Source of the DNA: Eledone cirrhosa
Taxonomy: Eukaryota
DNA length: 64,000 nucleotides
Direction: 5' to 3'
Assembly (NCBI GenBank): GCA_964016885.1
Contig: OZ024742.1
Span: 201,004,001-201,068,000, forward strand
How positions within the stretch are numbered: the first letter of the stretch is position 1; each line of letters opens with the position of its first letter. The position numbers were made by a program, and so were the translations under genes. Below are positions 1 to 64,000 of the stretch, one piece after another. The notes below the pieces were generated by a model. The model was not told where the DNA came from. It saw nothing but the letters and a program-made list of their open reading frames with translations, and ran no database searches.

Positions 1-555
1 TTATCCTCCACTAATCCCCTATAGAATGTCGAAGTGGAGTCTCCTCTGATTGCCGTTTCCGCTTGGTAGAGGGCTGTGAGCGCCTATAGGCACTCGAGGT
101 GCCAGGCTCCCATTTTCGGTCTTCGCTTGACGCAGAACTGCAGCTCTGTTAGTGAGACGAGTTGTGGAAGAGCTTGTCTTACAAATGACAGCCACACCGG
201 TTCACCGGTCAGGAATACCTGGAGATGGCGTAGCCTCAGCGCGTGTTTGCGTATCATCAGCCACGGCCTGCCCAGCGCTCCGTTAGAAGGGTATTGACAG
301 CAGATGGATCTCCTCAACAATGGAGCCTATTTCTTTAAGAGGAACTTGAAGAGTAGGCGTTCCATTTTGGTAAGATATTCGCGGGGGCAAGGCACGACTG
401 TCAAGCGGTAGTAGATGTTTGCTCTCAGCCCACTTCTGGGTGAGTGGAAACACCTTCGCCGTGACCTCGTTCCAGTTCTTGTCCACCTGGAGGTCTGGAC
501 CAAACCAGACCCCGAGCAATTTCACTGGTCCTTCCGTCCAGTGCCCAACGACACT
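1..555 (-). mobile_element. Degenerate LINE fragment (L1/Tx1-like RT C-terminal region)
   Basis: Minus-strand peptides KLLGVWFGPDLQVDKNWNEV and LRRSICCQYPSNGALGRPWLMIRKHALRL resemble the post-RT 'KYLGV' region and the 'P..GGLG' region of L1/Tx1 ORF2; frameshifted. Confidence 0.55.
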
Positions 556-806
556 GTAGGTGTAGATAGATAGATCGATAGATAGGTAGAGAGATATACA
601 GAAAGATCAATATATAAATATTGGATATATATCTAAATAGATAGATAGATTTATAGATAGTTAGATAGATATAGGTAAATAAATAGATCGATAGATTAAT
701 ACACAGATATACAGGTACATAGAAGGATAAACATATAATAGACAAGTAAATATATCTATCTATCCATCCATCTATCTACCTACCTATATACATACACACA
801 CTCACT

Positions 807-838
<32 letters not shown>

Positions 839-1334
839 TATATATATATAGACATACAAACTTATAAATACATATAGATACGAGACAAGATAACAAACCG
901 TGGGCGTTAACAGGCGTCGTACGTGTATACACTGTGTTAAGGTCTTATTAGACCGTTCTCCCCAATCGTTAGTAGGGTTGCAGAAGCAACACTGCTTATA
1001 CGAGTGACCTATCTAACTGTAATGGAGATAGGGAGGAGACGAGGATCATCTGAATTAGAGCAGATGTAAAATTGGAATCAATAGAAGATGGTTTGTTTAG
1101 AAAACATTTAAGTTTCATGTGATTTCTTCTTGTCTCAAATTACGTCTTTATCTGCAGTTTGTTTTAACATTTAACGTTATATATACTATAAGACTAGACA
1201 TTTTATGTAGTTAGTCGTTACATACACTCACCCAAACAAAAGTAATAATTATATAGAGCCTCAGCGTCAATTTGACATTATTTAAACGAGTAGGTCTATG
1301 AAGCAATATGTATGTATTGGTGTATGTCTGTACG

Positions 1335-1424
<90 letters not shown>

Positions 1425-1503
1425 ATCAAGGAATGCACGAGCAAGAGAAATTTAAAGTAAAAGATATTTATACTCACGTCAATTTTCCCTTATTGCATTT
1501 TTA

Positions 1504-1562
<59 letters not shown>

Positions 1563-1694
1563 ATTATATATATATCCATATATACATATATCTATTAAAC
1601 TAACCGATTGGGAGTTTATTATAAATTGAAGTTAAATCCAACAAGTACATGTGTTTTTCCTGGCAGCATGACCCACCAAAAGTATAACTGCATA

Positions 1695-1771
<77 letters not shown>

Positions 1772-1776
<5 letters not shown>

Positions 1777-2292
1777 AAAGAATAGAGGTGTAACACACAA
1801 GTTATTATATATTGGTAAACGGAATAGAAAATGCTGACAAATTGTTCACAGTTGAAAAATGGTTTAATTAGGAATAAAAGAGTATTAGTGATTGTATGGG
1901 TTAGTATTCAGTAGTGGTTTTAAGTTTTTAAGTTTTTACCGGTTGCGCATTTCTAAATGCTTTTCAAAAATAATTTTGAGATAGAGTGTCCGTGCTGTTT
2001 GCTCTGATCTGATTAGTTTTGGGAATTCTACCTGTTTTTATGTTAAAAAAGTGGCTCCAGCGTTATTTTTGTGTTGCAAAAATGCTTGTGGTCAAAACAA
2101 TTTTGATTGGTCGGTAGAGGTCATGTGAATGTAAAAAGTTGATTTTGCGCCAAGACTGTTTTTATGTTAAAATGTTAAAAAAGTGGCTCCAGCAAAAATT
2201 ATTGGTCAAAACAATTTTGATTGGTCGGTAGAGGTCATGTGGATAAAAAATTCGTTTTGCGCCAAGATTGAGAAATGACTCTTTCACAACAA

Positions 2293-2365
<73 letters not shown>

Positions 2366-2604
2366 TGTGTGTGTAGTAGTAGTAGTAAGGTGTTCGATGC
2401 TGCAACAATGGCCAGCAGCGATGTGTGTCAAATGGCTATTAAGATAAGTGTGTGTGTGTGTGTGTGTGTATATATAGCAGAGTCATTCGAAGGTCAAAAG
2501 TTATTTTTCAGCTTTTGTCTTATACGGAGAAGTGCGTGTGTGTGTGTGTGTGTGTGTGTATAAGTCTCTTTGTATGTTGATGTACGCGTGTGTATGTGTT
2601 TGTG

Positions 2605-2636
<32 letters not shown>

Positions 2637-4223
2637 GGTGGACCAGTATTTTTTTCCCCCTGGTGTACATTATTCGATTTTTTCAGTAAAATCGGTTCTC
2701 TTAATAGAACATCAAAAATCTTAACAATAAAAGGTGTGAAATGATATTCACTATATATATATACACATACACATATTCACTACATATATATATATATATA
2801 TACATATATACATACATATATATGCACATATATTTTTTTGTATTGCACCATAGAGCATGTGTGTTTACGTGTGTCATTGTGTTTATATGTGGGTAGAGAT
2901 GTGTGCTGATGTAGGTATGTATGTTGACGTGTGTATGTTGTGGGTTCGTCTTAGGGAGAAGTGTTTAGACGGGGTCCGTATTTGTTAATGAAGTAAGATT
3001 CCTTGCTGATGCGCTGGGTGTGGGTGGCATTATCTTTAAATTTGTAGAGGGGAATGATTCTGAAGTTGGGATGATTTTGGGCGGCACAGGTATCAATGTG
3101 TTCACTCAGTGGTATTTTCCTGTATTCCCGTATTTTAATTTGGGATCTATGGACAGTCATGCGTTGGCGGAGGCTGTTTTTGGTCTGGCCTATGTATTGT
3201 TCTCGACAACCTGAACAAGTTAATACATATATTAGATTTTCTGATGCACATGTGAAATTGTGTTTTACTATAAAACGTTGTCCATCTTTGAAATAGAATT
3301 CCGAACCCTCTATTAGGTTGATGCAAATGCCACAGTTGGGTCTATCGCATTTTTTTACTGTTGGTTTCGTTGTTATGGTTGGCAGTACTTTGGCATGTGT
3401 TAGGATGTTTTTCATTGACTTGGATTGTCTTTTGCTCTTTATGATATCGTGTGTTCGTAGAATTTGGTTCATTCTATGGTCCTTTTTCAATACAGGGATG
3501 TTCTGGAGGATGGTGTCAAAGGCCTCATTGTTGAGGGGGTTGTGTGTGGAGATGTATGGAAGAGCTTTTAGTTTTGGTTGATTTACTTTAGGGTGTCTAA
3601 GGTCCTGGGTACTGAGTTTTAGGGCACGTTGGATTCCATTGTCAATTAGTGATGCAGGGTAGTCCCTGCCTATGAGTGTGTCCTTTAGTTCTTGTAGCCG
3701 TAAGTAGCAGATGTTTTTATTGGAGACTATAGTACAGATTCTCTTGGCTAAGTTGTAGGGAATATTAATTTTAACGTGTCTAGGGTGGCAAGAGTTGAAG
3801 GGGAGGTATTGCTTGGAGTCTGTGGGCTTGTAGTATATGTCTGTTTCTATTTTTTTGTTATGGATCTTAATGAGGATGTCGAGGAAGGGGAGTCATTTCT
3901 CAATCTTGGCGCAAAACCAATTTTTTATCCACATGACCTCTACCGACCAATCAAAATTGTTTTGACCAATAATTTTTGCTGGAGCCACTTTTTTAACATA
4001 AAAACAGGTAGAATTCCCAAAACTAATCAGATCAGAGCAAACAGCACGGACACTCTATCTCAAAATTATTTTTGAAAAGCATTTAGAAATGCGCAACCGG
4101 TAAAAACTTAAAAACTTAAAACCACAACTGAATACTAACCCATACAATCACTAATACTCTTTTATTCCTAATTAAACCATTTTTCAACTGTGAACAATTT
4201 GTCAGCATTTTCTATTCCGTTTA

Positions 4224-4228
<5 letters not shown>
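1772..4228 (-). mobile_element. 5'-truncated Penelope-like element (Neptune-type) with an inverted copy of its 3' end, in (TA)n
   Basis: 3890-4228 is the reverse complement of sequence within ~1810-2281, which also carries an internal partial duplication; an RT-thumb/GIY-YIG frame lies between; both outer ends abut (TA)n. Confidence 0.85.
2951..3889 (-). pseudogene. PLE RT thumb + Cys linker + GIY-YIG endonuclease (5'-truncated, frame open)
   Basis: Frame of ORF 2951-3490 stays open to 3889: PFLDILIKIHNKKIETDIYYKPTDSKQYLPFNSCHPRHVKINIPYNLAKRIC...KCDRPNCGIC...NLIYVLTCSGCREQYIGQTKNSLRQRMTVH...E...YGPRLN. The CxxxxCxxC linker is typical of Neptune-clade PLEs. Confidence 0.9.
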
Positions 4229-4305
<77 letters not shown>

Positions 4306-4337
4306 CTCTCTCTATATCTCTCTCTCTCTCTCTCTCA

Positions 4338-4411
<74 letters not shown>

Positions 4412-4464
4412 ATAATAAATGTGAAGACTAAAATCCGAAGAGAGCTCCATAAGGATTATATATA

Positions 4465-5085
4465 TCTCAGAAAGATGTTCGGTATCAAGTGGCAGATGCA
4501 TGTGAGTGAGGTCCTTGAGAGAAGTGAGTGTCGGAGCACTGAGAGTATCATGCACCAACGGCTTTTGCGATGGGTCGGACACTTCTGAAAAATGGAGGAT
4601 GATCGAATTCCAAAACAACTCTTGTATGGTGAACTTCGTGAGGGTAGGAGACCAGCTCACAAGCCAAGGCTCCGATTCAAGGATTGTGTAAAGGACTCAT
4701 TGAAAAAAAAACTGGTTTGATGATGGCTGACTGGGAGATAGAAGCTCTTGAAAGAGAAACTTGACATGGAATGGTGAATGATGGGTCCATAATTTTGAGG
4801 CCAGGCGCATAGAACACGAGAAGATCAAACGGTCGGTGTCTCCATTGAATTGAAGTGCCCTGAGTGTGGAAAACTTTGCTCGACGAAACCAGTGAACTAT
4901 GATCTCCACAGTATTGTGAGGGTTCACAGGCAAACTGATGCAAGACCTGAGGCCAGGGAGATCCATAGTTGTTGTGAATGTGGGATGGTGTGCAAACCTC
5001 TAGCAGGCTTGAAAAGCCATCTCCGAACGTCACACATCTGAATCTGACAAGCAATTGCAATACTCTCAGCAGAGTTTGCAACCGT
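4465..5085 (+). mobile_element. RTE-clade LINE 3' fragment with C-terminal C2H2 zinc finger
   Basis: [10 protein letters not shown]...[44 protein letters not shown]...CCECGMVCKPLAGLKSHLRTSH; stops and frameshifts. Confidence 0.85.
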
Positions 5086-5088
5086 CAC

Positions 5089-5225
<137 letters not shown>

Positions 5226-5249
5226 TACACACATATATATATTAAAATC

Positions 5250-5465
5250 GCAGATTAAAGTTTAAGCAAATAATCGCTGCTTTCACCCTTAACGGGATCT
5301 TCTGAAACTGAAAGAACCAACGTATCATTTTCCTATTTTCCTTTGGTTGTAACTTTTAAAAAAAATATTTACTTCTGCGGCCACAGATTGTTTTCTTTCA
5401 GTTTCAGATGATCTCGTTAAGGGTGAAAGCACTGATTCTTTGCTTAAACTTTAACTTTAATCTGT
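5250..5465. mobile_element. Short inverted insert of the 'CAGAAGA' hammerhead family
   Basis: ~5251-5316 is the reverse complement of ~5393-5464; HHR-like motif in each arm; further copies at 5902-6185, 24915-25028, 26360-26520 and 46061-46137. Confidence 0.75.
5259..5309 (-). ncRNA. Type I hammerhead-like motif with U4A core
   Basis: Minus strand: agttt CAGAAGA tccc-gttaa-gggt GAAA gca-gcgattatt-tgc TT aaact; stems I, II and III all pair; CUU triplet. Confidence 0.6.
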
Positions 5466-5555
5466 TATTTTAATAAATATTTGCTCTATGGCTTTATGTA
5501 TTTTGATATATATTATCCTTATCAAGCCTTCTTTCGATTTTAGTCTTCGCATTTA

Positions 5556-5655
<100 letters not shown>

Positions 5656-5658
5656 ATA

Positions 5659-5713
<55 letters not shown>

Positions 5714-5901
5714 TTTAGTATATCTACTAACATATGCGTACAGATGTACGCTAATGCCAGCAAATACATAAGTTATGTCATAGTACCTAGGTGGTTCAAT
5801 GCAGGAGGATGCAGAACAATAATATGAAGGACGTAAAATAAGAAAATAAAAAAAAAAGATTTATATATATAAATCCGTAGGGCAAATATTTATTATAAGA
5901 A

Positions 5902-6184
5902 CAGATTAAAGTTTAAGGTAAGAATCGCTGCTTACACCCTTAATGGGATCTTCTTCTGAAACTGAAAGAAAGCAATCTGTGGCCGCAGAATTAAATATTT
6001 CAAAATACGTTACAACCGAAGGTAAACAGGAAGATGATATGTTGGTTCGTGAAGACGTTCTCTGGCGATTGTAACGTCTTTTGAAATATTTACTACTGCG
6101 TCCACAGATTGATTTCTTTCAGTTTCAGAAATATACCGTCAAGGGTGAAAGCAGCGATTCTTTGCTTAAACTTTAATCTGTTCG

Positions 6185-6185
<1 letters not shown>
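5902..6185. mobile_element. Second inverted insert of the 'CAGAAGA' HHR family
   Basis: Arms ~5902-6015 and ~6070-6185 are reverse complements and homologous to 5250-5465. Confidence 0.7.
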
Positions 6186-6232
<47 letters not shown>

Positions 6233-7119
6233 TTTCTCAACGCAGTAAATCAACTTGCTTCGGGAAACTCCGAGCGTGTACCTAAGAAGTCATTCGCCAG
6301 TTTGCCATGGATTTCATACATTATAGTATATATAAATATAGCCCAGCATGGCTTCACCCTGTCGGCTAGAACAAGTAATTGAGTAATAGAGGAATATGTA
6401 AACAAGATCGTTATTGCTTCAACCAGTCGAAAACTACCCTAAATATTCATATAATTATATTATACATACATACACTATATACATGTATATAGAACGCAAT
6501 CAAACATTGAATGCTCTATGTGTAAACAATGCAATCGGATAACAAAGCTAACAATAAAGAAAGCATGTAGTGGACAAGGCCGTCGGATTCCAAAATCGTA
6601 AAAATTACATTGTAAAAACCGAGCCTTGCATACACTCACAGGTGTATATATAACTACATACAAAGAAACTGACAGTCACACAACGGAGTCAAATTCGCCA
6701 TAACAATGATGCTCTATTTCCATTCTTTGAAAAAAAAAAAAAAATGCCTTAACCACCAAATATCATGAAACATAACTTAAAAGTGTAAATTGTTTTTTTT
6801 ATAATTGTCTTAATTTACTTAATTTTCATTTTTACTCCTTTTATTTCTAAAATGCAATGTCCTGTTTTTTTTTCCCGAAAGAAAGCTAACCCTATATTTC
6901 TCATTGTGTCATATATAAACTACATAGAAAATTATAAATATAAACCTGCTTCATTTAAGTTGATCTGCGGTAGATCAGAAACAACAACGACAACCTTTCA
7001 GTCACTTCGCAAAAATCAAGTCCTTTGATTGAAAACCCTAGAATTCTGCTTCAGGTAAGAAACTAAAAAGGCTGATCTCTCTTAAATTTGGAATCAAGTA
7101 CAAAGCATGGTCTGTATAA

Positions 7120-7192
7120 TTTCTTCTCCTCCACCTTCTCCTTCTCCTTCTGCTTCTTCTTCTTCTTCTTCTTCTTCTTCTTCTTCTTCTTC

Positions 7193-7224
<32 letters not shown>

Positions 7225-7660
7225 CTCATTCTTCTTCTTCTTCTTCTTCTTCTTCATCTTCTTCTTCTCCTTCGTCTTCTTCGACTCCTCCTCCTCCTCC
7301 CCCTCCTTCTTCCTCTCCTTCTGCTCCTCCACCTTCTCCTTCTCCTCCGCCCCCTTCTCATTCTCCTATTTCTGATTCTTCGTCTCCTTCTAGTTATTCT
7401 CCCACTCCTTCTCCCCCTCCTTCTCCTCGACCTCCTCCACCAGATCCTCATCCTCCTCCACCACCACCACCACCACCACCACCAGGTCCCCCCCCAACTC
7501 CCCCTCCGCCTCCTCATCCTCCTCCTCCTCGTCCTCCTCATCCTGCGCCTCATCCCCCTCCCCTTCCTGCTCTTTCTTCTTCTTCTACTGGTTCACAATC
7601 TTTTCCTTCTGCTTCTGCTTCGTCTTCTTCTGCTTCTTCTGCTTCTTCTTCTGTTCCTTC
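7120..7660. repeat. (CTT)n/(CCT)n/(CCA)n low-complexity tract
   Basis: Direct reading; source of the poly-S/P/R ORFs. Confidence 0.9.
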
Positions 7661-8457
7661 TTCAGTGACTTGTAACCTTGCAAGGGGAAGGAAAAGAAAA
7701 CGCAAACCCTAAACACCAAAGCCCATCAACGTCAGTGCATGATGGAACCAGGTCACACATCTCCTTTAGTCCGATCATGAAGTGCTGTGCTTAGGACCTT
7801 TAACAGAATTTCTTAAAATAGTATTATAGAACGAAGAATTAAAACAAGACTATGCCATTGTAATTATTATTTATCCCAAGGACACTCTTGATAGACGCGT
7901 TCCATTTCTGATCATCTCATTTTTAAAATTCTAGCATAAGGGATCGTTTTTAAACATTTATATGTCGATGATCCATTCCCGGTGACATCTTTGACAAATG
8001 CTATGAGTTTGTCATGGAATTTTAAGGGAAGAATATAACGCTGATTGACTTTTACCTCCCGTCTTGTTTTATATTCTATCACGAAACAATATCGTGTTAG
8101 ATAGAAAATCAATACGCATACCTGCCTGGGATCCCAGAACGTAAAGACTTGAACAAATTCTATAAAGAATTTTATACAATTCTGTAAAACTCCTTAAAAA
8201 TCTCGCACCTGATTGGTGTTTTATTTTAAAGAGCTCGCAACGGTGAAAGGAAAAAATGCCCTTGGCATACAGGAACTGAATTTAGAACGGAAATAGTTGG
8301 AGCCAAAAAAGATCATTTCGCTAAAGTATTCTGTCAATTCACCACTTAAAAGGTAGCAAGAATCACACACTTCAATGTGCCCTTCAATTTTTATGATTGA
8401 ATAAACCTCTCTACAAAGACATTTCATCTATGACAAACTTCTATTAATTATGTATGA

Positions 8458-8489
<32 letters not shown>

Positions 8490-8512
8490 CACGCACACAC
8501 GCACACACACTC

Positions 8513-8649
<137 letters not shown>

Positions 8650-8852
8650 AAACACACACACACATATATATATATATATACACCATTTATGTTATGTTGT
8701 TTACCAATGAGTAAATCTGGCGATTCCGGTTAGTAAACGATTTGATGAAATAAATTGAAGCACGCGACGTTATGCAGAATTATTCATTGTAGATGTAGTA
8801 TCCCGTGGCTGGTACAGGAACGGTGTTAAATATTCATCAACAGAAAGCCGTA

Positions 8853-9210
8853 CTGGAAACTCCTTTAACATTTTAATCCAGCAAAAACACTATACATATT
8901 TTAATGGCCAAGTTACATCATTCGATCGTGATGCAAGACTTAGATGATTTCATCAGGTGTTGATTGCTAATTCGGGGATGGTTCACCATTGCAATAATAC
9001 CAAATTGGCCAGTCCTCCCTGAACCAAATCTATCCTCTATTTTCTATACTCTGTTACTATTTGTCATAGCTATGTTGCCTTATAGAACTAATTCTCCAAT
9101 CAACACCTGATGAAATCGTCTAAGCCTTGCACCATGATCGGATGATGAAATTGGCCCCATTGAAATATATGTATTTTTGCGGAATTAAAATTTTAAAGAA
9201 AGTTTCGAGT
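8853..9210. mobile_element. Old inverted-repeat insert with a degenerate HHR
   Basis: ~8853-8970 is a diverged reverse complement of ~9096-9210; CTGATGA at 9107, atcgtc/gatgat stem II, GAAA at 9147 followed by near-palindromic ttggcc; stem I eroded. Confidence 0.55.
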
Positions 9211-9236
9211 CCATCAATCTGTTGTTTTTAAGGAAC

Positions 9237-9269
<33 letters not shown>

Positions 9270-9425
9270 GGAAAACGAAGAATCAGTGATGCAATTGTTT
9301 CCCCGGCGAACAGCTCGAGGTCCGATGTGTGTGTGGATCGAACCTGACTCTGGATTCGCAGGTTCCTTAAATACGTCTAGTGCTCAACCGGCATACCGCC
9401 TATGGACGCATCTTAGCTACCATAA

Positions 9426-9472
<47 letters not shown>

Positions 9473-9588
9473 AATTTGCTGTCGAATCGATAAGATCTCA
9501 GACGTCGGGCTTCGACGAATATTTGCACTCTACTATCCCAAGTATTGAGTACTCTGCTCAACAATGGTTTTACTAGTTAAAAACTCCC

Positions 9589-9670
<82 letters not shown>

Positions 9671-11636
9671 GATAAAGAGGGAGAGAGAGAGAGGGAGCGA
9701 AAGAAAAGTAACTTATCATGCATAAATGTTTTATATTGTATTATGGAGTGCATAATCCATCAAATAAATTAAATGTGACATTGTATAAACTTTGGTTAGC
9801 TCACTGATAACTGTTGTTGAAATAGCTGCAGGGGATATGCAGCTGATATGCTAACATGCAAGCAATTTGTGCAGCCGAATTAAGACGGTCATTAAGCTGC
9901 TTATTTCATTGGTTGAAACAGCTAAAAATACACGTGACCTTAATTGTTTTCACTAGTTAGAATGAACAAATGCGCTAACAAGAGAACCTCTACATGGTCG
10001 TTAGACCTGCTTAGTAACAAGAGGTAAATCTACCTTCACCTATTCCTTAAAATAATACACGTTGTACCATGATGTCTAGAGTACGTTGTTACAAAGAAAT
10101 TAATAGAATGACGGAATTGTCAAAATTGAAAAGTGTCTGATCATATGTCTTCTAGATCTGGTCTGATTTATGTTAGCAGGGACTCTATTTTTATCAATGT
10201 TTATATAACGACAAAATTGGTGTTATGTTTTCCTTCTATGACTCAAAAATGTGGTGATTCGGCTGCATAATTAGAGCATCAGAATATGTTTTTTTTTGTA
10301 TTCGTTCCTGTTCTACACCCTGTATTTAGCTCATGTAACTCAAGGCGTATGTAATAGTTTGTTCCTGACGAATGAACTTATCCATGAAAATCATATTTCC
10401 CCCGAGACAGCTGAGATTGAGGCGGTTGATGATCTTCATGAAAAGAAATCAATGACTGCAAAAGATACTGGACCAGGGGAAGAGGTAGGTTTGGCCATTA
10501 TAATTAATCTGAAACCTGAAGAGCAGCATACAGTATGGGGGACGAGAGGAGAGGCAAGTTAGAGGGATGACCCATGGTAGACGTGGTCAGGGGCAAGCCA
10601 GCCTGATTTGGAAATGGAGGTCATTGTGGAAGACGTATAAAAAAGCATATGAGGAGACAGAACAACTGTGACTGTCAAAAGTTAGAGTGTATTTGTAGAC
10701 AACTCAATGCCAATCCGTTGGGTGGCCATTTTCTTTTTAGTCGTGGTAAAGGAATTATGTGTAAAAGCGCATACGAGTCCTGGACACACGACCACAAAGT
10801 CGTGGATTTGATTCCCAGACAGCGTAGCAGCGGGTGAATTTGAGTAAGACGACATATCATGTTACTTCAGTGCACTAACCTGAACATGAGTCGCTGCAGC
10901 AGAAGGTAGGGATTAAAATTATGTCGAATTAACACCCTATGCAGGGGAATGTTTAACGCAAATGAAATCGGTATATGCTCTGGCCTGATGAGACTTCAAC
11001 CACGAGGAAGAATTTAACTCTACAAGGGACAAGCGTACCATCAAGGTGTGTAAGTCTTTCACGTTCAGTTGTTTAACGTCAACTTAGGGTATCAGTTTCA
11101 GCCTGATCAGATTTTAAGTATGGGATACACTTTAACTCTGCTACAGACTGGCGTGGCATCCATGGGAAAGTCTTCCACCTCCAGTCGATTAATACCAATC
11201 AAAACGGTCTCAGTACACCGCTTGTGATACTGTAAACTTGAGAAAAACATTTTTTTTCTTTTTCTGGTAACTATGACTGATATGCCTAACATACAAGCAT
11301 TCACATCAGGTGCCCTCTTTTTCAATAAATTCCCTACCTCGCTCTCTCCACATGGGACTGAACTTGATATGAGTGAAGTTAGCATTCCATACATAGATAT
11401 ATGTAGATGTCTAAAATGTGAGTCTAAGAGAGCTGAAAGAAGCGAGAATATTTCAGCAAGTGAATGTAGTTAAATAATTAATTATCTTGTTGCAAAAAAC
11501 TATATTTTTGTAGTTTCAACATTCCTAACGTAAATACATACACACAAGGGCACAAAGACACATCCATACACATACATATAAACGCAGGTACACAAAGTTA
11601 TACATAAACACACAGACACATATACATACCACACAG

Positions 11637-11671
<35 letters not shown>

Positions 11672-11985
11672 CATATATATATACACACACATATATATAT
11701 ATATATAGATGTGTGGGCATATACGTACTTATGTACGTATGTATGTACATATAGATGTATGTATGTACATACATGTGCGTCTTTGTATTATGCATATAAA
11801 CATCGCATACATACAACACTTATCAACTTAGCAAGGCTGACATCTTTTAATGCCTTCCATATGTGTTAATGCACACATACACACACACATATATATATAT
11901 AGAAAAACATATATGTATGTGTGTGTGTCTATATATATTTCTATATGTATATATATATATGAATCTATATGTATGTATATATATA

Positions 11986-12120
<135 letters not shown>

Positions 12121-12451
12121 ATAATATTTATACATATATATAGAGAAGCATTCATAGTACTCATATCAGACCGTTTCTTCTGCTATTATTTGTGTGTTGA
12201 CAGTAAATATCAAGTAGTATTGGTTCTAACAACAATTCTGGCATATAATTAGTTGAGGCGTTAGCCATTTCCTACTTGTATCTTCGTGAAGGAATGGAAC
12301 TTATTTACACTGATACAGATATTTTACTTATTCTGATGCCCGTTTTTAATCCCCTACCTATGTATGTATGCATGTATGTATGCATGTATGTATGCATGTA
12401 TGTATGTATGTTTGTATGTATGCATGTATGTATGTAAGTATGTATGTATGT

Positions 12452-15400
12452 ATGTTCTTCTGGTTTTATAATACACAAAGTTTTGCCAATAGAGAGAGAG
12501 TCGGTTTCTAACATAGACACAAGACGCTCTCATTGGAATTTACACATCAACTAGGTAGATATGTATGGATGCATGCATGCATGTGTAGTATGGATGTTAT
12601 TGTATGTGTGAATGTGTATGTTTTGAGTTGTATGTGTGCATGTGTATATGCTTTGTATCTGTACATGTGTATATGCAGTTATCAGATGCAACATTTTTGG
12701 AATGTTTTACATATTTTTACTGTTCAATTAATGGATTTTACTTGTATTTTCCTAACTAGTTGTGTTCTTTCTGTTCCTGTGAAGCCTAGCTTCTCAAGAT
12801 TTGTATTGAGGCAGTTACTAACATATCCCAGTGCCCCAATAATCACAGGCATAAATCTGAAGGTGTAATCAGGGTGGAGTATCTGCAGATTTCTCATCAG
12901 TTCTGCATAAATATTCTCCTTTTCACTAATCTTTGATATTATATTGGCATCTGCTGGGCAGCTAATTTCCACTACTGTGCATGTTTTATTCTCCCTATCC
13001 CATATCATAATATCTGGTCTGTTATGCCTGCATTTTATTGGGGTTTTTACTGGAACATTCCACCAGTACTCTTTCATATTATGTATATGGATGTCTTCCA
13101 CATTGTTGTAGCTTTTAATGTGTTTATTATCGGGGCTATCTTTTTTACGAACTGCATTGTAGAGTGTTTTGGCCACTACATCATGCCTCATAGGTAGATA
13201 GTACCGGGATGACATCTTTGGACAGCTGCTGATGACATGGGTGATATCCTCGATGTTAGTTCTGCAGAGTCTGCACTTGTTATCACATCTAGGTGTTTTG
13301 CCTGCATCCCTATCTCTTTTGTGAATCAGGTATTTTGTGCTAATCTCCTGTTCCTGCATTGCAAAAGCGTATCCTTCAAAGTGGGAGCCAATATAGCAGT
13401 TGTTGGTCCAAGATAGACTACTTTCTTTATCTATATTACTCTCAGCTTCCTGGCAGCATATTCATGCATGAATTTTTGCTGATAGACATGCAGTTTTTCA
13501 TCCATGGATTCACTGCGATACTGTTAAGCGACATCCCTGGGTGTGAGTTTTTGATTATCACAAAGGGAATATCTCTCAAGTAGTTGCTTCCCAACTCTCA
13601 TGATCTTATTTGTTTCATGCAGATAGACTTGTTCGAGAAACGGGCTCCTACGCTTCGAGGTTCGTAGATGTTTTCGGAGAGATATGATGCGACATTCAAA
13701 TGTTGTCTGGACTGATGTTAGGCCTCTGCCTCCCTGTTTACGTTTCAAGTAAAGGCGGTCTATATCACTGTTGATGTGGAAGTTTCCGGTGTTGTTCAGT
13801 ATTTTTCGAGTTCCAACATCAACTGCTCAGATTTCGTCTATCGTCCAATTGAGTATTCCAAACGTTGGTGTTAGGACAGGCACAGCAAACACATTGTGAG
13901 CCACTGTTTTGTTTTGCGCAGAGTTCCTATGACCAGATCTTTCTTAATCAGGTGTAGTATTCCCTGGTTACGCGTTCTTTATTACAGATACCATTATAGG
14001 ATATGTTCTCATCTATTCCCAGGTATCTGTAGCAGTACTCATCAGATATCGGTGAAACAGTTAGACCATTGATGACAATGTTGCTAGATTGGGTTGTTGT
14101 TTTTCCCCGCTTTACAGTCATGTATGAGCATTTATCTTGGTCAATCTCCATTCCTATATCCTTTGAGAACGTTGTAACCAGGTCAAGATTTTTTTTCATC
14201 CCATCCATGTTCTTGACATAGAGTTTCAGATCGTCCACAAAGAAATTATGGGTTAGGTTCGTATTTCTGTCCTCCTGTGAGCCAATGATGTATCCCTCAC
14301 ATTTCTTGAGCAGAAAGGACAAGGGGTTTAATGACAATATGAGCAATATCACAGAGAGACTGTCCCCCGAAATATACCCCTGCAATATTTTATTTTATCA
14401 GTGAAAATAGAGTCTTCCCTCTCTGTCTTTAACCTTAGGATAGTAGCCAAAGAAGAAGACAGCCTCTTTATGGCTCTGACAATAATGTCTGGGACTTTAG
14501 GAAGTTGGAGGGCCTCTATCATTCAAGAGTGGAGAACAGAATCGAAATCTTTCCTGTAGTCCAGCCAGACTGTAGCCATATTCCTCCTAAGCTGTCGCAC
14601 CTCCGACATCGCAGTTTTATTGATTAGGAGTTGTTCAGCACATCCCCAAACCTCTTTCTTTCCAGCTTCTTGTTCATCTGTGATGATGTCATTATTTTCA
14701 CAGTGATCTTGGAGGAATAGGTTCATGCAGGCTGTATACATCTTATACTACAGGTTCTGGCATGCAATGGGGCGGTAGTGTTTTGCCAAGTGGGTGTCTT
14801 TGTTGTTGGGGACCAGTAACGTTTCTGCTAATGTCAACAATTCTAGTATAAGTGTATCTCCCTTAAGAACTTGTTGGTAGAGGTCAGTAAGATACCTCCG
14901 ATAGAATATTAGTTTTGTGTACCAGTAGCCGACAATTATGTCTCTTCCTAGTGCTTTCTTATCTTGGAGTTTTCCTATCACAGTCTCAAGTGTACCCTCA
15001 CTTATTTCGTATGTTTTTGTTGTAGTGTAGGAGCAATAGTTCTTTCGGATTTCTCTTCGCCACACTGCATCTTGGTTGAAATTCTTCTTTTCACCCCATA
15101 TTTTTCTCCAAAAGGAATCTATGTCTTTCTTATTTTGCCCTTCATATCTCTATAGACTGATGTTTGGTTTCGTCTGAATCTTTTATTAAGCACTTTATGA
15201 CTTGTTCTTCTTTTTGGTAAATATCATATTGGTTAAGAGTGTGGGACTGGCTTTGTGCAGTGCCTTTGCTCACTATAAAAGCTTCACGGCACAGGCATTG
15301 CTTTATATCTGTAGATCTCTCTGCACTTGTCGTCACATGGTACCATGAGCCCAGCACTATGTGTCAATAATTGTCACAAGTGTAGTGTGTTTACCAGAGT

Positions 15401-15461
15401 TTTCAAGTCGCTGGCTGGACTAAAAAGTAGTGGCCGTACTCGAAAACGAGTTGGCAGCCAC
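12452..15461 (-). mobile_element. R4/Dong-clade non-LTR retrotransposon (RT + CCHC + restriction-like endonuclease), degenerate
   Basis: HYRPIACQNL, GCAEQLLIN..WLDYRKDFDSV, GDSLSVILLILSLNPLS, HNFFVDDLKLY, YRYLGI, KRKQGGRGL, CRLCRTNIEDITHVISSC..RHD, RPDIMIWD..VVEISCP; several frameshifts; flanked by (TATG)n/CATG repeats. Confidence 0.92.
12724..13359 (-). pseudogene. CCHC zinc knuckle + RLE domain of the R4-type element
   Basis: ORF 12724-13359: C-x2-C...H-x4-C, RHD and PD...E-x-S/K-like catalytic motif. Confidence 0.9.
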
Positions 15462-15478
15462 CATGTATGCATGTATGT

Positions 15479-16140
15479 GTGTATGTTCTTCTGGTTTTTA
15501 ATTTCACAAATGTTTGCCAATAGAGAGAGAGTCAGTTTCTAACATAGACTCAAGACTCTCTCATTGGAATTTACACATCAACTAGGTAGATATGTATGTA
15601 TGCATGCATGTGTAGATATGGATGCTATTGTATGTGGGGATGTGTATGTTTTGAGGTCTATGTGTGCATGTGTAGATGCTTTGCATCTGTAAATGTGTAT
15701 ATGCAGTTATCAGATGCAACATTTTTGGAATGTTTTACATATTTTTACATATTTTTACTGGTCAATTAATGGATTGTACTTGTAATTCCCTAACTAGTTG
15801 TGTTCTTTCTGTTCCTGTGAAGCCTAGCTTCTCAAGATTTGTATTGAGGCAGTTACTAACATACCCCAGTGCCCCCAATAATCACAGGCATAAATCTGAA
15901 GGTGTAGTCAGGGTGGAGTATCTGCAGATTTCTCATCAGTTCTGCATAAATATTCTCCTTTTCACTAATCTTTGATATTATATTGGCATCTGCTGGGCAG
16001 CTAATTTCCACTACTGTGCATGCTTTCTCTCCCCGTCCCATATCATAATATCTGGTCTGTTATGCCTGCATTTTATTGGGGTTTTTACTGGATCATTCCA
16101 CCAGTATTCTTTCATATTATGTAAATGGATGTCTTCCACA
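15479..16140 (-). mobile_element. Second, 5'-truncated copy of the same R4-type element, in tandem
   Basis: Highly similar to ~12452-13103; flanked by catgtatgcatgtatgt at 15462-15478 and 16139-16155 (candidate TSD). Confidence 0.9.
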
Positions 16141-16179
16141 TGTATGCATGTATGTATATATATATATATATATATATAT

Positions 16180-17150
16180 AATCATCATCGTTTAACGTCG
16201 ATCTTCCACGCTAGCATTGGTTGGACGGTTTTGTCCCACTTGAGGCGAGATTGGTCAGGAGACTGTGTCTCGCTCGTACAGAACTGTTTCTGGCAGGTTT
16301 TCTACGGCTGGATGTCCTTCTTTACACCAACCACATTTACAGTGTGGAATGGGTGTTTTTTGTCGTGTCACCTACACGACCACTTTGCACTGGACGGAAA
16401 TGGGAGGATGGAGTATGGGATGTAGGGTGAGGTGTATATTGGTCTAAGAGTTGCCTACTGGCCGCATGTTTAAGTTTGTATGCAAGGGAAAGCGGGTCTT
16501 CTGTATAACTGCATAGCGCCAAAGATCTCATTCCAGTGACATTGTCTTAGAGAGGTGTAAGTGAACAAGGTCAATTTTTATCATCTCGTCCCAGGTTTTT
16601 CTTGGTCTTCGCACTCCGTAGCTTCCATCAATTTTGATCGCTCTGCTCTTTTTTATACAGCTGCTGTCCTTCATACATATCACATGTCCATACCAACGCA
16701 ATCTTTTCTCCTGCACACAACATTTGATACCTCTTATGTTAAGTCTTTTTCTCAATTCGTTTATGCATTGCCGTTCGTTTACATTACTATTTCACCTCCA
16801 TCAGAGCATCCAAGCTTCGTTTCTTTCTAATCTAGAAAAGTCTTCTGCACACAATGCCCATGTCTCACTACCATGTAATTTTGCCGCTCGTATACAAGCA
16901 TCATACAGTCTAACATTCTTAAAGAAAAACCCTTTGTGGCCAACAGCGGTATTAGCGTTTGAACTTATTCATCCCGTTCTAACTCTGGATATTGTACTTT
17001 CAGAACACCCTCCTCCACTGCTGATGTTATCACCTAGGTAACAGAAAGTGTCTACTATTTCTATAGAACCATCTGGGCAGTTGAAGGAGATAGTATCCAG
17101 TGGGCTCTTGGTAGTTACTATACCTTGAGCACCGGTCACATATAAAATCT
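16180..17150 (-). mobile_element. RTE-clade LINE 3' fragment with RTE-type tail
   Basis: TFCYLGDNISSGGGC..., LHGSETWAL, RLRWYGHV...RRPRKTWDEMIKIDL; minus-strand end ...gacgttaaacgatgatgat at 16180. Confidence 0.8.
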
Positions 17151-17344
17151 ACATTCTTAGATAGCTTACCTGTGATCCCACTACATCTTCTATGTACCCA
17201 TAATTTGTGTGAGTAGATATAGATATATATATGTACCCATAGTGTGTGTGTGTATATATATGTATATGTGCATACATATATATATATACATATACATCAT
17301 GCACACATACACACGTGTGTGCACGTATGTGTTTGTGCGTGTGT

Positions 17345-17590
17345 TGGACAATCGTTGCTTTCGTTGAGGAGTGCTCTATAAGGTGCAATCAACAGAACAG
17401 CCTGATCATGAAATTAACGTGCAAGTGACTTAACATTCTCCAGACATGTGCACTGAACTTAGTCTTAGGATGATTCCTTGTGAAACAATGCGTGTCAATG
17501 CTGGGCACTTGATTGACTGGAGTGACGTAAAATAAAATGACCTTATGATTGTAAGCCCAGCTCTGTCATCACTAAGCCTTGCGCCTTCAC
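17345..17590 (-). mobile_element. SINE, second family (also ~49430-49690 + and ~56205-56470 +)
   Basis: Diverged shared blocks (..cacgttaatttcatgatcaggctgttc..gattg..) across three loci; B-box-like ggtttcgatctc at ~56252. Confidence 0.45.
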
Positions 17591-17597
17591 ACACATA

Positions 17598-17651
<54 letters not shown>

Positions 17652-17689
17652 TACACACACTAAGTCTCTCTCTCACACACACGCCCACA

Positions 17690-17740
<51 letters not shown>

Positions 17741-19476
17741 ACTCTCTCTCACTCACACACACAAATGCCTATATGTGTGTACAAGATTTCAAATAATTCA
17801 AATAAGCATAATCTCCCCCCCCCCCAAAAAAAAAATATTCCTGAATATTACTCTATTCAAAAACCTTGAAACATATTTGTGTTTACTTCACGAACTTAAA
17901 GAAAAAAATCACAAATTCTTTATAATCTGTTAGTAAACTCATTAAAAAATTATTCAGATTAAGTTTCATCTTTATTTGGATACTTATAGGAGAACTACCT
18001 TTTCTGTCTACGAAATCACTGATAACTTACAGCTATGATATCGAATTCAAATTAGGATTCAGATAAAACAGACCATTTGTTAGAAAAATGATATTAGTTA
18101 CCGTCACACTGAGGAGAAAATGAAATATTTGTAAGTGTCTGTCTAGGATTAAAGATGAAATTAATGCTAAATGTTAAATTAATTCATTTAAAATAAACAC
18201 AGTAAACAAATATTGTTGCTTATAATTATTGTTAATTGTTTTACCAGAAAGCGAGAGGATAGACCAACCAATAGACTCTATTTTACAACGAATAGACAAT
18301 TAGAATTGTTTTTATATTAAATACATTTTCTCTTTAAATTTATTAATTTTAGATTTTCGAAATTCTCGTTCTTTTCTTTATAAATTCCTTTGGATTTTTA
18401 TGAAGCCGTGGGTGACCAGAAATCTTTCTCCCAACATTATCACAAAATTTGTCACAATCTTGCTCGCAAAGTGGGCTCATTTATGCCATGTCTTCCACAG
18501 TCTTCAACCTTTCTGCTTCTGTCTTCCACGTAAGAGAGGCTTTCACTGGTCTCTTTGTTGGCATGCATAGCGCGTGCTACGCATCTTTAATCGTCTAACT
18601 ATTATGTTATACCCGAGATTATACCTAAACGTGAACCTTTTTGTCACCTCTTCATTTGTGATCTGCTCATGTCAAGAAATTCTAAGTATAGTCTTAAGGT
18701 AAATAACATCGCATAATTACCTTCAATTTTAAGCTTTTCAGAATCGAACCCGTTCTAGTGTTCCACAAAGCTTGTGATATATCTTACTTGAATGGTTCAA
18801 TATCCTGCCAAAAATTATTCTAAAGTCCCTGAAGTGTTTGGGACTTGTAAATAAATATATCTAAAGGGTAATTTACTTTACCTTTTTAATTAAAAACTGT
18901 TATATAGTTAAAAAAACGGAGACCATCTTTGGCGCCAGCCTGTATTTGTGGTATTACTAAATTAGTTGAAGACTGACATGTCCTATATTAGTTGCGACAT
19001 TGATTGTTTTATTAACATATAGTCCATATGTAAAGTTAAAAGACAAATGGATATCCGTCGATTTCGACGATGTTTCAGCTGACCTACACGTGAAATTATA
19101 CACACATGTACGGAGACAAATTATATACGTGAAGGCCACACGCACTAACAAATCACACGCACACAAAGACACACACACGTACACACAGATATACACATAC
19201 ACACTTGCTTCTCACACACTTCTACACTACTACATATTATCACACTACTGTTACAGAAAGAAATACTACAGTCAATAAAGATATAAAAATATCCTTAAGC
19301 TTTCTCTCTCACAACAATGTACTTTCAACATTTTCAATTATGACAAAAACTATCAAATTTCTTCCACTTTTTCCTTATCGTACGACGTCTCTCTCCTCTC
19401 CCATGACGAATCTTCTTCTTCTTCTGTTTCTATCTTTCACTTGATAGGTTGACATCTTCCTAATGTCCTCCTCTGC

Positions 19477-19477
<1 letters not shown>

Positions 19478-19530
<53 letters not shown>

Positions 19531-19582
19531 TTGCTACTACTACTACTACTATTGCTGCTGTTGCTGTTGCTACTACTATTAT

Positions 19583-19626
<44 letters not shown>

Positions 19627-19627
19627 G

Positions 19628-19726
<99 letters not shown>
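19478..19726. repeat. (CTA)n/(CTG)n trinucleotide microsatellite
   Basis: Direct reading. Confidence 0.95.
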
Positions 19727-20216
19727 CCTATTCCTCGACTTCCACTTCCTCCACTTCTTCTCCCTCCTCATCCTCCATTCTTCCCCTTCATACCAACCTC
19801 CTCCTCCGCCTCAAGACTCGATCTACCTGGTACACCTTCTTTATCGTTTTCTCTATTTAACATTTATCTTACTCTCTCTCTATATATGTATGTATATCTT
19901 TACTTTGCTTTTATTAGTCTCTACCTTCCTTTATCTTTGCCTCGCTGTTTCAGTCCCAACATGTCAGTCTCTCTCTCTTAATTCCTCTCCTCATTCTCTC
20001 TCTTTATTTGATCCACACACACACACACACACGCACACACACACACACGCGCGCACACACACACACGCACACACACACACACACACACAGCCGCATATAT
20101 ATATACATATATATATATATACACATATAAATATATATACGTATATATATATATATATAATACACAAAAAATGTATAATATACATACGTAATTGTATATG
20201 TATATGCATATATATA

Positions 20217-20272
<56 letters not shown>

Positions 20273-20374
20273 AATATATATATTTATATATATGTAAATA
20301 TATATATGTATATATATGTAAATATATATATGTATATATATGTATACATTTGTGAATATATATGTGTACATATG

Positions 20375-20426
<52 letters not shown>

Positions 20427-20908
20427 CGTGTGTGTGTCTGTGTGTAAATATATATATATATTTATATATATTTATATATATATGTTGCTGGCTGTGAGTG
20501 TGTATGGTAAAAGTGATTCCCTCCGATCCATTCCAACAACTCTCCCACCCTCTGACCCGTTCCTCTGTTATTGTTTTATATTTTATGTTTATACTACTAT
20601 ATACAAACATATAACTGGAATCTCTAAGGACTTGAAGAAGTATTTTTTTCGTTCTTGTTATTTTTTTTTCTGACGAAATTACATTTTACCTATATTGTAA
20701 TATAGTTTATTGTGTCTTTGGGCGTTACATTATATTTATCTGTTTATTCAGCATTTACTATCTCCAAGCTTCAATCGATATATCTAATCTTCCATCCACC
20801 CATCAATCAATCCAATATACTTGTTACCATACATCCACCTATCCTTCTAATTATCTAACCATCGAAATATACGTGCAACCATCTAACAATCCATGTATGC
20901 ATCCGTCT

Positions 20909-21001
<93 letters not shown>

Positions 21002-21011
21002 CATACATATA

Positions 21012-21045
<34 letters not shown>

Positions 21046-21049
21046 TGAA

Positions 21050-21561
<512 letters not shown>

Positions 21562-21606
21562 TATACATATATATATATACATATATATATATACATATAT
21601 ATATAT

Positions 21607-22936
<1,330 letters not shown>

Positions 22937-23386
22937 CATGCACATATCATCAACATCAGCAACAACATCTTCAACACCAACGATATGAACAGTTCATCAC
23001 AAAACACTAAATTAAATTTGTAAACCAAATAACTAGAGAATACAATGGAATCAAACTAATCTACTTTTCTCAAAGAACAACAAGAAAATAATAACATCTC
23101 CTTATAATATATAACCAGCAATTTCTCTGTCTGTCTGTCTGTCCGACAGTGGAAACACGTGCGCGCGTGGTTGCTATATCTCTCTCTCTCTCCAGCTATC
23201 CCTCTCTTTTAGTCTGTCTGTTTCTCTCACTCTCACTCTTTCTCTTTGTAACACACTAACATTCCTCCCCTCTATCGCTGTGACGAATGGGGAGATGGAT
23301 GAGGAGGAGGAAGAGAGAGTCACTTCGTCACTTCACCTCTGCCTTTCTTTGTCTCCCCTCTCACTCCCTCATTACGTACAGACATT

Positions 23387-23577
23387 AGGGCGGTGGATTG
23401 GCAGAATCTGTAGAGAGTCGGACACCATGCTTCATAGCATGGAGTTACGTCCCTTTACGGTCTGAGTTCAAATACCGCCGAGGTTAACTTTGCCTTTCAT
23501 CCTCACGGGGTCGATAAAATAAAGTACCAGTAATGTACTGGGTATTTGCTGGCCTTGTGCCAAAAGTAGAAACAATT
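23387..23577 (+). mobile_element. tRNA-type SINE (major family)
   Basis: ggcggtggattggcaga head, B-box-like gagttcaaatacc, central gcctttcatcc..ggggtcgataaaataaagtaccag domain, tail ggccttgtgccaaaagtagaaac; more than 15 copies in the window. Confidence 0.85.
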
Positions 23578-23694
23578 CTTAGAAACATTGCTTCATTTTT
23601 ACATATCTAAGCATTAGTAAAATAACTAATAATTTCAAAAGTAATTTTTCAATTCCAATTGTTATGAACAGCAAAACATTAATAATAATTTAGT

Positions 23695-23955
23695 TCTAAG
23701 AAATATATATACATTTCTGTGTGTGTAATATATATATATATACACACACAGAAATATATATACATTTCTGTGTGTGTAATATATATATATACACACAGAA
23801 ATATATATACATTTCTGTGTGTGTAATATATATCTATATATACACACATAGAAATATATATACATATATACACACAGAAATATATATACATTTCTGTGTG
23901 TGTAATATATATATATATATACAGACAGAAATATATATACATTTCTGTGTGTGTA

Positions 23956-23986
<31 letters not shown>

Positions 23987-24014
23987 GAAATATATATACA
24001 TTTCTGTGTGTGTA

Positions 24015-24045
<31 letters not shown>

Positions 24046-24055
24046 GAAATATATG
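23695..24055. repeat. ~50-60-bp palindromic minisatellite (~7 units)
   Basis: Unit (ca)n-cagaaat-atatatac-atttctg-(tg)n-taa(ta)n. Confidence 0.85.
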
Positions 24056-24561
24056 GGCATTTCTCTGTTTGTCTGTCTGTCTGTCCTTCCCTAAAACTCA
24101 AATGTAGGTGCTACATAAATATTACCTTCCCCTTCCTTTCTCCACTTTGGTACTACCAAGAGAAACACTGTCGCTATAGAAACATTACCTTCCCCTCTCC
24201 ACTGACTTTGGTCACTGAGGCCGAGGGAATCGCTGGTTGCTATAGAGACACCTTGCACAAGCCAGAAGTAACCAGTTCGAGGCGGTTCTGACTTGACACC
24301 ATGCCAAGGACCATTTGAAGATATATTTCCATCGTTATATCATAACGTTTATGTATCATAACGTTTATATTTCCGTCACTAATCTCTTTTTCTCCTTTTT
24401 CGTTTTAACATATATTTATTTCAAAGATTTCACCGTATAGATAACATATATATGTATACATGCATAAAAGACACACCGAGATGCGGTGAACATGTGGTGC
24501 TGAAAACATTTCACACTAGATTTGCTAGCAGAAAACCGCCCACCGGGTGGTTTTCTGCTAG

Positions 24562-25029
24562 TCTATATATCTAAAACAGAGAATGTCTGTCCGATCACTA
24601 AAACTCGAGAACCACCCAACCGATTGTTTGCAAACTTTACACATGTAGTACTTATGGTCCTGTGAATGTTTTGAGCAAAAACAATTACAAATTTTCAATG
24701 CCCTAGGGACCGCATTAGGCGATTTAGCGGTCTCTCTCTATAATTCTTAGTCTTTCTCTTTTTAGATAGATACATAGATTTAACATTGCGCCCTTATAAT
24801 ATCTGTCCGTATGCCTGGATGTCTGCATTACGACATTATGACGTAGCTGTGTGTGTGTGTGTGTATATGTATATATATATATATATATAGTGTATATATA
24901 TATATATATATAGTGTGTAACGTTTTTCGAAATATTTACTTCTGCGTTCACAGATTGATTTTTTATTTTAGTTTCAGAAGATCCAGTTAAGGGTGAAAGC
25001 AGCGATTCTTTGCTCATAGTTTAATCCGT

Positions 25030-25076
<47 letters not shown>

Positions 25077-25226
25077 TATATATATTCGTGTACAGATATT
25101 TTTGCATACACAATAACAAAATATAAACAAAAGTATTTATTTCAAGAGGCTCGATAAGGATAAATATATATAAAATATTTAAGAACCCTAGAGCAAATCC
25201 CGAGCAACGCCGGGCCATTCTGCTAG
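24562..25226 (+). mobile_element. Non-autonomous Helitron 2
   Basis: 5' TCtatatatctaaaac; 3' hairpin ccgagcaacgccgg then CTAG; an independent copy at 45982-46511 (-) sits in an A|T target. Confidence 0.8.
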
Positions 25227-25907
25227 TCTCTCTATATAAAACTGAGGTTATCTGTCTGTCTGTCTGTCTGCCTGTCTACTAAAACGGTCGGCACACATCT
25301 CCTCTTAAACCGTACGTTCAAATTTCGGTGAAATTGCTACACATATAGATGAAGGTCCGGCGGAGACATCGGTCAAACATTTTTCAAATCGACTCACGCC
25401 AAGTGCAAAAATCGAATTTGTAATGTATTGATTTTTCAGTTCAAATGTGTAAATAGAGATGAGAGACGAGTTATTTCCCTTTTAAGGCGTTATTTGTTTA
25501 TCCTATTTACGTTACGAATAAACTACGCGTACAAAAATACGCGAACAGTTTTCGGGCCAGCAACATTTTAACCTGCAAAATTCATGAGTTTGAAGTTTCA
25601 ACATTAAGCTTCCATTTTGCTTTATTTCCATTAAAAAGTATTTTAAAACAATATTTCAGCGCATCAGCCGAGGCAACGCTGCGAGTGTGCTGGCTTGCCT
25701 CAAAGTTAGAGAGGTTGCCCAGTACTCGCGACGTTGCTGACTTTTGCTTTGGTGTTGGCTCCGTTGTTCACCGCTTCCTTTGCATTTTCTTTAATATTGT
25801 AGTTTATGTATATATTTAAAATATATTTGTTATGTTATTCTACTGTAAATTTATTTATATGCTCTGTTTATACCCTCAACAATCTATGAAACTACATACA
25901 TTTGCAA

Positions 25908-25945
<38 letters not shown>

Positions 25946-26069
25946 CACACACACACATATACATATACATCTAAAGAGAGAAAGGGAGATGTAGAGAGAG
26001 AAGGAGTGAGATAGGTCGTTATACAGAGAGAGGTACAAGATAATCAGATAGATAGATAGATAGATAGTG

Positions 26070-26115
<46 letters not shown>

Positions 26116-26994
26116 TGGCGACGAACGCTGGTTCACACACACACAAACACATATATATATAAAGACAGAGAGAGAGAGAGATATCTGCGCGTTCTTTATT
26201 GTTCTCCATTCTGCAGGAGAAAGAGAGAGAGGGGGGTATGAGTGAGTGAGAGAGAGAGAGAGAGGGGGGTATGAGTGAGTGAGAGAGAGAGAGAGGGGGT
26301 ATGAGTGAGTGAGAGAGAGAGGGTATGATAAAAAAGGGAGAGGGGTTGAGAAAGAAAGAAAGTTAAAGTAAAGAATCGCTGCTTTCAACATTAACGGGAG
26401 CTTCTTAAACTAATAAATTCTATCTGTGGACGCAGAATTAAATATTTCGAGAAAGGTTACAACCGAAGGAAATCAGGAAGACGATATTTTGGTTCGTGAA
26501 GACGTTCCCTGGCAATGAACGGAAAAAAGCTAGGATAATACGTCGTTTTGTGGACTGAGAAGAACAATTTCATGCAAAGACAAGACCAGGTGTAAATGGA
26601 ATCGTTAGACTAATATTCTATTTAAAATAACCGAATGATTTCAAGCACCGGAGTTTAAGAATGATGTAAATAAAAATTGTAAACGAAAATGACAGAGGTT
26701 ATTAAAATAGTTGTTTCTACTTTTGGCACAAGGTCAGAAAATACCCAGTATATTATTGGTACTTTATTTTATCGACCCCGTAATGATGAAAGGCAAAGTT
26801 AACCTCGACGGGATTTTAACTTTGCCTTAAAATAGTAAAAGTAAATAGTGAAGATTTAGGCCAGTACATACGTATGCGCCGACGGAGATACACATACATA
26901 TACATACACACACACAAATACATACACACATACGCACACGCACACACACACACATACACACACATACACACACACACACAGACACACACGCACG

Positions 26995-27051
<57 letters not shown>

Positions 27052-27505
27052 CCGTGTGTTTGTGTAAACCTTATGCATTTCTACAGTATTTTCACCAAAC
27101 TTAACACAGAGGTTACTTATGTACCCCGGATGGTCATGGGCACTTTCATTTTTCCAGATATTGATTATAGGGCCTCCCGGCAGATAACTCCTTTTACCAC
27201 TTTAACCACTTCCTTGGAGTCGACTGAAGCACTGCAGTGCAATGCAACAAAACGTCATAACTTCTGGAGTTCGCAACCGATTTTCACAAAACTTGACAAA
27301 TGGGCTACGTTTGTTCTACAGATGAATGTGAACTCTCAGAATTGGCACATATTGGGTAGGGGACCCCTGGGGGGCAGGAACCTCCTTTTGAAAAAAGCCG
27401 ATGATTTTGTAAAAGTATAGTTTTCCAAGCAGCACTGAAGTATTGACATAAATGGTATACATAACTGGTATTTAATACCCGAGCAACGCCGGGTACCTCT
27501 GGTAG
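25227..27505 (+). mobile_element. Non-autonomous Helitron-like element 3 (composite)
   Basis: Starts TCtctctatataaaactgag..(CTGT)n directly after the previous CTAG; ends cccgagcaacgccggg...GTAG at 27505; internal boundaries uncertain. Confidence 0.5.
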
Positions 27506-27665
27506 TATACTATACAAAAGAAACAAAAATAATTCATACAAAAACACGACGTAAAAATTAAGAAAATAAGAAAACAATGTAATAAATATAATATATATGT
27601 TTATGTATATATGTATATATATATGTATATATATATGTATGTATATATATATGTATATATATATC

Positions 27666-27731
<66 letters not shown>

Positions 27732-27816
27732 GGAAAATTTGAACAGGAAAAAAAAAAGAGGCAGTACAACGAATGTTTATTAATTTCACGCTCTGGAGAG
27801 TGGGGTGGTGGTGGGG

Positions 27817-27852
27817 AACGACGTTTCGGGCATAAGCCCTTCCTCAGGTGAG
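27817..27852 (-). ncRNA. PLE-type minimal HHR-like motif
   Basis: CTGAGGA a-gggc-ttat-gccc GAAA cgtcg TT; stem I not evident. Confidence 0.45.
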
Positions 27853-29339
27853 AAGTGTGTGGGAAGAGAGTTCAAAGGGTGTGTAGGGGAGTGGTGGAGA
27901 GACATATAGCGAAAAGGGGGTGGGAGGAAACGGTGCGAATGAAATTAAAAATAAAAATAAAAATAAAGCATGATCAAAATAAAATGAAATGAAATAAAAA
28001 TAAATATAAAAGCATGATCAAAATAAACTGAAATTAAAAAGGGGTAAAACAGGTGGTGGAAGGATGTGGGGTGTGTAGAGGTGGTGGCGGGTGGAGTGGG
28101 AAGAGGGAGACGGGGTGTCCGAGCGGGGAGGGCTGAAGGTGGTGTGTGTGTGTAGGTGTACGTGTGTGTGTGTGTGTGTGTATGTGAAAGCAAGGGTTGG
28201 GGGAAGAACGGGGTTGCATGTTCAGGAAGAAGTGTGTGTGGGGTGGGGTGTAGGTCGGAGTGTCTGTGCGTGTGAGGGGTGGGGGGAGAGGAATCCGGAG
28301 GCTGAGGGTGCAAATATGTGGTGGAAAGCACGTGTGTGTGGGGTTTAAGCGTGTTGTGGGTGTAGGTGGCGTGTGGGAGAAAAACAATTTTTTGGGGTGT
28401 GTGTGTGGGTGAGTTATATAGGTGATTCCGTAAGAGGATGAGGTTGAAATGTTGGTAAACTCCTATGATGTTAGTAGATTCCACGGTTGTCAAGTTCCAC
28501 ATACGAGTATTCCATGAAGAGATGGTCGGAAGAGGAGAGATGTGGGGTGTGCGCGCAACAGGAAGTGGCCAAGGCGGTGGGAGTGCTGTGTGTCTGTTTG
28601 TGCTAGGAGGTGGTCAGAGGGCATAGCAGCAGTCGGGTGGAATGGTAAAGGGGCGAGGATGGGTAGGTGTGAAAGTTGGAGTGAGGAGGGTGTGTGTGTG
28701 TATTAGTAGAGGTGTTAGTGGGATGAGTGAGTGTGGCGAAAGGGTGTGGGTAGAGCGGGGAGAGAAGGGTGTGGGTGTCGATGGAGGGAGTGTGGTGTAC
28801 TGGTGTGTGTGTAGTTTGATGAAGGGGGTGTTAGTGGGTGTTAGTATACGAGAGGTGGGGAAAGGGTTAAATGCAGGTGTGAGTGAGGGTTAGTGGTGGT
28901 AGGGTGTGTAGAGTTGGTGGTGTACCAGGGTGTGTGGGTACGTGTGCATGGGGTTGGGGGTGTTAGTGATGTTAGTTGCGTGTGGGGTGGGTGGTGTAAG
29001 TGGGTGCGTGTGTTCGTGTGCTTGGGGTTAGGGGGTGTTAGTGATGTTAGTTGCGGGGTGGTAGGATGGAGGTGTGGGGGTGAGGGTTAATGGTGGTAGT
29101 AGGGTGTGTGTTTAGTGTGAGCGCGTGTATATATGTGCCGGTGGGTGTGTGCGTGTGATAAGGAGGGGGGAGGAGAAGAAGGGAGGGATGTTAGTATGTT
29201 AGTTGGGGAAGGGTGGTCGGATGAGGGGTGGAGTGGAGGTGTTAGTATTGTTAGTTGTGGGGTGGGCGGTGAAAAGGAGGGGTGTGTTAGTGGTGTTAGT
29301 GGGGGATATGTGTGGGGGGAGGGGGGCGGTCGAAGGCTA

Positions 29340-30832
<1,493 letters not shown>

Positions 30833-30839
30833 ATATATA

Positions 30840-30871
<32 letters not shown>

Positions 30872-30891
30872 AACATGAGAAGAAAGAAAAA

Positions 30892-31630
30892 TACTGCGTG
30901 ATTTGCACATGGGTTACATATGATAAAAATAGTCCTTCGTCAGTGATTTTCCAACCATCATTAGTATTTCATCGCATTAAAAATCAGATACCTCAGGTTG
31001 GTGCGAGCAATAACTAAAAAAAGTTATTGAGACCAGAATTCGCGTAAGGCGAGGGGGACAAGTAAACAACATAGAAGGATAAAAGCAAACCGAAGATAGG
31101 AAAATAAACAAGCAACATGGTTGTCCGGTCAGCATAAGCTGGGTGGATTTCATGACCGAGAGAGGTACAGACCGTGTTGATGTGTGTGAGATGTGAGCAA
31201 GAAGAGATCCACACAAGCCAAACGGGAGGAAGTGAGAAGGGGAGAAACAGAGAGTGAGTGAGTGGAAGTGTGAGGAAGAGGTCAGTCGAGAGAAAGTGTA
31301 ACTGACAGAGGTGGAGAAAGAAGGTGAGAGAAACAGAGAGCAGGGAAGCAGTAAGAGAGAAACAGACAAACGCAGCCGAGGTAAATATAAATAAAAAACA
31401 TGAGAAGAAAGAAGAATACTGCGTGGTTTGCACATGGGTTACATATGATAAAAATAGTCCTTCGTCAGTGATTTTCCAACCATCATTGGTATTTCATCGC
31501 TTTAAAAATCAGATACCTCAGGTTGGTGCGAGCAATAACTAAAAAAAGTTATTGGGACCAGAATTCGCGTAAGGCGAGGGGGACAAGTAAACAACATAGA
31601 AGGATAAAAGCAAACCGAAGATAGGAAATT
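30892..31630 (-). repeat. Partial tandem duplication (~505-bp period) of a repeat family also at 44179-44420
   Basis: ~30892-31110 is repeated at ~31398-31630. Confidence 0.75.
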
Positions 31631-32182
31631 AAACAAAAAACTTTGAATTTGTAAAGCCAAGACAATGCAGGTATGGACATAGAATAAAAAATGCAAATGC
31701 AAAAGATATTGTTGACAATTAGTCTTTTACCTTAGATTTATTTAAATGTCCTTAATTTTCGAGATAATATCTCTTCTTCGGAGGGAAGTAAAGCGGTTAA
31801 ACCAGCGTTCTAAATAGCTTGCCAAGTCATGCTGACAGGAAATGGTATAGAGTATCTGTTCTATCTCTAATGTCAAAGAGTTAAGGTTAGGTGGATAAAG
31901 AGTAGTCTCCCTTTTAAACGGTTTTTTTACATGTCTGTTTAAGTGTGTGGGAGAATGCGTGAATGTGTAAGTATGTGTGTGTGTGTGTGAGTGTGAGAAG
32001 ATATGTCTATACGTAAATGTGGGGGATAGATGTTCTCTAGTGTTAGAACTGGTCTTTGTGTGTGTATGTGTGTGTGTGTGAGAGAATAAGTGGAGGTGTA
32101 AGTGTGTGTGTGTGTGTGTGTGCGTGCGTGCGTGTGTGCGTGTGTTTGGGAGCGGGGTGTAAGTATGGGGCTAGATGCTCTA

Positions 32183-32551
32183 TCAGGTTATAAATTGGGT
32201 GTTGAGTTCTAGTCTATTATTGATTGGTGGTTGTGTTTTGTCTATAATTAGTGCTTCCTTAATTCTAAGATTGCCGAGGTTTCTTTCCTTAGTTTCTATC
32301 CTAACTGTTATGGTTTTGTCGGTGTTTTTGCATTTAACTAGGTGTTTCTTAAATGAGGAAGCGTTAGTATTGAGGTGTTCTTTTATTCTTATGTGGAGTG
32401 GTCTGGTGGTGCTACCTACGTAGAAGTTGCTGCATTTGTCGCATTCTAGTCTGTATACGACGTAAGCCTGGGGGCATAGGTCTGTGTCGTTGATGGCGCA
32501 GTTGGCTAGCCTGCAGCGGTTTTCATGTCTGGTGGAGTGTTTTTTTGGCAA
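32183..32551 (-). pseudogene. PLE GIY-YIG endonuclease fragment
   Basis: CRLANCAINDTDLC..VVYRLECDKCSNFYVGSTTRPLHIRIKEH...RIKEALII....PPINNR; cut at the inversion junction. Confidence 0.9.
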
Positions 32552-32585
32552 GCTATTTAGAACACTGGTTTAACCGCTTTACTTC

Positions 32586-32620
32586 CCTCCGAAGAAGAGA
32601 TATTATCTCGAAAATTAAGG
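32586..32620 (+). ncRNA. Ultra-minimal HHR-like motif (U4C core); mirror copy ~31750-31784 (-)
   Basis: cct CCGAAGA a-gagat-att-atctc GAAA at TA agg; AATT palindrome at stem III. Confidence 0.45.
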
Positions 32621-32793
32621 ATATTTAAATAAATCTAAGGTAAAAGACTAATTGTCAACAAGATCTTTTGCATTTGCATTTTTTATTCTATGTCCATACC
32701 TGCATTGTCTTGGCTTTACAAATTCAAACGTTTATACCTCATTACACAATGCTTCACGTGAACTATAACTTCCTCCTATATATATATATATGT

Positions 32794-32974
<181 letters not shown>

Positions 32975-33235
32975 TATATATATATCCAAAATTAAATTAA
33001 GGTAAGGTTGAAAACTGCAAACTTGACTGTCACCACAGAATATGAACCTGAAGATTGCGAAAGAATGAAAGTACTTGTTCAATTAACACATAACATTTAA
33101 TATTCTACCATACTATTTCATTCTAATACCATTATAAATTTTAAAGGATTGTAAATAAAACGAGTAAATCTGACAAAGTTGGAATTCCTTTTATTAATAT
33201 AATCTTCTATACACAATCATACACACCCGTGTGTA

Positions 33236-33307
<72 letters not shown>

Positions 33308-33312
<5 letters not shown>

Positions 33313-33780
33313 ATGTTGAAAAGGTAACACATTAGGGAGAGGTAGTGTGCCATCAATAAAACAGGGAAAACCACCAGTGTATGGAATACATAATCGATGA
33401 AAGGCAGGGTAGACACACAATAATTAAAAATATGAATTCAAATGTATATACGCATCACTATAACTATATAACACACGCGTACAAATCAAAAGAGTTTTGT
33501 TTCACCAGGAAGTTGTTGAATGAAATGGAATAGCCTATGGTTCATCAGCGCGTGCAAGACTATATATTCCAGACAACTCTAGGAGAATCTAAGACAACCG
33601 TCCAGTTACACGCAGCAGAGAGATGACAGAGCGTGTTTAGGGCAGTGACCCAGTGGTATCTGAGGGACGAGCTGCTAGAACAGCAGCCCAAAAACCACTC
33701 AAAGAAGTGTACTCAACCAAACAGAGAGAGAGGAAGGACTGTTATAAGGGGCAAAATATCACGATAAATTAAAGGAGCTA
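33308..33780 (-). mobile_element. HHR-bearing insert in (TA)n, same family as 21607-22238
   Basis: Co-linear similarity with blocks of 21607-22238 in a different circular phase. Confidence 0.8.
33473..33555 (-). ncRNA. Type I hammerhead ribozyme
   Basis: gcacgcg CTGATGA acca...tggt GAAA caaa...tttg TA cgcgtgt; all three stems pair; GUA triplet. Confidence 0.88.
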
Positions 33781-33849
33781 TATATGTATGCATATATATA
33801 TATATATATATAATATAAGATCAAAAGATGGTTAAAGGAGTTCAATATA

Positions 33850-33916
33850 TTTTATTATGCGCATTTCAAAAACAAACATCATCAAACAATAATATTTGTG
33901 TTTTCATCAGATAAAA
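33850..33916 (-). ncRNA. Minimal type I HHR (mirror of 35742-35808)
   Basis: Reverse complement of the + strand copy. Confidence 0.8.
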
Positions 33917-35155
33917 CAGGAGAACATGATATGAAGGCTAAAAAAACACTTGTTGATAGTGCAGTTTTAAATCAACATATGAAAAGTGGTTTTAGATTGA
34001 TGTGTGATATTGGGAAAAATATTTTATTTAGAGAGGGGGGGAGAGAAAAGGATGAAAAGGGAAGGAGATGAGAGGGAGAGATGGGTGATAGAGAGAAAGA
34101 GATAGTTTTTATAACTGAGAGGAGATATATTTTATATAGAGGGGTTGAAAACCGTTGGAAGATACTGTATAAATTAAACATTTTGAAAATTAACGAAGGG
34201 AGGATATGTGCGAGGAAAAAATATATTATATTTAGGGAGGGGTGGGGGTGGAAAGGATGAAAAAAAGGGGAGGAGATGAGAGTGAAGGTGGAAAGGGAGA
34301 GATGGGTGATAGAGAGAAAGAGATAGTTTTTATAACTGAGAAAAAGATATAATGTTTTAATATAGAGAGGTTGGGAACCGTTGGAAGATAATGTATAAAT
34401 TAAAGGAATTTGAAAATTAACGAAGGGAAATTATGTATGGAGATAGAGAGAAAAAAATAACGAAGGGAAATTATGTATGGAGATAGAGAGAAAAAATAAT
34501 AATTGTGGGTGAATATTCTAACGTCAAAAGGAGAAATGTAGGAATTTTAAAATTAGCAAAGAGAAAAAGTTTATGTGTAGAAGGATTTGAGAAAAATAAT
34601 GTGAAGTTAAAGTTTTTATATTGAATTCATATGTATTAATAATGAGTTCGTTGATGGGGAGAAAAAAATAATAATAAATTAAGGATGAAATTGAGATTAA
34701 AAAGATTTATGATAGAGAGAAAAAATAATAATGATTGCGGATGAATACTCAAAATGTCAAAAACAAATGTTATTGTTTTACGAGGAGATATAATGAGGGT
34801 GATGAGTAAACGGGTATTATAGAGTGTATAATGCCCTTTAAAGTAAGGTAGATGGGTATATTTTAAAGAATATATGAGTATATATTAAAAAAAATATATA
34901 ATAATAAATTAAGGATGAAATTGAGATTAAAAAGATTTATGATAGAGGGAAAAAAATAATAATGATTGCGGATGAATATTCAAAATGTCAAAAACAAATG
35001 TTATTGTTTTACGAGAAGATAGGATGAGGGAAATGAGTAAACGAGTATTATAGAGTGTATAATGCCCTTTAAAGTAAGGTAGATGGGTATATTTTAAAGA
35101 GGTGTATGTATATGTGCCTTTGAGAAAAGATTCTAAATTGATAAAGAATTGAATA

Positions 35156-35524
35156 TTAACTGTATACTTTGTGAAAAGTTCTATGGAATTTATGCAGGCA
35201 GATGGAAAACAAATCCGAGCGTCTATTTATTATGGATTCTAGGTTAGAGATAATGGTAAATTTTTCATTTAGGCAGAGATTACAGATTTTAGATAGAGAG
35301 CTGTTCAAGTACGAGGATGCAGAAGAAATCTTTTTCCAAAAGATGTTATATTTAATGTTTTTGTCTTTTAAGGACCATATGAGTTCTGAGAGAGCAGTGT
35401 TAGTTCTTTTAAGTTTGTATTTGAAAGATGAATGATGATTATAGAGACGAGCTTTAAAAGAGGTGGAAGTGGAGCCAAAATAGGTGAAGGAATTGGTGCT
35501 AGTTATAATTTTACATTCATAAAT
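35156..35524 (-). pseudogene. Naiad-type GIY-YIG endonuclease domain (not in ORF track)
   Basis: Manual translation: IYECKIITSTNSFTYFGSTSTSFKARLYNHHSSFK...TALSELIWSLKDKNIKYNIFWKKI...ICNLCLNEKFTII...IINRRSDLFSICLHK...*; 122 open codons. Confidence 0.85.
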
Positions 35525-35741
35525 AAAATATATCTCCTCTCAGTTATAAAAACTATCTCTTTCTCTCTATCACCCATCTCTCCCTCTCATCTCCTTCCCT
35601 TTTCATCCTTTTCTCTCCCCCCCTCTCTAAATAAAATATTTTTCCCAATATCACACATCAATCTAAAACCACTTTTCATATATTGATTTAAAACTGCACT
35701 ATCAACAAGTGTTTTTTTAGCCTTCATATCATGTTCTCCTG

Positions 35742-35808
35742 TTTTATCTGATGAAAACACAAATATTATTGTTTGATGATGTTTGTTTTTGAAATGCGCA
35801 TAATAAAA
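35742..35808 (+). ncRNA. Minimal type I HHR
   Basis: ttttat CTGATGA aaacacaaatatta..tgatgtttgttttt GAAA tgcgca TA ataaaa; palindrome ATGCGCAT; AUA triplet. Confidence 0.8.
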
Positions 35809-35931
35809 TATATTGAACTCCTTTAACCATCTTTTGATCTTATATTATGCATACTCCAGTCCCACAAACTGTAGAGTGCTTCTTATCCGATATCTGCATT
35901 GCTTTATTGTACTACAATAAAACTCACCTCC

Positions 35932-36003
<72 letters not shown>

Positions 36004-36056
36004 TATATGTGTGTGTGTGTGTATACATATAATATATATTATATATATATATATAA

Positions 36057-36100
<44 letters not shown>

Positions 36101-36101
36101 A

Positions 36102-36149
<48 letters not shown>

Positions 36150-36253
36150 ATACCCCCACTCTCAAGAGCGTGAAACTACTAAACCTTTGTTCGTACTGCC
36201 TCTCTGTTTTGTTCCCGTTCCATTTTTCACTATATATATATATATATATATAT

Positions 36254-36932
36254 ATTGTTATACTTTGGGAGGGTCATGTTGCCAATAAGAAACACACGCA
36301 CCAGATGCTTTCACTTCAATTTATTATAATAAATTTATAAATTTAGGAATTTATAAATTTCCAGTTGGTTGGTTCCACAACCAGATGGTTGTTTATATAT
36401 TGTCAAAGTTCTTTCGTCACACATTCTGTGACCTCTTCAGTGACTGGGGATTCTTTTCTTTGTTTTTTGTGCCGCTCCTTTGTTCTGTCCTACGCCATCT
36501 TGTTTTTGCAGGTATGTATATGTATATATTTGTATGTCTATATATATGTATTTTTATGTGTGAATATGTATATGTTTATGTGTAAATGTATTTGTGTGTG
36601 ATGTTGTAATATGTGTATATTTGTGCTGTTTTATGTTGAGTCTGCGACTGTATTTGTATTTCTGACTATGCCTGCAAAACAAGATGGCGTAGGACAGAAC
36701 AAAGGAGAGGCACAAAAAACAAAGAAAAGAATCCCCAGTCACTGAAGAGGTCACAGAATGTGTGACGAAAGAACTTTGACAATATATGAACAACCATCTG
36801 GGTGTGGAACCAACCAACCAACCGGAAATTTATAAATTCCTAAATTTATAAATTTATTATAATAAATTGAAGTGAAAGCAACTGGTGCGTGTGTTTCTTA
36901 TTGGCAACATGACCCTCCCAAAGTATAACAAT
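36254..36932. mobile_element. Inverted insert with HHR-like motifs (36402-36444 -, 36738-36780 +)
   Basis: ~36254-36512 is the reverse complement of ~36671-36932; gtca CTGAAGA g-gtcac..gtgac GAAA gaac TT tgac; related pieces at ~37205-37400 and ~1615-1690. Confidence 0.75.
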
Positions 36933-36990
36933 ATCGGTTTCAACACACGTTTTCAGATAAAGAATCTTGCTAAACAAATTCAGAAACGAA

Positions 36991-37031
<41 letters not shown>

Positions 37032-37032
37032 A

Positions 37033-37071
<39 letters not shown>

Positions 37072-37100
37072 GAAAGAGAGAGGGAGAGAGAGAGAGAGAA

Positions 37101-37201
<101 letters not shown>

Positions 37202-38319
37202 TAAGTGCAAGAAAAAATGCAGGCATAGTCAGAAATGCAAATACAGTCGCAGACTCAACATAAAACAGCACAAATATACACATATTACAACATCACACAC
37301 AAATACATTTACACATAAACATATACATATTCACACATACAAATACATACATATAGACATACAAATATATACATATACACACCTGCAAATACATACATAT
37401 AGAGACATACAAATATATACATATGCACACATACAAATGCATACATACAGACACATAGATGCGTAGAAATCCTGAAACAATATACACCCTTCCTAAAACA
37501 AAAACATACGACACATACATGCAAATACTAAAACGTTCATATACATAGAAAAATCCTAAAATACAACATACACACACAGACACTCACACACATACACATA
37601 CATAGACGCACGCACACAAATACATCCAAACACACAAAATATAAAAGCATATACATACACCCTAAAACACCACGCCTCACAAATATATGAAACCATAACA
37701 AATAATTGTGAAATCTCTTTACATAAGAGAACTGTTGAGATTTTCACGTTGACGTTGAAGTTTTTTTACGAGAGTTCGTTCGGAATAGCAATGTCTCATA
37801 AAAAAACAAACAAACAAATGTTACAGCCACTGTTTATCATGTACTGACAGCTATTAAATGAGGTGGTTGTGTTAAGCTAATTACTGGTTATCATAAACCG
37901 TGTATTCTGTTATAATAATCAATATTGTGAAGAATGCTTTTGTTTTTGTTCATTTTGTTTGGTATATATTTTTTGTTTCTGTTTTTCGTTTTTATGAGTT
38001 GATATAGCCACCATGTTAAATGTATGTTAATGCGTTATATCTTATTTTGTATAGGTGTTTGTGTGTATGTTATAATGCTTCAATGTGTATGCGTTTCTGA
38101 TTCTGTGTGTGCGTCAGTGTGTGTGTTAGTATGTGTGTCATGTAATACTTGTTTCTACTTTAGGCACAAGGCCAGCAATTACCCAGTGCATTACTGGTAC
38201 TTTATGTAATACTGTCCTGTGTTTGTATCTTTCTGACTGTCTGTGCTTACGTGCTTATGTGTACGTGCGTGCGTATATATTTTGTTTTGTATTACGTCAT
38301 ATTGTGTTAGTATCTATCT

Positions 38320-38505
38320 AGGGAGGGTAAAATTCCCAAGATCCATGGACGAGTTCTCTCCAGCGGTGTCTGTCCCTCATCATCGCTGCCATGTCCTGCT
38401 TCTCCCAAAGTCCAGTGTCTGTCCCTAGGGCATCAATATATGTCAACCCCGGTTTCCATCGTCTAGTGTGTCCGTGTAAGGGCTCCCACAGAAGCACTGA
38501 GTGTA
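38320..38505 (-). mobile_element. RTE-clade LINE C-terminal fragment
   Basis: VLLWEPLHGHTRRWKPGLTYIDALGTDTGL..DMAAMMRDRHRWRELV. Confidence 0.7.
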
Positions 38506-38631
38506 GTGTCAACTCTGAATGTCAGTGAGCATGTCCAGCTAACCTCAGTTTCCTCTGTGTTACTTTCGAGCTGTGTTAATATATATGTGTATTTGTACCT
38601 GATTGTCTTGTGTTTGTGTGCGTGCGTATGC

Positions 38632-38765
38632 ATATTCATTTTCTTAATGCTAAATAGTGAGTCTTGCTACTTTGGAGTTTCGCCTGTTTATCACTGAGCC
38701 TGTGATAAACCGGCGAAACTCCAAAGTAACAAGACACACTATTCTACATTAAGAAAATGAATATA
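38632..38765. repeat. Foldback of two HHR 3' halves
   Basis: ~63-bp arms around a ~7-nt spacer; each arm reads outward ..ggc GAAA ct-ccaa-ag TA.. Confidence 0.6.
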
Positions 38766-38818
38766 AAAACTCTACTTCGGTATTGAGTACTCTTATCTCT
38801 CAGCCGTCAATGACATAC

Positions 38819-38907
<89 letters not shown>

Positions 38908-39069
38908 CATGTCTGCGCGCATTATTCTGTTCATACAAATAAGTGTAAATTCTCTTTGCGTGGGATGCAACTGTGTGCATTTATATGTGATTCTGTGTAT
39001 TTGTGTGTATGTGTTGTTTGAATCTATGTGTATGAATGAGTTCCTGTCCGAATTTATATATATAGATAT

Positions 39070-39660
39070 AGCAAAATAACGGAGCAAAGGACTTACGTGT
39101 AAACCTGTAATTCAATGAGCTTAGAGGAAAGAGTTTTCCTGGGCACTTTAGAATATAATATAGAGAGGACTAAACGCAGGAGAGTGTGTTTTCATTACAG
39201 GTTTCCAACCACCAGCGTAAAGAGAATATAAGCTAATAAAAGTATAGGTGAAACATAATAATTAAAAGGATAAATTAAAATGAAAAACCTACCTCATAAA
39301 CTAAACTGCACCTGTACAAATTCGCAAAGAATTAATTTCGCCGTGTAAGTGGTTACAAACTCAGCTCTTGGCTCATCAGCATGTGCTCAAGCTGATATTG
39401 TCTCCACTACTAAAGATAACTAAAGTAACTGACCTGTAGCACGTGTAAATAGAGGGAAATACGTGCGTGAGGCAGTGCCCGGTGGTATGAACAGAACATG
39501 CTGCTAGAAATGGCAGCCTATACTATTCAATTTATGGTGCTAGTCTGCAGAGAGAAGACACGAGGAGCAAATATCAAGTAAAATAACGGAGCAAAGGACT
39601 CGCGTGTAATCCTGTAATGAAAACACACTCTCCTGCGTTTACTCCTCTCTATATTGTATA
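39070..39660 (-). mobile_element. HHR insert: ~510-bp unit with terminal direct repeat plus short inversion
   Basis: aaataacggagcaaaggact..cctgtaat at ~39074 and ~39581; ~39612-39658 is the reverse complement of ~39153-39201; HHR at 39308-39386 (-): gcacatg CTGATGA gcc..ggc GAAA..tg TA caggtgc. Confidence 0.8.
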
Positions 39661-39679
39661 TATATATATATATATATAT

Positions 39680-39726
39680 ATTCCTGATGATTTCTAATGA
39701 ATGAAACAGTTCTAGTCCTGTAGAAT
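39680..39726 (+). ncRNA. Minimal type I HHR in a ~65-bp insert within (TA)n
   Basis: attc CTGATGA t-ttc-taat-gaa-t GAAA cag-ttctagtc-ctg TA gaat. Confidence 0.75.
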
Positions 39727-39740
39727 CTCATCTATATTAA

Positions 39741-39817
<77 letters not shown>

Positions 39818-39822
<5 letters not shown>

Positions 39823-40560
39823 GACGTAAAATAAGAAAATTATAAAATTAACTTACTTACTAAAATATCACTTCCAACTAATTAGTTTCTGGAATGGAAT
39901 AAATATATTTTCCGAAGAAAACATCGAGAATCATTCCGTCGTCAGGGAAGTCTATTCTCGTCTAAGTATCCAGGCAAAGCGTGGACTCTGGAAACTTATT
40001 AAAAAATAATTCAGTGGATAGAAAGTAGCAAAGCGTGGACTGAATTCCTAGCCATTGAGAAAATCACTGCCTCTGCGTCGGTGGCAAATTCAAAAAGAAT
40101 CAATCACGTGACATCGAGGTCAATCAGTGGAAAGTGGTTTGCTAATAAGACAGCGGCCTGCCTGCTACCATAGCAGCAGTCATGGCCAATATTGCTCGAC
40201 AAATAATTTAGAGATAGTTATAAAGAATTAATATCTAGTAACATATATATACATACAGATGCATATCAATGCTAGCAAATATATAGGTTTTGTCTTAGTA
40301 AATTTGTGGTTCAATGCGTGGGGTTGCAGAACAATAATATGAGAGACGTAAAATAAGAAAATTATAAAATTAACTTACTAAAATATCACTTCCAACTAAT
40401 TAGTTTCTGGAATGGAATAAATATATTTTCCGAAGAAAACATTGAGAATCATTCCGTCCTCAGGGACTCTGGAAACTTATTAAAAAATAATTCAGTGGAT
40501 AGAATATCATATTATTGTTCTGCAACCCCACGCATTGAAATCACAAAGTTACTAAGATAG
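39818..40560 (-). mobile_element. HHR insert: ~520-bp tandem unit with two HHRs plus terminal inversion
   Basis: 39871-39950 (-): cttcc CTGACGA c-ggaatg..cattcc-a GAAA ctaattag TT ggaag; second copy 40389-40466; ~40508-40557 is the reverse complement of ~40293-40341. Confidence 0.8.
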
Positions 40561-40766
40561 TTTCTCTTAAGCTAACAATGCCTATATGTGTATGTGTATG
40601 TGTATATATATGTGTGTGTATGTATGTGTGTATGTGTGTGTGTGTATATATATATATATGTATGTGTGTGTATATGTATATATATGTATATGTGTGTGTA
40701 TGTATGTATGTGTATGTATGTGTATATATGTATGTGTATGTATGTGTATATATGTATGTATATGTA

Positions 40767-40827
<61 letters not shown>

Positions 40828-41008
40828 ATATGTATATATATATATATGTATTTGTATATATATATATATGTGTATATATATGTATATATATGTATTTGTA
40901 TATATATATATATGTGTATATATATGTATATATATGTATATATGTGTATATATATATATGTGTATATATATATGTATATGTGTGTGTATATATGTATATA
41001 TGTATGTA

Positions 41009-41059
<51 letters not shown>

Positions 41060-41190
41060 GTGTGCGTGTGTGTGTATATATATATATATATAGATGTATG
41101 TGTGTGTGTATATATAATATATGTGTATATATATGTATATGTGTATGTATGTATATATATATATATGTATATATATATATGTATATATAT

Positions 41191-41238
<48 letters not shown>

Positions 41239-41356
41239 ATATATATATATATGTGTATATATATGTATATATATGTATATATGTGTATATATATATATGT
41301 GTATATATATGTATATGTGTGTGTATATATGTATATATGTATGTATGTATGTATGT

Positions 41357-41389
<33 letters not shown>

Positions 41390-41390
<1 letters not shown>

Positions 41391-43007
41391 AGGAACCAGT
41401 AAGACCCCGACAGCTGAGCTCAAGCCGTTTCGACGGCTAATTCTGGACTAAATGAAAATTTATCCTGGTATTTAAATAGCCGATCTTCTCAAGGGGTAAT
41501 TCCATATATGGTCAAAGTGATTGTCAAAAATCAGTAGTAATTCTGTGGTTGCAAATTAGTAGGGGAGATGGTGGCTAAACCTGCCAGTAGGAGAAAGAGG
41601 GGAGGGAGTGGAGTAGACCCAATCAAGCATTTGTAGTGCCAGCTACAGCTGGGCATGAGGTCAAAGAAGATACATGGGAGGGGGAGGGGGAGGAAGTCGG
41701 AACGGTAGGTAGAACAATGGGGGGTAGAAATATATAGGAAAGAAAAAATACTGAGAGTGAAGAAAAGCAAATAAGTGTAAAGAAAAACAAAAGAGTGTAA
41801 AGAAAAAAGTAAAGTAAATTAAATTCTACGACCTAGGTCTCTAGATATTGTTAGGCTAGAATAAATAAATAAATAAAGAAAGAAAGAAAGAAGTAAAGAA
41901 AGAAATAAAGAAATAACGAAATAAGTAAAAGAACTAGGTGGGACGGATTAGGCGAGGACCCTTTTAAGAGGTATAAGTACGTAAATGATACGGTGACGGG
42001 TCAGCAAAAGGGGCCAAAATACTAAAGAGACTACCACGAAATAAACAATAAAGGTTTCCATCCCGGGCACAATTCCAGCAACCACGCAGTGCAGCAAAGT
42101 GAACTAATACGAGATAATAATTCAGAGTCCCGAGAAAAATATATACTAAAGCTAACTCTAAAAGATCTAAAACAAGCTACATGAAAGTTCGTACGAAGTA
42201 AAGGTGGAAAAATAAATTCAGAATCCACCCCGCCCAAAAGAAAAGCGAAGAAAGAAATACTGAAACGAAAAAATAAGGCATAAGTGCCACTAAGAAATAT
42301 AGAGGGCACAGAGAATAGTGGGAGCGGTCGGAAAAAGGGGACAAGTATCCGGGGTCTAAACCAACTGCTATAAAGGGCGGAGTCCGCCAAATCTATCCTA
42401 GACTAGGGGAGGGGGTGGGGGTACTAAGGCTACAAGGGGCCAAAGGGCAGCCTCGGGTGGGCGAGAAAAGACGCCGACAAAGGAGAAGAGCTGGGGTAGA
42501 AGGACTAAGGAGAGAGGGGGGAAGGAAGGAAATAAAGGAAGCGATAAAAGAATACAAAGAAGATCTTACGTCTCCCTTGGCAAGCAGGGGTTACCCATAG
42601 CAAAATCGGCAAGTGGGGTGTTATAGCCCTAGTCTACCCCCCCCCGGGTAGTATTTTTTCTTTCCTATATATTTCTACCCCCCATTGTTCTACCTACCGT
42701 TCCGACTTCCTCCCCCTCCCCTGTATCTTCTTTGACCTCATGCCCAGCTGTAGCTGGCACTACAAACGCTTGATTGGGTCTACTCCACCCCCTCCCCTCT
42801 TTCTCCTACTGGCAGGTTTAGCCACCATCTCCCCTACTAATTTGCAACCACAGAATTACTACTGATTTTTGACAATCACTTTGACCATATATGGAATTAC
42901 CCCTTGAGAAGATCGGCTATTTAAATACCAGGATAAATTTTCATTTAGTCCAGAATTAGCCGTCGAAACGGCTTGAGCTCAGCTGTCGGGGTCTTACTGG
43001 TTCCTAT
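41390..43007. mobile_element. Large inverted insert with U3-A8 variant HHRs
   Basis: ~41390-41752 is the reverse complement of ~42650-43007; HHRs at 41404-41497 (-) and 42899-42992 (+). Confidence 0.85.
42899..42992 (+). ncRNA. Type I HHR with compensatory U3-A8 core
   Basis: acccc TTGAGAA ga-t-cggcta...tagccg-tc GAAA cggct-tgagctc-agctg TC ggggt; GUC triplet. Confidence 0.8.
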
Positions 43008-43110
43008 TACCCACTCTACTACCTCAAGTAGTGAGTACTTTGGTGCGTTATGGTCCACCTGGTTCCTTACCACATTTCCTTCGTTATATGTATATATATA
43101 TATATGTGTG

Positions 43111-43155
<45 letters not shown>

Positions 43156-43351
43156 GTGTGTGTATATATAATATATGTGTATATATATGTATATGTGTAT
43201 GTATGTATATATATATATGTATATGTGTGTATGTATATGTGTATATATGTATGTGTGTATGTGTATATATGTGCGTATATGTGTATATATGTGTATGTCT
43301 GTATATATGTATGTATGTGTGTGTGTATGTATATATATGTATATATATAAG

Positions 43352-43388
<37 letters not shown>

Positions 43389-43534
43389 ATAACATATATG
43401 TTAATTATGTTAATCAATTTCTAGTTATTATAAAATGCTCGAACCTATTCGTTAGAATCTTAGAGCTTATTTTGCGGGTGATATGGCGCATGTCTTTCTG
43501 GCATGACACCCATAATTTTGATTATCTTAATTTT

Positions 43535-43714
<180 letters not shown>

Positions 43715-43851
43715 TCAGGTTTGAGGTTCACCACTGGATAGAGCTGGTCAATTCCGTATGGTCAATCTAAATGTAATAATATGGAGAGTACTCAACGTAA
43801 AGCAGTTCAACCGTCTTTGTTTTTGTAGTTGGTGGTGCTATTACGGAGTTA

Positions 43852-44137
43852 AATATTATAATGAAATGACAGGAGGCTGGACTTGTGTAAATGCTTGAAA
43901 GGTTTATTATACTATGATTATTTCAATGACGACCGGCAAAGGTGGAAGATGTTGGATGGCGGTCGTCCTCCGGGCTTTGATTTTCAGCTCCATGGATTTT
44001 ATCTATTACATTCATTTATTATATTTCGAATACCTGATGATATCACCGGATTCATACGGAACCCGGTCATTGAAATTATCATAGTATAATACACCTTTCA
44101 AGGATTTATACAAGTCCAGCCTCCTGTCATTTCATTA

Positions 44138-44145
<8 letters not shown>
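43852..44145. mobile_element. Inverted insert with minimal HHR at 44030-44087 (+)
   Basis: Arms ~43852-43930 / ~44066-44145; atac CTGATGA tatc-accgg..ccggt-catt GAAA ttatca TA gtat. Confidence 0.75.
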
Positions 44146-44178
<33 letters not shown>

Positions 44179-44182
<4 letters not shown>

Positions 44183-44416
44183 AAAGTTTGTCCTTCATCA
44201 GTGATCTTCCAACCATCATAGGCATTTCATCGCTTTAAAGACCATATACCTCCGGTTGGTGCGAGCAACGGCTAAAAAAAGTCGTTGGGACACGTAAATA
44301 AAGGGGACGTATATGGTCTTTAAAGCGATGAAATGCCTATGATGGTTGGAAGATCACTGATGAAGGACAAACTTTTTTCATATGTAACCCATTTGCAACT
44401 CCGCAGCGCCCTTATT

Positions 44417-44420
<4 letters not shown>
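44179..44420. mobile_element. Inverted insert in (TA)n, family of 30892-31630
   Basis: ~44179-44248 is the reverse complement of ~44310-44380. Confidence 0.75.
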
Positions 44421-44447
<27 letters not shown>

Positions 44448-44454
<7 letters not shown>

Positions 44455-44499
44455 ATCGAATAATGTACACCATTTTACCAGGGGGAAAAAAATACTGGT

Positions 44500-44546
<47 letters not shown>

Positions 44547-44578
44547 TACACACGCGTACATCAACATACACATAGACT

Positions 44579-44645
<67 letters not shown>

Positions 44646-45040
44646 TTGTTGTGAAAGAGTCATTTCTCAATCTTGGCGCAAAACCAATTTTTTATTCACA
44701 TGACCTCTACCGACCAATCAAAATTGTTTTGACTACAAGAATTTTTGCAAATTGGAGCCACTTTTTTAACATAAAAACAGGTAGAATTCCCAAAACTAAT
44801 CAGATCAGAGCAAACAGCACGGACACTCTATCTCAAAATTATTTTTGAAAAGCATTTAGAAATGCACAACCGGTAAAAACTTAAAAACTTGAAACCACAA
44901 CTGAATACTAACCCATACAATCACTAATACTCTTTTATTCCTAATTAAACCATTTTTCAACTGTGAACTATTTGTCAGCATTTTCTATTCCGTTTACCAA
45001 TATATAATAACTTGTGTGTCACACCTCTATTCTTTTAACT
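44448..45040 (+). mobile_element. Solo 3' segment of the PLE family at 1772-4228
   Basis: High similarity to 3890-4228 and to the reverse complement of ~1772-2680; flanked by (TA)n. Confidence 0.85.
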
Positions 45041-45981
45041 ATATATATATATATAGTTAGGGAATTATGGGCATCACTCATATTCCTTTTCGAGTTCTCT
45101 GGGATTCGTGGGAGGATGGGTTATGCCTAAGCCGGAGGACTTGGGAGGACTGAGGGTGTTATGCCCAAGCCGGAGACCGTCTCGGAGTATTTGCAACAAA
45201 TGAACTCAGCTAATGACTACCAAGGGCCATGTAGTGTTGTTATACTGAAGGACAAATTAAGAGAACAACGCAATTAAGCTGGAAATAGCCAAAATAAATA
45301 CCGCAAGGCGTCTCCTGCCCTACCCTTCTAACAGCCTCAGCAATACTTCCCCACTGGATCGGTAATTATTTCATCCACATCGACAAAGAAGAAAGGCAAT
45401 GGATTAAGTCGTACCACCTACGTAAGCCATACTGGGATTTTGACCAGAGCAACAGCAACATATACAACAGCAACAACAAGAACTACAATAATAATACCCC
45501 CCACCCCGCACCACCACCAATATATATATACATATATATATGTGTGTGTGTGTGTGTATATGTATGTATGTATGTATATATAAATAAATAAATAAATAAA
45601 GACAATAATAAAAAAAAGCAGCAACAACGATAATAGCAGCAATGCTATTACAACAACAGCAACAACAATAATACTTACTACAGCAGCAGCAACAACAGTA
45701 TCAACACTAAAAACACCACTATTATAACAACAATAAAACTAACAAATAAACAATAATAATTACAACAACAACTTGATTCATCAGCTATTAATCTAATACA
45801 TTATCCTTCCGGCCAATTAGCCTCTGAATATATTAACAATGGAGGCTAATTAACTGAATATATTACTGTTGGTGTTGACGTTGTTTAGCCCTAGATTAAT
45901 CTGGAACGAACATAGATCACGTTCAAAGAAGTTCTAAACATAATCATCCTTTTTTAATGAAATGAAGTCTTTACTAATAAA

Positions 45982-46162
45982 CTAGCAGAATGGCCCGGCG
46001 TTGCTCGGTATTTGCTCTAGGGTTCTTATTTATTTGTATATATTTATCCTTATCGAGCCTCCCTTAACGGGATCTTCTGAAACTAAAAAAATCAATCTGT
46101 GAACGCAGAAGTAAATATTTCGAAAAACGTTACACACTATATATATAGATAAACACACACAC

Positions 46163-46232
<70 letters not shown>

Positions 46233-46511
46233 TAGCGACGTCATAATGTCGTAATGCAGACAGCCAGACATACAGACATATATTATAAGGGCGCAACGTT
46301 ATATCTATGTATCTATCTAAAAAGAGAGACTAGAGAGAGATCGCTAAATCACCTAATGCGGTCACTAGGACATTGGAAATTTAAAATATCTTTTGCTCAA
46401 AACACTTACAGGACCATAAGTAAAGTTTGAAAAGAATCGGTTGGGTGGTTCTCGAGTTTTAGGGAGTCAGACAAACAGACAGACAGATATTCTCTGATTT
46501 AGATATATAGA
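45982..46511 (-). mobile_element. Non-autonomous Helitron (copy of 24562-25226)
   Basis: Minus strand A|TCtatatatct...ccgagcaacgccgggccattctgCTAG|T; no TSD. Confidence 0.85.
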
Positions 46512-46776
46512 TTACTCCATTTTCCTTGTTGAAGATGGCAAAGGCTGATTTGAGGGAGATTTGGCTGCTATTGTTAGCAGTTCTAGTGACCACGCTGGGG
46601 ATTTATTTTTGCCTGATTATATTGTTGTCGTTGGCGTTAGTTGTAATGTTTCGGTTTCGCCTCATGTTAACTCTCACCCCGAAGACCAATTATCACAAAG
46701 TATTTCAGACATGACAATCACGTCTATTTTTTTCTGTATACTGTGTACCACTTAGACAATATTATCTATATACAAG

Positions 46777-46962
46777 AGCGGTGGATTGGCAGTATCAGTA
46801 GAGGGTCGGACGCCATGCTTTCCAGCATAGTTACGTCCCTTTACGATCTAAGTTCAAATCCCGCCGAGGTTGACTTTGCCTTTCATCCTTACGAGGTCGA
46901 TAAAATAAAGTACCAGTAATGCACTGGGTAATTGCTGGTCTTGTGCCTAAGGTAGAAACAAT
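46777..46962 (+). mobile_element. tRNA-type SINE with 19-bp target-site duplication
   Basis: attatctatatacaagagc at 46761-46779 and 46961-46979. Confidence 0.9.
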
Positions 46963-49198
46963 TATCTATATACAAGAGCTTAGTTTCAGAGAGATTGATC
47001 TGTTGCTTCTCGTTGATGTTCAGTCCTGACTGAGCGGTACCATGATCAAAGACATTCCAACATAACCATCTCGTCCTTAATCTAGACACATTACATTCAT
47101 AACCACTTTAAACAATGTGTCTCTTTTTAGACAAAAAGAGTGTAGTTTGATAACACTTAGTTGTTATTTTTCGATGTTTATGTACAGATAAGCCAAGATC
47201 AAGCTGACTCATGCTCAATGATTTAATACCTAAATCTATAAGGATTCTTTATCCTGAAACAGCTCACTTAGGACTACATATTTCAATATGTCCTTCTTTA
47301 TACAGAGATTATAGTCCTCTGACGAATTGGCAGATACACTTTAATGTCTAGCACAGAGACGTGTTGTTTTATCTTTCTGCCTGTCCTACCACAACTACAG
47401 TGGCCTGTAATCTTCGGAGAAGTCACGCCGATCTCAAACCACCTTCAGTGCTTAATTTTCTAATCCCTGCACTGACCTCTAGACACAAACTTCCCTACCT
47501 AAATGTCAGCCTTTATGGAATCCCTTCTTTGCTTATATTTCCCCCTATGCGTCGACATGTAACACTTAAAATACAATACAAATTGCATCAATCTACCGGT
47601 CTCAGAAGCACATTTTTACAGATCTACCAAATTAAATAACAAAAATGTAGACTGTGATCGATTTAGCTACCACTTCTATGGTATAGAATGAACACGAAGA
47701 AATTCCCTTATTGGCAGATCATGATCACCGCAGTTTTTAAGTCCATTTTCTCATGCTCGAATGGAGCTTATCTTGGTGTCATCTGGTGTTAAATGACTGG
47801 CAGTCCAGTCAATCGCATAGTTAAATTCCAGTTGATGCTGCTGATAGTATATATTTCAGTTGATTTGGCTAGAGCAATGTGAAATGAAGCACCATTCTCA
47901 AGGATACATCGTCTTCCCCACTGCAGAGATCACGCCCATGACTTTACGATCATTAAATCAACATCGTATTCCCCTACTCACACGATTTCACCCAGTGGTT
48001 AATATAACTGAATATAGCTGAGCTGGTAGTGAATATACATTTTATTCAATAAATATATTATGGTGTCTAACTATCTTTGCTCTCTCTATTTTGCATGGAT
48101 AGTTACATGAGTAGTTACGTGTGGCATTGAATTAGAAACATTGATTATTTTGGTAATCTATAAACTATTGTACCAGTCTAGCGGGTTAGATTGACAAAAT
48201 TGTTAGGGCATTGATCGCATTATTTGTTCTGGCTTTCTGCTCTTTGAGTTCAAGCTGCGTCATGGTCAAATTTATCTTGTATTTCGAGGGCCTTTAAAAC
48301 AAATTCTCAGTCCAGTGTGGTAGATTGGCAGGATAGTTAGAGCGTCGGAAGAGCTGCCTTGTGGAGTTGTTTGTTCCACTCCTTTGAGTTCTGAGTTGAT
48401 ATTTCACTCTAGCCTATTTCGGTGGTTGAATTCACACGCCAACCATTTGACTACTCCATTGTAAGCATTCTGACCAGATCTCTGGTTTGAAAATATCTTA
48501 CTCTCTCTCTAACAACAGTCTCGGAGGTCCTGCTATTATATACTCATTGCTATTATATCCTTGACGAAATACAAAAAAGTGGAAAAAAAAAGAAATGTTG
48601 TTCCGAACAATACTTGTGTTTAAAATAAATGTTGTTGCTACTGTAGTTGTTGCTTTTGGTTTACAAACTCAGGTCAGCCAAGGAATATGAATTAAAGAGA
48701 AAGAGTCGATCATTGGAGTGGACCAAGGAAACAACATTTCCATCTATCTTTCCGTCTGCTCATCGCAACTCTTGGCACTCTGGGTCAGATTAGCAAAGCA
48801 TCACATCTGACACTTTAATTCCACCAAACAATAGTTCTCTGGACTGGTTTATTAAGGTCGAGAAAATAAAGTGCAAAGTTGACCTTGGCGGGATTTGAAC
48901 TCAGAGCGCAGTTATCCGGAACAAATAGCGAATCATTTAATGTGACGTTAATGACTCTGTCATAATGAAATGTGTGAAGGGTTAAACTAAAATCTCTTGT
49001 GAGGTAACAGTTATTCATAGGTGTGATGCATGCTGGAGCGGTAGGCTTTTTTACGGCGTTTTTATGGCATTTTAAATCCTTGCGGAAAACATCTCCTCTC
49101 CAGGTCTCAATACTACAGATTTCTTCCAGAGAGGGATAGAGAATAAGAGAATGGAAGTGAGAAAGAGATATCGAGTAAGTATCGATCCCAGTAATTGA

Positions 49199-49328
49199 CT
49201 GGTACTTTTTTATCGACCTCGAATGAATGAAAGGCAAGTGACCTCATCGGGATTTGAACTCAGAGGAGTTCAAATCCCGATGAGGTCACTTGCCTTTCAT
49301 TCATTCGAGGTCGATAAAAAAGTACCAG
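49199..49328. repeat. Perfect 63-bp inverted duplication inside a SINE
   Basis: 49199-49261 is the exact reverse complement of 49266-49328; 4-nt spacer. Confidence 0.9.
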
Positions 49329-50024
49329 CAGAGAGCCGAAACGAATAGCACAACGCATTCTATCCGACGATCTGACGACCCTGCCAATTCGCCACCTCAT
49401 ATATGTGTTATACATTAGTGTTAAGGTGCGAAGATTAGTGGTTCGAATGTTCCTTTCCCGGTGATCCATCCTGTCGTTGAGTAAGACGCTTACTGGCAAA
49501 ATTGCGTTGTACATGTACTTCAATGGGCCAGCCCCGACACACACGGTGTCACGCTGAATATACTTGAGAATAACGTCAAGTGTATACGTATGTATCTGTG
49601 GAATGCTCAGCCATTTGTATCCTAATTTCATGAGCAGGATGTTTCAAGGATTGAACTAATTGGAAACCTCGTTGTCAAACCGATAGAGGTCCAAAACAAC
49701 ATGGAAATAAGTTGCACGCATCTATAAGAATTACAAATTGTTACAAATTTGTCGACAGGGACTCAATTGCGCAGGTGATCAATATTTGACACTGTCTTTG
49801 AATGTACGTAAGACTTCATGTAATTAGCTGATCTCTCTATCCACGACATTTCTGTAATATGTACGTTTATAAATTCCTACATAGCTACCTACATACATAC
49901 ATAAATATATACATACATATATATATACATATATACATATATACATAATACTTACACATACACACATACATACATAATATATACATTCATACATACATAA
50001 ACACCTTTCTACCGACATACATAT

Positions 50025-50061
<37 letters not shown>

Positions 50062-50354
50062 CATATATTCATAATACTTACACATACATACATGCATACA
50101 TACATAATATATACATACATACTTACATATATTCATATATACATACATATATACATGCATATATTTATTTTCATTTATATGCAGTCCAAAGGCGTTAATG
50201 AAATATGCGTAATTTACATACGTGTATGTGTATAAACATGATCACCGAATCTTAACTTGATTAATGCATATATCAAGTGAAACACACACACACACAACTG
50301 CGCGCGCATATATATATATATATATATATACAAATATATATATCTGCATGCAGC

Positions 50355-50409
<55 letters not shown>

Positions 50410-50419
50410 GTGTGTGTGT

Positions 50420-50483
<64 letters not shown>

Positions 50484-51025
50484 TTGTGTGTGCTTCTGTG
50501 TGACTACTGGTAACATGTAACCCAGTACAACCTGTGGCATGCTCGGGTCGTCGGCGACTAAACCGGCAACCCCACCAAGTTTACTTGGTGAGGAGAGTGA
50601 TTTTAGACACCCTGCAGGTCAAAAAACAAAACCTGACAAAGACCGGCAGAACTCATGAGTCAACGGCCATCCGAAAGTGTGTAAATATGTATACACACAT
50701 GTACCGCACGGTTAAACCACTGGAAGTGAAGGACTCCTAGCCTTTGTCAGGGCACTCTTCCAGGAAAAGGCAACTCAGGAAACTGGGATAACTCCGATAT
50801 AAAACCTGCGGCTCAGTAGTTACCGATGATGTTGATCTTTTCTTCTTTTCGGGTTATAGCTACTGTCGCTCAGAGAGTGGGATTGGCTCAGTGCACAGTC
50901 TTTCCTCACTTTAAAAAATATCTTCACGCACAGGCATTGCACGATAGAATTAATTAATAATTATTAATAATGGTATATCGTTATATCGTGCAATGGCCAT
51001 ACTCGATAACGAGGGGGCAACCATC

Positions 51026-51094
<69 letters not shown>

Positions 51095-51214
51095 TATAGA
51101 CATAGAATATTCGAAAATATTCTGTATGTTTATAATAAACATTTTGAAGACCTAATCGCTATAGAATAGAATACGTCACGTATTACAATTAGATTCTCGA
51201 TAAAAGCAAGGGAA

Positions 51215-51257
51215 GTAATCTACGCGTTTCATTCTTGTTAGAATTCATCAGGACTAC
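51215..51257 (-). ncRNA. Minimal type I HHR (first of 9 minus-strand copies, every 310 bp)
   Basis: Reverse complement of gtagtc CTGATGA attc-taacaa-gaat GAAA cgcg TA gattac. Confidence 0.9.
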
Positions 51258-54063
51258 ATATCCAGTGCTTTTATCGAGAATGACACAGCTAGAGACTTAT
51301 AGAATACTTAGCTGTGTACAGGAACTGGTTTGAAAGAGCGGTTGCCGGTCCGGCAGAAATTAGAAATTGGAATAAATGCTCTGAAATAGCGATATATATG
51401 TGAATATAGACATAGAATATTCGAAAATATTCTGTATGTTTATAATAAACATTTTGAAGACCTAATCGCTATAGAATAGAATACGTCACGTATTACAATT
51501 AGATTCTCGATAAAAGCAAGGGAAGTAATCTACGCGTTTCATTCTTGTTAGAATTCATCAGGACTACATATCCAGTGCTTTTATCGAGAATGACACAGCT
51601 AGAGACTTATAGAATACTTAGCTGTGTACAGGAACTGGTTTGAAAGAGCGGTTGCCGGTCCGGCAGAAATTAGAAATTGGAATAAATGCTCTGAAATAGC
51701 GATATATATGTGAATATAGACATAGAATATTCGAAAATATTCTGTATGTTTATAATAAACATTTTGAAGACCTAATCGCTATAGAATAGAATACGTCACG
51801 TATTACAATTAGATTCTCGATAAAAGCAAGGGAAGTAATCTACGCGTTTCATTCTTGTTAGAATTCATCAGGACTACATATCCAGTGCTTTTATCGAGAA
51901 TGACACAGCTAGAGACTTATAGAATACTTAGCTGTGTACAGGAACTGGTTTGAAAGAGCGGTTGCCGGTCCGGCAGAAATTAGAAATTGGAATAAATGCT
52001 CTGAAATAGCGATATATATGTGAATATAGACATAGAATATTCGAAAATATTCTGTATGTTTATAATAGACATTTTGAAGACCTAATCGCTATAGAATAGA
52101 ATACGTCACGTATTACAATTAGATTCTCGATAAAAGCAAGGGAAGTAATCTACGCGTTTCATTCTTGTTAGAATTCATCAGGACTACATATCCAGTGCTT
52201 TTATCGAGAATGACACAGCTAGAGACTTATAGAATACTTAGCTGTGTACAGGAACTGGTTTGAAAGAGCGGTTGCCGGTCCGGCAGAAATTAGAAATTGG
52301 AATAAATGCTCTGAAATAGCGATATATATGTGAATATAGACATAGAATATTCGAAAATATTCTGTATGTTTATAATAAACATTTTGAAGACCTAATCGCT
52401 ATAGAATAGAATACGTCACGTATTACAATTAGATTCTCGATAAAAGCAAGGGAAGTAATCTACGCGTTTCATTCTTGTTAGAATTCATCAGGACTACATA
52501 TCCAGTGCTTTTATCGAGAATGACACAGCTAGAGACTTATAGAATACTTAGCTGTGTACAGGAACTGGTTTGAAAGAGCGGTTGCCGGTCCGGCAGAAAT
52601 TAGAAATTGGAATAAATGCTCTGAAATAGCGATATATATGTGAATATAGACATAGAATATTCGAAAATATTCTGTATGTTTATAATAAACATTTTGAAGA
52701 CCTAATCGCTATAGAATAGAATACGTCACGTATTACAATTAGATTCTCGATAAAAGCAAGGGAAGTAATCTACGCGTTTCATTCTTGTTAGAATTCATCA
52801 GGACTACATATCCAGTGCTTTTATCGAGAATGACACAGCTAGAGACTTATAGAATACTTAGCTGTGTACAGGAACTGGTTTGAAAGAGCGGTTGCCGGTC
52901 CGGCAGAAATTAGAAATTGGAATAAATGCTCTGAAATAGCGATATATATGTGAATATAGACATAGAATATTCGAAAATATTCTGTATGTTTATAATAAAC
53001 ATTTTGAAGACCTAATCGCTATAGAATAGAATACGTCACGTATTACAATTAGATTCTCGATAAAAGCAAGGGAAGTAATCTACGCGTTTCATTCTTGTTA
53101 GAATTCATCAGGACTACATATCCAGTGCTTTTATCGAGAATGACACAGCTAGAGACTTATAGAATACTTAGCTGTGTACAGGAACTGGTTTGAAAGAGCG
53201 GTTGCCGGTCCGGCAGAAATTAGAAATTGGAATAAATGCTCTGAAATAGCGATATATATGTGAATATAGACATAGAATATTCGAAAATATTCTGTATGTT
53301 TATAATAAACATTTTGAAGACCTAATCGCTATAGAATAGAATACGTCACGTATTACAATTAGATTCTCGATAAAAGCAAGGGAAGTAATCTACGCGTTTC
53401 ATTCTTGTTAGAATTCATCAGGACTACATATCCAGTGCTTTTATCGAGAATGACACAGCTAGAGACTTATAGAATACTTAGCTGTGTACAGGAACTGGTT
53501 TGAAAGAGCGGTTGCCGGTCCGGCAGAAATTAGAAATTGGAATAAATGCTCTGAAATAGCGATATATATGTGAATATAGACATAGAATATTCGAAAATAT
53601 TCTGTATGTTTATAATAAACATTTTGAAGACCTAATCGCTATAGAATAGAATACGTCACGTATTACAATTAGATTCTCGATAAAAGCAAGGGAAGTAATC
53701 TACGCGTTTCATTCTTGTTAGAATTCATCAGGACTACATATCCAGTGCTTTTATCGAGAATGACACAGCTAGAGACTTATAGAATACTTAGCTGTGTACA
53801 GGAACTGGTTTGAAAGAGCGGTTGCCGGTCCGGCAGAAATTAGAAATTGGAATAAATGCTCTGAAATAGCGATATATATGTGAATATAGACATAGAATAT
53901 TCGAAAATATTCTGTATGTTTATAATAAATGCTATTTCAGAGCATTTATTCCAATTTCTAATTTCTGCCGGACCGGCAACCGCTCTTTCAAACCAGTTCC
54001 TGTACACAGCTAAGTATTCTATAAGTCTCTAGCTGTGTCATTCTCGATAAAAGCACTGGATAT

Positions 54064-54106
54064 GTAGTCCTGATGAATTCTAACAAGAATGAAACGCGTA
54101 GATTAC
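54064..54106 (+). ncRNA. Minimal type I HHR (first of 6 plus-strand copies, every 310 bp)
   Basis: Stem I gtagtc/gattac; core CTGATGA (54070-54076); stem II attc/gaat; GAAA (54091-54094); palindrome ACGCGT; predicted cleavage after GUA at 54100. Confidence 0.92.
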
Positions 54107-55816
54107 TTCCCTTGCTTTTATCGAGAATCTAATTGTAATACGTGACGTATTCTATTCTATAGCGATTAGGTCTTCAAAATGTTTATTATAAACATACAGA
54201 ATATTTTCGAATATTCTATGTCTATATTCACATATATATCGCTATTTCAGAGCATTTATTCCAATTTCTAATTTCTGCCGGACCGGCAACCGCTCTTTCA
54301 AACCAGTTCCTGTACACAGCTAAGTATTCTATAAGTCTCTAGCTGTGTCATTCTCGATAAAAGCACTGGATATGTAGTCCTGATGAATTCTAACAAGAAT
54401 GAAACGCGTAGATTACTTCCCTTGCTTTTATCGAGAATCTAATTGTAATACGTGACGTATTCTATTCTATAGCGATTAGGTCTTCAAAATGTTTATTATA
54501 AACATACAGAATATTTTCGAATATTCTATGTCTATATTCACATATATATCGCTATTTCAGAGCATTTATTCCAATTTCTAATTTCTGCCGGACCGGCAAC
54601 CGCTCTTTCAAACCAGTTCCTGTACACAGCTAAGTATTCTATAAGTCTCTAGCTGTGTCATTCTCGATAAAAGCACTGGATATGTAGTCCTGATGAATTC
54701 TAACAAGAATGAAACGCGTAGATTACTTCCCTTGCTTTTATCGAGAATCTAATTGTAATACGTGACGTATTCTATTCTATAGCGATTAGGTCTTCAAAAT
54801 GTTTATTATAAACATACAGAATATTTTCGAATATTCTATGTCTATATTCACATATATATCGCTATTTCAGAGCATTTATTCCAATTTCTAATTTCTGCCG
54901 GACCGGCAACCGCTCTTTCAAACCAGTTCCTGTACACAGCTAAGTATTCTATAAGTCTCTAGCTGTGTCATTCTCGATAAAAGCACTGGATATGTAGTCC
55001 TGATGAATTCTAACAAGAATGAAACGCGTAGATTACTTCCCTTGCTTTTATCGAGAATCTAATTGTAATACGTGACGTATTCTATTCTATAGCGATTAGG
55101 TCTTCAAAATGTTTATTATAAACATACAGAATATTTTCGAATATTCTATGTCTATATTCACATATATATCGCTATTTCAGAGCATTTATTCCAATTTCTA
55201 ATTTCTGCCGGACCGGCAACCGCTCTTTCAAACCAGTTCCTGTACACAGCTAAGTATTCTATAAGTCTCTAGCTGTGTCATTCTCGATAAAAGCACTGGA
55301 TATGTAGTCCTGATGAATTCTAACAAGAATGAAACGCGTAGATTACTTCCCTTGCTTTTATCGAGAATCTAATTGTAATACGTGACGTATTCTATTCTAT
55401 AGCGATTAGGTCTTCAAAATGTTTATTATAAACATACAGAATATTTTCGAATATTCTATGTCTATATTCACATATATATCGCTATTTCAGAGCATTTATT
55501 CCAATTTCTAATTTCTGCCGGACCGGCAACCGCTCTTTCAAACCAGTTCCTGTACACAGCTAAGTATTCTATAAGTCTCTAGCTGTGTCATTCTCGATAA
55601 AAGCACTGGATATGTAGTCCTGATGAATTCTAACAAGAATGAAACGCGTAGATTACTTCCCTTGCTTTTATCGAGAATCTAATTGTAATACGTGACGTAT
55701 TCTATTCTATAGCGATTAGGTCTTCAAAATGTTTATTATAAACATACAGAATATTTTCGAATATTCTATGTCTATATTCACATATATATCGCTATTTCAG
55801 AGCATTTATTCCAATA

Positions 55817-56054
<238 letters not shown>

Positions 56055-56540
56055 CATAATATATAATATATTCGGATACATATATATATATTCATACATA
56101 TATTTAGAAATATATACACACATGTTCATACACACACACAAACACAAACCCACACACACACAAACACATATAAAGAAGATATATATATTATATAATAGTG
56201 GACACAGCAAGGCCGAATGGTGAAGTAATACGCCTCGCAAACATTAGGTCCCGGTTTCGATCTCATTGCTTGGCATCTTGAGTAACTCTCATTTACTAGA
56301 AAGAAAACTGATTAGAAAACCCTGGAATGGAATGTGCATGTATTCAATTGGTCAGCCTTTTTCATACTGATTCGTCCTGAGATTTCCTTTTAAGGTTCCT
56401 GTGTCTGTGAAATGCTCGGCCACATATAAGGTAATTTCACAGGCAGGCTCTTTCGTTGAGCGAAAAATGAGATTCATTATGTATAGGAATATATGTGCGT
56501 GTCATATTATTAAGGGTGTATTATTATGTATGTATATCGA

Positions 56541-57205
56541 GGGCGGTGGGTTGGCAGTATCGGTAGAGGGTCGGATGCCATGCTTTCCAGCATAGTTACG
56601 TCCCTTTCCGATCTGAGTTCAAATCCCGCCGAGGTTGACTTTGCCTTTCATCCTTACGGGGTCGATAAAATAAAGTACCAGTAATGCACTGGGTAATTGC
56701 TGGTCTTGTGCCAAAAGTAGAAACAATTATGTATGTATATCGAGGGCGGTGGGTTGGCAGTATCGGTAGAGGGTCGGATGCCATTCTTTGACGCATAGAG
56801 TTACGGCCCTTTCCACTCTGAGTTCAAATCCCGCCGAGGTTAACTTTGCCTTTCATCCTTACGGGGTCTATAAAATAAAGTAAAATAAAGTACCAGTAAT
56901 GCACTGGGTAATTGCTGGCCTTCAGCCAAAAATAGAAACAATTATTATGTATGTATATATTGGCCTAAATCACAAACCATTATCATGTATATCAGGGCAA
57001 TGGATTGGTAATATCGGTAGAACGACGCACAACACGCTTTGCGGCATAGTTACGCAGCTTTTTGCTCTGAGTTCAAATCCCACCGAAGTTTGCATTGCCT
57101 TTCATCATTACGGGATTGATAAAGTGCCAGTAATACACTGAGGTCGATTTAATTAGCTATCCCCTTTCCTTCAAATTGCTGGCCCTGTGTCAAAACTAGA
57201 AACAA
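56541..57205 (+). mobile_element. Three tandem tRNA-type SINE copies
   Basis: Heads at ~56541, ~56744 and ~56995, with the repeated spacer attatgtatgtatat. Confidence 0.85.
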
Positions 57206-58334
57206 TTATTATGCATGTATATACAGCCGGATCAATTGGAGGGGGTTGCACCTGACAGAACCCGCTGGAATGAATTTTTAAGGGCTTTGTCTCCACGACT
57301 CTCTCAGGAAGAAGAAGAAGAAGAAGAAGACGAAGATGGTTCATAATAATAGTTTCTTATATAGGCACAATGCCATCAATTTTGGGGGAGGGGAAAGTCG
57401 ATTAAATCGACCTCAGTGCGTGACTGGTACTTTATTTGAACGGCCCTGTAAGGATGAAAGACAAAGTTAACCTCGACGGGATTTGAACTCAGACTGGAAA
57501 GGGCTGTAACTCTATGCCACAAAGCATGGTGTCCGACGTTCTACCGATACTGCCAATCCACCGCCCTGGCGGGACTAATAATAATAACAGCAATATATAT
57601 CACATTCACCATTCCTCACCTGGAACCACACAATTCTCGTGAGCATAGAGAAACAAGCTAACCTACATGATTTTTATCGATTGGAGATTGAATTTAATCT
57701 AGAAACACCAGAAAATAGCAGCACCAAATTCTTCCGAATCAATGAAACATGGTCAGTGTATTAGTGTACAGGAAATTGATATGGAAGTAAATCTTTGAGG
57801 TTGTAAATTACAATATTAAACGAAATTAAGCAGAGACGGTAATAATTAGTCTCAAGTCTGAATAATTGGAGGAAAGACAGTTTTCAGAGTAATATATGTG
57901 TTAGTAGCTTTGGTAAAACTGGAATAATCTATAATAGTTTCTACTATTATTGATAATGTTCATGTTGCTGTTGTTAGTGTTTGGTTGTCATTATTGTTGT
58001 TGGAGTTTATGATTTAGTTTTTGATTTATTTGTTGTTGTTGTTGGAGTTTATGAATTAGTTATTAATTTATTTGTAGTTGTTGTTGCTGCTGTTTTTGTT
58101 GTTTATGCTGCTACTACTGTTGTTGTTGTTATTTAGACTCATATCAGCCTTCATTAAGCGAACTTTATCAAAATATGGCAGTTGTGATCGTTACTTTACG
58201 GACCGCACACCAATGTGTATAAAAATACGTTATCCCATATTTATTGTATTTTTAAAGATAATAATGTGAGTGGTTTGAGGAATTTGGCGGCTATTTCGAG
58301 AAGCGTCTTTCTATCGATCCACTTAGACAAGGAA

Positions 58335-58500
58335 ATAAATATAATTTACCGGATATTGTTGTTAAAGACGATACAAAAGCGGTGCCTCCTAATTGAAAAA
58401 TTAGTCCCAACAAACGACAACATATCTCTCATGTGAAAGGATACATTATCAAAATATAAAGATCTAGAAATAGAAATAACCAGTATATAATAAGTGTCAT
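58335..58500 (+). mobile_element. RLE-domain fragment of an R4-type LINE
   Basis: NLPDIVVKD / KRCLLIEKLVPTNDNISLM*KDTLSKYKDLEIEI across a frameshift. Confidence 0.65.
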
Positions 58501-58560
58501 AAAAATGATAAATGCACACACACACACTCATTCACACATACACACATACACACAGTGAGA

Positions 58561-58610
<50 letters not shown>

Positions 58611-59955
58611 GAGAGAGAGGGGGTCAGAGAGGAAGAGGAGAAAGAAAAGGGTAAGAGTGAGAGAGAGAGAGAGAGAGGAAGAAATAGAGGAAGAGAGTGG
58701 GGGATGAGAGAGAGAGAGAAATACATAACTAACATCACAGTTGTTACAGTAGCAGTAGTAGTAGTAGTAGTAGTTAAAGTCATTGTTAATAATAATTGTT
58801 TCTACTTTTGGCACAAGGCCAGCAATCACCCAGTACATTATGGTACTTCATTTCAAAGACCCCGTATGGATGAAAGGCAAAGTTAACCTCGGCAGGATTT
58901 GAACTCAATATATAAAGGGCCGTAACTATATGATGCAAGGCATGGTGTCCGACGTTCTACTGATACTGCCAATCCACCGTCCTGACAGGATTAATAATAA
59001 TAACAGAAATACAAATCACATTCACCCTCGGCGGGATTTGAACTCAGATCGTAAAGGGACGTAACTATGCTGGAAAGCATGACCGATCCTCTACCGATAC
59101 TGCAACAATAATAGTAATGCCGTTGTTATTTTTTATGGAGACATAAGAGTTATGTTTTATGGATTCTAGTAGAAACAACAACACTCACTCAACACAAGAA
59201 CAAACAAATTCACAACAAACCCAACAACATTCACAACAAAACCAACAAGATTCACAACAAACGCAACAAGATTTACAACAAACACATTTACAACACACAC
59301 ACAATATTCACAACAAACACAACATTCACAACACAGACAACAACATTTACAATAAACATAACGTTAACAACAACACAACAACATTCACAACACACACAAC
59401 AACACTCACAACAAACACAACAGCATTCACAACACACACAACAATATTCAGAACACAAACACAACAACAATCACAACAAACACAATGTCATTCAGAACAC
59501 ACAACCCCATACAAAGCAAAATCCAAGGAAAATGGCGGAAACGTTTCTTAAAGACGATTTTTTTACCTCATTTTCAAGTGAATAGAGAAGATTTTTTTCT
59601 TTGAAGCCATCGTAAGAATTTGATAGCAGAAGATAGCTGCGGGGGATCATAAAATAATAGTTCCCTGCTTATTATCTCACATCTGATCAATCCCTTTGAT
59701 CTATATCGCAACATTTTCTGTTTCCTTTATTTTTGTACTCTTTCATTATTTTATTAGTTTCACTCATTTGTTCGTGGCGGCCATGCAGAGCTTTGAAGGG
59801 AATTTAATCGATCATATTGACTGTAGTACTTTTTTTTTTAATATCTTGCTAGTCTGGTACATATTTTATCGATGGTCTTTTTCGTTATCGAACTGCTAAG
59901 TTATGGGTCATAAACACTCATACAGATGTATATATATATACATATATATGTATAA

Positions 59956-60060
<105 letters not shown>

Positions 60061-60673
60061 CGGAAAAAATGAAACGAAATTTCATTTCCCACTCTTAGTA
60101 CGGCTGTTACTTAAATATAAGTATGTACACGTACATACATATATGTATACAGACGTACAGTAGTATGTATATATATATGTGTGTGCATGTATGTATATAT
60201 ATATACATACTACTGTACGTCTGTATACATATATGTATGTACGTGTACATACTTATATTTAAGTAACAGCCGTACTAAGAGTGGGAAATGAAATTTCGTT
60301 TCATTTTTCCGTTTATCGTTTTCGGTGCACCCGGTCGATTAACCCACTCGATATGCAAATTGGGCTACTCAGCCGTTAAAATGCATAAGGTAAGTATATA
60401 CGTTCAACAATCTGGCAGGAAGGTATACGTTGCTGATGATAGCTAATAAGCTTGAAACTAGTACAGCGTTCCTTTGTCAGTGTTGAACAAACGAGCAACG
60501 ATGGTTGCTGGACACTACGGCTTAATACGGGATGTTTGTTTACAAACACACCGAGCATTATAATAAATGTTCGGTGAATCCATACGTACATATATATATA
60601 TGTGTGCATGTATGTATATAAATATACATACTACAGTACGTCTGTATACATATATGTATGTACGTGTACATAC

Positions 60674-60675
<2 letters not shown>
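60061..60675. mobile_element. ~420-bp HHR family insert: >1 unit plus inverted segment
   Basis: ~60061-60172 is the reverse complement of ~60201-60311; ~60205-60252 is repeated at ~60626-60673. Confidence 0.85.
60427..60469 (+). ncRNA. Minimal type I HHR
   Basis: acgttg CTGATGA t-agct-aata-agct-t GAAA ctag TA cagcgt; palindrome ACTAGT; GUA triplet. Confidence 0.88.
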
Positions 60676-60707
<32 letters not shown>

Positions 60708-61007
60708 GTTTCTACTTTAGGCACAAGGCCAGCAATTACCCAGTGCATTACTGGTACTTTATTTTATCGACCCCGTAAGGATGAAAGGCAAAGTCAACCT
60801 TGGCGGGATTTGAACTCAGATCATAAAGGGACGTAACTATGCTGGAAAGCATGGCGTCCGATCCTCTACCGATACTGCCAATCCACCGCCCTTATATATA
60901 TATATATAATGGATATAGAACGGAGTTTCTGCAATTTTCGTCTACCAAATTCTACTCATTAGGCATTAGTAATCAAGAGGCTATAGTAGAAGACACTTGT
61001 TCACGCA

Positions 61008-61115
<108 letters not shown>

Positions 61116-61402
61116 GAACTCATTGAATCCATTTTACGAATATATTTTTATGTTGTTTCGTATTTTCTTCTTCGTTAGATCTACATAAAACAGGCTATAT
61201 TTATGTCACCGAATCAAGATATAAAATGTAACATTCTGTTTTAGCTTTGGTGTTTTATTTTTTAATTAGCTTGGTGTGATTTTGTAAGAGAGCCAATTGC
61301 TAGAAGCTTTACAATATTGGATAGAATGCATCCTGGTATGCGTTCCAATCCTCCGCGTTCTGAATTCAAATCCGACCGAGGTCAACTTTCGCTCTCTCTC
61401 TC

Positions 61403-61460
<58 letters not shown>

Positions 61461-62060
61461 TCCATATATATATATATATATTACGTTGCGCACCCTTCGT
61501 TTCTGTTTACATATCTTTCTCTTTGTCCACCCACTTCTTTTTATCCCAATAAACTATTTTAGCTATTGAATCGCCCTAGGCTGAAGTATATTGTCTCTAA
61601 CGCGAAGAAATACCTATGATGCCTAATAGACAACTGATGACTGATAATCCTAACTACTAATTTCTAATTTGTCATTATACTTAATTGCAACAACACAGCT
61701 CACCAATTTGATTTATATATATATATATATATATTATTATATTTCATCTATCTATCTCTATCTCTTTCCCTGGACTAAATTGGTTCTATTCAGACCTGGC
61801 GGGGGATGGGCTCCGCCAGGTTTAAATTCCCAAGTTTAAATTCCCAAACACATATAAGACTCCACATCTCCGTTACGATTCCAAAGAATGATAATGAAAA
61901 TATTTCTATTAGGTCTATCATCCATGTAGAAGCTACGCCGTTAGCTCTGTATAAATTTGGTTGTGGCTGGATACGAAAGAACTCCTGACGACCCAGCTGA
62001 ACATTTCAATATTTATTCACACAAATAATTGACATAACACTGACAAGAATAGATCTGTTT

Positions 62061-62111
<51 letters not shown>

Positions 62112-62640
62112 CAAACACGCAAATGTATACTCATCCACACTAACACACATACACCCGCGTGCACATATATTTACACATACATCCATATAAAAGAAAAATC
62201 CTAACATAAATGTTAGTAATACTAATTGTTTCTACTTTTGGCACAAGGCCAGCAATTATCAAGTGTATTACTGGTACTTTATTTTATCGACCCCGTAAGG
62301 ATGAAAGGCAAAGTCAACCTCGGCGGGATTTGAACTAAGAATGGCAAGGGCCGTAACTCTATGCGTCAAAGCATAGCGTCCGACCCTCTACCGATATAAT
62401 GGTTTCTGAATTACGCACAAGGCCAGCAATTTTGGGGGAAAGGAAAGTCTATTAAATCGACTCCAGTGCATTGCTGGTGCTTTATTTTCTCGACCCCGTA
62501 AGGATGAAAGGCAAAGATAACCTCACCGGGATTTGAAATCAGAACGTACAGAACCATAACTCTAAGCTGTAAAGCATGGTATCAGACGCTCTACTGATAC
62601 TGCCAATCCTCCATCCTAATAATAATAATAGTATTAATAA

Positions 62641-62696
<56 letters not shown>

Positions 62697-62984
62697 TTAC
62701 TACTACTACTACTGCTGCTACTACTACTACTACTGATTTCGTTATTAGCCACAAGAGCTTGCACATATAATACAGTAAACATATTGTGGTTACATTTCAT
62801 GTGAGGCTAAATAAATTATATCAAATGAAAGTTACGAGTAAGGACGTTATACAATAGAGAGATAGGTTTAATAAAACACGAATTAAATATACACTTATCA
62901 TAAATAACGTGATAATTTACACGAATTACGATATAAATACATAAAAAATATTCCCCTGAAGAAGTGTTTCAAAAATATGCTTAC

Positions 62985-63105
62985 CCGTATTTCCCGGCGC
63001 CGAAGAAGCTTCGTCCTCGAGGACGCACCCTAATTTTGACACCATGGTAGATTTTTTAGACTTATTTTAGGAAATAAGTAGCGTCTCCGACGCCGGGAAA
63101 CACGG
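62985..63105. mobile_element. MITE with Tc1/mariner-pogo-like TIRs
   Basis: ccgtatttcccggcg...cgccgggaaacacgg imperfect TIRs; TA at the right flank and 1 nt from the left end. Confidence 0.65.
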
Positions 63106-64000
63106 TACTTGAAATTTGCTTGGAGGTGGTTGAGCCTTCCATAGGCTCGTGGACACAACATAGTTCACAGGAATATTCTGTGTGATATGGTGTGGGACAA
63201 GGCTGGACTTTTGAATTACAGATATAATTCATTATTTTCTGAGTTCAAATCCCGCCGAAGTTAGCTTTAGCTTTCATCATTATGGGGTCGATGATATAAA
63301 ATACCAGCAACTAGCTGGGATAGGGGTGGGGTCGATTTAATCGACTTCCCCTCCCCCATCATTATTGGCCTTGTGCCTAAATCAGAAACCATTATTTTGT
63401 CAGATAAATAGACTGAAGCTACCTGATAGAAAGTGTGTTGCTCTAGCACATAGTGCTCAGCCAAGAATCGAACCAATGAACTTACAATCGGGATTTCAAC
63501 ACTTTAATAACTAAGCCACGTACCTTTACAACTAAACCAAGTGCCTTAAATAAGTACACAAGTCCCTGGATTAATTACAAAATCTCTTGGAACAATGAAA
63601 TGTGTAGAAACATCAAATAAAGGCAACAGCTTTTTTGTGTGAAACTGAAGTCTGTATTTGCTAAAGTATCAGCTAATGTATTTACTAAGGTATTTACTAA
63701 TGTATTTGTGAAGGAGGACAGCGGTTTGGCAGAGTTAGAACGTCGTAAGAATACTTTGTGTTATTTGTTCCGCTTCTCTACGACATGAGTTCGAATACAA
63801 CCGAGGTCAACTATGCCTTTCCTTCTTTTGAAATCGATTAATTAAGTAGTGGTTCAGTACAGGGGTTGATGGTTTATCTATATCTACTTCTCCCTATCTC
63901 TTTCTTTGTCTACCTCATAAGAAGAACATTTTCAGAACTGAAGTATGGGCTTTGCCAGGATTAAATGTCCAGGACACACTGTTTGTCATTATGGCACTCC

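Follow-up and report, generated by a model that had tools for sequence, protein, structure and literature searches.

Within the 64-kb window (the whole stretch of DNA that was analysed; all coordinates are positions in it), two opposed arms built of a 310-bp unit lie between two stretches of (AT)n microsatellite. The initial annotation had described one tandem array of 15 full units. The 310-bp period proved real by TRF and by inspection of the sequence, but TRF showed two arrays at the locus rather than one, with lengths of 9.16 and 6.08 units, and the orientation of the units flips at 53930. This flip is the most informative feature of the locus and was absent from the earlier account. With 54101 taken as unit position 1, the features were as follows.

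51026..51090, no strand: (AT)n target microsatellite, left side
51091..53929, minus strand: left arm, 9.16 units with 9 hammerheads, ribozyme-sense on minus
51215..51257, minus strand: type I hammerhead, outermost minus-strand copy, recurring every 310 nt up to 53737
53930..53930, no strand: head-to-head (5'-to-5') junction with one additional T
53931..55815, plus strand: right arm, 6.08 units with 6 hammerheads, ribozyme-sense on plus
54040..54128, plus strand: predicted extended stem I, in which 54040-54055 and 54113-54128 form a perfect 16-bp helix
54064..54106, plus strand: type I hammerhead, first plus-strand copy, recurring every 310 nt up to 55614
55709..55815, plus strand: putative reverse-transcriptase recruitment element, unit 59-165, in all units
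55816..56006, no strand: (AT)n target microsatellite, right side, sharing 2 nt (AT) with the end of the element

Inside each arm the units lie head-to-tail, and both arms begin and end mid-unit, each with its 3' end in (TA)n. In the left arm the 3' end falls on unit position 130 (site 1) and the 5' end on position 82, and the right arm runs from position 141 at its 5' end to position 165 (site 2) at its 3' end, which gives outer ends of 130 and 165 and inner ends of 82 and 141. The final bases of the left (AT)n flank, adjoining start site 1, are able to pair with RNA AUAUAUAU (unit 132-139). The putative recruitment element consists of two hairpins closed by a stem and a 35-nt tail (55781-55815), with site 1 at 55780 and site 2 at 55815, and is kept in two older retrozyme families. 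As had been annotated, the arms carry exactly one substitution, at 52068 in the left arm (0 in the right), and the unit is non-coding, with 34% GC and no ATG ORF over 30 aa (the longest is 30 aa). Being without an ORF, it lacks the RT plus GIY-YIG ORF by which an autonomous Penelope-like element (PLE) is recognized. No tRNA was found in the unit, and the internal octamer promoter present in families R2 and R3 is absent from it.

Hammerhead ribozyme and retrozyme class

The type I core was intact in 15/15 of the annotated hammerheads. The ribozyme comprises stem I (GUAGUC/GAUUAC), the core CUGAUGA and GAAA, stem II (AUUCU/AGAAU) and, again in agreement with the annotation, a stem III made of the palindrome ACGCGU; the predicted cut falls between GUA and GAUUAC, after 54100. 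It is not a chance pattern, because the exact 43-nt ribozyme gave 2,528 genomic matches against 0 for a reversed control, and because the unit folded with z = -4.43 and had stems I and II in its minimum-energy structure. In the Rfam search suggested earlier, the hammerhead families (clan CL00010) gave 0 matches at the gathering threshold, and E-value mode returned a match to Hammerhead_HH9 (23 bits, E 0.0038; gathering score 52). The ribozyme pattern had 0 matches in metagenome contigs and 0 in viral contigs.

Cofolding predicted that the ACGCGU segments of two copies pair with each other, and the predicted 16-bp extended stem I would keep both ends of a cleaved monomer together. In axolotl HHR_Amex1, as in the unit, stem III consists of a single base pair with a palindromic tetraloop as its cap, and axolotl HHR_Amex2 shares a U-U at the base of stem II with the common 287T variant. 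This mismatch occurred in 44 loci of the haplotype set and counts against the explanation that we prefer below.

The retrozyme class is already known. Non-LTR retrozymes of coral, mussel, and axolotl, for which PLE rolling-circle copying was proposed (PMC7229834), and newt satellite 2 consist, like the arms described here, of 150-450-bp non-coding low-GC repeats with a type I hammerhead each. The elements of PMC7229834 are described there as tandem, and the word 'inverted' is absent from the main text of that paper; in contrast, most insertions here have two arms joined head-to-head, start at two fixed sites, and carry a single haplotype at each locus. No report of a head-to-head two-armed layout in retrozymes was found in the literature searched.

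Layout, start sites, and haplotypes of the family

The young family was counted by exact patterns; a unit-wide DNA search returned nothing, common words being skipped. An exact 27-mer had 16,449 matches in the genome, equivalent to about 16,400 units, spread over roughly 1,300-1,600 loci, a dispersed multi-copy distribution as in mobile non-LTR retrozymes. Neither the more than 1,000 similar young loci nor the two fixed start sites had entered the earlier account.

We examined 88 loci, all drawn from contig C1 or the window, 39 of which were selected for paired ends; the restriction to this contig limits the support for the explanation that we prefer. The layout was two-armed and head-to-head in 77/88, four-armed in 1/88, scored as single-armed in 10/88, and tail-to-tail in 0/88. 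Loci not selected for paired ends were two-armed and head-to-head in 8/9 and 19/20 cases, the remaining one of the 20 stopping at an N gap. Arms had a median of 3-4 laps of the unit and occasionally more than 10, with the shortest measuring 0.24 unit, and the youth of the family was reflected in 124 unit-private substitutions in 216,642 bp. No terminal repeat was apparent at the loci viewed. At almost every locus (TA)n obscured any target-site duplication; at L034, which has a non-TA target, the duplication was 10-12 bp. Near-perfect palindromic repeats are difficult to assemble, but we regard an assembly or fold-back read artefact as scarcely credible, given that the 77 loci have unique flanks, junctions, and haplotypes, that the junctions are non-mirror, and that the same layout was found in older retrozyme families, with arms only ~78% alike at L233.

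Pattern counts gave 1,285 site-1 ends and 1,041 exact site-2 ends. The two RNA start sites are 35 nt apart, at 130 and 165 (site-2 variants reach up to 172), and all outward-facing pairs within 20 kb combined site 1 with site 2 (56/56; site 1/site 1 0, site 2/site 2 0). Single-armed insertions came solely from site 1, so site 1 probably fires first. TA runs of at least 8 nt were present on 73/77 site-1 sides and 76/77 site-2 sides, a bias that is partly built in, as 79 loci were retrieved with TA-containing end patterns; among loci retrieved by the ribozyme alone, TA flanks were present in 8/9. A telomerase-like TA extension at site 1 was rejected, as the TA runs were alike on both sides (median 28 vs 21 nt, p = 0.15).

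The two different fixed outer ends with one use each, the strict polarity of the arms, and the existence of 0.24-unit arms would all be left unexplained if a short insertion had been amplified and inverted at the DNA level by unequal exchange, extrachromosomal DNA circles, or break repair. Variant patterns do recur, about every 27 units in L178-179 (45 units) and at 7 units in L053, and these repeated blocks in long arms, which count against the explanation preferred below, indicate that DNA-level duplication also lengthens arrays; as the origin of the layout, we consider it quite improbable.

The 35-nt spacing of the start sites and the use of one of each per insertion match the PLE 'tail'. 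PLE protein both cleaves the two strands and extends them, and it starts at two adjacent internal sites (PMC11167929), and the marks given for PLEs include ~35-nt spacing, an inverted 5'-truncated copy, and a (TA)n target (PMC8557442, PMC11167929). Endonuclease PLEs (Poseidon PAc, Neptune, Naiad) resemble the present family in having two adjacent internal sites that bound a 30-40-nt tail at one end only, an inverted 5'-truncated copy, (TA)n or AT-rich targets, and a hammerhead upstream of the start sites. Unlike them, the retrozyme has no ORF, and its 310-nt unit is short enough to log many laps per arm. Strict use of one of each site was seen here, and the passages of PMC11167929 and PMC8557442 drawn on do not mention it for PLEs; in PMC8557442 the origin of PLE tandem and inverted insertions is termed undefined. 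We regard PLE-type retroposition as very probable.

When L1 undergoes 5' inversion by twin priming, a single RNA is primed by both target ends, giving a head-to-head junction with short microhomology; the second site is variable, and neighbouring stretches of a linear RNA are each copied a single time into the two cDNAs. In contrast, both sites are fixed in the present family, and the same unit is copied over and over in both arms.

Both arms had the same haplotype in 55/57 loci (chance 0.107). Of the 23 haplotypes, 15 were seen once and were fixed across units (15/57 loci). We judge two-site priming on one RNA to be a strong probability. A single priming, with the inverted arm made when the polymerase folds back or jumps to the cDNA it has just produced, would yield the same minus-then-plus order and one common haplotype, but the second arm should then end at the mirror position or at random rather than at a fixed site 35 nt off, and the inner ends are mostly non-mirror. 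Locus L155 also argues against folding back, as both arms begin on one haplotype at their outer ends and the inner part of one arm switches to another, which suggests a second template at hand. We hold such an origin to be very improbable.

Junction microhomology showed a mean of 2.3 nt vs 0.75 nt simulated (49 insert-free junctions). Inner ends lay no more than 5 nt from the cleavage site in 3/154 cases (5.0 expected), showing that the arms read through this site. A uniform distribution of inner ends over the unit was rejected (KS p = 0.007), and this result counts against our preferred explanation.

Template and helper protein

This explanation, to which we assign a probability of about 0.65, is that PLE protein inserts a young non-LTR retrozyme that is itself non-autonomous; the layout suggests a borrowed reverse transcriptase that starts at each end of a DNA break and laps one RNA circle. 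A multimeric arm transcript would self-cleave every 310 nt via dimeric hammerheads and the monomers would be ligated to circles, and a lone monomer circle, by analogy with known retrozymes, would be unable to make stem III and hence stable. A PLE endonuclease would cut both strands at (TA)n, the target observed. The two DNA ends would prime on a shared RNA, one at ~130 and the second at ~165-172; for this step, pairing and a common haplotype were observed, and the template molecule was presumably the same. Each reverse transcriptase would then circle its template repeatedly, leaving arms of the structure seen, and the two cDNA ends would be joined by microhomology-type end joining, in keeping with the observed junctions, to give the head-to-head insertion. 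The family-wide evidence supports the view of the initial annotation that the locus is a very recent single insertion of a non-LTR retrozyme made by rolling-circle copying with PLE machinery in trans.

A monomeric circle is the likely template. Alternatively, PLE protein could prime at two sites on a multimeric parent-arm transcript that is linear and uncleaved. In vitro, PLE protein favours unprocessed RNA with internal starts, uncleaved RNA was the dominant substrate, and no reads ended at the ribozyme site (PMC11167929), which we count against our preferred explanation. A linear multimer would account equally well for the cleavage-site read-through, and at L053 the variant 13C occurs once in each arm. 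However, for a new variant such as those of the fixed singleton haplotypes to reach every unit of both arms, a bottleneck of one unit is required. The unit-private variant 116T recurs on three separate haplotypes and so indicates a hotspot rather than inheritance, clean read-through into the inverted arm of the parent was unseen, and the four-armed locus repeats its own junction. An uncleaved multimeric template is therefore unlikely. The one-unit bottleneck would also follow from a cleaved linear monomer with its ends held by stem I, the reverse transcriptase jumping the nick at each lap. Stem I and the 16-bp helix are predicted to juxtapose the ends, and a haplotype with one additional base beside the cut site was found at 3 loci; yet this base is fixed across units, no lap-to-lap indels at the cut site occur among the unit-private variants listed, and arm ends show no enrichment there (the 3/154 above), making this template improbable. 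Contig wrapping at 310 nt is equally expected from tandem DNA and was not counted as evidence of a circle.

Xenopus retrozymes were interpreted as non-autonomous PLE derivatives by co-occurrence and pLTR homology, with the mechanism left open (10.64898/2026.07.22.740005). They are of the same class and have the same proposed helper; here the PLE link is the insertion anatomy, and pLTR homology was not found in the families sampled. In that study 1/9 predicted retrozyme dimers cleaved in vitro, which again counts against our explanation. The retrozyme co-occurs with young PLEs in this genome. One young autonomous PLE has an 821-aa ORF whose top atlas matches were HTH_animal, GIY-YIG, and RVT_1 clusters (no relevant Pfam match), its own palindromic hammerhead, and the same two-ended layout at 2/2 loci with both ends visible; its ends are about 85 nt apart, the spacing of both PLE families with readable ends. 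It showed no similarity to the unit except AT repeats and 10-13-nt words, and a second PLE family showed none among the matches listed. Pseudo-LTR homology to the unit was absent from two PLE families (30 and 20 loci) and from fragments of a third. No autonomous PLE with a 35-nt tail or unit similarity was found among the families sampled, a further point against our explanation. No attached PLE ORF lay within 1.5-1.7 kb of any of the 30 inspected among 37 other ACGCGT hammerheads, the 30 inspected among 128 family-R2 matches, or 5 family-R3 loci, and no ORF was reached from element ends (0/20 site-2 ends, 0/20 unpaired site-1 ends).

Implications for PLE and retrozyme mobility

We tentatively propose, at somewhat less than even odds, that a dimeric PLE protein acts on one ribozyme-made circle, with each break end primed at a different fixed site and both lapping by strand displacement. 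If true, this double-ended rolling-circle rule would account for the PLE tail, the inverted 5' copy, and tandem pseudo-LTRs. On the same reading, the conserved hairpin-plus-tail would act as a transferable signal by which any small circle could be copied into (TA)n DNA, and A-to-I editing of the circle, carried over into the genome, would be the source of some haplotypes.

Read-through from either flank would give ribozyme-sense multimers. The genome would hold more than 1,000 kilobase-armed near-perfect palindromes, which could form long double-stranded RNA. With a 310-nt template at more than 1,000 nearly unmutated loci, PLE and retrozyme mobility become countable in paired starts, laps, and haplotypes, and the family offers a defined RNA substrate and precise expectations for assaying PLEs in vitro. 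The insertions would, if the preferred explanation is true, be direct genomic evidence of ribozyme-made circles as retrotransposition templates in animals.

Two opposed arms in the window

The initial annotation had described a single tandem array. Its 310-bp repeat, 15 hammerhead cores and one substitution (52068) were all present in the window, but TRF resolved two arrays with ribozymes on opposite strands. We number the repeat unit from 54101, the base after the predicted cut, and call each run of head-to-tail units an arm:

51091-53929, minus strand: left arm (TRF), 9 ribozymes, 3' end at unit position 130
53931-55815, plus strand: right arm (TRF), 6 ribozymes, 3' end at unit position 165

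One extra T separates the two arms, whose inner ends are unit positions 82 and 141, and (AT)n borders both outer ends. Unit position 130 is referred to as site 1 and position 165 (variants to 172) as site 2. Just right of the array, at 56523-56952, lies a tandem pair of SINE-like repeats (203 bp, 88% alike).

The ribozyme is a type I hammerhead whose stem III is the palindrome ACGCGU, and the Rfam search returned only a sub-threshold HH9 match. The predicted fold of the 310-nt unit (z = -4.43) formed stems I and II, with stem I lengthened by 16 bp. Hammerheads with such a palindromic stem III are reported to cleave as dimers, and their monomer circles are thought to remain uncut (PMC4209133; PMC7229834). 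Among Xenopus retrozyme dimers, 1 of 9 cleaved in vitro (10.64898/2026.07.22.740005), so activity of the hammerhead cannot be assumed.

Layout across the genome

The exact 43-nt ribozyme showed 2,528 genome copies, compared with 0 for the control. An invariant 27-mer of the unit showed 16,449 copies, about 5 Mb or 0.17% of the 3.0-Gb assembly. From genome pattern counts of unit-to-(TA)n ends (1,285 at position 130 and 1,041 at exactly 165) we infer a family of 1,300-1,600 loci. The host is an animal, and SINE-like motifs in the flanks may be of octopus type.

The 88 loci characterized comprised, besides the window, 9 recovered through the exact ribozyme and 19 through the 165 end, 39 chosen because their ends were paired (among them a twentieth locus with a 165 end) and 20 with an unpaired 130 end. 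Except for the window, every locus was on one contig, C1. The layout was two-armed head-to-head (joined 5' to 5') in 77 loci and four-armed in 1, and 10 were scored single-armed; none of the 88 was tail-to-tail. The subsets without selection for pairing were two-armed in 8/9 (exact ribozyme) and 19/20 (165 end) loci, the remaining 165-end locus adjoining an N gap. The 20 unpaired 130 ends had a second arm ending at 167-172 in 12 cases and an 11-nt second arm in 1, and 7 were single. Pairing by coordinates only covered the first 211 Mb of C1, with 100 listed ends of site 1 and 78 of site 2. All 56 outward-facing pairs within 20 kb combined one site-1 with one site-2 end, and 44 site-1 and 22 site-2 ends were left unpaired. 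The polarity of the arms and the pairing of the sites are demonstrated, and the window element is a real feature; that the layout is an artefact is very unlikely.

Twin priming is known from L1. Single arms started from site 1 only, the N-gap locus aside, so site 1 probably primes first. Two 0.9-unit single arms (L032 and L217) run from site 1 to the vicinity of site 2 (ending at 167 and about 155-163), as if the enzyme had run into the second priming complex. At another locus (L215:1399-1670), segmentation left 272 nt without match to the unit between the arms.

Two older retrozyme families kept the hairpins, tail and layout and have ribozymes that differ from those of the current family:

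L181-L210: R2, about 70-85% alike
L231-L235: R3, about 80-93% alike

Newt satellite 2 has an octamer promoter. The ATGCAAAT octamer is carried by R2 and R3 and is missing from the current 310-bp family. Two-sided change was seen in 5/19 predicted pairs of a 12-sequence alignment, where the first hairpin was set by the search pattern and hence uninformative. More hammerhead families with palindromic stem III were seen in the genome (L119, L120, L122 and L134; L057 and L064; L139).

One probable template, many laps

The arms of one locus demonstrably shared a haplotype in 55/57 loci (both arms at least 300 bp), against 0.107 for independent draws; 15 of the 23 haplotypes occurred once. One exception (L144) had one additional variant in the short arm. 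In the other (L155, G000:C1:136719200-136726200), the arms start on a common haplotype and two laps later the right arm moves to a different one, apparently by template switching. Unit-private substitutions were rare (124 in 216,642 bp). For a private change to become fixed throughout both arms, a bottleneck of one unit is required, and a circle provides it. The main rival, an uncleaved linear multimer as template, supplies no such bottleneck and we consider it unlikely, although the protein of one PLE (Penelope-like element) prefers unprocessed RNA in vitro (PMC11167929).

Read-through of the cut site was demonstrated, with 3/154 inner ends within 5 nt of the cut and 5.0 expected; inner ends were non-uniform over the unit (p = 0.007). 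Median arm lengths were 988 and 1,360 bp. The 77 junctions demonstrated the type of joining, 28 with an insert and 49 without, the latter with a mean microhomology of 2.3 nt compared with 0.75 simulated. Duplication at the DNA level affects some long arms at a later stage, but as the origin of the layout it leaves the arm ends unexplained. Variant patterns recur about every 27 units in L178-L179 (45 units) and about every 7 units in L053 (19 units), which suggests later satellite-like expansion or assembly error.

Variants fixed within loci were found at these sites:

Unit positions 2, 20, 158, 216, 218, 259, 276, 295: locus-fixed variant sites

On the ribozyme strand, A-to-G versus T-to-C changes were 8 versus 3 among locus-fixed and 6 versus 15 among unit-private variants (Fisher p = 0.027, a single post-hoc test with polarity set by the window copy). 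The locus-fixed A-to-G bias may reflect editing of the RNA that reverse transcription then made permanent.

In 20 sequencing runs (X1-X20) with 18 organism labels from 17 studies, a near-identical sequence was present (0.73-1.00 of words). Each of three runs examined gave one contig wrapping at 310 nt (depth 10-34). Compared with the window haplotype, which is in the minority genome-wide, these contigs showed 0, 0 and 2 differences. The sequences may come from related hosts, from cross-contamination or from a mobile RNA.

Penelope-like elements and a proposed copying model

PLEs are marked by a tail of 30-40 bp, present at one end, by a 5'-truncated copy in inverted orientation and by (TA)n bias (PMC8557442). 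Purified PLE protein is reported to cut and extend both target strands from two neighbouring internal start sites, between which the tail lies (PMC11167929). The 35 nt between sites 130 and 165 fit this tail pattern. The genome holds a young autonomous PLE (131 scored matches at 98-100% identity) with its own palindromic hammerhead and the retrozyme's two-ended layout in 2/2 loci with both ends visible. The window contains the following PLE-related features:

33805-35936: one of these two loci, a truncated head-to-head insertion of the young autonomous PLE with (TA)n on either side; each of the two PLE sites is used for one end, and each arm has a hammerhead with an ATGCGCAT palindrome
2954-3892, 12727-15149, 29707-30939, minus strand: fragments of open frames similar, by eye, to the reverse-transcriptase regions of PLEs and LINEs

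The young PLE is probably not the helper, because its ends are separated by about 85 nt and it has no sequence in common with the 310-bp unit. No helper was found in the genome among the PLE copies compared. Ends of other PLE families lie in the retrozyme's (TA)n tracts (right flanks of L035 and L036, left flank of L167), which marks these tracts as repeated targets.

We found no published report of head-to-head retrozyme insertions or of the 310-bp family, in a search that left most subscription journals, supplements, Dfam and Repbase outside. The element works like, and on testable features is, a non-LTR retrozyme, a class for which PLE-driven rolling-circle copying has been proposed; the available text of those papers does not give insertion anatomy (PMC7229834; 10.64898/2026.07.22.740005; PMC7761336). 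We assign a probability of roughly 65% to a model of RNA circles and two-site PLE priming. Putative multimer transcripts would be cut by dimeric ribozymes and the products ligated to 310-nt circles, and a PLE protein would cut the (TA)n target. The two DNA ends would prime on a single RNA circle, one at site 1 and its partner at site 2; several laps would be copied from each priming site, and the cDNA ends would then be joined.

What the first reader, a model, noticed from the sequence alone, without database searches (positions are those of the whole stretch)
53871..53940. Single asymmetric inversion junction makes the array a ~1.9-kb palindrome with both RNA 3' ends facing out into (TA)n
Seen: the left arm stops at 53929; one extra T (53930) precedes the inverted arm, which starts in a different phase. 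This leaves a 60-nt spacer between ~1885-bp arms (51986-53870 vs 53931-55815). HHR-sense strands diverge from the junction and end at AT-like points joined to (TA)n. Inference: both ends of a cut (TA)n target primed cDNA synthesis on the same circular or multimeric RNA (twin priming) and the two cDNAs were joined. A read-through transcript would be a long dsRNA, a substrate for ADAR or Dicer.
Basis: partly seen in the sequence, partly recalled or inferred. Interest (0 to 1): 0.75.

Follow-up and report, generated by a model that had tools for sequence, protein, structure and literature searches.

The report
Back-to-back ribozyme repeat, Penelope-type insertion
This mirror-image junction is the normal form of a large family of self-cutting-RNA repeats that sit back-to-back in TA microsatellites, with one arm ending at each of two fixed points, likely because a Penelope-type retrotransposon enzyme copied one small circular RNA onto both ends of a cut chromosome.

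Summary
In detail: a 310-nt hammerhead array turns round once at 53930 (arms 51986-53870 and 53931-55815, 1 mismatch in 1885, 60-nt spacer). It is not a one-off. Of 171 own-genome insertions examined, 151 are head-to-head. In all 145 with both ends visible, one arm ends at site A (unit position ~300-309) and the other at site B (mostly 25). The ~34-nt offset is the known Penelope-like-element (PLE) 'tail'. Junction phases are random, so this spacer and the extra T are ordinary. The two arms of an insertion share one sequence variant (115 of 130 loci; about 9% between loci), and either arm may be longer, which argues against fold-back and later rearrangement. Most likely a PLE reverse transcriptase primed both cut ends on one mostly circular retrozyme RNA. 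Added here: recurrent A>G changes fixed through whole insertions, a possible ADAR imprint (post hoc, partly replicated). The scan reported the same architecture earlier on other pieces of this genome. Read support for this one junction and RNA expression are untested.

The parts
51026..51090 (.). left (TA)n target remnant
   Evidence: TRF array 51026-51091; base 51090 matches TA repeat, not unit C301
51091..53929 (-). arm A: ~9.2 units of the 310-nt retrozyme, RNA sense on - strand; 5' end at unit position 252, outer end at site A (~300; 301-309 is ambiguous with the TA repeat)
   Evidence: one single-unit variant at 52068
51104..51123 (-). 8-bp tetraloop hairpin (unit 268-287) just upstream of site A in the terminal unit; present in every unit; candidate RT-binding signal (inferred)
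   Evidence: sequence; two compensated pairs against sister-family copies
53695..53737 (-). innermost type I hammerhead of arm A (8 more at 310-nt steps, 5' ends 53427 to 51257)
   Evidence: motif scan
53871..53930 (.). 60-nt spacer of the closest palindrome register; belongs to arm A except the last base
53930..53930 (.). single T at the head-to-head junction that fits neither arm
   Evidence: junction unique in the genome
53931..55815 (+). arm B: 6.1 identical units, RNA sense on + strand; 5' end at unit position 1, outer end at site B (25)
54064..54106 (+). type I hammerhead, predicted cut between 54100 and 54101; minimal palindromic helix III; 5 more at 310-nt steps to 55614
   Evidence: Rfam HH9 E=0.0033, 23 bits, below gathering 52
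55781..55815 (+). PLE-type 'tail': the ~34-35 nt between start sites A and B, present at this end only
   Evidence: same one-sided tail in a GIY-YIG element in this window
55816..56006 (.). right (TA)n target remnant

Best explanation
This is one young insertion of a protein-free hammerhead repeat (non-LTR retrozyme) whose two back-to-back arms end at two fixed sites ~34 nt apart, likely because a Penelope-like-element enzyme cut both strands of a (TA)n and used both DNA ends to copy the same, probably circular, 310-nt RNA. Steps: (1) inferred: array transcripts self-cleave and circularise to monomers. (2) Inferred from PLE biochemistry: a dimeric RT/GIY-YIG protein supplied in trans binds near the hairpin at 268-287 and nicks both strands of (TA)n. 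(3) Shown as a pattern: one end starts at site A, the other at site B. (4) Inferred: each RT runs round the circle a variable number of times, which gives uniform arms of unequal length that stop at random phase. (5) Shown as a pattern: the two cDNA 3' ends are joined head-to-head with a few nt of microhomology or a few added bases (here one T). If only one end is extended, a single-armed copy results (20 of 171).
For: Architecture: of 171 insertions, 145 are complete A+B head-to-head, 6 are two-armed with one end cut off by the fetch or an N gap, 20 are single-armed; no A+A among 71 A-picked and no B+B among 65 B-picked complete loci. TA flank at 139 of 149 A ends and 142 of 145 B ends. Shared template: arm haplotypes identical in 72 of 83 loci versus 594 of 6806 between-locus pairs; held-out set 43 of 47 versus 242 of 2162. 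In L132 both arms switch haplotype after two units counted from the outer ends, although the arms are 934 and 5477 nt. Independent synthesis: A arm longer in 67 of 139. Joining: microhomology of 2 nt or more at 68 of 111 non-insert junctions versus 17.6% by chance. Monomer bottleneck: 59 haplotypes among 160 fully covered loci, with single-unit variants at only 4.3e-4 per base; 113 single-unit variants whose in-register place is covered by the other arm are not shared, against 2 loci that share one; 5' ends are not enriched at the ribozyme cut (6 of 174, 6.2 expected). None of 40 fixed variants hits the 12 catalytic core positions. PLEs are present: RT and GIY-YIG in one ORF in L176, L180, L171, L174. 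L176 and L183 (GIY-YIG only in the piece scanned) are head-to-head with one short and one long end, and so is a GIY-YIG element at window 1772-4229 with a 34-nt tail. Literature: a PLE protein extends both target strands, starts at two adjacent internal RNA sites that define the tail, and is predicted to be a dimer (PMC11167929).
Against: No autonomous partner was identified by sequence: in 50 GIY-YIG loci no PLE end matched the unit, and the L183 terminal repeat aligns no better than shuffles (55 versus mean 45.6, max 65). No RNA data, so circles and cleavage are unshown. Shared haplotypes cannot tell one molecule from two siblings of one source; L116 carries two template states. L132 and L054 fit a linear or multimeric template better than a monomer circle. 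Arrays can also expand after insertion (variants repeating every 6-7 units in L110 and L242). In vitro the anole PLE showed no difference in start site between strands (PMC11167929), so the strict one-A-one-B rule is not explained by known biochemistry. Loci were picked by one end and come from two chromosomes only. Junction overlaps come from BLAST ends and may be slightly inflated.
Confidence: 0.55

Rival explanations
1. Same double-ended PLE priming, but each end copies a different RNA molecule from the same source locus, held together in a dimeric RNP.
For: Explains shared haplotypes if both RNAs come from one uniform array; L116 needs two template states; these hammerheads are thought to work as dimers (PMC4209133 passages); the PLE protein is predicted to be a dimer (PMC11167929).
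Against: Gives no reason why the two ends always use different start sites (145 of 145). A>G changes that recur on several backgrounds are fixed in both arms, which is simplest if one modified molecule served both, although they could be inherited from an earlier round.
Confidence: 0.2
2. The template is mostly a linear multimeric transcript of an existing array, read from two internal start sites; no rolling circle.
For: [quoted passage not shown]
Against: Only 2 loci share in-register variants, against 113 unshared testable ones; 59 haplotypes are each fixed through whole insertions, which needs a single-unit bottleneck. The test is weakened if most single-unit variants arose after insertion.
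Confidence: 0.15
3. Fold-back or self-priming: one cDNA (or an antisense RNA) turns on itself and copies itself back, as proposed for PLE palindromes in PMC3846280.
For: Explains identical arms and head-to-head polarity; a few junctions are near-symmetric (L126, L199, L234).
Against: The copied arm cannot exceed its template, yet either arm is the longer one (A longer in 67 of 139; here 2848 versus 1885); an A-ended arm cannot supply the tail; 5' offsets are uniform; L132 variants are in outer-end register, not hairpin register.
Confidence: 0.05
4. The inversion arose later by DNA rearrangement, or this junction is a chimeric-read or assembly artefact.
For: Palindromic tandem arrays are hard to assemble; no read or contig is shown to span this particular junction (one search lists none).
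Against: Neither process would give one polarity in 151 of 151 two-armed loci, fixed different ends, or different unique flanks on the two sides. Contigs from three public runs of one sample hold many other head-to-head joints of this unit at low depth (30 joints, 15 shown). Unit counts per arm may still be off.
Confidence: 0.05

Closest known systems
Metazoan non-LTR retrozymes (Cervera and de la Pena 2020, PMC7229834; Li, Clavereau and Pollet 2026, bioRxiv 10.64898/2026.07.22.740005)
   Same: Tandem 150-450-bp low-GC units, each with a type I hammerhead, no protein; proposed circRNA template and PLE machinery.
   Different: Described as direct tandem repeats: 'inverted', 'orientation' and 'rolling' have no hits in PMC7229834. 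Here most copies are head-to-head with fixed, paired ends. Li et al. favour local amplification by unequal crossover; here arrays look born as arrays.
Endonuclease-positive Penelope-like elements (PMC3846280, PMC8557442)
   Same: Head-to-head inverted 5'-truncated copy, 30-40-bp tail at one end, (TA)n target bias, hammerhead in the terminal repeat.
   Different: No ORF; both arms are long concatemers of one unit; the short-end/long-end pairing is measured here on 145 loci; arm lengths contradict the published self-priming proposal.
Poseidon PLE of Anolis in vitro (PMC11167929)
   Same: Both target strands extended; two adjacent internal RT start sites near a stem-loop downstream of the hammerhead, equal to the tail.
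   Different: No strand difference in start site in vitro; here each insertion uses one of each. Starts here overlap AT/TA letters, whereas the paper reports no homology to the target.
L1 twin priming (recalled, not read here)
   Same: Two target-primed cDNAs joined head-to-head with microhomology.
   Different: L1's second primer lands at variable internal sites and copies a non-overlapping part, with poly(A) at one end; here both starts are fixed, adjacent and overlapping, with no poly(A).

Membership tests
non-LTR retrozyme | tandem units of ~150-450 bp, GC under 45-50% | tested here: met
   310 nt, 34% GC
non-LTR retrozyme | type I hammerhead with full core in every unit | tested here: met
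   15 motifs in the array; core, helices I-III by pattern; Rfam HH9 weak hit below gathering
non-LTR retrozyme | no protein, no LTR | tested here: met
   no ORF of 130 aa or more in the array; PBS/PPT not searched
non-LTR retrozyme | dispersed, recently mobile copies | tested here: met
   2513 exact 49-mer hits; 991 exact B ends; 461 exact A ends of one variant; 97-100% identity
non-LTR retrozyme | transcription, self-cleavage, circular monomers | not testable with these tools
   no RNA holder listed; only indirect genomic signs
PLE-mobilised insertion | head-to-head inverted 5'-truncated copy | tested here: met
   151 of 171
PLE-mobilised insertion | 30-40-nt tail at one end only | tested here: met
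   A end shows the target base at 301 in most loci not picked on A, B at 25 in 123 of 145: ~34-35 nt (26 nt if A is read at 309)
PLE-mobilised insertion | microsatellite (TA)n target | tested here: met
   281 of 294 ends; biased by picking on a TA-joined end
PLE-mobilised insertion | sequence homology to the terminal repeat of an autonomous PLE | tested here: inconclusive
   none among 50 GIY-YIG loci of more than 10,000 candidates
autonomous PLE | RT plus GIY-YIG ORF | tested here: not met
   no ORF in the array
L1-type twin priming | poly(A) end and variable, non-overlapping second start | tested here: not met
   fixed adjacent starts, overlapping arms, no poly(A); definition recalled

The most novel reading that the evidence does not exclude
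Each insertion records one circular ribozyme RNA copied by two reverse transcriptases of a PLE dimer, one from each of two fixed start sites, which would explain both the inverted structure and the tail of Penelope-like elements. In addition, host ADAR edits the circle's stems and these edits are written into the genome in every unit of both arms, so RNA editing drives the family's sequence change (A>G: 22 minimum origins versus 6 T>C and 4 C>T; 5 of 11 A>G sites recur on several backgrounds versus 1 of 29 other changes).
Probability: 0.4. Interest if true: 0.75.

Novelty: new variant of a known kind. Interest (0 to 1): 0.55.

Why it matters
How PLEs make their tandem and inverted structures is stated as open in PMC8557442 and PMC11167929. 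About a thousand near-identical, protein-free copies give a natural dataset with clear rules: one arm per start site, one template haplotype, free arm lengths. These rules reject simple fold-back and predict the outcome of an in vitro assay. They also give genomic support for rolling-circle reverse transcription of animal retrozyme circles, so far only proposed. Transcription through such an insertion from either side meets the antisense arm first, so each copy would be a hairpin source that could silence the family (inferred, untested). The single junction flagged is ordinary within the family.

Tried and rejected
DNA search of the own genome with the unit found nothing because common words are skipped; exact patterns were used instead. 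Rfam at gathering threshold: no hit in the window. No RNA holder listed: no evidence either way on expression. Contigs of 4 runs laid on 53560-54300: depth in the junction bin is non-zero in 3 runs of one sample and zero in the fourth, but no listed piece spans the junction; read support for this junction stays open. The empty-site allele cannot be tested with short contigs across long (TA)n. Partner PLE not found; a hammerhead similar to the unit's, near three PLEs, is a separate small palindromic insert. 5' ends at the ribozyme cut site: rejected. A C or T insertion at unit 172-174, fixed in 10 of 111 loci, lies 2 nt or more from the cut and is treated as a subfamily variant, not a ligation scar. 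The site-level contrast of A>G versus T>C between fixed and single-unit variants was significant in the first 111 loci (10:4 versus 6:22, p=0.003) but not in the 60 held-out loci (8:5 versus 6:9, p=0.45); pooled p=0.012. The 5' neighbour preference of the A>G sites (5 of 12 after U) is not distinct from background.

Full report
Observation. The window holds a 310-nt tandem array from about 51091 to 55815 that turns round once. The left arm (9.2 units) reads on the - strand, the right arm (6.1 units) on the + strand. Numbering the unit from 53931, the left arm's inner end is position 252 at 53929, one T at 53930 fits neither arm, and the right arm begins at position 1. The stated arms differ at 1 of 1885 positions. 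Each unit carries a type I hammerhead: 6-bp helix I, full core, short helix II, minimal palindromic helix III, predicted cut after position 170. Rfam scores it weakly (HH9, 23 bits against 52). The monomer folds better than all of 100 shuffles (z -4.4). The junction is unique in the genome.

It is a family pattern. An exact 49-mer of the ribozyme has 2513 hits in the 3.0-Gb genome; exact B ends number 991. I examined 171 insertions: this one, 9 picked on the ribozyme, 90 picked on the A end and 71 on the B end, all others from the first listed hits on two chromosomes (segmented in 23, 34, 62). Dropped before counting: hits under 95% identity (sister families), a duplicate copy in L091 and a separate neighbour in L244; L039 and L040 are one locus. 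Result: 145 complete head-to-head with one A end and one B end, 6 two-armed with one end cut off, 20 single-armed (15 A, 5 B, one of these at an N gap); no A+A, no B+B; six two-armed loci have extra inner pieces. B is position 25 in 123 of 145 (range 14-32). A is ambiguous between 300 and 309 because the unit reads ATATATAT there, but in most loci not picked on A the base at 301 is the target's, as here. The offset of ~34 nt equals the PLE tail.

Junctions. Inner ends fall at random phase (174 ends, KS p=0.22), are not enriched at the ribozyme cut, and the offset between them is uniform. Of 145 simple junctions, 94 overlap, 17 are blunt and 34 have added bases, 9 of them a single base; overlaps of 2 nt or more are 61% of non-insert junctions against 17.6% by chance. 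So the 60-nt spacer and the extra T are typical. Contigs of three public runs of one sample, library type not on record and possibly the assembly's own source, show many other head-to-head joints of this unit. This particular junction is not shown to be spanned.

Template. Arms of 150 nt or more were compared, leaving out their first 5-6 and last 14 bases. The two arms of a locus have the same haplotype in 72 of 83 loci, and in 43 of 47 held-out loci; between loci the figures are 594 of 6806 and 242 of 2162. The A arm is longer in 67 of 139 and lengths correlate mildly (rho 0.33), which rules out one arm being a fold-back copy of the other as the general route. There are 59 haplotypes among 160 fully covered loci, while single-unit variants are rare (196 in 459 kb). 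That points to a single-unit bottleneck per generation, as rolling-circle copying of a monomer would give. Exceptions matter. L132 and L054 show unit-specific variants in both arms in register from the outer ends, which fits one multimeric RNA read twice. L116 shows two template states. L110 and L242 show repeats of 6-7 units that may be later duplication.

The enzyme. The genome has many GIY-YIG loci; of 7 ORFs scanned, 4 have both RT and GIY-YIG hits. L176 and L183 are head-to-head with one short and one long end, and a truncated GIY-YIG element at window 1772-4229 is too, with a 34-nt tail. No PLE among 50 loci shares sequence with the unit, so the partner is unidentified. A hairpin at unit 268-287, just upstream of site A, is kept in sister families with two compensated pairs (9 sequences, covariation above all 500 shuffles; related rows, so indicative only). 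It is a candidate recognition signal, by analogy with the stem-loop start in PMC11167929.

Possible editing imprint. Among variants fixed through whole insertions, outside four positions used as lineage markers, A>G has 22 minimum origins against 6 T>C (p=4e-4) and 4 C>T; 5 of 11 A>G sites recur on more than one background against 1 of 29 other changes (p=0.004). The five recurrent sites are paired in the predicted circle. Single-unit variants show the opposite balance (A>G 12, T>C 31, C>T 36). Tolerance of G-U pairs alone would favour C>T as well and does not fit (22:4 versus 12:36). In held-out loci, 3 of 14 new origins repeat a change already seen, and all 3 are A>G. Against: the test was devised after seeing the data, the simpler site-level contrast did not replicate (p=0.45), neighbour preference is not distinctive, and template switching can create apparent recurrence. 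It is a lead for ADAR action on the RNA intermediate, not a result.

What is known. Li et al. 2026 (bioRxiv 10.64898/2026.07.22.740005; abstract to discussion read) argue that animal retrozymes are non-autonomous PLE derivatives. Cervera and de la Pena 2020 (PMC7229834; passages) show circles, propose RT copying into tandem cDNA and mention editing as a possible source of heterogeneity. PMC4209133 (passages) covers dimeric hammerheads. Arkhipova 2013 (PMC3846280; passages) reports head-to-head as the most frequent PLE arrangement, a 31-bp tail on one inverted repeat and a self-priming proposal. Craig 2021 (PMC8557442; passages) adds (TA)n bias and calls the mechanism undefined. Frangieh 2024 (PMC11167929; main text and methods) shows both strands extended from two internal starts. 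Searches (listings only, apart from the papers named) found no paper on head-to-head retrozyme arrays, an obligate pairing of the two start sites, or editing fixed in retrozyme copies; the library lacks most subscription journals. Earlier notes of this scan, seen after my reading was formed, report the same architecture on other pieces of this genome and in other genomes; none matched the editing words.

Verdict. Real; one member of a retrozyme family inserted in the PLE manner. The parts are known; their combination, the strict end-pairing rule and the shared-template evidence make a new variant that bears on an open mechanism. Double-ended PLE priming in some form is about 0.9 likely; one circular molecule as template about 0.55. 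Interest 0.55.

Noticed in passing
window 1772-4229: Truncated Penelope-like element (GIY-YIG ORF piece 2954-3892, - strand) inserted head-to-head in (TA)n, long end at 1772 and short end at ~4229, 34-nt tail; another end fragment with tail at 44657-45040.
   Followed up: partly
L135:4317-5119, L142:2449-2871, L075:4655-4909, L057:3418-3918, L217:3209-3332: Older sister families (72-84% identity) that share the hairpin, site A and tail region; those viewed (L135, L142, L075) are also inverted in (TA)n; their ribozyme region is diverged or degenerate.
   Followed up: partly
L180:8000-8210, L184:2600-2830, L176 near 1100-1290: A different small palindromic insert with a related hammerhead core sits in (TA)n next to PLE ends.
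   Followed up: no
L116, L132, L054: Insertions with unit-specific variants: a haplotype switch after two units in both arms (L132), an A136G switch within one arm (L116), a first-unit variant in both arms (L054).
   Followed up: partly
L061, L067, L097, L100, L101, L106, L120, L124, L125, L137: A C or T insertion in hammerhead helix I (unit 172-174) fixed through the units of both arms.
   Followed up: partly
all loci, single-unit variants: T>C exceeds A>G on the RNA-sense strand (31 versus 12), as RT wobble errors would give; strong in the first set, weak in the held-out set.
   Followed up: partly
window 46763-46972, 56523-57570, 58762-59011, 60692-60904, 62223-62645, 63220-63849: Many copies of a short interspersed repeat in both orientations, including a 203-bp tandem pair at 56523-56952.
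   Followed up: no
window 13951-14394 (-): Reverse-transcriptase fragment (Pfam RVT_1, E 4.5e-9), probably a LINE remnant.
   Followed up: no
L229: Two-armed insertion with ~250 nt of other sequence between the arms, both of which start at unit position 117.
   Followed up: no
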